Assembly: GCA_002269645.1 (NCBI GenBank)
Contig: NIVC01000011.1
Coordinates: 124,001 to 188,000 of the forward strand
Direction of reading: 5' to 3'
DNA length: 64,000 bases
Source of the DNA: Macrostomum lignano
Lineage: Eukaryota
In this document: piece after piece, positions 1-64,000 of the stretch
Layout of the letters: each line of letters opens with the position of its first letter
Numbering within the stretch: the stretch's first letter is position 1
The notes under the pieces: generated by a model
The model's input: the letters and a program-made list of their open reading frames with translations, nothing else
Databases searched by the model: none
What the model was told of the DNA's origin: nothing
Made by a program: the position numbers and the translations under genes

Positions 1-900
1 AACTGAGTAGAAAATTTTTGGACTATGCGAGAAAAACATTGAAATTTGCATGCAGCTCCAACATGAAAGTGCAGTTCCGCGTTGGGGGTTAAAGTCACTT
101 GTAGAGATGGGGATATTCTATGTAGGAACAGTGGCAGTAATGGGCAAGGTGACCTTACTGAAAGCTTTACAAAGAGGAGAGGTAGAGGAAGGCGCAAGAA
201 TGAGACCATGCGAGATGAGATCAATTTTCGAAGTTTAGAGTAGGTAAATACAAAAGGAATTTTTTTGCAGAACTGCTTGTCAAAATACATTTATGGACTA
301 CAAGAACGCCCGGTAGGTAATTGCTGTCATGCCCGAAATACCAGACAATTACTTTTAAATTTCAAGCCTTTTTCTCTCCATTTTTATTGCTAATATTTAG
401 TGATCAAACAAGCAACCTACAATGCAATCAGTTTTAAAACCCCAGCTAAAAATAGTACAGCGCACCCAATACACTACTTTACACGCTTCTTAAGTAGTGA
501 TCAGCTCGACAAAATTACAACAGCAGAATCTAAAGCAACCAGTTAAAACGATAGTGTCCCTACTGCTAACTATTTGTCACACTGCTGCCTTATTAAACAA
601 GAAAAAATTATTAAATCCTCAGATTTATTTTTTGACCGCATCAAGCAACATTTCTTTTTGATTTTCGATCCTTTTCAAGAACGAATTCGGCAACACCTCT
701 GCATAGAAGAGACAAACCACTGAAAATTTTTTAATCCCAGCAGATTATTTCTTTTGTAAAACGAATAGAAATGCATTTTAGGGGTTGGGGCTGCAATTCT
801 TAAAATACTCAGCGGTGCTCACCCTTTGGCTCAAGCTTGCGTAGAGGGTCACAGCAAATGGGCTTGATTTTCACACTGTCTAGGACTTGACAACCAAAGC

Positions 901-1107
901 CCTCAGTTGCTGGGCCAGCCTCCCAGATCCTCAGTTGCTGGGCCAGCCTCCCAGATCCTCAGTTGCTGAGCCAGCCTCTCAGATCCTCAGTTGCTGGGCC
1001 AGCCTCCCAGATGCTCAGTTGCTGGGCCAGCCTCCCAGATCCTCAGTTGCTGGGCCAGCCTCCCAGATCCTCAGTTGCTGGGCCAGCGTCTCAGATCCTC
1101 AGTTGCT
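901..1107. repeat. 28-bp minisatellite (~7 copies)
   Basis: Unit CCTCAGTTGCTGGGCCAGCCTCCCAGAT repeated in tandem. Confidence 0.95.
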
Positions 1108-1703
1108 ATGCCTCCGTTGATTACACTAAGTCTTTACATATAGTCTCTGTTTAATACAGAGATTAAGTGAGTCTATAATTAAGGCTTTGTTGCTAGGATT
1201 CAGTATGATTTCCCATAAGACATTGGATAGCCAACTTTCGCTTGATTTTAAGCTTTTTAAGTTAGCAATTCGTCCGTGTTAATTATACCAGCTGTCTCTA
1301 TCGTGACTAATAACTGGTACCAAATGTAAAGCTCGGTTTTTTCGTCTTTTCTCAAGCGCTGCAGACTTCGTTAGTTTTTTTATTACCTCGGGATTACGCC
1401 GTGGATTGTCACGCTCGGGCGCGTAAGTTGATGAGAGAATGAGGGACTTACGGTCAGATTAATCAGAGGCTAATTAGGATTCTGATAAACTTTTTCTGGC
1501 GTATGCTCTGATGCAAAATAAAGTACAAGTCCGAATTCAAGTTTTAAGTAGCTAAAAAGTGTGGCATGGTCAAAAGCGCTTAACAAAATTTTGGGTTGAA
1601 AAAGACAGCCCAGTAACGATTTCTTATTTTCTGCGATATTATTACATGTATTTTGTTAATAAATTCGCATAAAGCCATGGTTGGTGTTTGTTCGAAGATG
1701 GCT

Positions 1704-1770
1704 CTGAAGGCTGCGTACGGCTGTTCAGTCCAAGGACTGGGGGGTCGCCACACACCCTCAATTACCCCAG
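1704..1770 (-). mobile_element. 3' fragment of the CORE-SINE family seen at 3320-3553
   Basis: CTGAAGGCTGCGTACGGCTGTTCAGTCCAAGGACTGGGGGG...CACACCCTCAATTACCCCAG is nearly identical to 3319-3397. Confidence 0.8.
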
Positions 1771-2201
1771 TACATAAAATATTAACTTAAAAATCTTGAA
1801 ATTCAGTCATATCTTTCATATCTTTCTGAAGCCAGCAGGCATTGAATATTCTTTCATTGCAACACAGACGTTATGGACCAATGCATCCTGTCTGCCTGTC
1901 AAAGCGAATTAAGAATTTAGTAGTGGGTTCATCCAAGTTAGTCATCATCAGTTTAACTCAAGGAAAAGAAAAAAAAATACATTGTTGAGACTGATTTTGG
2001 TCATTTGGATGATTTATGACAGCTCTGAGCTGTTACTCAATCACAAATTCTTTTGCGAAGTCAAAGTCTTTACCGTTGACGCAAGCAGCCTATTGAAAAT
2101 TCATTACATTCTCGCAAAAGTTGAGAGCACGACTTGAGTAATTTCAGGGAGTGCATGTAAAATGTATTTAACAGTAGGAATACCAAGCCATTTTTTCGCC
2201 C

Positions 2202-2415
2202 GTCGAACTACCAAGAGGGGGGTCGTTCTGACTTCGTTGGTCACTAGCCTTCACCCAGGTGGAGCTTCTGGACCCTCAACAGGTGGCACCAGGTGACTAT
2301 GGACACCAAGTCGAACTACCAAGCGGGGGGTCGTTCTGACTTCGTTGGTCACTAGCCTTCACCCAGGTGGAGCTTCTGGACCCTCAACAGGTGGCACCAG
2401 GTGACTATGGACACC
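2202..2415. repeat. 108-bp direct tandem duplication with diverged partial units to ~2720
   Basis: GTCGAACTACCAAG...GGTGACTATGGACACC starts at 2202 and 2310. CAACAG..CACCAGG motifs recur near 2540 and 2690. Confidence 0.85.
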
Positions 2416-3319
2416 CTGATGCGGATTTCTCTAGGTTCGCCGATTAAGCCTCGACAGTGGGCAAGAATCAACCGCCAGACATTCTCAGCTAGTCTCTCAA
2501 GCATTCCGTCATCATCCCGACGCCGTCGGCTCCTTCAACAGATTACACCAGGTGACTATGGACATCCTGTTGCAAATATGTCAGATTTTTCTTATCAAGC
2601 TTCAATAATGGGCAAACCTCAACTGCTGGACATCCTCAGCTAGTCAGTCAAGCATTCAGCCATCACCCCGACGCCGTCGGCAGCTTCAACAGGTGGCACC
2701 AGGGGAGTAAGGACACTTGAGCGTGATTTTTCATCATGATCTTAACATTTCTGAAGCTCTCAAATTTTTTTAAACACGGACATTGCTATAGTTAAGCTTT
2801 AACTCATGTTGCTGTATATTTATATTATTATTACGCATACTTTTATGCATACGAGCTGCATACATATTTTATTCAACAAGCTGTTTAGTTTATTCAACTA
2901 TAATATTGAACCCAATTTTTATGCAAGGCTGCACTGAGGCGCAGTGCTGATTGGCGCACAGGGGTGTACTGAATACACTAGCGCTTATGGGAAAAATCCG
3001 ACCTTCTGGCAGAACCGTCGAATATCTCGACGGTCCGAAGGGCTGGCGACTTGATTCTTGTTTGAGAAGGTGCGCAACAAAAAGTTGGCCCGTATTCTTG
3101 AATTTCGTGTGCCTGCGTTGCTCCGTTCCGGCGCAGCAAAAAAAATGTCAGGGGGGGGGGAATTCCCCCCTCTTGGTAGTTCTACTGTTAAATTTATTGG
3201 GAGTCAGTTCAAACTTACTTTCACAATTATTAAATGCTCGATTTTTACTATAATTTTAGAAAATTGCTTTAACTTTTTTGTCCGTAAACTAACGTTATCT
3301 CATCACTGAGCAGCGCATC

Positions 3320-3553
3320 TGAAGGCTGCGTACGGCTGTTCAGTCCAAGGACTGGGGGGGGGGGTGGGGTCATCACACACACCCTCAATTACCCCAGCTA
3401 ATGCTGGCACCCATTTTACAGCTGGGTGAACTGAAGCAATGCAGAGTTAAGTGTCTTGCTCAAGGCCACAAATTGTTCCAGTGGGATCGGGTATCGAACC
3501 CCCGACCTTTCAGTCATAAGTTCGACGCTTTAACCACTAGGCTGCAAACCCCC
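3320..3553 (-). mobile_element. tRNA-derived CORE-type SINE
   Basis: The minus strand has an A-box (CAGCCTAGTGG) and B-box (GGTTCGATACC), then CCTTGAGCAAGACACTTAACTCT...CAGCTGTAAAATGGG, which resembles the MIR/CORE domain. Confidence 0.75.
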
Positions 3554-5305
3554 TCTATTATTGGATCAAGCAAAGCAGTGCAGGCAGTCATCCATCCTGT
3601 AAGGCAGGCAGGGATCACTATAGTCAGGCCAATATACTCCACCCCAATTGAGACTTCCGAGCACCATTGGATAGGACAGATTGGCTTTGGGTAAGTCTGC
3701 AGTGCATGAAGAAATTTGCCAGAGAGGATTGAGACCGAATGTCAGATGGGACTTCATATCCCGTTCCGCAATTCACACCCGCATGCCTGGCGAGTCGCCC
3801 TTAACTAACTAAGACAGGCTGTGCCCGTTGGGGAATCGCATTGCTATAGGAAGAATTGAGAAGGAGAGAGTACAGGGAGGGATATGGGCAATAACACAGG
3901 ACGCACGCCTCCATGCATATTATTGTAAAAAAGTGTTGATGCGGGCTAGTCTCATGCAAGATATGCCACACATTTCCTCCTTGTATTTACGCTCGTGTTC
4001 CTCCTCTAATTTTCATCACTTGCAGATGCTGATGGAGGATATGACCTGCTGAGTGATTTGGAGACTGGAGAGGATCGGCTAGTTTGACATCCATACGGTT
4101 GAAAACAGTAAACATTAACTCCATGTCTGTTGGCATGGCATTGACTATCCATGATTCGATAGATAAGCTCAATATTTTCTAGCCAATCAGACAGTGATGA
4201 AGAATGAAGCTTTCAATTGAGCCTGAATACAAAAAACCGCAAATAAGAATGCATCGATGCAACTCGTATACTGTCTGTTTGATCATGGCATTGTAATAAA
4301 TCAATATTCTCAGGACGGTTGTACAAGGGAATAGTACTTTCCTGTAAAAAGCGCAGACCTGCTTCATCTGTATAATTCGAAAAGTCCAGAAGCTGAGATA
4401 TTTTCGCTTGCCTATTTCACTGTTACATTATTTCGGGAGGAAAGCCTCAAGGGAAATTTTCCTTCTTTTGCGAGTACAGCATCCTATATTAGTTGCTTAT
4501 GGTTTTCATAACTGAGAAGTCTTGGGGTCCTCTTATTTGCAGTGGTTATCGGCCTTCTTCTTCGAGTATATCAGTCAGCTCTGAAGTCATGTCAGCCATT
4601 GAATAGTCTTGCCAATTGCCTGAGAAAACTATCACTCAGTTTTTAATCCAGCAGAGACTGAGCTCTTCCTATTTAGCCGAGCTCCCGGACCAGCGACATT
4701 TTCGAGATCTGCTCAAGGCCTCGCCTTTCTCAGTTTAGTCTGCGCCAGGCTCCACTTCTAAACGTCCGTCGCTTGACTTTGTAGGAAAACCCGACGAAGT
4801 GCCTTAAACTTCACTTGTCTGCCAGCTCAGGCCCAATGAGACTCACTCTTTCAAATACTGAAGTTATAGGGTTGTTTAGAGGGCCTCCCCTTAGAAGCAG
4901 TAGCTTAGAACTTCTCGACGACATCTAAAGATTTCCGCTTGGAGAACTGGATCGATTTTGATCCGGCTTATCTAAGCTTGTAAGAGTTTAAAGCTCAGGA
5001 TTGCCAGCTACAGTGCTGAGAGAGAAGCAGAGCAAAGCTGGAAAACATTGTCACATCTCTCAGTCATTACATTTCTCACTCGACCACTATATTTATGCCC
5101 TATATTATGAAAAGAGATTTGTAAACTTAAATCGCTCTGTGAAGCTTCCTATTTGACAACAGGGTATCTTTTTTGTGAAAATAAATGACAACTTTATTGG
5201 CATCCAATTGGCGCGGAAAATTAGGTATTACTTGTAGAATTCGTCGCAGAAACTGAGGCAAAAAGTTTTATACACATCCTCAGAAGACCGTACAACCGCC
5301 GGATC

Positions 5306-6052
5306 CTACATAAGTCTGCACTGGTTCCTTCTCAGAGCCTCTTGCACCCTGGCCGACGCGGCCTTGTGACCGGAATCGCGCTGCTCGATTGCCTTCAACA
5401 ATTCGCGGAACGCTGCACTGACTCGCCAGTTGTACTTGGCTGAGCACTCGGCATAGGTGCACTTCCACTGCTTGCGCACGATGTTGCTAATATCGCTCTT
5501 GCTGCCTCCCTTGGCTTCTTTGTTGTTTCGACTGGCTGAATCAGCTGCTAGATCGGCTTTATTAGCCGCAACTAGAGTTGGGACGCTGATACCTTGGTCT
5601 AATAGGCGTTGTCTCACCTGGCGCACGTACTGGAAGCTGAGCTCCTCCGTGATGTCGAATACCAGCACGTAGGCGGTGGCCGACCGCAAGCCGCAGCCGC
5701 GGTAACAGCTGGAAAACTCCTGCAGAGAATCCTCCGGAAAATACTCCAATGGTGGGCAGTCAACTAAACGGGTGTCGTACGTTCGGTCGTTAACCGAAAT
5801 AGACGGCCGATGAACGATAGGTCTCACTGTCGGCTCGTAGACTTCGGGGCATTCGCAATGGACAAACTGTTGAACCAAGCTGGTTTTGCCGACGGCTTGA
5901 GCTCCTAAAACTGCAATCCGAAGCAGTGCTGGCTGCGACGGTCGATGCACCGCCCCAGCGTCTTGGTCGGCAGGGCCACCGGCTCCGATACCATTGGTGT
6001 CAGCTGTTGCCAGCCTTTGGCAGATGCCGTTTTGCTGGCTTTGCTGTTGCAT
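5306..6052 (-). CDS. RASL10: Ras-like small GTPase, RASL10 (RASL10B-like) family, 248 aa, intronless
   Basis: G1 GAQAVGKT, atypical G3 DCPP, GLRSATAYVLVFDI, G4 NKAD, VRKQWKCTYAECSAKYNW, and C-terminal ALRRNQCRLM (CaaX). These closely parallel my recollection of vertebrate RASL10B. Confidence 0.9.
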   Translation of the reverse strand: MQQQSQQNGICQRLATADTNGIGAGGPADQDAGAVHRPSQPALLRIAVLGAQAVGKTSLVQQFVHCECPEVYEPTVRPIVHRPSISVNDRTYDTRLVDCPPLEYFPEDSLQEFSSCYRGCGLRSATAYVLVFDITEELSFQYVRQVRQRLLDQGISVPTLVAANKADLAADSASRNNKEAKGGSKSDISNIVRKQWKCTYAECSAKYNWRVSAAFRELLKAIEQRDSGHKAASARVQEALRRNQCRLM

Positions 6053-6951
6053 GCTCTGATATGCTTGCGTTGCTAATAACAGATACTAGGATTTAAATAC
6101 ACTTGGACTGGGCTGGACTGGGCTGGAATTAAGACTTGTCCATCAACCTCTTCTTTCGAGCAGGATATTTTCTGCCGGTCGGAGAAATTCTCTGATTCGC
6201 TTTGTTAGCTTGTCCAATTAAATTGCTCGCTTGTCGAAAAATTCTCGCGATAGAAGACGGTCTTTTCGACCTTCTCAGCCCGGCGCTGGGAGCTGTTTAT
6301 CAACCTTGCCAATCAGTAGGGAACGAAAGACCCATTGGCACAGCGCTATCTGCCAACAAGAAAGTAGTAAAGTGTGGCAACATGGCCAAGGCACTTGGAC
6401 TGCTCGAAGGGAACTCCCGATGGAAAGTAGGAAGAGTGAGAGCTTCTGCGTCGATCGATCTTCTTTTTAGAATGAAATAGTCGCAGTTGCTATCGCAGTA
6501 AACAGACGGAGGGGTACTCGTATCGTTTTAATTCAGTATGGTACAATGCACCTACGCCTTCTAATAACTGTTTTCTGTAAAAACTAAAAAAACTTAAAGC
6601 TCTAAGAAGGATTAATCTAAAACCACACAAACCACATAATAGTCTTTCACGGAGAAACACTTTTTATCGAATCCTTGAAACATCTGTTCTTCAGCTGGCA
6701 CTATGACTTTGTATTATGTATTTGATGCGCACATAGGAAATGAAACTTCGAAATTGCTTCTTTCACCAAGAAACTTTCTTTCGATGCTTTCTTCTCTTTG
6801 TCTATGGACAAGCCTGCAACCAAATGGCTATAGCTTTAGTGTTCAGAAGCTAGGACGCTACTTGAGGATCCGTCCTTCTCAGTCCTTCCGTCCGTTCTGA
6901 TATATTTCAACATCCGTTATTTTATCTATGAGCCAAAAACTTATTGAAAGC

Positions 6952-6989
6952 TGTTTGAAAATGGTCAAAGTCAACCGAAACGCGTCACA
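6952..6989 (+). ncRNA. Minimal type I hammerhead-like motif, U3-A8 core variant (Penelope-type)
   Basis: TGT-[TTGAAAA]-T-GGT..ACC-GAAA-C-GC-GTC|ACA. Stems I, II and III can all be drawn, with palindromic stem III ACGCGT and a GUC triplet. Confidence 0.45.
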
Positions 6990-7561
6990 ACGGATGTTTT
7001 GATTGCTGCTTTTCTTTTCCATGCTTTATGGGCAATAGCATTTTTTTGGTTATTTATTCAAAATTAAAAGATAGAATCCAACAGAATAGAATAATCCATG
7101 ATGGTCCCATTTGAGGAGGACTTCGCTCCCCACAACCCGATTTCGGTGCCGCACTGATAGTGTGACCTTGATCAGCTTCAATGTCTACGATTATATGTGT
7201 GTACCCGTACTATAACGACGATGCAATAAGGCGTTAATAAAATCATCAGAGGGCTTTGCATGGCCAGTTTCCTGATCAAGGACGTGAATGCAGTGGTCAG
7301 ATGTCTGTATAAGCATACATTGCAAGATTGGCAATTGATTACAGGTTTTTTATCAGCACTGTTAGGACCAAAACTACAGACAAAAACTCACTGTCTACAA
7401 GGTGAGAATCTATCAAAATAATGCTTTTCAAAGAGTAAGTTATCATTAGATCGGCCTTCAATTTTTGTACTGTCCCTCCCTTAGTGTTGAGTAGTCCATG
7501 CAATTAGCAATGCAGTGTTTCGATGCCAAGAATTTATAACCATCATTTACTAGATAACAAC

Positions 7562-7620
7562 TAGAGAGATAGCAACTAGCGAGAGAGAGGGCGAGAGAGG
7601 TAGAGAGAGAGAGAAGAGAG
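7562..7620. repeat. Imperfect GA-rich microsatellite
   Basis: Interrupted GAGAGA runs. Confidence 0.8.
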
Positions 7621-7667
7621 GTCACGGCGTGTTTAAAAAAATCAAAAGACTTAATTAATTTAATCTG

Positions 7668-7705
7668 GGCTACCGGTTTCGAGCCTCTGGGCTCTTCGTC
7701 AGGCC
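7668..7705 (-). ncRNA. Minimal type I hammerhead ribozyme motif (Penelope-like element pLTR remnant)
   Basis: The minus strand reads GGC-CTGACGA-A-GAGCC-CAGA-GGCTC-GAAA-C-CG-GTA|GCC: canonical core, 5-bp stem II, palindromic stem III ACCGGT, GUA triplet, 3-bp stem I. Confidence 0.7.
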
Positions 7706-8616
7706 AAAAAATCTGTGTGTCATGCAATTCCAGTTGGTCTTTTAAGTATTATTTTTCTTAGTCTGATAGAATTGATGAGTAGTTGTACATATGAGAGATG
7801 TACATTTAAAACCCTGTTTTGCCTAGCTCTAACTTGTCCCAGAGGCTTTCCACCATTCATTTTAAACGACAGTATATTTGTTATAAAAAAATTGTTATTT
7901 CGAAGTACTATACGATATGCGATACTATACGATTAGATGAAATGCCGGTATTGGGGGTAGGAGCATAAAAATCAATACTGAGCGTACAATTAAGCAGTTT
8001 GAATAAAATAAAATAAATGACACGTGAATAAATATTGTACTTCAATAGGGTAAAATAGCGCATTGGTTAAAATGATTAAATGTTTCCTGGCTGAGACTTG
8101 AACTTATTGGGAGCCAGGAGGCTCTGTAAGTTACGTTGCCGTGTAAAAGCGGGCAGTATCCGGGAGCCTGGTTTATTTTGTAGCTTATCAAAGTTTTTAG
8201 CAATCTCGTTGGCAAGCCAGACCGTAGATGGGTGAAAAGGAAGGACCATTGGGATGGGTCGGAGAAGATGATTGTCGACCCTGATGTTCGTGCCTGGCGG
8301 TTTGTCAGTCCCTAGTTTTTTAATCCAGATTTCTTCCCTTAGTTCGATTTTGTTGTTATTAAGAACTTGTTCGATAGCAATGGAATATTAGTTTTGAATG
8401 TGCAGTGGACAAACGGCAGTTTTAATTGAATGTTTTTTTTGTTTCGATTATCTACCTGTATGCTTGGAATGAAACAACAATAGAAAAATGGCATAAATTA
8501 TACTGTGTAGACCACTAGCTAAAACCATGCAGAGTTTCACAATGGAAATTTACTTGAAATTTAGATTTCAGACTTTAGTAGATTTTTCTTTTTTTTCTTA
8601 ATGTGCTTAAAACAGG

Positions 8617-8618
<2 letters not shown>

Positions 8619-8656
<38 letters not shown>
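8619..8656. repeat. (AG)n microsatellite
   Basis: Perfect AG run. Confidence 0.95.
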
Positions 8657-8657
<1 letters not shown>

Positions 8658-8812
8658 CTTGAATTGGCCTAAAAATTATTCTACAACTTTGGTTCTCTGA
8701 CTTTGAGAGTTTCTACGCTTTGAGAGTGCTGGGTGGTTTTTTACAGGCGTAAAAACCTTGGTTTTAATTGCAATACACAAATTGGTGCTTGTTGGACCAA
8801 AGCAGCAGCGTT

Positions 8813-9789
8813 TCGTACCATAGACAAACACTCGTACCATAGACAAACACTCGTACCATAGACAAACACTCGTACCATAGACAAACACTCGTACCATAGA
8901 CAAACACTCGTACCATAGACAAAGACTCGTACCTTAGGCGAATGCTCGTACCAAAGACACAAACACTCGTACCATAGACAAACACTCGTACCATATACAA
9001 ACACTCATACCATAGACAAAGACTCGTACCATAGGCGAAGCTCTTACCAAAGACAAACACTCGTACCATAGACAAAGACTCGTACCATAGACAAACGCTC
9101 ATACCATAGAAAAAGACTCGTACCATAGGCGAATGCTCGTACCAAAGACAAACACTCGTACCATAGACAAACACTCGTACCATAGACAAACACTCGTACC
9201 ATAGACAAACACTCGTACCATAGACAAACACTCGTACCATAGGCGAATGCTCTTACCAAAGACAAACACTCGTACCATAGACAAAGACTCGTACCATTGA
9301 CAAAGACTCGTACCATAGACAAAGACTCGTACCTTAGGCGAATGCTCGTACCAAAGACAAACACTCGTACCATAGACAAAAACTCGTACCATAGACAAAC
9401 GCTCATACCATAGACAAAGACTCGTACCATAGGCGAATGCTCGTACCAAAGACAAACACTCGTACCATAGACAAACACTCGTACCATAGACAAACACTCG
9501 TACCATATACAAACACTCGTACCATAGACAAACACTCGTACCATAGACAAACACTCGTACCATAGGCGAATGCTCTTACCAAAGACAAACACTCGTACCA
9601 TAGACAAAGACTCGTACCATAGACAAACTCCCATACCATAGACAAAGACTCGTACCATAGGCAAAGACTCGTACCATAGACAAAGACTCGTACCAAAGAC
9701 AAACACTCATACCATAGACAAACTCTCATACCATAGACAAAGACTCGTACCAAAGACAAACTCTCATACCATAGACAAAGACTCGTACC
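8813..9789. repeat. 19-bp minisatellite (~50 copies), interrupted by the LTR element and resuming at 21424-21460
   Basis: Unit CTCGTACCATAGACAAACA with variants. It continues as TACCATAGGCAAATGCTCGTACCAAAGACAAAC right after the right LTR. Confidence 0.95.
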
Positions 9790-10825
9790 TGATGTGTTCC
9801 TTATTACCCGACTTCGGTAATCAAAGAACAATCACTTCTAGCTCTTTAGCTAGGCAACCCAGTAATTCAAACGAAAGTATTCAATTACCTTGACTTCTTA
9901 TGAGATATCTCTCCTTTTAGTCCTTCGTAGATCTCGTGTAGATCTCGATCTGTAGTTCAGGCCTGAATTCGACTCGACTTGTAGTCCTGGTCCGAGTTTC
10001 TCTTTTCTTCTTTTGCCGGCCGGTATCTGTCGTTCGGACCAATTAGAAGCTTCCAAATTAACAATGGGTACCCTGCGCCAAACTGCGGTTTAATATAAGC
10101 CTACTCCTTCTAGCAGTGCCTCTATGCACTCTAGGTATAGCTCCGGAAACCACTGATAGTCTTCTAAGATCTATCAGGGGCAGTCCTTCTGGAGACTGCA
10201 ACCAGTAGAGTCTAAACAGACTCAGGAGTCTCAACAGACTCAAACTAAACTCCAACGAGACGTCTCAAAACACAGGCGCAAATGAGTAAGGCTTACCGCA
10301 AGAACTCGACGAGTCTTCAGTAGGAAGTCCTGTAGTGGCTTCCTCTTCGGAGCTCTTCTCCTTCCGGAGGAATTGTGGCTCCTGGTCCGTTCCGGACCAC
10401 TTGTATTTATAGGCGTTCAGACCTCTCTCGAGGTCGTACATCACTGTCTTCGCAAATGTCAAAGGGTCACGATTCGGTGGCTGTCAAGCATGACAGGGTA
10501 GAAAGTTGCGCAACTAGTCTACTGTAAAAGCGCATGATTGGTTACCGTAGCTGGTAGACTTTGATTGGTTCATCCGGGTGCAACCCGAGTGCAAACCAAA
10601 TGATGACTTGAAGGTGGGGTTTGAATTGACAGTTGTTGGTCGCACGTGATTGGGTGATTTCTAAAATTAGCATGCTCGAGGTCTCTCTCTTCCTATTGGT
10701 TAGTCCGAATATACTTTAGTTCAATGCATACCTTCATTCATGCTCTTCAATTTACTACTAAATAAAATGTGTGAGTAGTACATTAACACTTTTATGTCTT
10801 CTTACGGGAGGTAGAACACTCTACA
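9790..10825 (-). repeat. 3' LTR (1036 bp)
   Basis: Direct repeat of 20387-21423. I saw three differences by eye (2 substitutions, 1 indel). Confidence 0.97.
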
Positions 10826-10840
10826 AAATCTCCCATGTTT
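10826..10840 (-). other. Putative polypurine tract (weak)
   Basis: AAACATGGGAGATTT directly precedes the 3' LTR on the minus strand. Purine-rich but short and interrupted. Confidence 0.4.
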
Positions 10841-11046
10841 ACAAAAAACTCGTCCCGAGTTTTAAATTATAGATGATTGAAACGCATAAAAAGTACGAGC
10901 ATGTCTTTATAAAAATCTTTTGTCACAAGTGTTACAGGTATTTAGTAATGGGTAGTTAAGAGCGTTAGTTATAAAAGTTATTTAAAGGTAAGTATACGCA
11001 TGCAAATGAAATGTTTTTGGTTACAGTATTGACATGTGCGCCAAGA

Positions 11047-11259
11047 CTAACAATAGGCGCACTGCCGCAAACTTCTTCTACCTATCGGGCAATTCTGCCA
11101 GAGCTGAATATAATGTGAGTCGCTTAAACATTGTCCGCATATGCGATGTCTGTTTTCACAAATAATTGGTGGCTTGACAGCCAAGTCATCAGTTAAACAT
11201 ATTGGGCATTCGTAGAGTTGCTGTAGTTGGGGCGCCTGTTTGGACAGTGCGTTGCCCAT
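11047..11259 (-). CDS. 70-aa accessory ORF: N-myristoylation motif plus C3HC4-type RING finger
   Basis: MGNALSK fits MGxxxS. CPIC-x12-CENRH-x2-CGQC-x12-CPI(G)RR, where the last ligand codon GGT is one base from TGT. Strong start context ACAATGG. Confidence 0.7.
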   Translation of the reverse strand: MGNALSKQAPQLQQLYECPICLTDDLAVKPPIICENRHRICGQCLSDSHYIQLWQNCPIGRRSLRQCAYC

Positions 11260-11370
11260 TGTCGTCGTCGCTTGAAGTTTGAAGTCGCTCAGATTAGTCG
11301 CCTCTTACGACAAGCTTGCGAAGCTGTAGAGCTATTCTGACCCGGTCTCTACACGGGTTGTTTTCGCAAC

Positions 11371-13223
11371 TTAACGAGGTCGCAGATTGTAGCCATGTTG
11401 CTGGTTCTCGGTTGATGTTTGTGTCTCCTCGTGTTTTGTTGCGATGTGGCGGTTCGCCGAACGCGTGCGATCAGCGTTGTCTAGTGACGGTAAAAACGTT
11501 GTCGTGTCAGTGTTGATCTTCTTTAGTCGATGAATGCGCACGTAGAATTGGTGCTGATGAGGATCTTGCACATTGGCCAGGCGTGCCGTTGTCGGTGACG
11601 TTAGTTGGACCACTCGATATGGTCCTTTGTACTTCTGTGCGTGTTTGTGCGTCTGTTGCGGCGGATAGTGCAGGTAGACGATGTCGCCGGCTGTCAGAGT
11701 TGTCGATCTCGTGTCGGTGCCGGTGGTTAGAGCCACCTGATTGTCGATGTTGTGCTTGGCTACTTTCCATGCGAGGTGTAGTTGCGTGACGAACTTTTGA
11801 ATGGACGTCGGGACTTCCACATATTGCGATGGTAGTAGTTGCTGTGCCAATAGGTTTGGCGGCTGGAAGTCTCGCCCAAACATTAGAAAGAATGGCGTAT
11901 TGTCCGTTGATCGATGAATAGCGCTGTTGTAGGCCATTGTTACTGCTTGCAGATAGATGATCCAGTCGTCCGGTTGTTGATGCGCGAAGTGTGTAATCAT
12001 CTCGTGTAGGTTGCGGTGAAACCTTTCAACCATGTTCGCCTTCGGATTGTAGGTCGATGTGTAGATCTGCGTGATGTTGAGGATCTTCACCACTTGCTGA
12101 AAGAGTTGAGACGTAAACTGCGATCCATTGTCCGATGTGAGGTTCTTTGGCGTACCGTACTTGCAGATGATGTCGTTGAAGAAACTCATTGCCACTGTCT
12201 GAGCTGTGATGTCCGGTATTGGTATGGCAATAGCAAACTTTGAGAAAATGTCCAAGGCTGTTAGGATGTAGGTGTAGGCTATGCCATGGAGACAGCTCGG
12301 TGGCAGCGGTCCGGTGATGTCGATGCTGAGACAGTCCATAGTTGTTGACTTTGGTATCGATTGTAGCTGTGGTTTTTGTCGTCGTCCTGTCTTCGATGCT
12401 GCGCATGAGTGGCAGTTGTTGCAATACTGCTTGATGTCGCCATGCATGCTTGGCCAAAAGTAGTATTGCTCCACTCTTGCAACGGTTTTGGCTGCCGACA
12501 GGTGTCCAGCGAGTGGGTTGTCGTGCAGCTCGTTGAGAATTGCCTGCCTAAACGAATATGGCATGTAGATTTTAGGTTTGTTGTCACTCATCCAGTAGAG
12601 TCGTGACTTGTTGATTGTTAAATGTTGTCGCTGCTTGCGCAGGAATTTTCGTTCCACGGGGCTGAGCTTGATGTCCTTGTCGTTGTTTTTAACTGCTATG
12701 TAGAAGTTGTCGTGTTCCGTCTCATCCACCAATTCCTTGATGTTAGGAATTGGATGAATGGCGTTGACTTCGTAGGTTCTTGACAGAGCGTCCGCAGCCT
12801 TGTTAGTAATTCCTGGTTTGTAGACGAGCTTGTAGTTGTAGTCCTGGATCTTGAGTGTCATCCTGATGAGTCGGTTGTTTGTTTGTCCTTTTGTAGTTAC
12901 GACGTAGGTCAGCGGTGCGTGATCTGTGCGTACTATCGTCTGTAATGGAGATCCATAGATGTAGTAGTGAAACTGTCGTAGGGCGAACAGAACTCCTAGT
13001 AGTTCTCGTTCCGTAGCTGACCATTTTGTCTCATTCGGTTTAAGTGCTCGACTGACGTAGGCTATAGGTCGTTCCTTTTTGTCTTCAGTTTCCTGTAGTA
13101 GGACTGCTCCGAGTCCCGTTCCTGAGGCGTCTGTCTCGATGATGAAGGGTTTGTCGAAGTCCGGATGCTGTAGCAGTGCGTCTGATGTCAGCTGTCGTTT
13201 GATTTCGTCAAAACTTTCTTGTT
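11371..13223 (-). CDS. pol: pol 3' part: RNase H and integrase (HHCC, DDE, GPY/F)
   Basis: Open frame from 13212: FDEIKRQL...IETDASGTGLGAVL...ERELLGV...TDHAPL; HDNPLAGH...CNNCHSC; SIDITGP...SDNGSQF...VERFHR; KYKGPYRV. Confidence 0.95.
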
Positions 13224-14213
13224 CGTGACGGTAAAAACGTTGTCGTGTCAGTGTTGATCTTCTTTAGTCGATGAATGCGCACGTAGAATTGGTGCTGATG
13301 AGGATCTTGCACATTGGCCAGGCGTGCCGTTGTCGGTGACGTTAGTTGGACCACTCGATATGGTCCTTTGTACTTCTGTGCGTGTTTGTGCGTCTGTTGC
13401 GGCGGATAGTGCAGGTAGACGATGTCGCCGGCTGTCAGAGTTGTCGATCTCGTGTCGGTGCCGGTGGTTAGAGCCACCTGATTGTCGATGTTGTGCTTGG
13501 CTACTTTCCATGCGAGGTGTAGTTGCGTGACGAACTTTTGAATGGACGTCGGGACTTCCACATATTGCGATGGTAGTAGTTGCTGTGCCAATAGGTTTGG
13601 CGGCTGGAAGTCTCGCCCAAACATTAGAAAGAATGGCGTATTGTCCGTTGATCGATGAATAGCGCTGTTGTAGGCCATTGTTACTGCTTGCAGATAGATG
13701 ATCCAGTCGTCCGGTTGTTGATGCGCGAAGTGTGTAATCATCTCGTGTAGGTTGCGGTGAAACCTTTCAACCATGTTCGCCTTCGGATTGTAGGTCGATG
13801 TGTAGATCTGCGTGATGTTGAGGATCTTCACCACTTGCTGAAAGAGTTGAGACGTAAACTGCGATCCATTGTCCGATGTGAGGTTCTTTGGCGTACCGTA
13901 CTTGCAGATGATGTCGTTGAAGAAACTCATTGCCACTGTCTGAGCTGTGATGTCCGGTATTGGTATGGCAATAGCAAACTTTGAGAAAATGTCCAAGGCT
14001 GTTAGGATGTAGGTGTAGGCTATGCCATGGAGACAGCTCGGTGGCAGCGGTCCGGTGATGTCGATGCTGAGACAGTCCATAGTTGTTGACTTTGGTATCG
14101 ATTGTAGCTGTGGTTTTTGTCGTCGTCCTGTCTTCGATGCTGCGCATGAGTGGCAGTTGTTGCAATACTGCTTGATGTCGCGATGATGTCGCGTGGATCA
14201 AGAGTGGAGCAAT
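13224..14213 (-). other. Templated insertion in pol: 957-bp copy of the element's own integrase region plus a complex junction
   Basis: 13225-14181 matches 11484-12440 (offset 1741). It is flanked by the direct repeat ACTTTCTTGTT at 13213-13223 and 14214-14224. 14199-14216 is the reverse complement of 12462-12479. Confidence 0.9.
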
Positions 14214-16303
14214 ACTTTCTTGTTGCTTTTGTGTCCAATTCTCCTGCTTCCATTTGTCGAACTTGAGCAGGTCGTACAGCGGCTTTGCTGTCTTCGCGAA
14301 GTTGGGTAAGAACTTTCGGAAGTATTGCGCAAGTCCAAGAAATGATTGGACCTTCGTTTTGCTAGTTGGCGTAGGAAACTTTTTCACTTTATCCACGTTG
14401 TCTGGGTCCGGTGAAATTCCTTTGGCTGTCACCTGATGTCCCAGGTAACGCACGTTGTCTCGGAAGAATTTGCATTTAGTTGGTTGTAGCTTCAGACCTT
14501 GACGTTGTATAAGCGCGAGGGCCTTCTCCGTCGCTTCATAGAGTCGTTCGAAGTCTTCTCCGTAGGCCAAGATGTCGTCAACATAGTGCAACAGGTTCGT
14601 GCATCCTGCAAGCATGTATGCTGTTAGTCGGCTCATCGTTGCTGGGCTGTTGCTGAGTCCCATCGGCGATCGATTGTACTCGTATACTTGTCCATTGTAG
14701 GTTTTGAAAGCCGTGTACTGTCGTGACTCTTTCTCGATTTCAATTTGCCAAAATCCATGACGTAGATCGAACACTGTGAACAATTTTGCCGTGTTGAGCT
14801 TTGCTAGTAGTTCGGAGATCTTCGGTAGGCTTTGCTGATCCGTCGGTATGTACTTGTTCAGTAGTCTGAAGTCACATACGAGTCGTCTTTCGTTAGTCTC
14901 CTTCTTTTGCACCAAGAGACATGGTGATGAGTATGCTGAAATGGCTTTGCTGATGATGCCGTGTTTCAGCATTTTGTCGATAATCTCATCGAAGTGCTGT
15001 TGCAGATGCTTGGCGATCGGGTACGGTTTGCACTGAATTGGTTCCGTGTGCGGCAGAAGTTTGATTTCCTGTTTGATGTCCTTGGCTCGTCCGATGTCGT
15101 AGTCATGGTGGCAGAAAGCGTCGTTGTACTTCCACAACAGCTGTCGAACTTTCCTCTTTTGCTGTTCCGTAATCGGGCTGTCATCCAAATTGATCTTCTT
15201 TTGAAATTCTTCCTCTGTTAGTCGTGGAGTCGCTTGCTCAATCAGCATAACCGATGCTTGGGTGTTGAGATGACCGATGCACATTCCTTGTCGTAGATGA
15301 ACCGTTTCTGTGTTCGGGTTGAATATTTGTACTGGCAGCTGTTTATCTTTTGCAACCAGTACTAGTGCCGTAGGCATCATAATTTGGTGTTTAGCCGTGA
15401 CTCTTCTGTTTGGGTCGAATATCATTGCTTCCTCCGTTGCGTTAGTTGCCTTTGCCTTTATCCAGCAGGCGCTCTCCGGTTGGATGATGACATCTTGTTG
15501 CAATGTTACTTTTGGTAGTACTCGGATCTGGTTGATCAATGGTTGTTCTACCGAGTCGATCTTAAACGTTTGCTTATTGAAGTCGAAGGTCAATGGTAGT
15601 CTAAGCTGCTTGAACGTGTCGATGCCAACAATAACGTCCTGGTTTGGGAGTCTGTCGATGACGTACGATGGAACTGTCAAATGTTTATTAGCGATTCTTA
15701 AATCAATGTCGGCTTTTCCCAGAATGTTTAGCGAATGTCCTCCTGCTCCTGCAACTGCGATTGTTGCTGGCCGTAGAGCAAGTCGTAGCTTGTTGCACAG
15801 TTGTTTTGATATAACTGTGATGGAGCTGCCGGAGTCGAGTAGCGCTCGACATGGTAGATTGTTGATTACCACTTGAGCCATGGCTTTGCCAATTTCGGCG
15901 TGTAGAGTACATACGTAGTTCTCTGGCCATTTTGGGTCTTGCTGTTCTGCTTGATAGTTGGGTGGTTGTATTCTTGGTGCCGTTGGTGTTGTCGGAATCG
16001 ATGGATATAGCCGCGTTGCTAGTGTCGGTTGCCCTTGAACCTCACGATGTGCAGTTTCTGTTAGTTCTAAACTGTTGTCGCCTTCCGTTGTCGTTCTTTG
16101 CATTATGGCATTAACTGTCTTCTTAGCTCTTGGACAAGTTTGACTGAAGCACCGTACGATTGACGAAATGATGAAGATTGCCGTGACAATCCACACAATG
16201 CAAGCACCGTAGAAGATGAATCCTTGATAGAGACTTCCTCTTCCATTGAGCAGCTCCCAGAAGCTGTTTGTCCAAAATGATTTGATGGCGCTGTCCATTG
16301 AAA
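14214..16303 (-). CDS. pol: Env membrane-proximal region and TM anchor, linker, aspartic protease, spacer and reverse transcriptase, all in one frame
   Basis: SFWTNSFWELL...FIFYGACIVWIVTAIFIISSIVRCF (TM, ~16220-16150); ALLDSGSSITVI (~15835); RLVCDFRLLN, DLRHGFWQI, PMGLSNSPAT, YVDD (14574-14585). Confidence 0.93.
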
Positions 16304-18551
16304 CAAGGACGGGAAATCTTCCTGTCCGGTTCCTTTGTCCTTTCTTGTGAACAGCTGGTGAATCATCTTGCGTTGGGTGATGAACGCTTGCAAGAAGTCG
16401 TTGATCGTCCATCCTGGTGTTATCTCGTCAAGTTGGATATCGGCGAATGGCGTATACTTCGTTCTGTTGAATCGGATTTTCAAATCCTCCATGTCGTAGT
16501 TTTCGTCGACGATTACTTCCGGTTCTGTGATGTTTGCTGTCGTTCCAGTTGTTTTGATGACGTGTAGTGCATTGTCCAGTTGATAATAGTTTGCTGCCGT
16601 GGTGCAAGGTCTCGGTATTGCGGTGCCAACGATGATGTTGTGTACCGTGTCCAAGAATCCCTGAATTCGTTTTCCTTCGTAGAACGCTTCAATCCTTGGC
16701 TTGTCGTAGCAGGTTGTTGACGTGTTCGACGGCAAGATGTTAAAGTGCTGTATCGGCGTGCACTTGTATATCAACAGATGCTCGTATATTGGAACTGCCA
16801 AAACGTTCGTCATTCCGGTGATTTTACGAAAAGTCATCGTAGGGTTGACATAGTAGTTTTGTCTGGCATAATTTAAGTTGATTGCGTGCATTTTGCAAGT
16901 TAGCTGGACCAGTGTTCGATGCAAGTGGTTTAACTGGTTGTGTAGATTGTGATCCAAAGCCGTTATCTTTGCTGACAGTAGTCGGTTTGACACCAGTTTG
17001 GGACGTTCGATGTCACGTCGTCGTCTGTTCTGTTGTTCCTGCTGTTGATACGTTCCGTTGATGATCGCCAGAAAGGTTTGTTTGTCGTCATCTTTTACGT
17101 AGACTGGTATCTCTTGTTCCGAGATGAATAGTGTCTTGTCTGTATCCTTGCATTTCAGTTTTTGCTCGACTGGTTTCTTTTGAAATGTCAGTGCCAAGTC
17201 TCCTGACTTTGCCAAAAACGTGTTTGACAGTAGTCCTCCTTCAACTGTGTGATACTTTTGAAGCTTGCAGTCAATTTCCGGCTCAACTTCCCACGCGAAG
17301 AAGTATTGTCGTGACTTAGATGGTTCTTCATATCGTGAGTCGCCTCTGCGTATAATTTGCCATCGATAGTCTTGATGATATGTTGGACTCAACGGTAAGC
17401 TGTATAGTTCCTCATTCCGCAGTATCGGCGTTGGACACCATCCTTTGCTGTATCGGCAGTCACTTAATTGCAGTTGTAGCGACTCCATTTTTTCAAAAGG
17501 ATTGTGGTAGAATGGAATATTCCTGATTAGGTAACTGTTTCGTGTCATGTAGTTAGTCCATGCTTCCGAAAAGTGTACATATCGTCCGTTTGCTGAGTTC
17601 TTCGTTCGGTAAAGTTGTGCCTCCCCCACTTTCTCATCCGGTTCTAGCTGACCATCCTTTGAGAACAGTGTTTGGTTCCATTGTAGACATTCAGCGTGCG
17701 ACACATGTAGTTCGTGTTGCCAAAATCGAATTCTGTTCCACTGTCCTCGCCAAACTTTTTCCACTAGGTGCTTGTCTCTAAAGCACACTATTCCGAGTTG
17801 TCGATGCTTCTTGATGTTAGCTTTGTAGAGATCAATTGTGATCTTCTTTGGCTTCGTCTGGTTTGTCTTGAAGTAGCTGCATTTGATGTCGGTTGGTATC
17901 TTGTAGATCATCGGTTGGATATGCGCATCCGTTGGACATATCATTGGTTTCTCCATTGCTGTTGCTTTGGTGACTACTGCCGTCAGTAGTATTATGATGA
18001 TCCAGAATATCCAGAATCGCCATTTCCTGAACGTTGCCGTTGTCTTTGCTGGCATTGGCTGCGGCTGCCATTCGTTATCTTCTGCGTCCGCATCGTATTC
18101 TTCCTCTTGTTCCATTGGCGTTTCCGAGCGCAAGGCATCCGATTCGTTCCGCTGCTTGTCGTCTTCATCATTTTCTTCCTTGCTTTCTTCCGATGTTGTA
18201 GTTTTGTCACTCCATTGTCTGCGGTACCTTACTTCGGCCTTGTAGTCGACCGTTTGAATGTAGGCTTCACCATTTCGTTTATATCGGATCTCGTAGCATT
18301 GATCGCTGTCGGAGCTTAGATTTCTTTCTTCCATTCCTTTGTGCCTTCCGTCTTCATGTTCTTTGTCGGCGGCTTGGTTGTCATCAGCGTCATTCTGCAT
18401 CTCATAATCGTGATCGCTGCTTTCTTCTTGCTGTTCTTCTTCCATCTCTGTATTTCCGTCGTTGCTTCTTTCTTTGTCATCCTTCGTTGCCAGTTCTTTG
18501 TCGTTGCCTTTGTTTGTTTCTTCTTTTCTTTCACTGATGTCGCTTGCAATG
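16304..18551 (-). CDS. env: Acidic linker, internal signal/TM segment and envelope-like glycoprotein ectodomain
   Basis: Hydrophobic FWIFWIIIILLTAVVTKATA (18016-17957). Cys-rich ectodomain with N-glycan sequons (NQT x2, NGT, NTS, NIT, NRT). Furin-type RRRR/D at 17015-17026. Confidence 0.8.
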
Positions 18552-19690
18552 TTTTTTCTGTGCTCACTTCTGTCTTTTCTTCTTCGCTGTCAATGTTAGT
18601 TTCTTTCATTTCGACCATGCTGATGTTTTTTGTCTTTTCGCTGCTCTCCGCATCGAGCCAGTCGATTTCATTGATAGTGAAGTCCATTTCCAAGTCGTCT
18701 ATCGTGAAGACTTGCTGCTCTTGCTGTTCGCTTTCCGGTGTGTACGTGATGGCGTTTGCATATCGTTGCATCGCTTGCGTTGGTTGCTTGGGCATGTATC
18801 TGGCGTTTCGCGGTCTGTAGCCATTGTTTCCTAAGCGTTTCGTGTTTTGCTGCTGCCAATTTTGATGCTGCTGTTGCCATGGTTTTTGCGGCTTCCGTCT
18901 GTTGAATGGCTGTCGCGGCATATCATTTCTTGTTGACCGATGAGGACAATGTATTTGGTAGTGTCCTTCTCGTCCACAGTAATAGCATCTGGCTTGGGCT
19001 CGTTCATTTTGTCTTTTTTGTTCGGCGATAACGGCTGTTTGATGTTGCATCAGTTTGTTTAGTTGCTGTGTCAGTTTCTGCACTTCTGTGTTGCCGGTTG
19101 TCATTAGTGGAGCGCTTGCTTCCCACTGCATTCCGCACCGTAAAAGGTCTTCCTCGGTTTCAATGTTTCGCGCAAAAGTCTATCCGCAGTGACGGCTGTG
19201 CATTGTTTATTACGTGCAGGATGAGGTTTTGTTCACGGTCCATCAATCGTTGTCGCTCTCTTGCGGCTAACTCCGCTGCGCCTGGAGGTGGCTGATCCGC
19301 AGCTGGCAGCGTTGGCTGATGCAGTGCCTTAATTATTTGACGTATATCGTCCACGAAGGTCAGGAAGGATTCTGTTGGCTGCATCCGTCTGTTATGCAAC
19401 TTGTGCAGTAGCACTGACCTGTTTGTGCCACAGCGGTTGAAGTGTGCGCGCAGTTGAATGATTAATGCTGGGTAGTTTTGCTGTGTTGCCGCGCCTAGTT
19501 TACCATAAATCTCTCGTGCAGTGCCTTGGAGGAGTGGTGGCAACAGTTGCGCTTTTTCTGGATTTTGTAGGTTGTATTCCCTACATACCAGGTCAAAATG
19601 ATCAACAAAGGTGTTAAAGTCTTTTTCCATAGAAAAGGTGCCAACTGTCTCTTTGATATCTCTGTGCACCGTTGGATTGCGCCGCGCCAT
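18552..19690 (-). CDS. gag: Gag: capsid-like domain and CCHC zinc knuckle, split by a 1-nt indel at ~19175
   Basis: FNTFVDHFDLVC...KAQLLPPLLQGTAREIY capsid-like segment; CYYCGREGHYQIHC knuckle; Q/N/R-rich nucleocapsid tail. Confidence 0.88.
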
Positions 19691-20373
19691 GTTGTTGATG
19701 GGATAGAACGGTAGCTCTAGGTCTGGGTCGATTTGTAATGGATCTTCCAGTGTGGTGTTTCTTTCGAAATAAACTTCGGTTGTAACTGATTGTCTCGCGG
19801 CGCTTTTGACACCTCAATTTGTTATGTCTGACCTTGAACGGAATTCGGCTTTTGGCTGCTTTTTCTGACCTCTTATTCGCTGGCTGATTTTCGCACTTAT
19901 GCGGCGTCCCGCAAAGTGTATCTTTAAAGTGCTTGAAGTGCAGCTGCTTCTTGCTTTTTTCAAAGGCCTTTCTTGTCTTCGTGACGTGCCTTGTCACGTT
20001 TTATCAAATTTCGGTTTGTTTTAGCTTTCGTCAAGTGTTTTTAATTTCGGTTTTGTTTTAGTGTGTATTGATTATTTTTCGGTTTGTTTTCAGTGTACCG
20101 GACGTTGTTTTCGGTTTTGTTTAAGGTTTACTCTTGCTCGAGCTCGTTAAAAACAAAAATTTAACACGCGTGCTCAAACGTTACTCAAAATTGACAGGTA
20201 CTCAAGCCTGTATACCTAAGCTTTTACTCGAGTTTCAAATCGTACAAAAATCGAAAAGTGTCGAAAAGTGTTACCTCTAACACGTGCGCGCAAAATTAAT
20301 GAAGTCGCTCTTTCGTCACTTTACAATAGCTTGGCCAGGCTATTGCTCAAAAGTTTGAGTAGTGCCGAGAGGG

Positions 20374-20384
20374 CGAGATCACCA
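20374..20384 (-). other. Putative primer-binding site
   Basis: TGGTGATCTCG starts 2 nt after the 5' LTR CA end. TGG is complementary to tRNA CCA. Confidence 0.6.
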
Positions 20385-20386
20385 AT

Positions 20387-21423
20387 TGATGTGTTCCTTA
20401 TTACCCGACTTCGGTAATCAAAGAACAATCACTTCTAGCTCTTTAGCTAGGCAACCCAGTAATTCAAACGAAAGTATTCAATTACCTTGACTTCTTATGA
20501 GATATCTCTCCTTTTAGTCCTTCGTAGATCTCGTGTAGATCTCGATCTGTAGTTCAGGCCTGAATTCGACTCGACTTGTAGTCCTGGTCCGAGTTTCTCT
20601 TTTCTTCTTTTGCCGGCCGGTATCTGTCGTTCGGACCAATTAGAAGCTTCCAAATTAACAATGGGTACCCTGCGCCAAACTGCGGTTTAATATAAGCCTA
20701 CTCCTTCTAGCAGTGCCTCTATGCACTCTAGGTATAGCTCCGGAAACCACTGATAGTCTTCTAAGATCTATCAGGGGCAGTCCTTCTGGAGACTGCAACC
20801 AGTAGAGTCTAAACAGACTCAGGAGTCTCAACAGACTCAAACTAAACTCCAACGAGACGTCTCAAAACACAGGCGCAAATGAGTAAGGCTTACCGCAAGA
20901 ACTCGACGAGTCTTCAGTAGGAAGTCCTGTAGTGGCTTCCTCTTCGGAGCTCTTCTCCTTCCGGAGGAATTGTGGCTCCGGGTCCGTTCCGGACCACTTG
21001 TATTTATAGGCGTTCAGACCTCTCTCGAGGTCGTACATCACTGTCTTCGCAAATGTCAAAGGGTCACGATTCGGTGGCTGTCAAGCATGACAGGGTAGAA
21101 AGTTGCGCAACTAGTCTACTGTAAAAGCGCATGATTGGTTACCGTAGCTGGTAGACTTTGATTGGTTCATCCGGGTGCAACCCGAGTGCAAACCAAATGA
21201 TGACTTGAAGGTGGGGTTTGAATTGACAGTTGTTGGTCGCACGTGATTGGGTGATTTCTAAAATTAGCATGCTCGAGGTCTCTCTCTTCCTATTGGTTAG
21301 TCCGAATATACTTATAGTTCAAAGCATACCTTCATTCATGCTCTTCAATTTACTACTAAATAAAATGTGTGAGTAGTACATTAACACTTTTATGTCTTCT
21401 TACGGGAGGTAGAACACTCTACA
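20387..21423 (-). repeat. 5' LTR (1037 bp)
   Basis: Direct repeat of 9790-10825, followed on the minus strand by the PBS and gag. Confidence 0.97.
21001..21296 (-). promoter_or_regulatory. LTR U3 promoter: TATA box and four CCAAT boxes
   Basis: Minus-strand TATAAATA at 21001-21008. CCAAT at 21134-38, 21161-65, 21246-50 and 21292-96. All are mirrored in the 3' LTR. Confidence 0.65.
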
Positions 21424-21733
21424 TACCATAGGCAAATGCTCGTACCAAAGACAAACGCTCAATTTCTCCGTACTTTGGCAAGCATAACTCGGATCAAATT
21501 CAATGCGTGGAGGCCAAAATTGGCTGCAAAAAGCTATATTAAAAGATTGGTTTTCGCTAGACTCCAAAGTTCTTAGGTACACGAGCACGAGTGCACACGA
21601 AGGTTTAAAAAAGAAACACAAACTGGAAATTTAGCAATAATCGAATTACAAAAACTATACAGTTAGCTCGTAAAAGACGAAAAATTAAATTGGAAAATCT
21701 GTAAATGGGATTTATTTCGATTTCTTTAGCAGA

Positions 21734-24700
21734 ATGCTGCTAAAATTTCTGTCAATTAGTTTTTTTATTGGATACTTTATTGATACTGGCGACTGGTTTT
21801 AGGATAAATATAATTGAACAAAAATTTTCAACAATAAGCAACTCAACTGGAAGAGTATACCGTTGAACTTTGTTATCGAGCAACTGCCGAATAAAAATGA
21901 TTTAAAACTAGCAATCAGCCTTTGGTGCAGCAGTCAAAATTCGGCCGGTCGTATTGTACTGCAAAGCAATTAATCTGCCATTTTTGTTGCGCGACGAAAC
22001 ATTCTGTGAGACGGAGTTTCCTGTGAAGATACGGACCACCGATTCTGAATGGTTTAAGTCGGATAACCAAACCAAGTATAGTTTGAGACTTTCTATATAC
22101 AGAGAATCCAGAAATCAAGCAAGCTTGAACTTTAAGGACACGTTCCGAAAAAGTTTGAGACTGAAATTTTTCTTCATTAGCACCGAGTGGAGCCTGGAAA
22201 CCAACAGCCTGTACCTGTGGAATTGGGAATCTGCGTTTAGCAGCGCAAACGTGAGGCCAACCCATCCTCAGCACCAGACTAATAGATACTTTTTGACTGA
22301 CGCAGCAATCAACTTGATAATGAACTCTGAATGGCCAAGATCGGGCAACTCTTTCGAATCAATTCAGTTTATAGAGCCAAGCTTAGTACATCGGATCAAC
22401 CATACAACAGAGTACGTTCGAAACTATATAAACATCGAGGCTATCATGCTACTGGGATTTGGAATTGCATCTGAATGTTGGACTTCTCGTCCCGAGTACA
22501 CAACTGTGTACGCATCTCGCAAGGCTGGCACTCTTGAGCAGCATTCGATTTCATGCTCAAAGTTTGTTATTTGGACAGGGAAACAGGAAAGCTGACATTC
22601 TCGCGGCATGGACTTAGCCGTGCGCTGGTTCGCTTCAACGAGCTCAATCGCAAGCAGCTTGTGTGGCGCGAAAAAAAGGAGTTCTATGATAATTACATCC
22701 TGAGGATTTGCGCTGGTATTCAGCTACAACATAATATGCGACCAGTTACCGAATACCGAAGTGTGCTCACGGTAAAGAATCCGAATTTGGGCTATAAGGT
22801 ACTCGGAGTAGACACGCATGAATGCGAGATTGTCGGTTCGAGTACGAAACGAGTAACTTTTTTCTCCGATTCCGGAATCAACCAACTATAGTATGCCCGA
22901 TTGTCTGCTTCAACTCGGGAGCAATTCGTTTTTAGCAGAGGCGACGTAATTTTTTTTATTAGAGGCAGGGGGGTTGTGTGCACCCTGGCGCACTTTAAGC
23001 GACATAGGCACACAACCGGCGAGAGGCATTACTGCCCATTCCGCCGACTCCCCTGAGCAGGCATACAAGCGCGCGGATACGTACGCAGGCACACAATCAC
23101 ACAGGAGTGTACAGCGGCCCTAACTTTATATTATCGTTAGGCATGTACACTTCACTGCGCCTTGGGGGTTGGCTCTCAAGGCCGTTAATTGCACGAGCAG
23201 AGCCAAGCCGAGATTCCAATTCAGCCCCAAATTAATGTGACTGCATTTGGAATCGAGCCTGGGTCGCTGGCACACCAGAGCAGCTGCGCTACCGCTGGGC
23301 TACGGCCCCCCTGAGGCGACGTAATACTTAGACCGAACTCATATCGCGAACTCAACTTAGCGATACAAAACGGGCTACATCAATGACAATGTTTTTGCTT
23401 ACAAAACAAGCAACGTCATAGAAATCCGAGGCGCCCTAACCCACGAAGATGCAGGTCAGTACCAGTGCTCGGCTGGAGGAAAAAAAGTCACCTTTGAAGT
23501 AAGCGTCGTTTTAATGCCACGGTTTACCGAGAAACTGCTTACTGGCGAAAAGATGAATGGTGAGCTGCCCGAAAGAGTCTACGCTATGGAAGGTGAAGGC
23601 TACTACATTAGCTGCACCGTTTTCTATTCAGGATTACATCGTTCTATAACGCTGGAGCCAGAGTTTTATCTAAGATTGCACGGTTCTATCAGGGGCATCA
23701 ACAACTGGACAAAAAGTACTTTTGGAGAGTTTAAAACCAAAGTTAAGACAGCCGAAGCTGAAATAGACACAAGACACAATAGCAAAACAATCACTCTGAC
23801 TGTTGGCCGTATTCCCAAAGTTTGTAGTCCGCAACGCAATTTATTTAATCATCGATATTTGTGCAACGCAGCTGCTTCCTCAGAAGATGCACGTCGCTAC
23901 GGCTTGATGGACTATTCGACGCAGAGTGCTGCAGATGTATATTATCTAGCAAGACCTCGACTAAATGACTTTGATATCACTGTGAGCTACTGCTGTCTGA
24001 GACACTGTCCAACAAGAAATTATTTTGGCGCAAATTGTACCATAACGGTTTCATTGACGCAGGGTGTGCTTAGCTTCTTGAAAACTATCGGACTGATCGT
24101 TGAGACAGGGCTGCTATCATCGCAGCCGGAGTTGACTGATGTCATCTTGAAGCCCTCCAGGATAACTATCACGATTGGAAACCCCGGCTTGCTTAAGTCA
24201 GAGCAGCAGAGGAGAAGTCTACTAGCGGTCGCTCCGATTTTTCGCTATAAGAACGGCAATTCAATAGTCAGTTTGAGTTCGTTTCGAATGATTCGTAGCA
24301 ACGAATCGAACAGCAGCGATGACAGAAAGTGCCTTGCTAACCCAGCGTGCCTATATTCAACTCGGTTTGAGAAAACCCTGGCCAGCCAGCTTACTCTTGC
24401 CGAAATTATTATCTTTAAGGCCAAGACTGCTTCGTTGACTGTACCTTCATGGATCAGTAGTGGTCTGCTCAACCGACAACTGTGGCTCCAGTAAATTTTT
24501 CAAAGGAATCGGTTCGTTCTTTAACAACTAGAACTAATAAAAACATGCGGGAAAAATTAGCAACAAAAACAACAGCTGAGGCAGGAGCAACAAATACGCC
24601 TCCGACAGCAATAGAAGCGAGAACAACGAAGACGCCAAGATCGACAGTAGAACCAAGAACGACAGAGACACCAACAACAACCGAAACAAGAACAACAAAG

Positions 24701-24863
24701 ACACCAAAAACAGCTAAAACAAGAACAAAAAGGACTCCAACAACAACCGAAATCAGAGCAACAAAGACACCACCACGATCGACAACAGTAGAAACAAGAA
24801 CAGAAACACTATCGACAGCCAAAGCAAAAAATGCAGCAAAGACAATAGGGAATACAACAAAAG
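21734..24863 (+). pseudogene. Degraded secreted/cell-surface Ig-domain protein with Thr-rich mucin-like stalk
   Basis: Signal-like MLLKFLSISFLLDTLLILATG at 21734. Ig-type motifs WCSSQNSAGR and EDAGQYQCSA (~23445-23470). TTKTP/TTETP repeats at 24570-24860. Donor AG|GTAAGT at 24864. Several frameshifts, an in-frame TAG at 22889 and a SINE insertion. Confidence 0.6.
22951..23312 (-). mobile_element. Full-length tRNA-derived SINE (~360 bp) with 13-bp TSD
   Basis: Head GGGGGGCCGTAGCCCAGCGGTAGCGC...GGCTCGATTCC; A-rich tail at 22951-22960; TSD GAGGCGACGTAAT at 22938-22950 and 23313-23325. Confidence 0.9.
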
Positions 24864-25630
24864 GTAAGTACTAATAAAAATGCCTAGTAAACCGATTCAT
24901 GAATCTGTAAGTTCCTATGCCAGCTTTATGTAAAAAACACTTTCAGAATCATCCGAACTTCCAAAATAATTCGGCGACTAAATCGAGACCATTCAAGTAT
25001 GTGCCAGTACTTCTGGCCGCTTTCCTGCTGATGCCTGCGGTTATCATTTAGAGCGCTATAAGTATTTGTTTGTCCTCGGTCACGGCGTACCTGATGTTTC
25101 GAACTGATTAAGTAAAACAAGCTGTTTTCCCCAACTGCTTTGTTCTAAAAAGTAAAAGTAGAGTACTGGCTGCATTAAAACAATATCCAGCAGTAGTTAT
25201 AACTTCAACAAGCGCAGGTCACTGTGAAACCCAAATACGCTCTTTTATTTTTAGGCATAAAAACATATAAATTTCAAGCTCCAATTAAGATTTCTTTGAA
25301 CGCTCTCCGCAAATCAAACAGTAAAATCACTACTAAAAGCTAAAAAATACGATTGGCGTTTTAACGGATCAGTAAAAAAAATTAATTGGATTTTTCTAAG
25401 TTAAACTTATAGCTGTTTGTGATTTACGCACTACGCTGGTAAAATTGAAATAAAATAGATGTAATCTGATCACACAGTTTCTACTTGTACACTGTTTCGC
25501 CCCTTTGTACACTAGTCATGTGGGTTAAACAAGCCATACTTACCATACACCGCATTACCACTTATTAACTCGTAATTACATGCAACTTTCAATTATAGTC
25601 CGATTCCAAGCAGTTTGAATCGCTGTTGAG

Positions 25631-27398
25631 CTAAATAGGAGCCGCGATACCGCGGAATTGCTGCTTAGCCGCGGCGGCGGAGCCCATCTCAAGGGTCACG
25701 AGTACGGCTCGCACCTTAAACGGCTCTCCGGCAGCTTCGGCAGCCGCGTTGGCAGCCGCTGGCAGCAATAGTAGATCCTCAGGCCCATCGGCAGACTGCG
25801 GGCCATCATCGCTCGGTCGAGAAGACGAGTCCATTTCAACTCGGACAGGCGGCAGAGAGCGGTCCCTGGGCAGCAGAAACACTGCCGCCCGGTAGCCGCA
25901 GCGCGATTCGCTCGGCCAGGCGCGCCGCATCGCCTCGGACACTCCGGCCGGGGACACGGGCGGCTCGGACTCCGGCCATGGATGCAGCAGCAAGCAAATC
26001 GGACGGCCGATATTTTCGGCCATGCTGATGGCGTTTACTACGGCATTTATGCCGGTCTTGCTTGCGCCGTGCTTGATTAGATCTAATTCGCGACAGCTCA
26101 GGTTGCTGCCGGAGCTGACTGAGCAGCGATTGTCGGCCAGGCATCCAAATATGCTCACCATGGCCAGAAGCTCGTCGATCTAATGAGAGCGGAGCAGCAG
26201 AGCGCCACGTTTTCTACTTCAAAAGTTAAAGCAAGAAGAGCCACAGGTGGTGATATTGTGCCCCTAGTGTTGTACGAGCTATAGAGCTCAAGGCATATGG
26301 GCTGAAGTATGTAAGAATAGTCTAAGCCTCTAAGGATGATATTCAGAATCTGGATTGAGATTAGTATAAGAAATCTGTAGGAGAGTGAGATTAAGAATCT
26401 GGGAAAGATGTTTGAGAATCCAGGAGTGAGACCAGGATTCAAAGAGTCAGATTGAGAATCCAGAAGTGAGACCAGGATTCTACGAGTTAGATTGAGAATC
26501 CAGGAGTGACACCAGGACAAAAGTCAGATTGAGAATCCAGGAGTGAGACCAGGACTCTAAGAGTCAGATTAAGAATCTGGCAAGCGATATTGACAATCAG
26601 GCAAGTGAGATTGACAATCCGGCTAGTGAGATTGACAATCCGGCAAGTGAGATTGACAATCCGGCTAGTGAGATTGACAATCCGGCAAGTGAGATTGACA
26701 ATCCGGCAAGTGAGATTGACAATCCGGCAAGTGAGATTGACAATCCGGCAAGTGAGATTGACAATCCGGCTAGTGAGATTGACAATCCGGCAAGTGAGAT
26801 TGACAATCCGGCAAGTGAGATTGACAATCCGGCAAGTGAGATTGACAATCCGGCAAGTGAGATTGACAATCCGGCAAGTGAGATTGACAATCCGGCAAGT
26901 GAGATTGACAATCCGGCAAGTGAGATTGACAATCCGGCTAGTGAGATTGACAATCCGGCAAGTGAGATTGACAATCCGGCAAGTGAGATTGACAATCCGG
27001 CAAGTGAGATTGACAATCCGGCTAGTGAGATTGACAATCCGGCAAGTGAGATTGACAATCCGGCAAGTGAGATTGACAATCCGGCAAGTGAGATTGACAA
27101 TCTGGCCAGTGAGATTGACAATCCGGCAAGTGAGATTGAGAACTCGGGAGTGAGACGAATAATTAGACTACCCGCAGAGAAACGCTTGAAAAATGAAGAC
27201 AATGGAACTTCTCCTAACCTGCGAGCCATTCAGCGAGCACTTCGACAACTCCCCTTGGATGAGGCACCCATGGCTCAGCTTCAGCGGCAGCAGGCCGCAC
27301 TCTTGCACGGCTGTCTGCAGCCAGTCCAGCGAATGGGCCGACTGTAGCGGCACTTGAACTTGAAGGCTCGACCAAAGCGTTTCAGTTGATTGTCGCAT
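25631..27398 (-). CDS. Unidentified two-exon gene, ~242 aa (exons 27398-27219 and 26179-25631)
   Basis: ATG at 27398, phase-0 donor CAG|GTTAGG, acceptor CTCTCATTAG|ATC. The joined frame is open to a stop at 25631 and has GC-rich, coding-like composition. No motif recognised. Confidence 0.5.
26340..26589. repeat. Degenerate tandem repeats (GAGAATCCAGGAGTGAGACCAGGA-like) grading into the 21-bp array
   Basis: Recurrent GATTGAGAATCC and GTGAGACCAGGA motifs. Confidence 0.7.
26590..27140. repeat. 21-bp minisatellite (~26 copies)
   Basis: Unit GTGAGATTGACAATCCGGCAA, containing the near-palindrome GATTGACAATC. Confidence 0.97.
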
Positions 27399-29661
27399 CG
27401 CGTTTCGTTCTCAGTTTAATTTTCTTATTTCTATGTTGCGAAATTGTCAGTAAACAAGACGAGAAACGCGTTCTCTTTAAGTTGATTCTGGCAAACACGG
27501 GGACAGTTAGTTTTGTCACGCAAAGCCTGCCTTGCCTGTTCGAGGTCTTATCTTATGCGAGGGGGTGGTGGGCGCACGCGTAGGGATAGAGGGGTAAAAG
27601 TTAGTACGCTAATATACTGCAGCGATAAGGCTAATGTACATTGCAGCGGTAATGTACATTGCAGCGCTAGATTAGATGAACACACTTGGATTGGCGGCGG
27701 GGAGGGGGTTAAGAGAATGAAGTTGACTTGGCCGTTGAAACGGAGACGTTTAAGCTGTAAGCCCTGTTCTGTCTGCCGTTTTTTGTCGCACTTTAATTAA
27801 TTAAACCAGTCTTTTATGCTTAGCTTATTTTGCGTATTGCGTGTTTACATTGCATTTTTCGTTCTCTGGATTGCACGAACCTCGGTCGGAACGGAACGGT
27901 TCTTGTGACATTTTCGTTTGCCTGTAGACAGACACAGCTGCAGCAGTGTAAAAGCAAAGGCTATATAAAGAATGCAGTAATTAAGATCGGAATAAATGCG
28001 TTGTGATTTGCTTAGCTCTAGCAGATTAACTTGTTCAAATTTAGCAACATATTTACACTTGTTCAGATGATAATGATATAGGTAATTTGTTTAAAATACA
28101 ATATACCTGCGGTAATTGATAAGTAAGACGATTTTAGTCCAGGGCCACGGGCGGAAAAGTCCCGCTAAAAAACCAGTTCAAACTAGTTTCAAACCAGATT
28201 CGCAATTTTTCTTTGCAAACAAACATGTTCTAATTTTTTATTGGCCCTGACACAAGTCAGAGCAGCAACCATATAACCAGTGACTTCAGATAAGGCTACA
28301 GGCAAAAAATGGATTAGCTAATCCGTTATATGGCGCACGCAAGGCAGTAAATATGACAATCTTATATAGCACGCAACCTTACAAAAGGGTTTTCGAATTT
28401 AAATAAGAAATAGATCGGTCTTGACTGGCTCTTACAGCGTCATTTTTCTATCGGCAAGTGTTGACTAAACAAAAGCTGCAGTCCATTCCATTTCTATCTT
28501 ACGTGTTTGTGAAATATCCAGAAATGTTGGGCTAGTTCTAAGAATTCCGTAAATAAAATCGATTTTTTCTACTGGCAGTAGTCTCATTTAAACATTCGAG
28601 AAATATGTAGAAAATGCACGCAAATTAGCAGGAATTTTTTTTTACAATTTGCGTTTAATTAAACCTTCGTTTTTTCAAGCGCAGTATTCTGCTGACAGAT
28701 AAGTGTACAGATAAGCACTCGGTGTTTATACACTGCTATAATTTCGTTCCAATTTTCCGTATTACGTACGTTACGGGCAGTTAGGAGTACCTCTTTATAA
28801 GGAAAATGCAAAAGAAGTTCAAATGTACTACTCTGCTCTCCCAGACAGCCATAAAAGGCTAACTTTTTGTGTAGAGTTCTTCAACTATTTTTCTCTGCAT
28901 TTCGGCAACAAGGAAAGAAATTGGTCATGCTGTCAAAACCATGCTGTCAAAAAAGCAAACCACAGAAGCTGCTTATAATTTTAACAGAATTAAAACAACG
29001 ATAAACATGAAAAAGACAATCGATTTAGCTCAATCAATTTTATATTTTGTACAGAAAATTTTACAACTGATCTTTTGAAAATTGTAATAAAAATTGTAAA
29101 TTGAATTAGATAGAGTTAAGCTAAAATTTAATCAGTTAAAAACGCACCACAATAGCATTGTCGATGATGAATTAACAATCGCTTGTCAAGAAAAACAATA
29201 TTAAAAGATTAAAAACTCAACGTGAACCTACTGGAATATTGAAATAAAATATTGTCAAACATACTAAAGACAAAAAGCTGCACACATGACAATTCCGTCA
29301 GATATAATGGAGTCATACAATAGAATCAAAATGATCAATTAGTATTTATTAGCTGATTATAATGTAACAATATACATGTATATAGTACAGGAATGGTACA
29401 AAAGCACCAACCAAAACTTACACTTTAACACGATTCAAAAACTGTTTTTGACTTAGTCGCACATTGTAAAAATCGTCGTTGTCGAAACAGATGCCAAAAA
29501 ACTGCTTGTTAATGTTATAGTTAATAAACAATTATATAATATATAAAATTTTGAAGAATATTTACACTAAAACGACATGTTTAATTGTTTCAATATCGAG
29601 TATAGGCCTAAATAAGTTGGGATAAGATCTTACAAAGTCCCGCGTCAGTTGCTTAAAACAA

Positions 29662-29745
29662 TCAGTCCGTGGTGACTCCAATGTAACCATCCTGTTCGCG
29701 TCTGACGGTGCAGCACAGTGACACAGCAAATATCATGCACAGCAG
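29662..29745 (-). CDS. Tetraspanin exon 5 (end of TM4 and C-tail)
   Basis: TTGCAG|CTG acceptor; LLCMIFAVSLCCTVRREQDGYIGVTTD*. Confidence 0.88.
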   Translation of the reverse strand: MLCMIFAVSLCCTVRREQDGYIGVTTD

Positions 29746-29843
29746 CTGCAATTAATACGAAGCAGTCAAGTAACCCGATAAGTTTCATTGTATAATTATT
29801 ATTATTTAATAATTCACGCATATATTAGTCATAAACCACTTAC

Positions 29844-29927
29844 CTCAATAACGGCAACGCCCAGAATCACTATCAGAGCCCACAGTCCATTTACCTCAAT
29901 AAAGGAATACAATTTGGACGCACAGCC
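29844..29927 (-). CDS. Tetraspanin exon 4
   Basis: CTGCAG|GGC ... GAG|GTAAGT; GCASKLYSFIEVNGLWALIVILGVAVIE. Confidence 0.88.
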
Positions 29928-30036
29928 CTGCAGAATAAGAGAAAAGTTTGCGCTGATTTTTGTTGAACATACACACCTGGTTATTCGGTACGCGAAAATG
30001 ACATTTTGTGGGTGGTCTAGCGCGGCGCTCAAGGAC

Positions 30037-30290
30037 CTTATATATATTAACGCCTTCAAGGACCAACTCCCAAGACCCAGTGAAGTGTACATGCCTAACG
30101 ATAAATAAAGTCAGGGCCGCTGTACACTCCTGTGTGACTGTGTGCCTGTGCGTATGGCTGCGTACGTATCCGCGCGCTTGTGTGCCTGCATGCTTAGGGG
30201 AGTCGGCGGAATGGGCAGCAATGCCTCTCGCCGGTTGTGTGACAATGTCGCCTAAAGTGCGCACAGCACCCTGTCTGTAATAACTAACTA
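30037..30290 (+). mobile_element. 5'-truncated copy of the SINE at 22951-23312, opposite orientation, intronic
   Basis: CAGTGAAGTGTACATGCCTAACGATAA...GGGGAGTCGGCGGAATGGGCAG...GTCGCCTAAAGTGCGC matches the reverse complement of ~22970-23190. Confidence 0.85.
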
Positions 30291-30294
30291 AAAA

Positions 30295-30881
30295 CCCATG
30301 GAACTTGACGCTTCTGAAACATCACTAACCCATGGAACTGGACGCTTCTGAAACATCCCTATCCCATGGAACTGGACGCTTCTGAAACATCATTAACCCA
30401 TGAAAATGGACGCTTCTGAAACATCCCTAACCCATGGAAATGGATGCTTCTGAAACATCACTAACCCATGGAAATGGACGCTTCTGAAACATCCCTATCC
30501 CATGGAACTGGACGCTTCTGAAACATCATTAACCCATGAAAATGGACGCTTCTGAAACATCCCTAACCCATGGAAATGGATGCTTCTGAAACATCACTAA
30601 CCCATGGAAATGGACGCTTCTGAAACATCCCTAACCCATGGAAATGGATGCTTCTGAAACATCCCTAACCCATGGAAATGGATGCTTCTGAAACATCCCT
30701 AACCCATGGAAATGGATGCTTCTGAAACATCCCTAACCCATGGAAATGGACGCTTCTGAAACATCACTAACCCATGGAACTGGACGCTTCTGAAACATCA
30801 CTAACCCATGGAAATGGATGCTTCTGAAACATTACTAACCCATGGAAATGGACGCTTCTGAAACGTCCCTAACCCATGGAA
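30295..30881. repeat. 34-bp minisatellite (~17 copies)
   Basis: Unit CCCATGGAAATGGACGCTTCTGAAACATCCCTAA. Confidence 0.97.
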
Positions 30882-30978
30882 CATACGAGTAATTAACCAG
30901 TATGACTTAAAAGCAACAACTAAAAATACTTGTCAAATCTGTCACTGTTTAAGTAACTATGAGCCGGCAGTCACGCAC

Positions 30979-31164
30979 CTCAGTAAACTGTTCTCCATCG
31001 GGGGCAGTGCAAACAGCCTTAGCCATGTCTTTGCTGTAGTCTTCTGTGCCATTGGCTCCACAGCAGCGCAGCCACTGCTGAGTGAATCGAATGTACTCGG
31101 GCAAAGTGGTCTCGTTTTTGTTCCGAATACCGTTCTTCAAGCTGTTGTTGATTGTAGAGTAGAC
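30979..31164 (-). CDS. Tetraspanin exon 3 (large extracellular loop)
   Basis: CTGCAG|GTC ... GAG|GTGCGT; WLRCCGANG carries the CCG motif. Confidence 0.9.
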
Positions 31165-31229
31165 CTGCAGGTAACGCGTGGAGTTGTGATTCTTTGCATT
31201 GGTTAGTTGAATAATCTGTCTGGTTATTT

Positions 31230-31450
31230 AGTCAGAGTTGCTACCCTCTCAGATGATTCAGTGAGAGTTGCTACCCTCTCAGATGATTCAGTAAGAGTTG
31301 CTACCCTCTCAGATGATTCAGTGAGAGTTGCTACCCTCTCAGATGATTCAGTGAGAGTTGCTACCCTCTCAGATGATTCAGAGAGAGTTGCTACCCTCTA
31401 TGATCATTTAGAGAAAGATGCTAATCTCTCAGGTGATTTAGTGAGAGTTG
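31230..31450. repeat. 30-bp minisatellite (~6-7 copies, decaying)
   Basis: Unit GTGAGAGTTGCTACCCTCTCAGATGATTCA. Confidence 0.9.
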
Positions 31451-31603
31451 TTTTTCTGCCTCCGAATTCAAATTTTTAAATAAGTTACACTAGTAAACGG
31501 CAGTAGCAACCATGCTTAAATTTTATAACAGTAATGAGTAAATAATAATTCTAAAAGCAAACGCTCAAGAATATAATATTATAACAAAATATAAACTGCT
31601 CAC

Positions 31604-31885
31604 GGTTGGATCGGTGCGCTTCAAATACAGGAAGATTCCACCGCCAATTTCCACAATGCATACCAGAATGACAAAGGTGCAGAATGCACCCAATAGACAG
31701 GTAGATTCATGAAATGCGCCACAGCAGCCAAACCCAGCAGCCAATGCTGTGATAGCACCAATCGCCATAGCAACAAACAGGGCAATGTCCATTTCCATTT
31801 GCAAGCCAGTGCTAGCTTTGATGTTGCGCATGGTTGTGTCAAAGTAGAGAAAAAGTGATCCAGCAAGGATGGCCAGTCCAATTAA
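31604..31885 (-). CDS. Tetraspanin exon 2 (TM1 end to TM3)
   Basis: CATTTAG|TTA ... ACC|GTGAGC; AGFGCCGAFHESTCLLGAF is the tetraspanin signature. Confidence 0.93.
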
Positions 31886-34456
31886 CTAAATGAAAGAAGG
31901 AAATGCAAAAAGGGTTAAATCCAGTACCATGTTATGCATTTGAAAATGCAGAAAAAATATTTTTAATTACAAAGCATATTGATAAAACTAGAAATGATTT
32001 TTATTAGAAAAGAAAAAAATATAATCATAAAGGTTCCATCTAAGCTATGGCAATATCTATAGTTCAAAATAAAAAAATTATATCTTTTTGCTTTTTTTCA
32101 CTTTTTTAGGCTAACAACATTTAATGTATGTTTAAAAAATTCAATATTTAAAAAAGAGCTTATTTAGTGTTGTGTCAACTATAAAAGTAGAAACCATTTT
32201 TATAAAACTCACCTGCAAAGTTGAATGACCTTTTCATGAGAAATTTTTATAGACATTTTAGGAAATTTAGCTTAGACAAGGTTTCTATTCTGGCAAGTAC
32301 TATTATACAATCTGTACCCTAGCATAAAAATAGATTGGTGACTCTAATTTTTAACAATGAAGAGTATATTGACTATATAATTTATATCAAATGAGATGTT
32401 TATGTAGATAGCATAAAATATATTTTATATGTAGATATGAGATAGATATATTATTTTAAATATGATAATGCTACAGATAATAATCAGTTGAATAAAAAAT
32501 GTCAAGCCTAAGACTAATATCCTAATGCTTAACACAATTTTAACTCTATTAGGTAGGCTTAAAATGTATAATTAAGCCTAAGTTGCTTTTATGCTAGAAT
32601 TTGCTATTATACAAATAAAGATATCCATATATACTGGATTCTAGATAGTATATATATAGACCAAAAATTCTAGTATACAAAGGGACTTACAGTACATCAT
32701 TGGCATATAACTTGGCATGCAGAGGGGCCTAGTGTGCCCTCTTGGCATATAACTTAGCATACAAAGATCACTAAGATAGGCCTAGCAAGTGGGACCAAGT
32801 TCCAACCAATTATGCAATTAGCATACAAAAATGACCAAGTTTAAGCTTTGTATAGTCACCACATGCATAGTTGGAATAGCTAAAAATTTGACCAAGAATG
32901 TCTCCTAACTTAATATCTAAGTCATAAAAATTACTAGAAAAATAAATTTAAAAGTGTTCAACTTTATTAAAAATTTAAAAGTAAAACAAAAACTATTATA
33001 GGCCTAATAAACTGGTATTTTTAGGGTTCAATAAAATGTTAACCAGTATATCAAAGCTATTTTTGTAAAAATTCTTTTTAAAATATAATATTAAAAACAT
33101 TTTCATTTTAAACAAATTTAAATTATACCTACAAAAAATGATGCAAAATTGATGCTCTTAGTCTTAGCAATCTAAATATACTAAATCTAAATCTCTAAGG
33201 TTTGTATGCTTGCTTGTCCATAATATTTGATACTAATTTTATTTATTGTTAATTTCAAAGAAGCAAAAGTTTTATCACAGACTTTTTAGACTATACAAAT
33301 TTTCTTTTACTTTAGAGTAATAAATAAAAACATTAATTTACATTACAATTTTCATGCACAACATGAATTTATTCATCAAAATTTTTATGCCAAAAAGTAT
33401 GCATTGTTGTTACTTGTGTAGGCCTATGCCAATAGTGTATGCCAACAAAGTGCGCCAGGGATTGTGTATACTGGTTGTGTATACCAAGGACTTAGGGTTG
33501 CCATTTTGTATGCTAGAAAGGTTCCAGCGTACATGCATACTAGCCGCAACCTGGGCATACACTGGCTAAGAAAGTAAATTTATACCAGCCGCAACCTAGG
33601 CATATACCCCTATTGCAGCGCATGGCTTAAGTACGCCAGACGCCTACACAACCTGCGCCACGCTGTGAAATGACTTACCTGTGAAAGAAACCCTAAAGCA
33701 AAATTAACGCAGTTTTGGGTAAACGGCAGGAGTAACTATGACTGTCTTATCCAGCCTAAATGCCTCGGCATCTAATTAGTACTACGCCCGTATTCAATGG
33801 GGTGGCATTTTTGCGACTTACCCCTGGTCCACCACCAATGCTGCGCCGCGCAGGCTGATCCGCGCCGGACGCCGTCCGCCAAAATGCCCATGCGCTGCAA
33901 TCAGGGCATATACTGGCTAAGAAAGTGAATTTATACTAGCTGCAACCTAGGCATACACTAGCTAAGAAAGTAAATTTTATTCTGGTATATACCAGTACAC
34001 AATCCTAAAACTGGTATATACAATATAGGCCTAAAAAATTAACAATTTGGCAATATATTCTTAATAATAATAGTAAATTTGGATTAGACTTGAATAAACA
34101 TAGACCTAGGCCTTGCCCCTATGTGTGGCTAGATAAAAAATGATATAAATAAAAGTAAATGCATTGCATATTAGATAGGCCTATTATCCTCAATCAACTA
34201 TGCCTTAAGCCTAGTGCCTAGCCCATTATGATGGTTTATAACAATAGGGCCTATAATTATTCAATACATAGGCCTATCATTGTCAAAAGCTAGGTTTTTC
34301 AACCACACATATTATACACTTCTAAATATGAACATTAATAGGCCTAGCCTAGAAAAGTGTTATATGAAATATTAATTTACAAAAACAGATAGGCCTAATA
34401 TAAAATTTTAATGGCCAATGGACAAGGCAACATAGGGGCCTAATCTTACCACTTAC

Positions 34457-34519
34457 CAGAAATAGTACATTAATAATAATTAGCACAATACGTAAGCATT
34501 GAGCACACCCTTTAGCCAT
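34457..34519 (-). CDS. Tetraspanin first coding exon
   Basis: ATG at 34519; MAKGCAQCLRIVLIIINVLFL|GTAAGT. The five phase-0 exons total 699 nt, or 232 aa. Confidence 0.85.
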
Positions 34520-34950
34520 AGCTTAGTAAGACTTTCAATTAAAATGAATATTGAAGACTTGACAGACTTGAAGACTTGCCACCTGACAAATGAAGCCAAT
34601 GTCAATGAACTAGCAGCTAGTGCCTAGTAGTGTCTGAATTTAAATTTTAGATGACCGGATTTTCAGTTCTCGGTTCAGTTCCGAAATTTAAATTAATTCA
34701 CTCCGGATTGCCTCTAAATAGTTAGTGTATAAACAAAGTAAAAACATTTCTGCTCCAATTGCACTTAAACAGCAAATAAAAAAGCATTGCCATTGCAATA
34801 AATATTTAAATTATATTATTTTTTGATGATAGTTTTACATTTTATTGTAATTTTTTCGTCAGTCATTTTAGCGCGCATATGAAACTTATGCATTCGAAAT
34901 TCAATAAGCACATTGCTTTCGAATTGCTTGGAGAATGCCTAAGGCAAAGG

Positions 34951-35138
34951 CAGTGGCGCAACCAGGTGGGGGCGGGGGCGGTCGCCCCCCTCTTATAGGC
35001 GCGGAGACCCAAAAAATCAAAGAATCAGAGGGGGGACCAAGCGAATTTTCGCCAAAACAGAGCCACCCCTCCGACCCCTCTCCCGGGACTTTACCCTCCA
35101 GAATCCGCCCCCTCATAAAATTTCTGGTTGCACTACTG
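34951..35138. mobile_element. Small MITE-like element nested in the 2.7-kb transposon
   Basis: Ends CAGTGGCGCAACCAG ... CTGGTTGCACTACTG are imperfect inverted repeats; no clear TSD. Confidence 0.6.
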
Positions 35139-35599
35139 AACGAAAGTTTCCTTACACACCCTCTCTTCAATATAAATTTATAATTATATTATATTTCAAT
35201 ATAAAATTATAATATTTTACATATTATAATTATAATTATAATTTTAATTACATGTATATATAATAATATAATTAAAAAAGATATTTAATTTATCTGCACT
35301 TTCTTTGAAAATTTAATCTCATAAGAATAAAATATAAGCATAAAAGTCATGCTCAAATGTCTTTTGCTGAGCAAAACTGTCACTCTATAATGATGGTAAT
35401 TAATATTTACGCGTAGATGAACTTTGTTTTAGTTTTTAGTTACTCTTAAGACTAGAAAAAAAATTACCTGGGACTATATGAAGTATAATTTGTTTTAACT
35501 AATTGTTTTACTTAAATGAATAAAAAATATATACACTGTAAAAGTTAGCTCATAACAGCAACAACAACAACAAATTCTGCAGCTAGCAATCAAAGTCAC

Positions 35600-36880
35600 A
35601 GAGCAGGGTGCTTCAGATGGCGCGCCGCAGAGCCTGAGAGCGGACGAAGTCCCCCCGTTGGCAGTGTCGGGGCGCCCTGGCGTCGCGTACGTAGGAGGCA
35701 GTCCACGTATCGACGGGTTTGGGCCTGACCCCGCGCCTGAGCGGGCCATATGCAGAGTGAGCAACAGGACGTCCTGAACAGGTTGGCGTGTTGACAACCA
35801 GTCCGACGCTCAATGCCACCTTGACCAACCTGTCGATCTGGCGGGATGCCACCTTGAACGGACGAGGACAGGAGAGCGAGTTCGTCGGCGTAGCCAAGCA
35901 AATAATAATAAGGCGCTTTTCGCCGTGGCGGCGACCGATGCGTCTGCGCAGCGCAGGAAGCCGTCGTTAGTCGAGGAGACTGCGGTCCGAAGCACCCAGT
36001 GGCAGCAGCACGAAGAGAAACGGCGCCAAAGTGTCGCCATGCAGAACTCCTGATGAAGTGTCGAACTGATGATGATTTACATGTATGTAATCGCCCTACT
36101 AGTGAACCGTCTTCTCATGGGGGAAGGATCAGATCGTATGACTATGGATGGCTGCCAGCCGTCTATGACCAGACTATGACCGACAGATCGCCCTTCAGAT
36201 TGTCCCGCCCATGCATATTGATAACAATTTTTGGTAGTGCTATATTAGAGACGCGGTAAGGACCCAAATGTGCCCCATCGATAGCTAAGGTGCAAATATT
36301 GATCATCGGGTTATTGCATGACCCACTGGCTGCCACCACTCTGTGACCTGGCGAACCTGGATCTACGGTATGACCAGACCTGGCGAGGCCGGAGCCCCGC
36401 CTGGGATGGGTATCAAGGGTTGGAGCTAGCGGCGAGCAGCATGCAGCCGAATAGCTATAATAGGAATCTGCTTGGGCACAAATCGGGAACTCCGGGATCA
36501 TACAGACGGATTTTTATCAGGGGATCCTTTTAAGGCTGTGATGACATACGGTTCAGATTGCAAAAAGTACATGTAGTGTATAGAGAAAACGTAGAACAGC
36601 TATACATGTACATCTAGTTTGGATTGATCAATGGGTTCGGGCCTGGCTCCTCATATGAAAGGTTTCCTCTCCACATGGAGCACCAGACCGCTGATGTGAT
36701 GAACCACTGCTGGCCGCAGCGTGCGTCTGCGTCGTGGCATGTCAGGTCCGCTGATACGTCAGCAGACACAGTCAGCATCTCGGTCTTCAATATGCTGACA
36801 ACGCTTGAACCCACCTCTTTCTGTGCTTTCAACAGACGAGAAAAAGAGGCTGAGGTCGCCAGCGTTGCCAAACAAGCTTA
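35600..36880 (-). pseudogene. Two decayed non-LTR RT fragments inside the TIR element (~35600-35900 and ~36620-36880)
   Basis: LGYADELALLSSSV followed, after a frameshift, by IDRLVKVALSVGLVVNT; and RLLKAQKEVGSSVVSILKTEML. Both resemble the YADD...GL.VN.KT region of LINE RT. Confidence 0.5.
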
Positions 36881-36946
36881 GGTGTTTTTTGCCGCTGTGG
36901 CGAACGATGCGTCTCCACAACAGATAAAAAAAGCAGGAAGAAATCT

Positions 36947-37298
36947 CTCCATTTCAGCATTCGAGGTGTGCCACGAAGCTCACAGATGTTCAATTGAAAA
37001 GATATTTTTGGTGTAAGGTCTACTCAGATGTTATATTGCAAAAATGCTTTTAGTTTAATTTTAAAAAGATTTTCCTTGCTGTAGTATGCATTTGATTTTT
37101 TTGTAAAGTCACCATCTACGTCGTAAATTCTAAAGAAAATTCACTCCATTTCAGCATTCGAGGTGTGCCACGAAGCTCACAGATGTTCAATTGAAAAGAT
37201 ATTTTTGGTGTAAAGTCTACTCAGATGTTATATTGCAAAAATGCTTTTAGTTTAATTTTAAAAAGATTTTCCTCGCTGTAGTATGCATTTGATTTTTT
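36947..37298. repeat. ~197-bp direct tandem duplication near the right TIR
   Basis: CTCCATTTCAGCATTCGAGGTGTGCCACG... at 36947 and 37144. Confidence 0.9.
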
Positions 37299-38340
37299 GT
37301 TTATTTATTTTCGTGGAACTGAACGTGGAACTGAAAATCCGGTCATAAATTTTAGTGGTCAAATAATTCAACAAAAATAGCAGTTCAAATAAACTAAATA
37401 AATAAAGTAAATAGTTAAGCATAAAAACAAAATACTGTAAATAATTACCTGTACGCTGGATTAATGCGCTACGTAATACTTTAATAAAAGCTTAAACTGT
37501 TTTTTACTATTTATTTACAATAGATAGATAATATCTCATAAAATATCTACTCTATTTGATGCTTCACGAATAGAATTATTCTGGTTCCTGGACCAAAGCT
37601 TCCAAGTTTGAAATCTATCCAGATCAGTTAATCAACCAAAAAACAATATTAAATTAGCACAGCCACTAAAACTAGTACAGAAAAACAAGACCAATGATTG
37701 ACTGCATTTCAGTGGGATCGACGATGAAACCGCATGAGAAAGAGGGTGGAACGACGGAGCTATACTGAAGATATACATAGATAAAATATACATACAAATT
37801 AATCACTGAGCGCACCACCAGGATGTAAAACATTAGCCTCGTTATGTAATTCTTAGGTACATCGGCACACATACGTGTTTAATTACGTTCATGCATGCAA
37901 ATTGTAGTAGGTACATGTAATGGGACTTGTACTAAAGAATCAAGACCGAGTTAGTGCAGGAAATTCCATGAATTACATACATCTTACATGTATGTATAAA
38001 TGAACGTTTCAATTAACAAAGCTAGAAATGAGAGACTATATGTGGAGAAATCAGGCATGACAACCTCGCCTAGTGTAACTCCCTCCTCCATTTGGATGGT
38101 AACTATTCCAAAACCGCCGAGGAATCCCTCAAATCTGCTTTTCTCGTCATCTTTGCTGATCACAACCCGAGAGATCGGCAACTGTTTGAGCAATGCGCCA
38201 CGCAGAACTTATTTCAGCTGGCCGCCAACACCTTTTAAGCCGTTTAAAGCCCCCGCGGTATTGACAATATCGCCCCTTGTGTTCTCCAGGAAGCGGTTAA
38301 GCTGCAGAGGTTCTCTGCCTTTTTCTCTAATCTCATCATT

Positions 38341-40736
38341 GACTGTTTAATCACTGGGTACATTCCGACTATCTGGAGGACCGCTCGGGTGGTCTTCATC
38401 CCCAAGCCTGCCAAAGGCGACTATACTAATGTTAAATCGTTCCGCCCCATCCCATCAGCCTTACATCCTTCTGTATCAAGCTGATGGAGAGACTCATCTT
38501 GTGGAGGCTGCGCGACTGAGAGTTGAGGACGGCACCCATAAGTAAGCACCAATTCGCCTTCCAACCAGATAAAACTACCGAGCACGCTTTGCATGTTATT
38601 ACCTCAGCCATTGAGAAAACTATCCTGAGCAAGCAGATTGCCTGTGGGCTTTGCTGTGACATCGATGGGGCCTTCAATAACGTTTTATTTGGCTCCTTCA
38701 GTGACTCCCTTTTGCAGAAAAAGGTCCGACCCAGCATTGTGCGATGGATCGACTTTATGATCCGAAACAGAAAGGTGACTCCTCCCTCATGAATGCCACT
38801 TGCACCCATACGGTTACTAAGGGAGGAGCCCAGGGTGGGGTGCTTACCCCACTGCTCTGGAACCTCGTGATGGATGAGCTCCTGAGGCTGACGTCCCCAG
38901 CAGCATAGTCAAGGCAGGCTACGCTGATGATGTCGCTGCTATTGTCAGTGGCCCTGACACCAGCACCCTCCGAAGCTTGATGCAGCAGTTCGCCGATAAG
39001 GCGCAAGCCTGGGCTACCCGGCACGGCCTAACCATTAGCACCGCTAAGACGGTGGCCATTATCTTCACCAGGAAGCGGAAGTGGAGCATGGGGAACCTCA
39101 TCATCTATGGTAAGGACATACCCCTAGTCAAGGAAACAAAATATATAGGTGTGACGCTCACTCACGATCTGCGTTGGACCAAGCACGCTGACAATGTCAT
39201 CGGGCGCGCCAGGCGCTTCTTCACCTAGGTGAGGAGAGCCATCGGGCCTACCTGGGGGCTATCTCCCAAGACGGTCAGATGGATCTACACCGACATCATC
39301 CGACCCAGTATCATGCACCTACGCGTGTGTTATGTGGTCCAGTGAGTTGGAGTTGAAGACTGTGCGGGACCGGCTGTACCAACTGCAGGATAACATCTGC
39401 CGAGCCATCACCGGTGCGTATCCACCCACCCCTTACAAGGGGCTCAACACCATCCTCAGCATGCCTCCGCTGCATTTGTTCATTAGAGCTGAGGCGATGA
39501 AGGGCGCCACGCGTCTCATTTGTGATAAATTTATTGCTAACACGCCCTCGGGCTTCATGCCCGAGAAGATTCTCATCCCGCATCTGGACTACATCCGTTG
39601 CGATCTTCAACGCATCCACCTCAAGTTAGACGAGGTGGACTGCAAACCCCCCACTCTCATCCTCAGGAGGGGCTTCAATTGTACCCTTCCACCGAGAGGG
39701 AGCCACCCACTGGACGTGGGCATCAACCGGAGAAGCCAGGGTATTCACTGCTTCACTGACGGATCCCTGTGTGACGGTCTCGTGGGTGCGGGCATTGCCA
39801 TTTTCTACAAGGGTGAGGCGATCTTACAAGAGAGTCTTCATCTTGGTGAGAATGTCTCGGTTTTTCAATCCGAAGTTGTATCTATCAACCAGTGCGCTGA
39901 GCATTTGCACAAAGCTGGCATCAGCAGCTTTGATATTAATTTTTACTCTGACAGCCAGGCCGCTATTATAAGGCCTTGTCTTCCATCAAGCTCTCAACCA
40001 ACTCAGTTTCAAACTGCTTCAAAATCTTGCAGACCCTGGCGATTCTCAACAGGATCAATATGTTATCTGGACACCAGGTCACAGCGACATCCTCGGCAAC
40101 GAGCTTGTGGACCAGCTTGCCAAGCGGGGTTGCACCCCCGATGGAGCGCAACGCTCAGTCAAGTTACCTTCTCCGAAGTCATCAGTCAATCGCGCTTTTC
40201 GAGATTGGCTGAACCGCCAGCATCAGACTCACTGGGACAGCTGCTCCGAATACCGGCAAACACGAAAGGCCATGCCTGCCATTAACCGGAAAGTATCCGA
40301 ATATCTAATCTCCTTAAGTAAAAATTACCTGAGGGAGATGTGCATGGATCATTACTGGCCATGGCTTCTTCCAGAGACATATTTCACTGCAAAGTGGCTG
40401 CTCCCCTATCTGCCCATTCTGTGATTTAGAAGAGGAAACCTCGACGCACCACGTCACTTTCTGCCCGCACTTCAATGAGGCGCGGAGGCGTCACCTCAGT
40501 CACCCGCTATGGCTGGACGAGCTCACCACTCCGGACCGGATCCGCGACCTGCGCGCATTCGTCCGGGATTCTGGGCGGATGAAGATTGCAGACGCCACTC
40601 TCGCGAGCTCTGCTGCCGGCGAGGGACGGGCGCAGCCCCAAGGCTAACGCCTTTCTGTTTTTAGCTTGGGGTTGCAATAGGGGCCTCGCGGCCTATTCGC
40701 GGCGCTCTGCCCCCCGTCGGTAGTAAGTAAGTAAGT
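38341..40736 (+). mobile_element. 5'-truncated, decayed LINE with RT and RNase H (LOA/R1/I-group-like)
   Basis: VVFIPKPAKGDYTNVKSFRPI, HQFAFQPDKTTEHAL, DIDGAFNNV, QGGVLTPLLWNLV, GYADDV; RNase H FTDGS...FQSEV...SDSQAA...[16 protein letters not shown]; (TAAG)n tail; stops and frameshifts. Confidence 0.9.
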
Positions 40737-42162
40737 ATGGTGGAGGAATTTCTACCTAACATGTATACGATGCAATCGATCGATCGAAATGACATTCGAT
40801 TATAAATGACATACATGTACATGCATGTATGTAAATTTTGTGTACGTGGGTGTACACTGCACATGCACGTGTACATTTTAATGTACAGTACATGAACAAA
40901 GTTCTTAGATCAGCCAATAGCCAATACCTCGCAATAGCCTCTCTATATTGCACCTCATTGTTAAACTTTCATTTTTCCACTCAAGTACATATAGAACTTG
41001 GTTGTTCTATATAGTGCTTCTTCTTATAGTTTACTTGTTCCAATAAGTTAATGTACGTGTATGTACAGTACATACGTTTTCATGTATTAGTAAGGCGATG
41101 TAAAAATTATATACAAGTATATAATTTATGAGTATTTTGTTTCAGATTACATTGAATAAAAAATTGAGTATCAGTTGGGCTTGGGGCACGTGCCTAGAGA
41201 ACTTTTTTTCAAGAGAATGACATGCTAGGGAATGATATATTATACGAGTATATTTTGCCATTAAAATCGGGCACATACGTGTGCATTACATGTAATAGCG
41301 CGAGCTATTGATGGGCTCGTAAACGTACATGAAAATTTATATAGTACATTACTTGCACATCAGGTACATGTAGCTACTCCCTCTTAGCGAAAAAATACAT
41401 GATATATGTGTACATTTAAAGTGGATTTGAAAGCTAACAAGCTGTACTATGGATTATATGTACACCGAAAATTAAAAAAATAATGATAAAAAGCTTTCTT
41501 ATATTGCTCTTTCGATCATCACACTGGAAATATGCACATGTACTTGTGCGTACACTATGGCGTAACAAAAAGTTAATGTACATAAGGATTACATATGTAT
41601 TGTGCATTTGGTTGTTGCAGATATCAGGACTAATAATTTAATAATATTTTCCATGTGCAGATGATTTAGTACAACCGTTACTACATGCTTTGCAATAAAC
41701 AAAATTTACATGCACAAACTCGGCATATTCCATTAAGATTCATTTAAGCAAGCTAAAAACTATACGAGTACACTGCATCTAGCTAATATACATTACCGTA
41801 TATCATGCTAAATACATGTGCCTGTCTAGTTCTACTTCTTTAAAGCTACTGTATAATACTTTAATATAATCAACTTTTCAAGATTAACTGGACCCTATCG
41901 CTCCTCTGTACATAACTACACAGAGAGTAAAATAGAAACTGCATTTACATGTGTATGACTAATTTATGAACATCATTTACGAATCGCTAAATATTACATA
42001 GTGGGTGTTAATATAATTAGCTCTCCTAGTGAGTTAAATGGTGCTATTCTACGTGATCAAACACTATACACACGATAACCACTTCGTGCTAAATTGTAAC
42101 CACCACGCGCAAACGCGTGCTCAGGCTCAGCAGGAAGCAACCGCACTCCGATCCCGAGCCTT

Positions 42163-42897
42163 TCACACGAAGTCCTTCCTCATGAGGAACGTGAACCAGT
42201 AGGCCACATTGAACACTAGAAAGCACAGCGGATAGGCAAATACGCAGGCCTGATCGACTTTTTCCGCTTCAAACTGTCCAGCTGTTGCTCCTGATCCGTC
42301 TGGCTGCAGTTGCTGATGCTGCTGCTGATGCTGCTGCCGCTGACGGATCCTTTGAGAGACCTGGTGCTGCTGCCTCTGCGGCCTGTACCAGCTGTGATTG
42401 GCTCCGCGCCGGTGCCAAACGAAATCACCCTCATCCAAATCCACCAGGCCGCAACCTTCTTCGCCATCTTCGTCGTTCCGATTCCGACGGTTTCTAGTAG
42501 AAGCACTGACGTTGCGGATCACATTGTCAACTTCTTCGTCTGTGTCATTGTTGTCGCTGTTGTCTTCGACGTTTTGCTCTTCCGACGCGTCGAGTCGTCG
42601 CATTTCAATGCGCTGATGAAGCTGCTGCCGATTAGAATTCAGATTCCTGCCGTACCGACTGTTCGCTGGCGTCTTGTCCCGCTGTTTCTTCTTGGATCCT
42701 GAGGCCAGAAGATTCCCGCCAAGACGCATCATCTCCTTGCGCATCAGGTTGCGCAGCTCGTCCCTCAGTTGTCGCTGTTCGTGACGCCTGGCGAGCATGT
42801 TCACGACGGCGAACTCGAGCAGAGATGCGGTGACGAATGCCAGACAAGCAAATAGCCAAACGTCGATGGCTTTGATGTAGGAAACTCTTGGAAGATT
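42163..42897 (-). CDS. Cys-loop anion channel exon 4 (M3, long intracellular loop, M4)
   Basis: TTTCAG|AAT; [33 protein letters not shown] ... [22 protein letters not shown]. Confidence 0.95.
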
Positions 42898-43529
42898 CTG
42901 AAAAAAATCATTATTAGGAAGAGCTAATTACTGATGCACAGTTAATCTGTATAAAGCCATGGGAATTCGGAGTTGGGAGTTCAAGCCTGATTAGCTGAAT
43001 TCACTGTCTGGCAGTTAAGCCTGCTTAGACGCATGCATTGTTTGGATTCAATAAGTGGAAAAGCTACTTGTATAGAAAGCCTCACTTGGTTCAGTTGGTC
43101 CCAAAATGAACTACATAAGCTCTCTATTATTGGCATTTTATCCTCAATCAAGCCCATTCAGGCGTGTACAGTCACCTGCTAGCAGAATTGCTATAAACTT
43201 TCACGAGCAACTTAACAAGCACAATGCGTGCTCAACATAAATTGATAAGCTTAATACAGTTTTCTGCTCAAAAATAGAAGCTTAGTAAGCTGCGTTAGTG
43301 TCAATGATAATGATCAATTAGGTGTGTCGTATAGGTATCGGCCTATTTGCTTCGTTTGAAGCATTTTTTCGAACTTTAACTTTCAGTAAATTAGTTTCTT
43401 GAAATCGCAAAAATACTGTGCAAAGTTGGTTTAAACTCGCGATTGATACAGAGATGTCTACCAAACAATTTTAGCTTGGAGCACTGCTTCATACCTTGAC
43501 CCATGTTCTAGAGCCTGGAGGATCGCTTT

Positions 43530-43900
43530 GATCTGTGATCCCAGAGCCTACAGCACTGCTCTATACCCCAACCTGTGATCCTAGAGCCTACAGCACTGCT
43601 TCATACCCCAACCTGTGATCCAGAGCCTAAAGCACTAGCTGAGCCATACCCCAACCCTGTGATCCTAGAGCCTACAGCACTAGCTGAGCCATAACCCCAC
43701 CTGTGATCCCAGAGCCTACAGCACTAGCTGAGCCATACCCCAACCCTGTGATCCCAGAGCCTACAGCACTAGCTGAGCCATACCCCCACCTGTGATCCTA
43801 GAGCCTAAAGCACTAGCTGAGCCATACCCCAACCCTGTGATCCTAGAGCCTACAGCACTAGCTGAGCCATACCCCAACCTGTGATCCCAGAGCCTACAGC
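43530..43900. repeat. ~44-bp minisatellite (~8 copies), intronic
   Basis: Unit GTGATCCCAGAGCCTACAGCACTAGCTGAGCCATACCCCAACCT. Confidence 0.9.
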
Positions 43901-43979
43901 ATAAGGACCACCAAAAGTAGATTGCCTCATTAGTGGCTACGATTCACAATTGAATAATTCTAAAACCGCACCAGCATAC

Positions 43980-44375
43980 CTGCACCGTAGCAGCGCTCTG
44001 CGTCATGAGAGCCAGAACGGACAAGAGTCCCAGCGTAATCCTGGCTGGTACGGACTTGTAGTCAATCCAGAACGAGATCCAAGATATGGCCACGATCAGG
44101 ACAGACGGCAGATATGTATAAATTAGATAAAATCCAAACTTTCGCACCAATTTGAATTCAACAAAGAGGCAGGTAAAAGCGCCAGTAGCGTTATAGGCTT
44201 TCTGACAGCTTCCGGACCGGACTGAGGGCAGCTCGAATTCGTTGAGAATGAGCTGCTGGTTGAGCGTAACGGACTCTTTGTCGAGCATCCAAACAAATTT
44301 CAGGTCGCTGAGCGCAAATCCGTAGCTGCCAATTTCCAACGGGCACAGCTGGGTGTCCATAGGGAAATTCCACAG
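43980..44375 (-). CDS. Cys-loop anion channel exon 3 (Cys-loop second half, loop C, M1, M2)
   Basis: TTCCAG|CTG ... CAG|GTATGC; LWNFPMDTQLC, SCQKAYNATGAFTC, M2 PARITLGLLSVL carrying the anion-selective PAR motif. Confidence 0.95.
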
Positions 44376-44515
44376 CTGGAATCAAATGTCGACAGTGCTT
44401 GTGGGGTTTGTTTCGAGTGTTTTTCATATTTGGCTATCCGCATCACAAAGACACTAATACAGATCTTCGTAACTTATGAAACAGTTCGGTCCTACTGAAC
44501 ATGAACCAAACAGAG

Positions 44516-45172
44516 TATACTTTTTTTGCGATTGAATTCGTCCAAACTGCAAAACCTTTCGTCCACAAATGCTTTCTTAATGGGAGCTAAATTTAGGTCA
44601 TACCATAGACAACTGTGTTCACGCAAAACGGTTCATCCAGTTTGTAAAACATTTCGTCCCCTAGACTAGAGACCGAGTGAAATGTTCCTACCATAGTTAA
44701 CACCCAATTGATAGTTCGCTTTTGCTACCACTACAGCTACAGCAACGCATATCTTCCATTCTGAACCCGGCAAAACAGTCGAAGATGAACCGAGGCCTGG
44801 CGGATGCACATTTTGAAGAGAGAGGTCGAAGCTGCACTGCACGTGATTACACAGGAGAAGTGCCAGCAATGGACCAATCACACTGTGGGTTACTACGGCC
44901 GCTGTTTGGACTACGAAGACATTTTGAACTAACATTCTAACAAGAGACACTGTTTTTGCTTTGTTCAATATCTCGTGATATCAGATAAAGTCGCTCCGTT
45001 TAGCTGTTAGCTGTTTGGACGAAGGGTTTAGACGAAATGTTTTACAAACTGGATGAACCGTTTTGCGTGAACACAGTTGTCTATGGTATAATCTAAATTT
45101 AGCTCCCATTAAGAAAGCGTTAGTGGACGAAAGGTTTTGCAGTTTGGACGAATTCAATCGCAAAAAAGTATA
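44516..45172. mobile_element. Foldback MITE with ~145-bp TIRs and TA TSD
   Basis: 44518-44660 and ~45025-45170 are reverse complements (TACTTTTTTTGCGATTGAATTCGTCC... / ...GGACGAATTCAATCGCAAAAAAGTA), flanked by TA. Confidence 0.85.
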
Positions 45173-45345
45173 CTATTCAGAGTCAGGACGCAAACCGTCA
45201 TGCTCTGAGCATGCGGATAAGTCGCGTAAGTTAGTTACAATCGAATGTAGTGTACAGTGACCCTGACTTCCGCCGGTTAATGTTAGGGAATTATCTTGAA
45301 TGTGCACACACTCTGGCAAACTCTTTGCTCTCCTTGATTTCTTAC

Positions 45346-45676
45346 CTGCATAGGACAAGCCAATTTAACCGTCAACTTCTGCGAAAAGGTAATCAAACCG
45401 TCCTGCTGCAGCCAGATCAGATAGTTCGGCGCCGTGATCACGTGTAAAAATCCGTACTTTGCATTGCGGAAAAACAGATCCGGTATCCACAATCGATCTT
45501 TGAGATAGCTGAGGCTAAACGTGTGCTTGTAGCCTCGGAATCGAAGTCGCGGATCGCGCCACTTCTGCCTGAGCAGCAGGTCCAGGCTATAGTCCATGTC
45601 GATGACGTTAATGCTGCCGAAACTCTGCACGTGCATGTTGATCTCTACCACCGTCGGCTCGCCGCTGCCGCCGGGC
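45346..45676 (-). CDS. Cys-loop anion channel exon 2 (ligand-binding domain)
   Basis: CCGCAG|G ... CAG|GTAAGA; INMHVQSFGSINVIDMDYSLDLLLRQKWRDPRL, LWIPDLFFRNAK, KLACPMQ. Confidence 0.95.
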
Positions 45677-45786
45677 CTGCGGATTGGTGAGGGCTTCTCC
45701 GACTGCGCCACTGGCTCTCTGTGCGTCTGGACATCACTGAGGGCACCATTTTGAGACTACTTGTAAAAGATCCCGACGCGACTCAC

Positions 45787-46052
45787 CTATGATGACTCTC
45801 GTAATTCTCAAACAACAATCTGGAAATTTCCTCGACAGTATAGTTGCTATCAATAGACAGCGGTTCGGCAATGTCGGGTCCCAGGGGAACCATAGCAACC
45901 CGGTTGCTAGGCGGACGGGCAGACATGGCGTCGCGTAGTTCCGACAGTTGTCGTTTGCCAGTTGGCCTTTTGTCTGGAACGGCAGACTGGGGCAGACCAA
46001 TTGTTGCACAGGCCAGGCCAACTTGAAATAGCAGCAGATATTGCAGGAACAT
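45787..46052 (-). CDS. Cys-loop anion channel exon 1 (signal peptide); glycine-receptor/GluCl-like, 575 aa in total
   Basis: MFLQYLLLFQVGLACA signal-like start; LLFENYESHHR with AG|GTGAGT phase 2 matching exon 2. The four exons total 1728 nt. Confidence 0.85.
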
Positions 46053-46324
46053 TTCCGCAAAGGTATAAATTAAGAGTCTTAAATATTCTAAAGTTGGAAC
46101 TACTCACCGACTTTTATCGAACGCAGCTATTTATATTGGCGGCGGAAGAATTCTTGTATAGATCGAACCGCAGCCTATCAGTGAGCAGTTGAAAATACTA
46201 GCGTAGCGTTCCACCATTGGCTGTTCAATGCAACTTTTTCATGAACTTTTTCATGACTGCAAATGTTAGATTTGCAGTCTAACATATTGGAAAGCAGTTC
46301 GCCTAATAATGTACATCTTCCAAG

Positions 46325-47350
46325 GAGGGGCTTAAGCTCCAGGGGCTTTAGCACCAGGGGTATTATCACCAGGGGCTTTAGCACCAGAAGGTTTATCACT
46401 AGGGGCTTTAGCACCAGAAAGGTTTATCATTAGGGGCTTTAGCACCAGAAGGTTTATCACTAGGGGCTTTAGCACCAGAAAGGTTTATCACTAGGGGCTT
46501 TAGCACCAGAAGGTTTATCACTAGGGGCTTTAGCACCAGAAGGTTTATCACTAGGGGCTTTAGCACCAGAAGGTTTATCACTAGAGGCTTTAGCACCAGA
46601 AGGTTTATCACTAGGGGCTTTAGCACCAGAAAGGTTTATCATTAGGGGCTTTAGCACCAGAAGGTTTATCACTAGGGGCTTTAGCACCAGAAGGTTTATC
46701 ACTAGGGGCTTTAGCACCAGAAGGTTTATCACTAGGGGCTTTAGCACCAGAAAGGTTTATCACTAGGGGCTTTAGCACCAGAAAGGTTTATCATTAGGGG
46801 CTTTAGCACCAGAAGGTTTATCACTAGGGGCTTTAGCACCAGAAAGGTTTATCACTAGGGGCTTTAGCACCAGAAGGTTTATCATTAGGGGCTTTAGCAC
46901 CAGAAGGTTTATCACTAGGGGCTTTAGCACCAGAAAGGTTTATCACTAGGGGCTTTAGCACCAGAAAGGTTTATCATTAGGGGCTTTAGCACCAGAAGGT
47001 TTATCACTAGGGGCTTTAGCACCAGAAAGGTTTATCACTAGGGGCTTTAGCACCAGAAGGTTTATCACTAGGGGCTTTAGCACCAGAAGGTTTATCACTA
47101 GGGGCTTTAGCACCAGAAGGTTTATCACTAGGGGCTTTAGCACCAGAAGGTTTATCACTAGGGGCTTTAGCACCAGAAGGTTTATCACTAGGGGCTTTAG
47201 CACCAGAAAGGTTTATCACTAGGGGCTTTAGCACCAGAAAGGTTTATCACCAGGGGCTTTAGCACCAGAAAGGTTTATCATCAGGGGCTTTAGCACCAGA
47301 AAGGTTTATCACTAGGGGCTTTAGCACCAGGCCCGGCTTTAGCACCAGGG
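46325..47350. repeat. 30/31-bp minisatellite (~33 copies)
   Basis: Unit AGGGGCTTTAGCACCAGAA(A)GGTTTATCACT. Confidence 0.97.
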
Positions 47351-48218
47351 GCTTCTCCATTTGGCTCCCTGGTATTTAACTTTTCAAAGAGTTTAACTGC
47401 TAATCTTTGAACGCATATCGACCGACTATCTGAATCCAAACGATGTAGAGATTACGGCTTGAATACAAATGTTTACTTTTTTAATTGGGCAGCTTCCGGT
47501 TGTATACATGTACTAAACTGTTGCAGTGTACTGCTCATGACAATTTTTTAATTGTACCACTGCTGCCAATTGAGGCAACAGTGGACCACAGACAGATGAG
47601 AAGATTTGGCCAACCCTGAAGTACAAACGATTTTGAGAGGGGATGCATTGACATGAGAAGTGATACACACATGTAGATGCATTTTTATGAAATTCAGAAA
47701 TATTAAAGTCAATGCAGATACACTGCAGTTGTTGCCAGTACATCGAAGCACAACAAGAGTAACAAATAATGCTAATAGTAGGTAAACCATTAGCCGTTCG
47801 TTGTTGAAGCGTTTTATTGTTTCATTATAAAAAAGCTAAACGACTTTAGCAACAAATCAACAGGCAAATGTATTTCGTTTTCTTAGAATTTCTATTACAT
47901 TGGATGTTAATAAAATAATTTGACGCAAATTAAGACGTTTTGCTTAGGCTGAGCATTTAGAAAAATCACAGTTCGACAACAAAAATAAATAGGAATCTCT
48001 ACTATTAGTAGGCTACTTAGCAGTAGAAAAAAAACTATAGTAAGTTTTGAAAAGTACAAAAATAGACTAAATAGTAAATAAAAACCATCAAGTAAAAATT
48101 TCAGCAGAAGTCCAAGTGGGCGCTAGAAAATAATGATATTGAAAAAATCACAGTAACATATCCGGATACAAAAATAAAAATATATGATACAAAGTTGCTC
48201 TTTACATCCAAAAGCACT

Positions 48219-63589
<15,371 letters not shown>

Positions 63590-63639
63590 CTGCCGAATTT
63601 ACGACGAAAATATGTCAAGAAGCTACACAAACTACTAAG

Positions 63640-64000
63640 CAGTGGCGTAGCCAGGAATTTCAATTGGGGGGGGGGGGTTGGTCTGACTGGCCATGCCTTA
63701 TGCCATTGCCACTTTTGGCGCCGCAGGCACTCATTTTGGCGCCGCAGGCATTCATTTTGGCGCCGCGGGCACTCGTTTTGGCGCCGCAGGCAGTTGTTTT
63801 GGCGCCGCAGGCACTCATTTTGACGCTGCAGGCACTCATTTTGGCGCCGCGGGCACTCATTTTGGCGCAGCAGGCACTCATTTTGGCGCCGCGGGCACTC
63901 ATTTTGGCGCAGCAGGCACTCATTTTGGCGCAGCAGGCACTCATTTTGGCGCAGCAGGCACTCATTTTGGCGCCGCAGGCACTCATTTTGGCGCCGCAGG
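63640..64000. mobile_element. Start of a CAGTGGCGTAGCCAG-terminated element with an internal 21-bp minisatellite (63711-64000), running off the window
   Basis: The terminus resembles that of 34951-35138; repeat unit CATTTTGGCGCCGCAGGCACT. Confidence 0.55.

Follow-up and report, generated by a model that had tools for sequence, protein, structure and literature searches.

A 70-codon RING-finger reading frame in a Macrostomum lignano errantivirus is the remnant of a tandem-RING accessory cassette

The retroelement at the locus

The window analyzed here is a 64,000-nt stretch of the Macrostomum lignano genome. It contains an LTR retroelement in which Pfam profiles identify protease, reverse transcriptase (RT) and integrase. 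Between gag and protease lies a match to PF24664 (Monjiviricetes/gB/chuvirus-like fusion glycoprotein; E 1.7e-5, under the curated cut-off). The parts of the element are as follows.

9790..10825, minus strand: 3' LTR, 99.7% identical to the 5' LTR
10829..10840, minus strand: polypurine tract (PPT)
11371..15842, minus strand: pol (protease, RT, RNase H region, integrase), with frame breaks in the window copy
15954..16010, minus strand: cytosolic tail between the Env TM and protease, with late-domain-like YPSI, PTAP and PPNY
16149..18025, minus strand: env, gB/Monjiviricetes-type, frame broken in the window copy
16220-16149, minus strand: TM of env
17026-17006, minus strand: furin-like site of env
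18025-17957, minus strand: internal signal anchor of env
18319..19690, minus strand: gag, with MARRNP start and CCHC at 18987-18946; in the window copy its frame is interrupted near 19170
20373..20384, minus strand: primer-binding site (PBS), 12 nt, identical to the PBS of the published Mlig_errantivirus_2
20387..21423, minus strand: 5' LTR, with a donor-like AAG/GTAA site near 20486

The target-site duplication is 4 bp, and the insertion adjoins a 19-bp satellite array. The LTRs, PBS, PPT, target-site duplication and PR-RT-IN order are those of a Ty3/gypsy element, and a gB-type env between gag and pol, with hydrophobic segments on either side, places it with the GAG-ENV-POL errantiviruses. 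Such errantiviruses are known from nematodes, bryozoans and flatworms (Chary and Hayashi, eLife 2026, PMC13524379). With Platyhelminthes_Rhabditophora_Mlig_errantivirus_2, as presented in the available files of that article, the element shares a Ty3/gypsy pol, a gB-type env between gag and pol, and the PBS; the 864-nt LTR reported there is the same as in two sister subfamilies, the match being one of features and not of sequence alignment. The element family thus appears to have been catalogued already. Since env sits between gag and pol, it is not in the 3' slot, and the description of the short 3' open reading frame (ORF) as occupying the usual env slot, made in an initial annotation of the window, does not hold.

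A single open frame of about 2,480–2,540 codons spans gag, env and pol in 7 of the 20 sister loci that were checked. Eight polyproteins, five of them close relatives, were inspected for hydrophobic segments and for late-domain motifs, whose definitions were taken from general knowledge. All eight have one hydrophobic segment after Gag and another after the Env ectodomain. YPxI follows the second segment in 8/8, PTAP is present in 7/8, and PPxY is present in 8/8 (in the tail after the second segment in five, ahead of the first segment in three). A single polyprotein of this kind (19690-11371 in the window, and in sister loci) must thread the ER membrane twice, with Gag and Pol cytosolic and Env lumenal, and the late-domain-like motifs are placed between the Env TM and protease, not in Gag.

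Other features of the locus were seen in passing. Within pol there is an internal duplication of 972 bp (11477-12448 / 13219-14188, 99.6% identical); it is absent in six sister copies compared and is either a real rearrangement or an assembly artefact. Short-period tandem repeats are abundant in the window (8736-9790, 26436-27273, 58685-61500 and others). Integrase ends in GYNLRPR (11394-11374), and the Y-x-L-R-P-R ending is kept in distant subfamilies. This ending is reminiscent of the nucleosome-binding motif of foamy virus Gag.

A short ORF that is the start of a longer gene

A minus-strand ORF of 70 codons (11259-11047) begins 111 nt beyond the integrase stop, with the PPT and 3' LTR downstream. 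Its start context is ACAATGG, its N-terminus is MGNALSK, and it has RING-type spacing with Gly as the eighth ligand. The initial annotation had reported all of this (a same-strand 70-aa ORF between integrase and the PPT in strong Kozak context, with this start, RING spacing and terminal Gly), and had noted that Gag, which begins MARRNP, lacks Gly2; each point was confirmed on reading the sequence. Pfam gives only weak matches to the ORF taken alone, under cut-off (zf-RING_2, E 0.023; Sina_RING, E 0.11). A search of the worm's own genome with the 70-aa query yielded 108 matches among 127 candidates scored, which indicates that the ORF is more than a chance frame. The 3' region of the window is arranged as follows.

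11047..11259, minus strand: 5' remnant of gene 1, 70 codons, with predicted myristoylation start, damaged RING1 and the first two Cys of RING2
10998..11046, minus strand: accessory-gene homology beyond the stop, 10998 being the end of similarity to full-cassette copies
10866..10997, minus strand: 132-nt spacer common to the window's subfamily; blastn finds no counterpart in the retrieved loci of other subfamilies

The frame that begins at this start is 216–222 aa long in other subfamilies, where it also encodes a second RING and a ~110-aa helical domain. Gene 1 is followed there by one or two paralogues of ~195–212 aa, ahead of the PPT. Undeleted copies have 2–3 paralogous genes (about 195–222 aa), each encoding two tandem RING-HC domains and a helical C-terminal domain. 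Beyond 10998 in the window, the remainder of gene 1 and all paralogues are absent. What had been taken for a complete micro-ORF is the beginning of a truncated gene.

To count copies, we anchored a census on a conserved motif upstream of gene 1 and examined 104 copies. Full-length first genes, across five N-terminal types, were found in 29, and the short 3' region of the window in 22. Another 26 share a different deletion, which keeps both RINGs and removes the C-terminal domain and the paralogues; its product is 124–144 aa. The remaining 27 are otherwise broken or incompletely covered. Copies counted in this way are not equivalent to independent insertions, and assembly redundancy may inflate the counts: the M. 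lignano assembly has been described as redundant, and the animal as a hidden allotetraploid (PMC12801592, available text). The cassette was deleted twice separately (22 and 26 copies), and LTR pairs are 99.7–100% identical. Intact cassette proteins are most likely dispensable for copying.

Some copies combine parts of different origin. Loci L102, L103, L105 and L106 have mosaic cassettes, in which gene 1 and gene 2 come from different subfamilies. In its leader the window copy matches L105/L106; in its coding part it is more similar to other subfamilies.

Decay of the remnant and selection on intact genes

The missing ligand was initially presented as a single-base difference; it is not peculiar to this copy. 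Ligand 8 is missing in 21/21 readable copies of the window's subfamily. Among the 20 copies with the 70-aa ORF, ligand 6 is also missing in 15 and ligand 7 in two. The ORF of the window lacks the eight-ligand set that defines a RING-HC (C3HC4). The 20 remnant copies hold nine amino-acid-changing and five silent variants. Integrase, compared in 15 of these copies (five were left out for indels), gives 24N:69S, and relaxation of the remnant (9N:5S) relative to integrase is significant (p=0.01). Set against an intact gene-1 pair (18N:21S), the remnant shows no significant difference (p=0.35).

Could the 70-aa product itself be selected in the window's subfamily, for example as a decoy or dominant negative carrying a myristoyl group? 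The ATG with its Kozak context is intact, as are Gly2 and the upstream element, and 20 of the 22 copies share the same 70-codon frame. This common length, however, is explained by recent common descent; the commonest variant lacks one ligand in each zinc site, three of the nine distinct amino-acid differences hit Cys, and the remaining two copies are frameshifted. We regard selection on the short product as very unlikely. The 70-aa ORF is, with high confidence, a decaying stump of gene 1 from the 3' accessory cassette of a Ty3/gypsy errantivirus, and its length is a product of decay, not that of a micro-protein by design. This subfamily lost the paralogues and, from gene 1, the C-terminal two thirds; it gained a stop, lost ligands, and went on transposing.

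For the full-length genes, dN/dS was estimated by pairwise NG86 on natural copies, using pairs with dS<1.2 and leaving out more diverged or saturated ones. Gene-1 values are 0.12–0.36 (8/55 pairs unsaturated) and paralogue values are 0.20, 0.23, 0.28 and 0.50 (4/91 pairs unsaturated; the last is based on eight changes). Full-length accessory genes are under purifying selection. The initial annotation had named conservation and dN/dS across copies as a check and disruption in sister copies as grounds for abandoning its reading. The full-length genes are selected and keep their ligands, and the window's subfamily lacks ligand 8; disruption is found throughout that subfamily, not in the family as a whole. 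These data identify a selected multi-gene tandem-RING cassette that recently inserted subfamilies have lost on two occasions; one of these losses is represented in the window.

Gene 1 is merely 73% identical between elements whose RT is 99–100% identical, and the slot-2 paralogues differ in a pair of elements sharing 99% RT identity. Judged from such comparisons, divergence and swapping are much faster in the cassette than in pol. Since no dN/dS above 1 was seen in pairwise comparisons of the accessory genes, an arms race is suggested solely by this fast divergence and swapping.

Tandem RINGs of the full-length proteins

We aligned 27 full-length proteins, 23 from the Macrostomum genome and four database relatives. 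Each of 16 zinc-ligand columns is kept in 26 or 27 of the 27. The RING1 ligands (C18, C21, C34, H38, C41, C44, C57 and C60) have the C3HC4 order and spacing of a RING-HC in 26–27/27, and the C3HC4 ligands of RING2, which has an 8-residue first loop, are likewise kept. A WP motif opens the helical domain in 26/27 proteins. RING1 and RING2 are homologous by profile comparison (hhalign 96%, E 2e-9); BLASTP of RING1 against RING2 within one protein finds no match.

In RING E3s, the linchpin is defined as position n+1, following the last ligand, and is canonically Arg; at least half of RINGs do not have an Arg linchpin, and having one is no proof of activity (PMC7667886, available text). An Arg directly follows the last ligand of RING1 in 27/27 proteins and that of RING2 in 0/27, so RING1 has the linchpin residue of a RING E3. 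The best PDB sequence match is the SIAH1 RING (E 2e-6), and Sina_RING matches 24/27 proteins at E<=0.01. The RING scores seen for full-length proteins in Pfam are under the curated cut-offs, and the 13 families matched by the 27 proteins include no SIAH C-terminal family. The likeness to SIAH-type RING-HC domains noted in the initial annotation is borne out, in a gene family that is real and selected. The accessory proteins share with SIAH/Sina E3s the C-x3-H spacing, the Sina_RING match and the linchpin Arg; they differ in having tandem RINGs and an unassigned helical C-terminal domain, and in being retroelement-borne. The SIAH zinc fingers and substrate-binding domain were not detected in them, which places them outside the SIAH family.

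An AlphaFold model built from the 27 sequences has a pLDDT of 90, compared with 76, and a poor RING1, for a model from nine. RING1 of the model overlays known RINGs at 2.0–2.5 Å over about 48 residues. The top Foldseek hits are RING E3s (rmsd 2.0–2.6 Å, best E 0.04, Z<=4.5), with RING2 barely covered; the pLDDT-90 model has no fold match at E<=0.001 or Z>=5. The C-terminal domain matches no recognized fold or family (best Z 5.8 and 4.7), and for this reason a role as substrate receptor rests on analogy. A predicted complex of the RING pair with a human E2 scored 0.04, a value informative in neither direction. Considering ligands, linchpin and sequence matches, the full-length proteins are likely to be RING E3 ubiquitin ligases encoded by the element, and we refer to them as putative E3s.

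Myristoylation, membranes and budding

Gly2 is present in 5/27 proteins and absent in 22/27. In a midpoint-rooted tree, all Gly2 proteins fall into a single, strongly supported clade that branches from among gene-1 lineages without Gly2. Because of this confinement to one nested clade, predicted N-myristoylation looks like a later gain within gene 1. The starts MGNALSK / MGNAQSR are kept between gene-1 subfamilies whose synonymous sites are close to saturation. Transmembrane-strength hydrophobic stretches are absent from 25/25 accessory proteins. The initial suggestion of a membrane-anchored E3 ligase thus survives in part: a putative E3 is the best reading of the full-length copies, and the anchor is predicted in one clade only.

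Arenavirus Z is a single-RING protein of about 90–100 aa, with a Gly2 myristoylation signal and C-terminal late domains (PTAP/PPxY). One accessory clade resembles it in combining a predicted Gly2 myristoylation signal with a RING; the Gly2 signal is also present in the window ORF. In contrast to Z, the selected form of the accessory protein is about 195–222 aa, with two RINGs, no late domains and optional Gly2. It had been proposed that the short ORF encodes a Z-like myristoylated RING micro-protein, supplying matrix or budding function in place of a non-myristoylated Gag. The conserved starts and the lack of Gly2 in Gag are in keeping with this idea, as is the 26-copy deletion class, which mostly retains Gly2 and both RINGs. 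However, the 70-aa form is a truncation without full zinc ligands, so its length reflects decay, and Gly2 is limited to the single clade. PTAP, PPxY and LYPxL are absent from 25/25 accessory proteins, unlike the polyproteins, which have late-domain motifs (PTAP 7/8, PPxY 8/8, YPxI 8/8) and also carry the internal signal anchor after Gag. Since this anchor would tether Gag to the membrane, Gag would need no myristoyl group. Cellular E3 RINGs rank first in sequence searches; arenavirus Z is absent among the 60 of 117 sequence matches listed and from the 34 matches of the 70-aa ORF. In a fold search with the weaker model, Lassa Z ranked 42 (E 1.5), after many cellular RINGs. A Z-like function is extremely unlikely.

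The proteins might instead be E3 ligases that serve the element's own cycle, either by ubiquitinating Env or the membrane-threaded polyprotein, with ESCRT sorting or quality control as the outcome, or by removing an entry receptor to block superinfection. A polyprotein that spans the membrane twice and has late-domain-like motifs would offer a target, a myristoylated clade would reach membranes, and there is a cellular precedent in ZNRF2, a myristoylated RING E3 acting on membrane proteins (PMC4889327, available text). Yet the cassette-less subfamilies retain an open env-containing polyprotein and recent insertions, 22 of the 27 family proteins lack Gly2, and divergence and swapping of the cassette far outpace pol. 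We judge this alternative unlikely.

An upstream RNA element and expression of the cassette

Two features lie between the integrase stop and the accessory ATG.

11296..11358, minus strand: conserved non-coding element, 63 nt
11260..11295, minus strand: A/C-rich, AUG-free leader preceding the accessory ATG

The 63-nt element is 74–98% identical among five subfamilies, compared with 31–69% for the adjoining leaders. Its 20-nt core occurs 104 times in the genome, versus two for a control pattern. It can be folded as an H-type pseudoknot plus two hairpins, a possible structure; the tentative covariation consists of two both-sided changes among three sequence types. Folding z-scores, computed for pseudoknot-free structures, are just -0.6 to -0.9, and Rfam contains no family for the element.

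This element raises the possibility that the full-length proteins are non-enzymatic regulators of element RNA, acting in Rev-/CERV-like export or translation control with the 63-nt element as response element. In favor of this, the near-invariant element and gene 1 go together one-to-one (104 motif matches versus 108 ORF matches; control 2), and Cer1, reported to be sister to a flatworm gB-env errantivirus (PMC13524379), encodes the Cys-rich accessory export factor CERV (PMC10309623). But the CERV domains, as described in the available text, are no RINGs, the invariant linchpin Arg and SIAH-like RING indicate E2 activation, and three diverged paralogues plus a myristoylated clade suit a single nuclear RNA target poorly. 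We consider RNA regulation improbable, and retain the putative E3 assignment in what follows.

The gene-1 ATG context is strong in all subfamilies. YAG occurs within 2 nt of the ATG in 10/10 slot-2 genes, 0/7 slot-1 genes and 0/5 slot-3 genes, the ten slot-2 sequences being related and not independent. Slot-2 genes begin 16–73 nt past the preceding stop. The YAG and short gap are equally compatible with spliced-leader (SL) trans-splicing and with cis-splicing. About 30% of M. lignano genes are trans-spliced, and in its operons the most frequent gap is near 100 bp (PMC8629364, available text), making leader trans-splicing possible for the cassette. Cis-splicing from the donor-like LTR site is likewise possible. 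No GT..AG joint between LTR and cassette was found in contigs of four presumed-RNA runs compared with one sister copy; contigs cannot show absence, and the gene 2 acceptor lies at the very end of the stretch compared. Readthrough of the integrase stop codon was considered and rejected: the spacer is 106–146 nt, its frame is not conserved, and in the window the loop contains an in-frame stop.

Relatives, precedents and a proposed role

A UniRef protein labeled Macrostomum lignano holds near-identical copies of the paralogous genes. A full HMMER scan gave five relatives at E<=1e-10, one labeled Macrostomum lignano and four contig proteins. The latter (P0002, P0004, P0005 and P0006) have the same tandem-RING design at 20–34% identity, and the family may extend beyond the Macrostomum genome. 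Word-indexed protein searches with the accessory family gave no match, metagenome contigs held no relative of it, viral contigs yielded just one generic giant-virus RING, and the leads from an Atlas search were all below 0.9, with none for the C-terminal domain. No host donor gene for the cassette was identified in these searches.

Large DNA viruses (herpesvirus ICP0-type, baculovirus, nimavirus and giant viruses) encode RING E3s as ubiquitin tools against the host. Lentiviral Vif, Vpr and Vpu borrow host ligases and encode no RING. The weak fold and feature look-alikes of the accessory proteins are mostly large-DNA-virus RINGs, with no significant homology beyond generic RING. We infer that the cassette is comparable in action to a viral RING E3 accessory gene; it belongs to neither arenavirus Z nor SIAH.

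Among retroelements, the nearest precedent found is the polyprotein of the giant planarian gypsy elements Burro/GYPSM1 (PMC6431247, available text). These are likewise flatworm gypsy elements with ubiquitin- or apoptosis-related domains (AIR1 'RING Zn-finger', MATH/TRAF and BIR), suggested to meddle with host systems. The Burro domains lie within a polyprotein of 4,873 aa, whereas those of Macrostomum are encoded downstream of integrase by tandem-RING genes that stand alone and are duplicated. CERV of C. elegans Cer1 (PMC10309623) and the bdelloid ORF3s (PMC5408684) are also gypsy-type accessory genes with separate spliced messages; CERV shares its start with gag and is no RING protein, and the available text of the bdelloid paper contains neither 'RING' nor 'ubiquitin'. 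In PMC13524379, 'RING' is absent from the main text and seven supplementary files, which do not describe the 3' cassette, and the main text has no 'zinc finger', 'myristoyl' or 'accessory'. Nor was the cassette found by terms in the available text of PMC13524379, PMC5408684, PMC6338049 and PMC12801592 (main text), or in that of PMC7264820, PMC12440569, PMC11963269 and PMC13547354. In the freely accessible articles searched, we found no LTR element described as carrying a tandem-RING cassette of separate genes.

On balance we lean towards the following overall reading: the ORF in the window is the stump of a cassette whose intact proteins are trans-acting putative E3 ligases, with variable substrate domains and host targets. 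RING1 would activate host E2~Ub, RING2 would be structural, and the variable C-terminal domain would, by analogy, pick substrates. One gene-1 clade would have gained N-myristoylation and probably acts at membranes. Their action would be in trans, with host factors for restriction or silencing as the most likely targets; proposed action of this kind would explain why copies can drop the cassette. Gene 2 is probably expressed via splicing to the acceptor just before its ATG (in cis, or by spliced-leader trans-splicing), and gene 1 probably relies for its expression on the conserved structured element that precedes it. A bolder version, which we find doubtful, sees an arsenal of tandem-RING ligases, duplicated, swapped between subfamilies, targeted to compartments and operon-like, with gene 1 expressed via a new RNA element and gene 2 via SL trans-splicing, that degrades host anti-transposon factors.

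How LTR retrotransposons in animals counter host silencing is largely open, and element-encoded counter-defense proteins have rarely been identified. The interest here lies in the cassette, the 70-aa ORF of the window being merely a remnant. A recently active family, in what is probably a flatworm amenable to laboratory work, offers natural subfamilies with and without the cassette, several paralogues with a biochemical prediction (E3) and a conserved cis-element. Substrates of the cassette proteins would point straight at host restriction factors, and the cassette would show that invertebrate errantiviruses can match the complexity of retroviruses with accessory genes.

Two minor observations concern other copies of the family. 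Loci L049, L050 and L056 (G000 C301, C525 and C352) are non-autonomous copies in which part of env and most of pol are deleted; all three retain a full-length accessory gene 1, those on C301 and C525 also gene 2, and they are possible trans-suppliers of the cassette. On contigs C87, C1130, C2121, C272, C1405, C3033 and C4009 of G000, copies and fragments belonging to different subfamilies are densely clustered, a pattern expected of nested-insertion hotspots or piRNA-cluster-like loci.

Follow-up and report, generated by a model that had tools for sequence, protein, structure and literature searches.

Elements with the gene order GAG-ENV-POL and an env of the HSV/gB type have been described in nematodes, bryozoans and flatworms (Chary & Hayashi, eLife, PMC13524379). 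They are not monophyletic, and in some members the ectodomain is flanked by two transmembrane segments (TMs); one flatworm element, Platyhelminthes_Rhabditophora_Mlig_errantivirus_2, is listed with 16 copies, and the passage of that study that cites nematode endogenous retroviruses (NERVs) describes their ENV and POL as flipped (PMC13524379). The Atlas belpaovirus (bioRxiv 10.64898/2026.03.22.711591) has a 2828-aa polyprotein with Gag, Pol and Env, but differs in being a BEL/Pao element with Gag-Pol-Env order and a class II phlebovirus-like env.

The window analysed here, a stretch of 64,000 nucleotides from Macrostomum lignano, contains a Ty3/gypsy LTR retrotransposon that is young and multi-copy, and its features are as follows.

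20387..21423, minus strand: 5' LTR, 1037 bp, TG...CA ends (LTR-LTR alignment)
20373..20384, minus strand: primer-binding site (tRNA PBS), reverse complement GCGAGATCACCA, as listed for Mlig_errantivirus_2
18946..19690, minus strand: gag, a helical capsid-like region and CCHC knuckle (18987-18946), with a break at ~19167-19185 (ORF, profiles, sisters)
18030..18715, minus strand: acidic linker, ~226 aa, 32% D/E, fast evolving, with a break at ~18545 (stop-free sister)
17957..18025, minus strand: TM1, predicted internal signal/anchor with basic N-side, Trp-rich core and A-T-A before the ectodomain (hydropathy 2.19)
16224..17956, minus strand: class III (gB/Monjiviricetes-type) ectodomain, furin-type RRRR at 17026-17015, break at ~16326 (profile, model, Foldseek)
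16161..16223, minus strand: TM2, predicted stop-transfer anchor (hydropathy 2.43; flanking K/R 1 versus 4)
15954..16010, minus strand: late-domain-like cluster LYPxI, PTAP, PPxY in the TM2-protease spacer (motif scan)
15606..15875, minus strand: aspartic protease (PR; PF13650, E 1.6e-10)
14214..15030, minus strand: reverse transcriptase (RT; nearest solved structure, Ty3 RT)
13213..14213, minus strand: 1001-nt insertion, mostly copied integrase DNA of the same element (self-comparison, read contigs, sisters)
12838..13212, minus strand: RNase H (RH; domain profile match)
11371..12561, minus strand: integrase (IN), with H2C2, core and C-terminal region, ending at the stop codon (ORF and domain profiles)
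11047..11259, minus strand: small 3' ORF, 70 aa, MGxxxS N-terminus and RING-like Cys/His (ORF, sister comparison)
9790..10825, minus strand: 3' LTR, 1036 bp (LTR-LTR alignment)

The LTRs are identical at 1034 of 1036 aligned bases, and a 4-bp target-site duplication, GGTA, is present on both flanks of the element. The PR-RT-RH-IN order of pol is that of Ty3/gypsy elements (Metaviridae), and in a ranking by similarity, with no tree behind it, the RT is closest to Ty3 RT (E 1e-46), followed by foamy virus (1e-37), caulimovirus and MLV. The 19-bp satellite bordering the window copy was considered as an insertion target and rejected, as none of the 19 located LTR flanks matches it (one of 20 was not located); their best similarity is 10-13 of 19, versus 17 for the window copy. 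Several sister LTR flanks are other tandem repeats.

The family shares with the GAG-ENV-POL errantiviruses both the gene order and a gB-type env lying between hydrophobic segments. A preliminary description knew of no described element with this arrangement, but allowed that one might have been reported; it is already published, including from flatworms, and is therefore not a discovery (PMC13524379). From the host, PBS, length and layout we infer that the family is very likely Mlig_errantivirus_2 itself, which shares its layout and 12-nt PBS and comes from the species of a 95% identical UniRef match. The LTR-to-LTR distance is 9727 in Mlig_errantivirus_2 versus 9594-9632 in the window subfamily, and 9729 between the members of a tandem pair from a sister subfamily. 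The main text of PMC13524379 was searched for 'single ORF' or 'polyprotein' applied to the three genes and neither was found; in the literature search 'gag-env-pro-pol' gave no match, and gag-env-pol with gypsy and retrotransposon gave only PMC13524379.

The minus-strand order given in the preliminary description (gag-like region, CCHC knuckle, acidic linker, TM1, ectodomain, TM2, protease, RT, RNase H, integrase) is borne out, and TM2 does share a stop-free frame with protease and RT (ORF 13767-16427). Its proposal of one Gag-Env-Pol polyprotein also holds for the family, in which natural stop-free copies occur that need no repair. Five of the 28 full-span sister copies have no stop from gag into RT, and three of those five are open to the integrase stop; the predicted product of 2439 aa is found at exactly that length in two of the five natural ORFs, with the third running unbroken from the gag Met as far as the normal stop. 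The other 23 carry at least one break within the 5.1 kb examined. Among 29 sisters (one without gag), both junction anchors lie in one stop-free frame in 25 at CA-NC, 14 at NC-ectodomain and 16 at ectodomain-PR. Single chains were also recovered by motif scan among 49 env homologs, four with CCHC-env-TM-PR-RT and six with CCHC-env-TM-PR, including a 2852-aa chain from a second Gag-Env-Pol family of the same host; a Panagrolaimus homolog has env-PR-RT-IN in one chain (Pfam), and a public protein of the host species fuses env to pol. PMC4604429 was examined as a source for the public 1488-aa polyprotein, and no mention of an LTR or polyprotein was found in it. Intact members of the family almost certainly have a one-ORF architecture, encoding ~2440 aa.

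Sacco et al. (J Gen Virol, 2022) reportedly described NERVs as encoding gag-env-pro-pol in one continuous ORF, with an env resembling that of Nyamiviridae and with some small additional ORFs. The window family likewise has one continuous ORF, and a nyamivirus G stands near the top of its fold search. Its host, however, is a flatworm and its nearest named relatives are flatworm proteins, with one env-PR-RT-IN homolog from a nematode; we regard it as working like a NERV but do not file it as one.

The window copy is a family member that has been damaged or mis-assembled, and its frame breaks and its 1001-nt duplicate of integrase DNA are essentially confined to it. The sisters differ from it in frame at the first break (~19167-19185) in 28 of 28 covering copies, at the second (~18545-18546) in 26 of 28, and at the third (~16326-16327) in 29 of 29. 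The positions originally named for these breaks were not confirmed, however, with the second lying ~6-12 nt downstream and the third ~25 nt upstream of the place given. Nor do the proposed one-base repairs match natural copies; in place of long homopolymers, runs at the first and third breaks are only 2-4 long, and the junction peptides that the repairs yield there do not match the natural reading. Fixed programmed frameshifts at the three breaks are ruled out, since sister copies read through these places. Breaks recur in the TM2-protease spacer, at ~16127 and ~16080, in eight of 30 copies, and with similar recurrence at four further places. The two spacer sites lie in the place expected of a regulated frameshift.

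Positions 13219-14188 within the insertion are 99.6% identical to 11477-12448, and this duplicate of integrase DNA splits the connection between RT and RNase H. The earlier view that the 1001 bp are an insertion is borne out by short-read contigs, which skip exactly 1001 nt in four of four runs. The spacing from env to the 3' region is 3720-3735 nt in all 19 sisters with both matches on one contig, versus 4730 in the window. The insertion is either private to the window copy or an assembly artefact.

The glycoprotein between the CCHC knuckle and protease belongs to the class III fusogens, and purifying selection acts on it. Its profile matches herpesvirus gB (E 3e-12), with the Pfam env match falling below its cut-off (23.5 versus 27 bits). 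A monomer model of the ectodomain (pLDDT 76.5, pTM 0.53) retrieves gB with Foldseek at E 4e-21 (TM ~0.4-0.47) and nyamivirus and rhabdo-like G at E 1e-24, and dN/dS is 0.07-0.11 and 0.03-0.08 in the two halves of env (three pairwise comparisons). TM1, called like TM2 by Kyte-Doolittle hydropathy only, is in frame in 26 of 30 loci, with flanking K/R counts of 4 versus 1. N-glycosylation sequons give no discrimination as a topology marker, there being five before TM1 and five in the ectodomain.

The label 'capsid' fares less well; the CCHC knuckle is present, but the capsid assignment itself is weak. A DUF1759 match in the gag region (E 0.002) is below cut-off, and a single-sequence fold model has low confidence (pLDDT 49) and no structural match. 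The region is 28% identical to the N-terminal region of the second Gag-Env-Pol family, and the Gag N-terminus is MARR, without Gly2.

All three motifs of the late-domain-like cluster are found in 28 of 30 loci, the remaining two being frameshifted there. In shuffled versions of the 96-aa spacer all three co-occur at a frequency of 3e-5, albeit with motifs chosen after this tail had been seen. Depending on the anchor rule, P[TS]AP or PPxY is present in five or four of 16 homolog tails, which are not phylogenetically independent, against a shuffle mean of 0.42, and none of 2000 shuffles and two of 3000 attain that count; the motifs are absent from 11-12 of the 16. The tail dS among sisters (0.01-0.06) is too low to show selection on them. 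These motif classes are treated as late domains in PMC8402826, where those of HIV-1 p6 likewise lie just before protease; in the window family they lie in the Env tail and not in Gag, and the likeness is not one of shown homology. The cluster has a little under an even chance of being functional. Gypsy or errantivirus was not mentioned among the matches listed for late domain/ESCRT/PTAP literature.

In contrast to classical insect errantiviruses and retroviruses, no separate env ORF was found 3' of pol, and the 3' ORFs are RING-type. The 70-aa ORF is a shortened form of a double-RING ORF of 144 to >152 aa in other subfamilies, and one of the 3' RING ORFs has a predicted myristoylation-type N-terminus. 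Arenavirus Z is likewise a small MG-starting RING protein (rank 17, score 0.88), which we treat as a lead and not as shown homology; the full-length 3' protein of the element differs in having two RING-like units. No homolog of the second RING ORF was found among 144 candidates, which is not evidence of its standing alone, and a precedent for a RING ORF3 was sought in PMC5408684, which has no RING mention. The terms late domain, ESCRT, budding and RING were not found in the main text of PMC13524379, and the late-domain-like cluster and 3' RING ORFs are testable additions not found in the text searched.

How such a chain could be handled is suggested by its anatomy, together with established rules of ER translocation. 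The cytosol/lumen/cytosol topology put forward earlier is consistent with the biased charges beside each of the two TMs and with the A-x-A after TM1, and a two-TM topology with a signal-peptidase split is quite probable. In flavivirus and alphavirus structural polyproteins capsid precedes an internal signal that serves the envelope, and these provide as a working analogy, with no homology implied. Gag and the acidic linker would be made in the cytosol, TM1 would insert as an internal signal-anchor with a signal peptidase cut after A-T-A, and the 578-aa ectodomain would be translocated until TM2 halted transfer, so that PR-RT-RH-IN would stay cytosolic as the Env tail. Two membrane proteins would result, Gag-linker-TM1 and Env-TM2-Pol. 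The TM1 tether would stand in for a myristoylated matrix domain. Env trimers would carry Pol into particles as cargo, and clustering of these trimers could make protease dimerise and become active. Furin would cleave at RRRR, and budding would be served by ALIX, Tsg101 and Nedd4-type ligases drawn in by LYPxI, PTAP and PPxY. The 1:1:1 stoichiometry suggested earlier applies to synthesis from one ORF, but is doubtful for the particle; signal-peptidase cleavage would part Gag from Env-Pol, and equimolar packaging therefore does not follow. Overall, the probable explanation is a young GAG-ENV-POL element of gB type whose single chain is split across the membrane and which may bud by an ESCRT-type route.

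An alternative is that the genomic ORF is single but that most of its output (Gag by itself, or Gag-Env lacking Pol) is made from spliced or recoded RNAs, with the full polyprotein a minor species. A Ty3-type shell has ~540 CA, and equimolar Pol would exceed what the capsid could hold; Copia, whose Gag comes from a spliced RNA, is a precedent, and the spacer breaks described above point the same way. However, 22 of 30 copies lack these spacer breaks, and breaks recur elsewhere too. No GT..AG joint was seen among the joints listed from two possible RNA runs, weak evidence as contigs show neither splicing nor expression level. That the late motifs are encoded in the Pol frame speaks for the in-frame chain as the functional one, and we consider predominant splicing or recoding improbable. 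It is still less probable that the gB-like block is kept and translocated only to anchor Gag and Pol to internal membranes, with no role in budding or entry. Infectious particles have not been shown for elements of the GAG-ENV-POL kind, but a full-length class III ectodomain, a furin site and dN/dS of ~0.1 or less far exceed an anchor's needs, and the late-domain-like motifs point to budding. A glycoprotein block foreign to the family, whether from a secondary insertion or from chimeric assembly, is refuted, the private 1001-nt insertion of the window copy notwithstanding, by 40 of 40 scored genome matches spanning the env query at 91-100% identity, by the same flanks in 28 full-span sisters, by short-read contigs that cover the block in four of four runs with pieces crossing both env junctions, and by the public env-pol protein of the host.

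Within the favoured explanation of one chain split across the membrane, a novel budding route is conceivable, although we think it rather unlikely as a whole. Gag would ride on a cleaved signal-anchor, the replication enzymes would be packaged as the tail of a class III fusogen, that tail and not Gag would bear all three classes of ESCRT late domain, and a separately encoded, N-myristoylated RING protein would help as a matrix or ubiquitin ligase in the manner of arenavirus Z. If true, a retroviral replicase would be assembled on the principles of a negative-strand- or flavi-type virus, a route undescribed for reverse-transcribing elements. The single Gag-Env-Pol chain raises the questions of how it is split across the membrane, how an excess of Gag over Pol is obtained, and whether gB-type errantiviruses pass from cell to cell, and this family suits those questions, being young and present in many copies in a laboratory flatworm.

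A complete Ty3/gypsy LTR retrotransposon copy occupies part of the window:

21423 to 9790, minus strand: complete LTR element, with LTRs, target duplication and PBS

The element's two LTRs measure 1037 and 1036 bp, have TG...CA ends and are identical at 1034 of 1036 aligned bases; a GGTA duplication lies on both flanks, and the PBS begins two bases past the 5' LTR. Ty3 RT is the nearest solved structure to the element's RT, and of the element's parts the capsid is the one most weakly assigned. The host site is a 19-bp tandem repeat (a satellite; 8736-9789 and 21424 onward), and LTRs at other genomic loci (L040-L059) lie outside that satellite, several of them, as judged by eye, beside other short tandem repeats. 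Two further repeats were seen in the surroundings. A pair of long inverted repeats about 7 kb apart and ∼85% alike (22985-23189 and 30046-30266) encloses ORFs at 23361-24494 and several minisatellites, and is possibly a DNA transposon remnant; a MITE-like 137-nt inverted repeat (44522-44658 and 45031-45167) is 97% complementary, with its arms 372 nt apart.

Searching the genome with the env region as query gave 93 candidates, 40 of which were scored, and all 40 matched at 91-100% identity across its length. Thirty loci of 5.1 kb were retrieved, comprising the window copy, 28 full-span sister copies, and one truncated at the edge of its contig. Among the full-span sisters, five of 28 are stop-free from gag into RT over the whole stretch, and for these five the DNA downstream was also read. 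Three stay open in the same frame as far as the normal integrase stop, and two of these three encode 2439 aa from the gag methionine; the other two break in RNase H and late in integrase, respectively. The preliminary description had proposed a single Gag-Env-Pol polyprotein from a copy with three frame breaks; it was largely right, and single-polyprotein coding is established on natural copies, three of which carry one continuous frame from the gag methionine to the integrase stop.

At least one break within the 5.1 kb is present in 23 of the 28 sisters. Some recur, both in the spacer between the second hydrophobic segment (TM2) and the protease (∼16127 and ∼16080, four copies each) and elsewhere (∼17950 in four copies; ∼17491, ∼17848 and ∼18546 in three each). 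A frameshift in this spacer would be a natural route to Gag-Env without Pol; however, the spacer breaks are missing from 22 of the 30 copies and recurrence is general along the element rather than special to the spacer, and for these reasons we read the recurrent breaks as shared errors or dead sublineages.

At the window copy's own breaks the frame differs in 28 of 28 sisters at ∼19167-19185, in 26 of 28 at ∼18545-18546 (a break common to two other copies), and in 29 of 29 at ∼16326-16327. Short-read contigs from all four runs differ in length from the window at ∼18545 and ∼16325; the first break does not appear among the contig differences listed. The positions and junction peptides given in the preliminary description are therefore approximations. 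As for the 1001-nt insert, it duplicates integrase DNA of the same element at 99.6% identity; contigs skip it in four of four runs, it is missing at all five downstream loci, and by spacing it is absent from 19 of 19 sisters. Breaks and insert may be either assembly error or real decay.

The window's own 548-aa ectodomain translation matches Pfam Monjiviricetes_fusion under the cut-off and has an Atlas score of 0.90. A profile built from it and 27 homologs gave 13 hits in the PDB, every one of them a herpesvirus gB chain (best E 2.9e-12). The predicted structure (pLDDT 76.5, pTM 0.53) shows the long central helix of a class III fusogen, and a fold search matched this model to gB (E 4e-21, TM about 0.4-0.47) and also to nyamivirus, rhabdo-like and chu-like G proteins. 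In three pairwise comparisons between subfamilies, the part of env preceding the furin site has a dN/dS of 0.07-0.11 and the part following it 0.03-0.08, similar to the protease (0.03-0.05), and the acidic linker gives 0.34-0.41. Between subfamilies (L011, L023, L024, L029) dS varies by ORF region from 0.01 to 1.08, and the subfamilies are therefore recombinant mosaics whose gag/linker, env-N, env-C and pol differ in history.

K/R residues number four on the N-side and one on the C-side of TM1, the hydrophobic segment before the ectodomain, and one and four, respectively, at TM2; TM1 and a downstream A-T-A are preserved in 26 of 30 loci, the remaining four being frameshifted. Given the positive-inside rule and the (-3,-1) rule for signal peptidase sites, this charge bias and the A-T-A make a two-TM topology most likely, with cytosolic Gag, luminal ectodomain and cytosolic Pol, and signal peptidase would split the chain into Gag-TM1 and Env-TM2-Pol. 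N-glycosylation sequons, five on each side, do not discriminate topology. Equimolar synthesis need not imply equimolar packaging.

A crude motif scan of 49 env homologs, whose counts are lower bounds, picked up a second TM in 19 of them, env-TM-PR (protease) in 7, CCHC-env-TM-PR in 6 and CCHC-env-TM-PR-RT in 4. Pfam searches of 23 long chains confirmed that in several of them env is followed by PR, RT, RNase H and integrase, those named being a second Macrostomum lignano family (2852 aa) and a Panagrolaimus superbus protein; one hit is a BEL/Pao element with env at the end. Macrostomum lignano has at least one further Gag-Env-Pol family (protein chains P0014, of 2852 aa, P0062, P0063 and P0013), ∼30% identical in env. 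The only longer-protein match in a word-index search, a 1488-aa Macrostomum lignano 'retrovirus-related polyprotein' at 95% identity, is a chain in which a portion of env is already linked to pol.

Two same-strand copy pairs lie 9729 and 10787 nt apart (G000:C2447:187487-199314 and G000:C669:6493-19381), which fits tandem elements with a common LTR, and each of several other contigs has three or more 3'-region matches. In two runs, contigs run straight from where the 5' LTR region ends into mid-env, without gag (17162/17194 to 20266/20387); this joint is probably an internally deleted derivative existing as DNA.

Nematode elements with a continuous ORF were reportedly described by Sacco in 2022. 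The flipped env/pol order is credited to Sacco 2022 in PMC13524379, where errantiviruses of nematodes, bryozoans and flatworms are described as non-monophyletic, with gB-type env only and GAG-ENV-POL order. The same source tables the flatworm element Mlig_errantivirus_2 with 16 copies, and its PBS 12-mer is identical to that of the window element (PMC13524379). The arrangement is already known, probably for the very family of the window element. A term search of the main text of PMC13524379 gave no match to any of single ORF, polyprotein, late domain, ESCRT, budding and RING. The belpaovirus Atlas has a single polyprotein in Gag-Pol-Env order (bioRxiv 10.64898/2026.03.22.711591).

The cytoplasmic-side tail predicted for Env contains a late-domain-like cluster:

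16010-15954, minus strand: LYPSI, PTAP and PPNY within 19 residues of the 96-aa TM2-protease spacer

The three late-domain classes are all represented, as in a published motif set (PMC8402826), the cluster's YPxI fitting YPXnL only loosely. All three motifs are present in 28 of 30 loci and occur together in 3e-5 of shuffles. Depending on the anchor rule, P[TS]AP or PPxY is found in 5 or 4 of 16 homolog tails vs 0.42 expected, the lower count amounting to 4 hits in 1557 tail residues vs 6 in 22847 elsewhere, homolog statistics that ignore kinship and concern motifs picked after viewing the window element's tail. Most homolog tails are without late motifs, and in the second Macrostomum lignano family the corresponding spacer contains PSAP and LYPTL. 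That the Env tail directs ESCRT-dependent budding, which would then be steered from Env, is a possibility falling just short of probable.

A small ORF follows pol:

11259-11047, minus strand: 70-aa ORF with MGNALS start and RING-like Cys/His

Sister forms (among the loci L031:1-456 (-) and L034) are 70, 89, 144 and more than 152 aa long, the longer ones having two RING-like units. One subfamily has a second RING-like ORF of 212 aa before the LTR (L036:345-983 (-)), and a search for its sequence homologs found none. Pfam matches of the 3' RING ORFs fall under the cut-off; Atlas neighbours of the 3' ORF are viral RING proteins (0.91), and its likeness to arenavirus Z (Atlas score 0.88) is a lead only. 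MGxxxS is a myristoylation motif, and we infer that the product may be myristoylated. What keeps this family of interest is its late-domain-like cluster, together with the 3' RING ORFs.

Follow-up and report, generated by a model that had tools for sequence, protein, structure and literature searches.

The reading that we favor, and consider quite likely to be correct, is that a recently inserted, multi-copy Ty3/gypsy retroelement of Macrostomum lignano encodes an envelope protein (Env) resembling herpesvirus glycoprotein B (gB) within a single Gag-Env-Pol reading frame, the product of which would be processed into an enveloped particle capable of fusion. The element lies on the minus strand of a 64-kb stretch of genomic DNA (hereafter, the window), and its features are listed below by position in the window.

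9,790-21,423, minus strand: Ty3/gypsy LTR element (window copy), delimited by paired LTRs
21,424-21,427, minus strand: 5′ copy of the 4-bp target-site duplication, which is repeated next to the 3′ LTR at 9,786-9,789
20,387-21,423, minus strand: 5′ LTR, 1,037 bp, TG...CA, from LTR comparison
20,373-20,384, minus strand: tRNA primer-binding site, a 12-mer located 2 bases after the LTR and equal to the 12-mer of a published M. lignano element
18,946-19,690, minus strand: Gag capsid region and CCHC zinc knuckle (zf-CCHC E 0.031 and DUF1759 E 0.0036, both weak)
18,020-18,945, minus strand: acidic, fast-evolving linker of ~306 aa from the zinc knuckle to the Env signal (25% D+E, dN/dS 0.41)
17,957-18,016, minus strand: internal signal-anchor with basic residues on its N-terminal side, ending in A-x-A, a predicted signal-peptidase site at which cleavage may occur
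16,224-17,956, minus strand: predicted gB-like class III Env ectodomain with 12 Cys and 6 sequons (Pfam, profile, AlphaFold), broken near 16,326
17,740-17,755, minus strand: long beta hairpin whose tip forms candidate fusion loop 1 (alignment and model; putative function)
17,015-17,026, minus strand: furin-type RRRR site within a loop of low model confidence right before the central helix, kept in both subfamilies
16,847-16,984, minus strand: predicted central helix of 46 residues that corresponds to gB domain III (EBV gB alignment and AlphaFold model)
16,155-16,277, minus strand: TM anchor preceded by an aromatic membrane-proximal stretch, both in the frame of protease and reverse transcriptase
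15,606-15,875, minus strand: aspartyl protease, ~95 aa past the anchor (PF13650 E 1.6e-10)
14,430-14,909, minus strand: reverse transcriptase core (PF00078 E 2e-28)
13,219-14,188, minus strand: extra integrase fragment of 970 bp that interrupts pol in the window copy only, missing from 7/7 sister stretches
11,371-13,227, minus strand: RNase H and integrase, with zinc finger and core (PF17917 E 7.3e-35, PF17921 E 1.4e-20, PF00665 E 1.3e-14)
9,790-10,825, minus strand: 3′ LTR, TG...CA

Judged from its sequence features, which include a TG...CA LTR pair, a target-site duplication, a primer-binding site and gypsy-type Pfam domains in the order protease (PR), reverse transcriptase (RT), RNase H (RH) and integrase (IN), the element belongs to Ty3/gypsy. 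The order between the LTRs is capsid, CCHC knuckle, acidic linker, Env, PR, RT, RH and IN, with env between gag and the protease. The two LTRs are 99.7% identical, with 2 mismatches and 1 gap, and the insertion is recent. An 801-bp probe from the Env-protease junction has at least 40 genomic matches, and among 73 candidates all 40 scored places are 97-100% identical to it. The extra integrase fragment, situated between RT and RH, is 99.6% identical to positions 11,477-12,448, and either an assembly error or a template switch may have produced it.

Tas and Anakin, cited in a first-pass annotation as elements with gB/chuvirus-like class III envelopes, are BEL/Pao elements in which env follows integrase, and the host element of the window is not of that type. 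Compared with Anakin, the window element has Ty3/gypsy-type Pfam domains without a Pao peptidase, and its Env precedes the protease. The two are alike in being LTR elements with a class III glycoprotein, which is chuvirus-like in the BEL/Pao element Anakin (Dezordi et al. 2020, PMC7642597).

The surroundings of the element are repetitive, in that its 3′ end adjoins a 19-bp tandem array (8,736-9,790) and many arrays of 16-45-bp minisatellites occur across the window. A Ras-family GTPase frame is located 3.7 kb from the 3′ LTR (5,306-6,085, minus strand; PF00071 E 4.6e-21), and a ligand-gated ion channel transmembrane region is found at 42,163-42,927 (minus strand; PF02932 E 7.7e-21). Four further frames of 294-377 aa (23,361-24,494, plus; 39,233-40,285, plus; 54,202-55,086, minus; 56,910-57,968, plus) lack a clear Pfam family.

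As assembled, the window copy does not present the continuous frame. The frame that carries the ectodomain (16,103-18,589, minus strand) ends at a stop at 16,103 without a hydrophobic anchor, and the frame is broken near 19,168-19,184 in Gag, near 18,546 in the linker and near 16,326 in Env. An aromatic membrane-proximal segment followed by a TM anchor had been described for Env, and this structure is indeed present, but in the window copy (from 16,223) it occupies a frame other than that of the ectodomain, one that continues into protease and RT. Other copies of the family, sampled as 13 5′ stretches (two of which stop at a contig end) and seven 3′ stretches, reveal a different arrangement. 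The window differs at 16,326 from 13/13 sister 5′ stretches and, in a separate comparison, from 11/11 copies; it differs from 12/12 stretches near 19,168, from 11/12 near 19,184, and from 8/9 aligned stretches at 18,546. Likewise, contigs from four of four sequencing runs, drawn from four studies, depart from the window at each of its four breaks, with full or dominant depth. In 9/13 sister 5′ stretches a single frame connects the furin site to the protease, the anchor included, and it is uninterrupted from capsid to protease in two, one per subfamily, with scattered breaks between these points in the remaining 11. RT to the end of IN is open in 3/7 sister 3′ stretches, and the M. lignano protein A0A0M4HFM6, which is 95% identical over the Env portion that it covers, extends through late Env as far as integrase with no stop. 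From these comparisons we conclude that the family has one Gag-Env-PR-RT-RH-IN frame. The window copy was damaged, either by assembly error or by mutation, and is non-functional as assembled.

An arrangement of overlapping frames, one each for Gag, Env and Pol, linked through programmed ribosomal frameshifting would be suggested by the window itself, which has overlapping frames at 19,168-19,184, 18,546 and 16,326, and by a break near 16,129, just past the anchor, that is found again among other copies. We regard this layout as very improbable. The run contigs and sister copies that disagree with the window at these places largely refute it, as does the presence in each of the two subfamilies of a copy that is open from capsid to protease. 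Breaks at the equivalents of 16,129 and 17,951 each recur in 4 of 11 copies (among L002, L003, L006, L007, L010 and L012), two of which have a common 5′ flank and are possibly one duplicated insertion. These recurrent breaks may reflect either error-prone sites or a defective sub-lineage.

Most of the features that had been read from the Env sequence were recovered. These include the internal hydrophobic signal, the RRRR furin-type site (at 17,026), six N-glycan sequons downstream of the signal (17,863, 17,677, 17,059, 16,726, 16,534 and 16,468) and the motifs LIYKC, ILP...CYDKP, GFLDTVHNII and PC. The heptad-like helix LLSAKITALDHNL...LTC is modeled as a single helix of 46 residues (326-371). 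The Cys-containing ectodomain, said earlier to be about 600 aa, spans ~580 aa from signal to anchor in an unbroken copy. All 12 of its Cys columns are kept, with 28-43 aligned rows per column and at most one miss in any column, and this conservation exceeds chance.

The same annotation had assigned Env to class III (gB type) rather than to F-type envelopes, and this assignment is supported by a PDB profile search, by Pfam and by AlphaFold modeling with Foldseek and VIA-align, three routes that partly rest on one common alignment. Class III proteins of the gB type have conserved Cys that link the N-terminus, the central helix and domain IV. When a profile of the Env family was compared with PDB sequences, herpes gB accounted for 45/45 matches (best E 2e-15), and Env residues 8, 27, 355, 400, 417 and 452 align through the profile with six Cys of EBV gB; the window protein alone, in a single-sequence search, had no match to gB in the PDB. 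The ectodomain model (pLDDT 79.7, pTM 0.57) matches gB and nyamivirus G, and it comprises an elongated beta fusion domain, one or more PH-like domains, a long central helix and a beta crown (domain IV). Global superposition of this model on gB is poor (TM-score 0.24-0.30, rmsd 44-49 Å), which we attribute to probable differences in hinge and conformation. The window Env scores 23.5 bits (E 1.6e-5) against PF24664 (Monjiviricetes_fusion), under the curated cut-off of 27 bits that several Env relatives pass, and is best described as related to this Pfam family but not filed as a member. Taken together, these predictions support the identification of the Env ectodomain as a class III, gB-like fusion protein.

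A long helix preceded by a furin site is also compatible with class I proteins, and other signals could be taken as signs of an F-type (class I) fusogen, of a class II fusogen or of a membrane protein captured from the host. Among 51 relatives, one shows a weak Baculo_F match in its C-terminal part (E 2.8e-4), and clusters of flavivirus E and arenavirus GP appear among the low Atlas leads (0.86-0.87). Yet class I and class II proteins are absent from the 45 PDB sequence matches, the 31 listed Foldseek PDB rows and the 50 VIA-align rows, and 29 of the 51 relatives match PF24664 or the herpes gB family PF00606 at E <= 0.001. At the level of prediction such an identity is refuted, and we give it almost no credence.

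Within class III, the proposed placement in a group of gB and chuviral G proteins held for its gB-type component, whereas chuviral is probably not the closest label. In the BFVD structure ranking, in which some rows are unnamed, a Nyamiviridae G is first (E 5.5e-26) and a Nyavirus G second, and the first chu-named row has rank 20 (E 6.9e-16); the best viral-model matches are nyamivirus G and gB-like proteins of herpesviruses and entomopoxviruses. Env resembles herpes gB (EBV, KSHV, HSV and HCMV) and Nyamiviridae G in its predicted domain set and order, in six aligned Cys, in the furin site before the central helix and in the position of the hairpin fusion loop. It differs from them in showing 10-15% identity, in being shorter, in having 12 Cys and in residing within a retroelement polyprotein. 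Unlike herpes gB, it has no gH/gL partner encoded by the same element.

A HMMER search over 1.84 billion representatives yielded the 51 Env relatives, all of which were examined with Pfam. An aspartyl protease lies downstream of Env in the same protein in 14 of them, one being the window's family, and a Gag marker lies upstream in 11; in a single relative, of BEL/Pao type, Env follows integrase. Host lookup of 10 relatives identified one second M. lignano family and one nematode protein. The Env of this second family (P0004 cluster; 2,852-2,859 aa, one frame) is 30% identical, and its 2,852-aa protein, with knuckle, Env, PR, RT, RH and IN, belongs to a cluster annotated as host hypothetical proteins. 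Apparent extra aspartyl-protease domains occur in P0038 (at ~1,186 and 1,489) and P0022 (at ~321, 1,804 and 1,977), and P0047 has two such motifs. Relative P0006 carries a NADAR domain (E 8.5e-16) upstream of its gB-like Env.

The family comprises two subfamilies, with LTRs of 1,037 bp in that of the window and ~865 bp in its sister, and with Env sequences that are 90% identical before the furin site and 99% identical after it. For a single pair of natural copies, one per subfamily (L014 and L019), dN/dS is 0.024 for Gag, 0.41 for the linker, 0.079 for pre-furin Env, 0.074 for post-furin Env (a ratio based on 10 differences) and 0.056 for PR-RT, values that indicate purifying selection on Env. 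Synonymous divergence between these two copies, over the equivalent of window positions 15,000-19,700, is a mosaic: dS is 0.87 in gag, 0.67 in the N-half of Env, 0.04 in its C-half, 0.11 in the tail and 0.51 in PR-RT. The drop from 0.67 to 0.04 falls across the furin site, and this drop together with the subsequent recovery points to recombination or conversion between the subfamilies, suggesting that a recent event of this type covered the Env C-half.

Elements of this kind have already been published. Chary and Hayashi (eLife 2026, PMC13524379) describe gB-type Env proteins across animals in elements classed as Ty3/gypsy with GyDB profiles, and report the order GAG-ENV-POL, with an Env of the HSV/gB type, among 'errantiviruses' of Nematoda, Bryozoa and Platyhelminthes, where elements with this order are not monophyletic. 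As in the elements described there, a gB-type Env sits between gag and pol in the window family, which is multi-copy and has two hydrophobic segments flanking Env. M. lignano accounts for one of nine Rhabditophora rows in the table of that paper, namely Platyhelminthes_Rhabditophora_Mlig_errantivirus_2 (ENV_HSV, 16 copies, LTR 863-864 bp), which resembles the window element in its Ty3/gypsy pol, gB-type Env, gag-env-pol order, multiple copies and 12-nt primer site. Its LTR length fits that of the sister subfamily (~865 bp), whereas the window subfamily differs in LTR length and in gag dS (0.87). Matched by LTR length and primer site, the sister subfamily is very likely the published element, and the window copy thus very likely belongs to the sister subfamily of an element already in print. 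The main text of PMC13524379 mentions three ORFs, and the terms 'fused', 'polyprotein', 'in-frame' and 'single ORF' are absent from it; therefore, a single-frame layout is not stated in that main text. An Env before pol in a metavirus is also noted there for endogenous retroviruses of nematodes (Sacco et al. 2022, J Gen Virol, PMID 35550022, as cited by PMC13524379). Our literature search, with most subscription journals outside its range, brought up no work on how such polyproteins are arranged in the membrane or assembled. Nematode elements reportedly possess a continuous gag-env-pro-pol ORF with a Nyamiviridae-like glycoprotein, and the window family would resemble these in its single frame and its Nyamiviridae-type top BFVD matches, with nematodes as the hosts of the former.

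Regarded simply as an LTR element with a class III envelope, the window element adds little, since the kind of element and its gene order are in print and the sister subfamily very likely is too. The useful part is the layout, wherein a single Gag-Env-Pol frame with a luminal Env predicts a membrane-tethered Gag and an Env-tethered Pol. The two hydrophobic segments have basic residues on their outer sides in the window copy, before the first and after the second, and the same bias is seen in those of the 51 relatives where the segment was located (13/15 for the first and 18/21 for the second). By the positive-inside rule, the basic flank of a membrane segment faces the cytosol, which would place Gag and Pol in the cytosol and Env in the lumen. 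In sister copies, Env is accordingly predicted to loop into the lumen between two membrane passes, with Gag and Pol on the cytosolic side.

We propose that the polyprotein would be threaded twice through the ER membrane, and that signal peptidase would cut after the first segment, parting Env-Pol from a Gag still tethered to the membrane. The RRRR site before the central helix would be the place where furin nicks Env, and Env would trimerize. The element's own protease, acting on the cytosolic side, would release the capsid and the enzymes inside an enveloped particle as it buds, and this particle could enter other cells through class III fusion.

The class III fold might instead be kept without fusing membranes, in an intracellular element that retains Env as a two-pass segment locked into the polyprotein and needed for Pol. 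A stop or shift in Env also abolishes Pol, so the frame would stay open without any fusion role. The candidate fusion loop is, moreover, less hydrophobic than those of most relatives. W70 lies at the hairpin tip of the model, and its column is hydrophobic in 26/28 relatives; the column that follows is hydrophobic in 24/29 relatives but polar in the window Env, and therefore fusion activity is not assured. A second aromatic stretch in Env (residues 127-137) has no 3D placement in the model. Nevertheless, the pre-furin Env ratio of 0.079 is near that of PR-RT and far under that of the linker, which is equally frame-locked, and the furin site is kept, as are all 12 Cys. We therefore judge a non-fusing Env unlikely and retain the fusing enveloped particle as the preferred reading.

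More tentatively, and with slightly less than even confidence, we suggest that virions are built by a route unlike that of retroviruses, wherein a two-pass 1:1:1 polyprotein carries Gag on the Env signal peptide and Pol on the Env tail rather than as Gag-Pol. The recombination patch in the Env C-half (dS 0.04, vs 0.5-0.9 flanking) is expected if RNAs of the two subfamilies are co-packaged. If true, co-packaging would mean that a laboratory flatworm harbors a live two-strain system of enveloped retroelements. The family is both abundant and young in this apparently tractable animal, in which any native particles and their processing could be directly observed.
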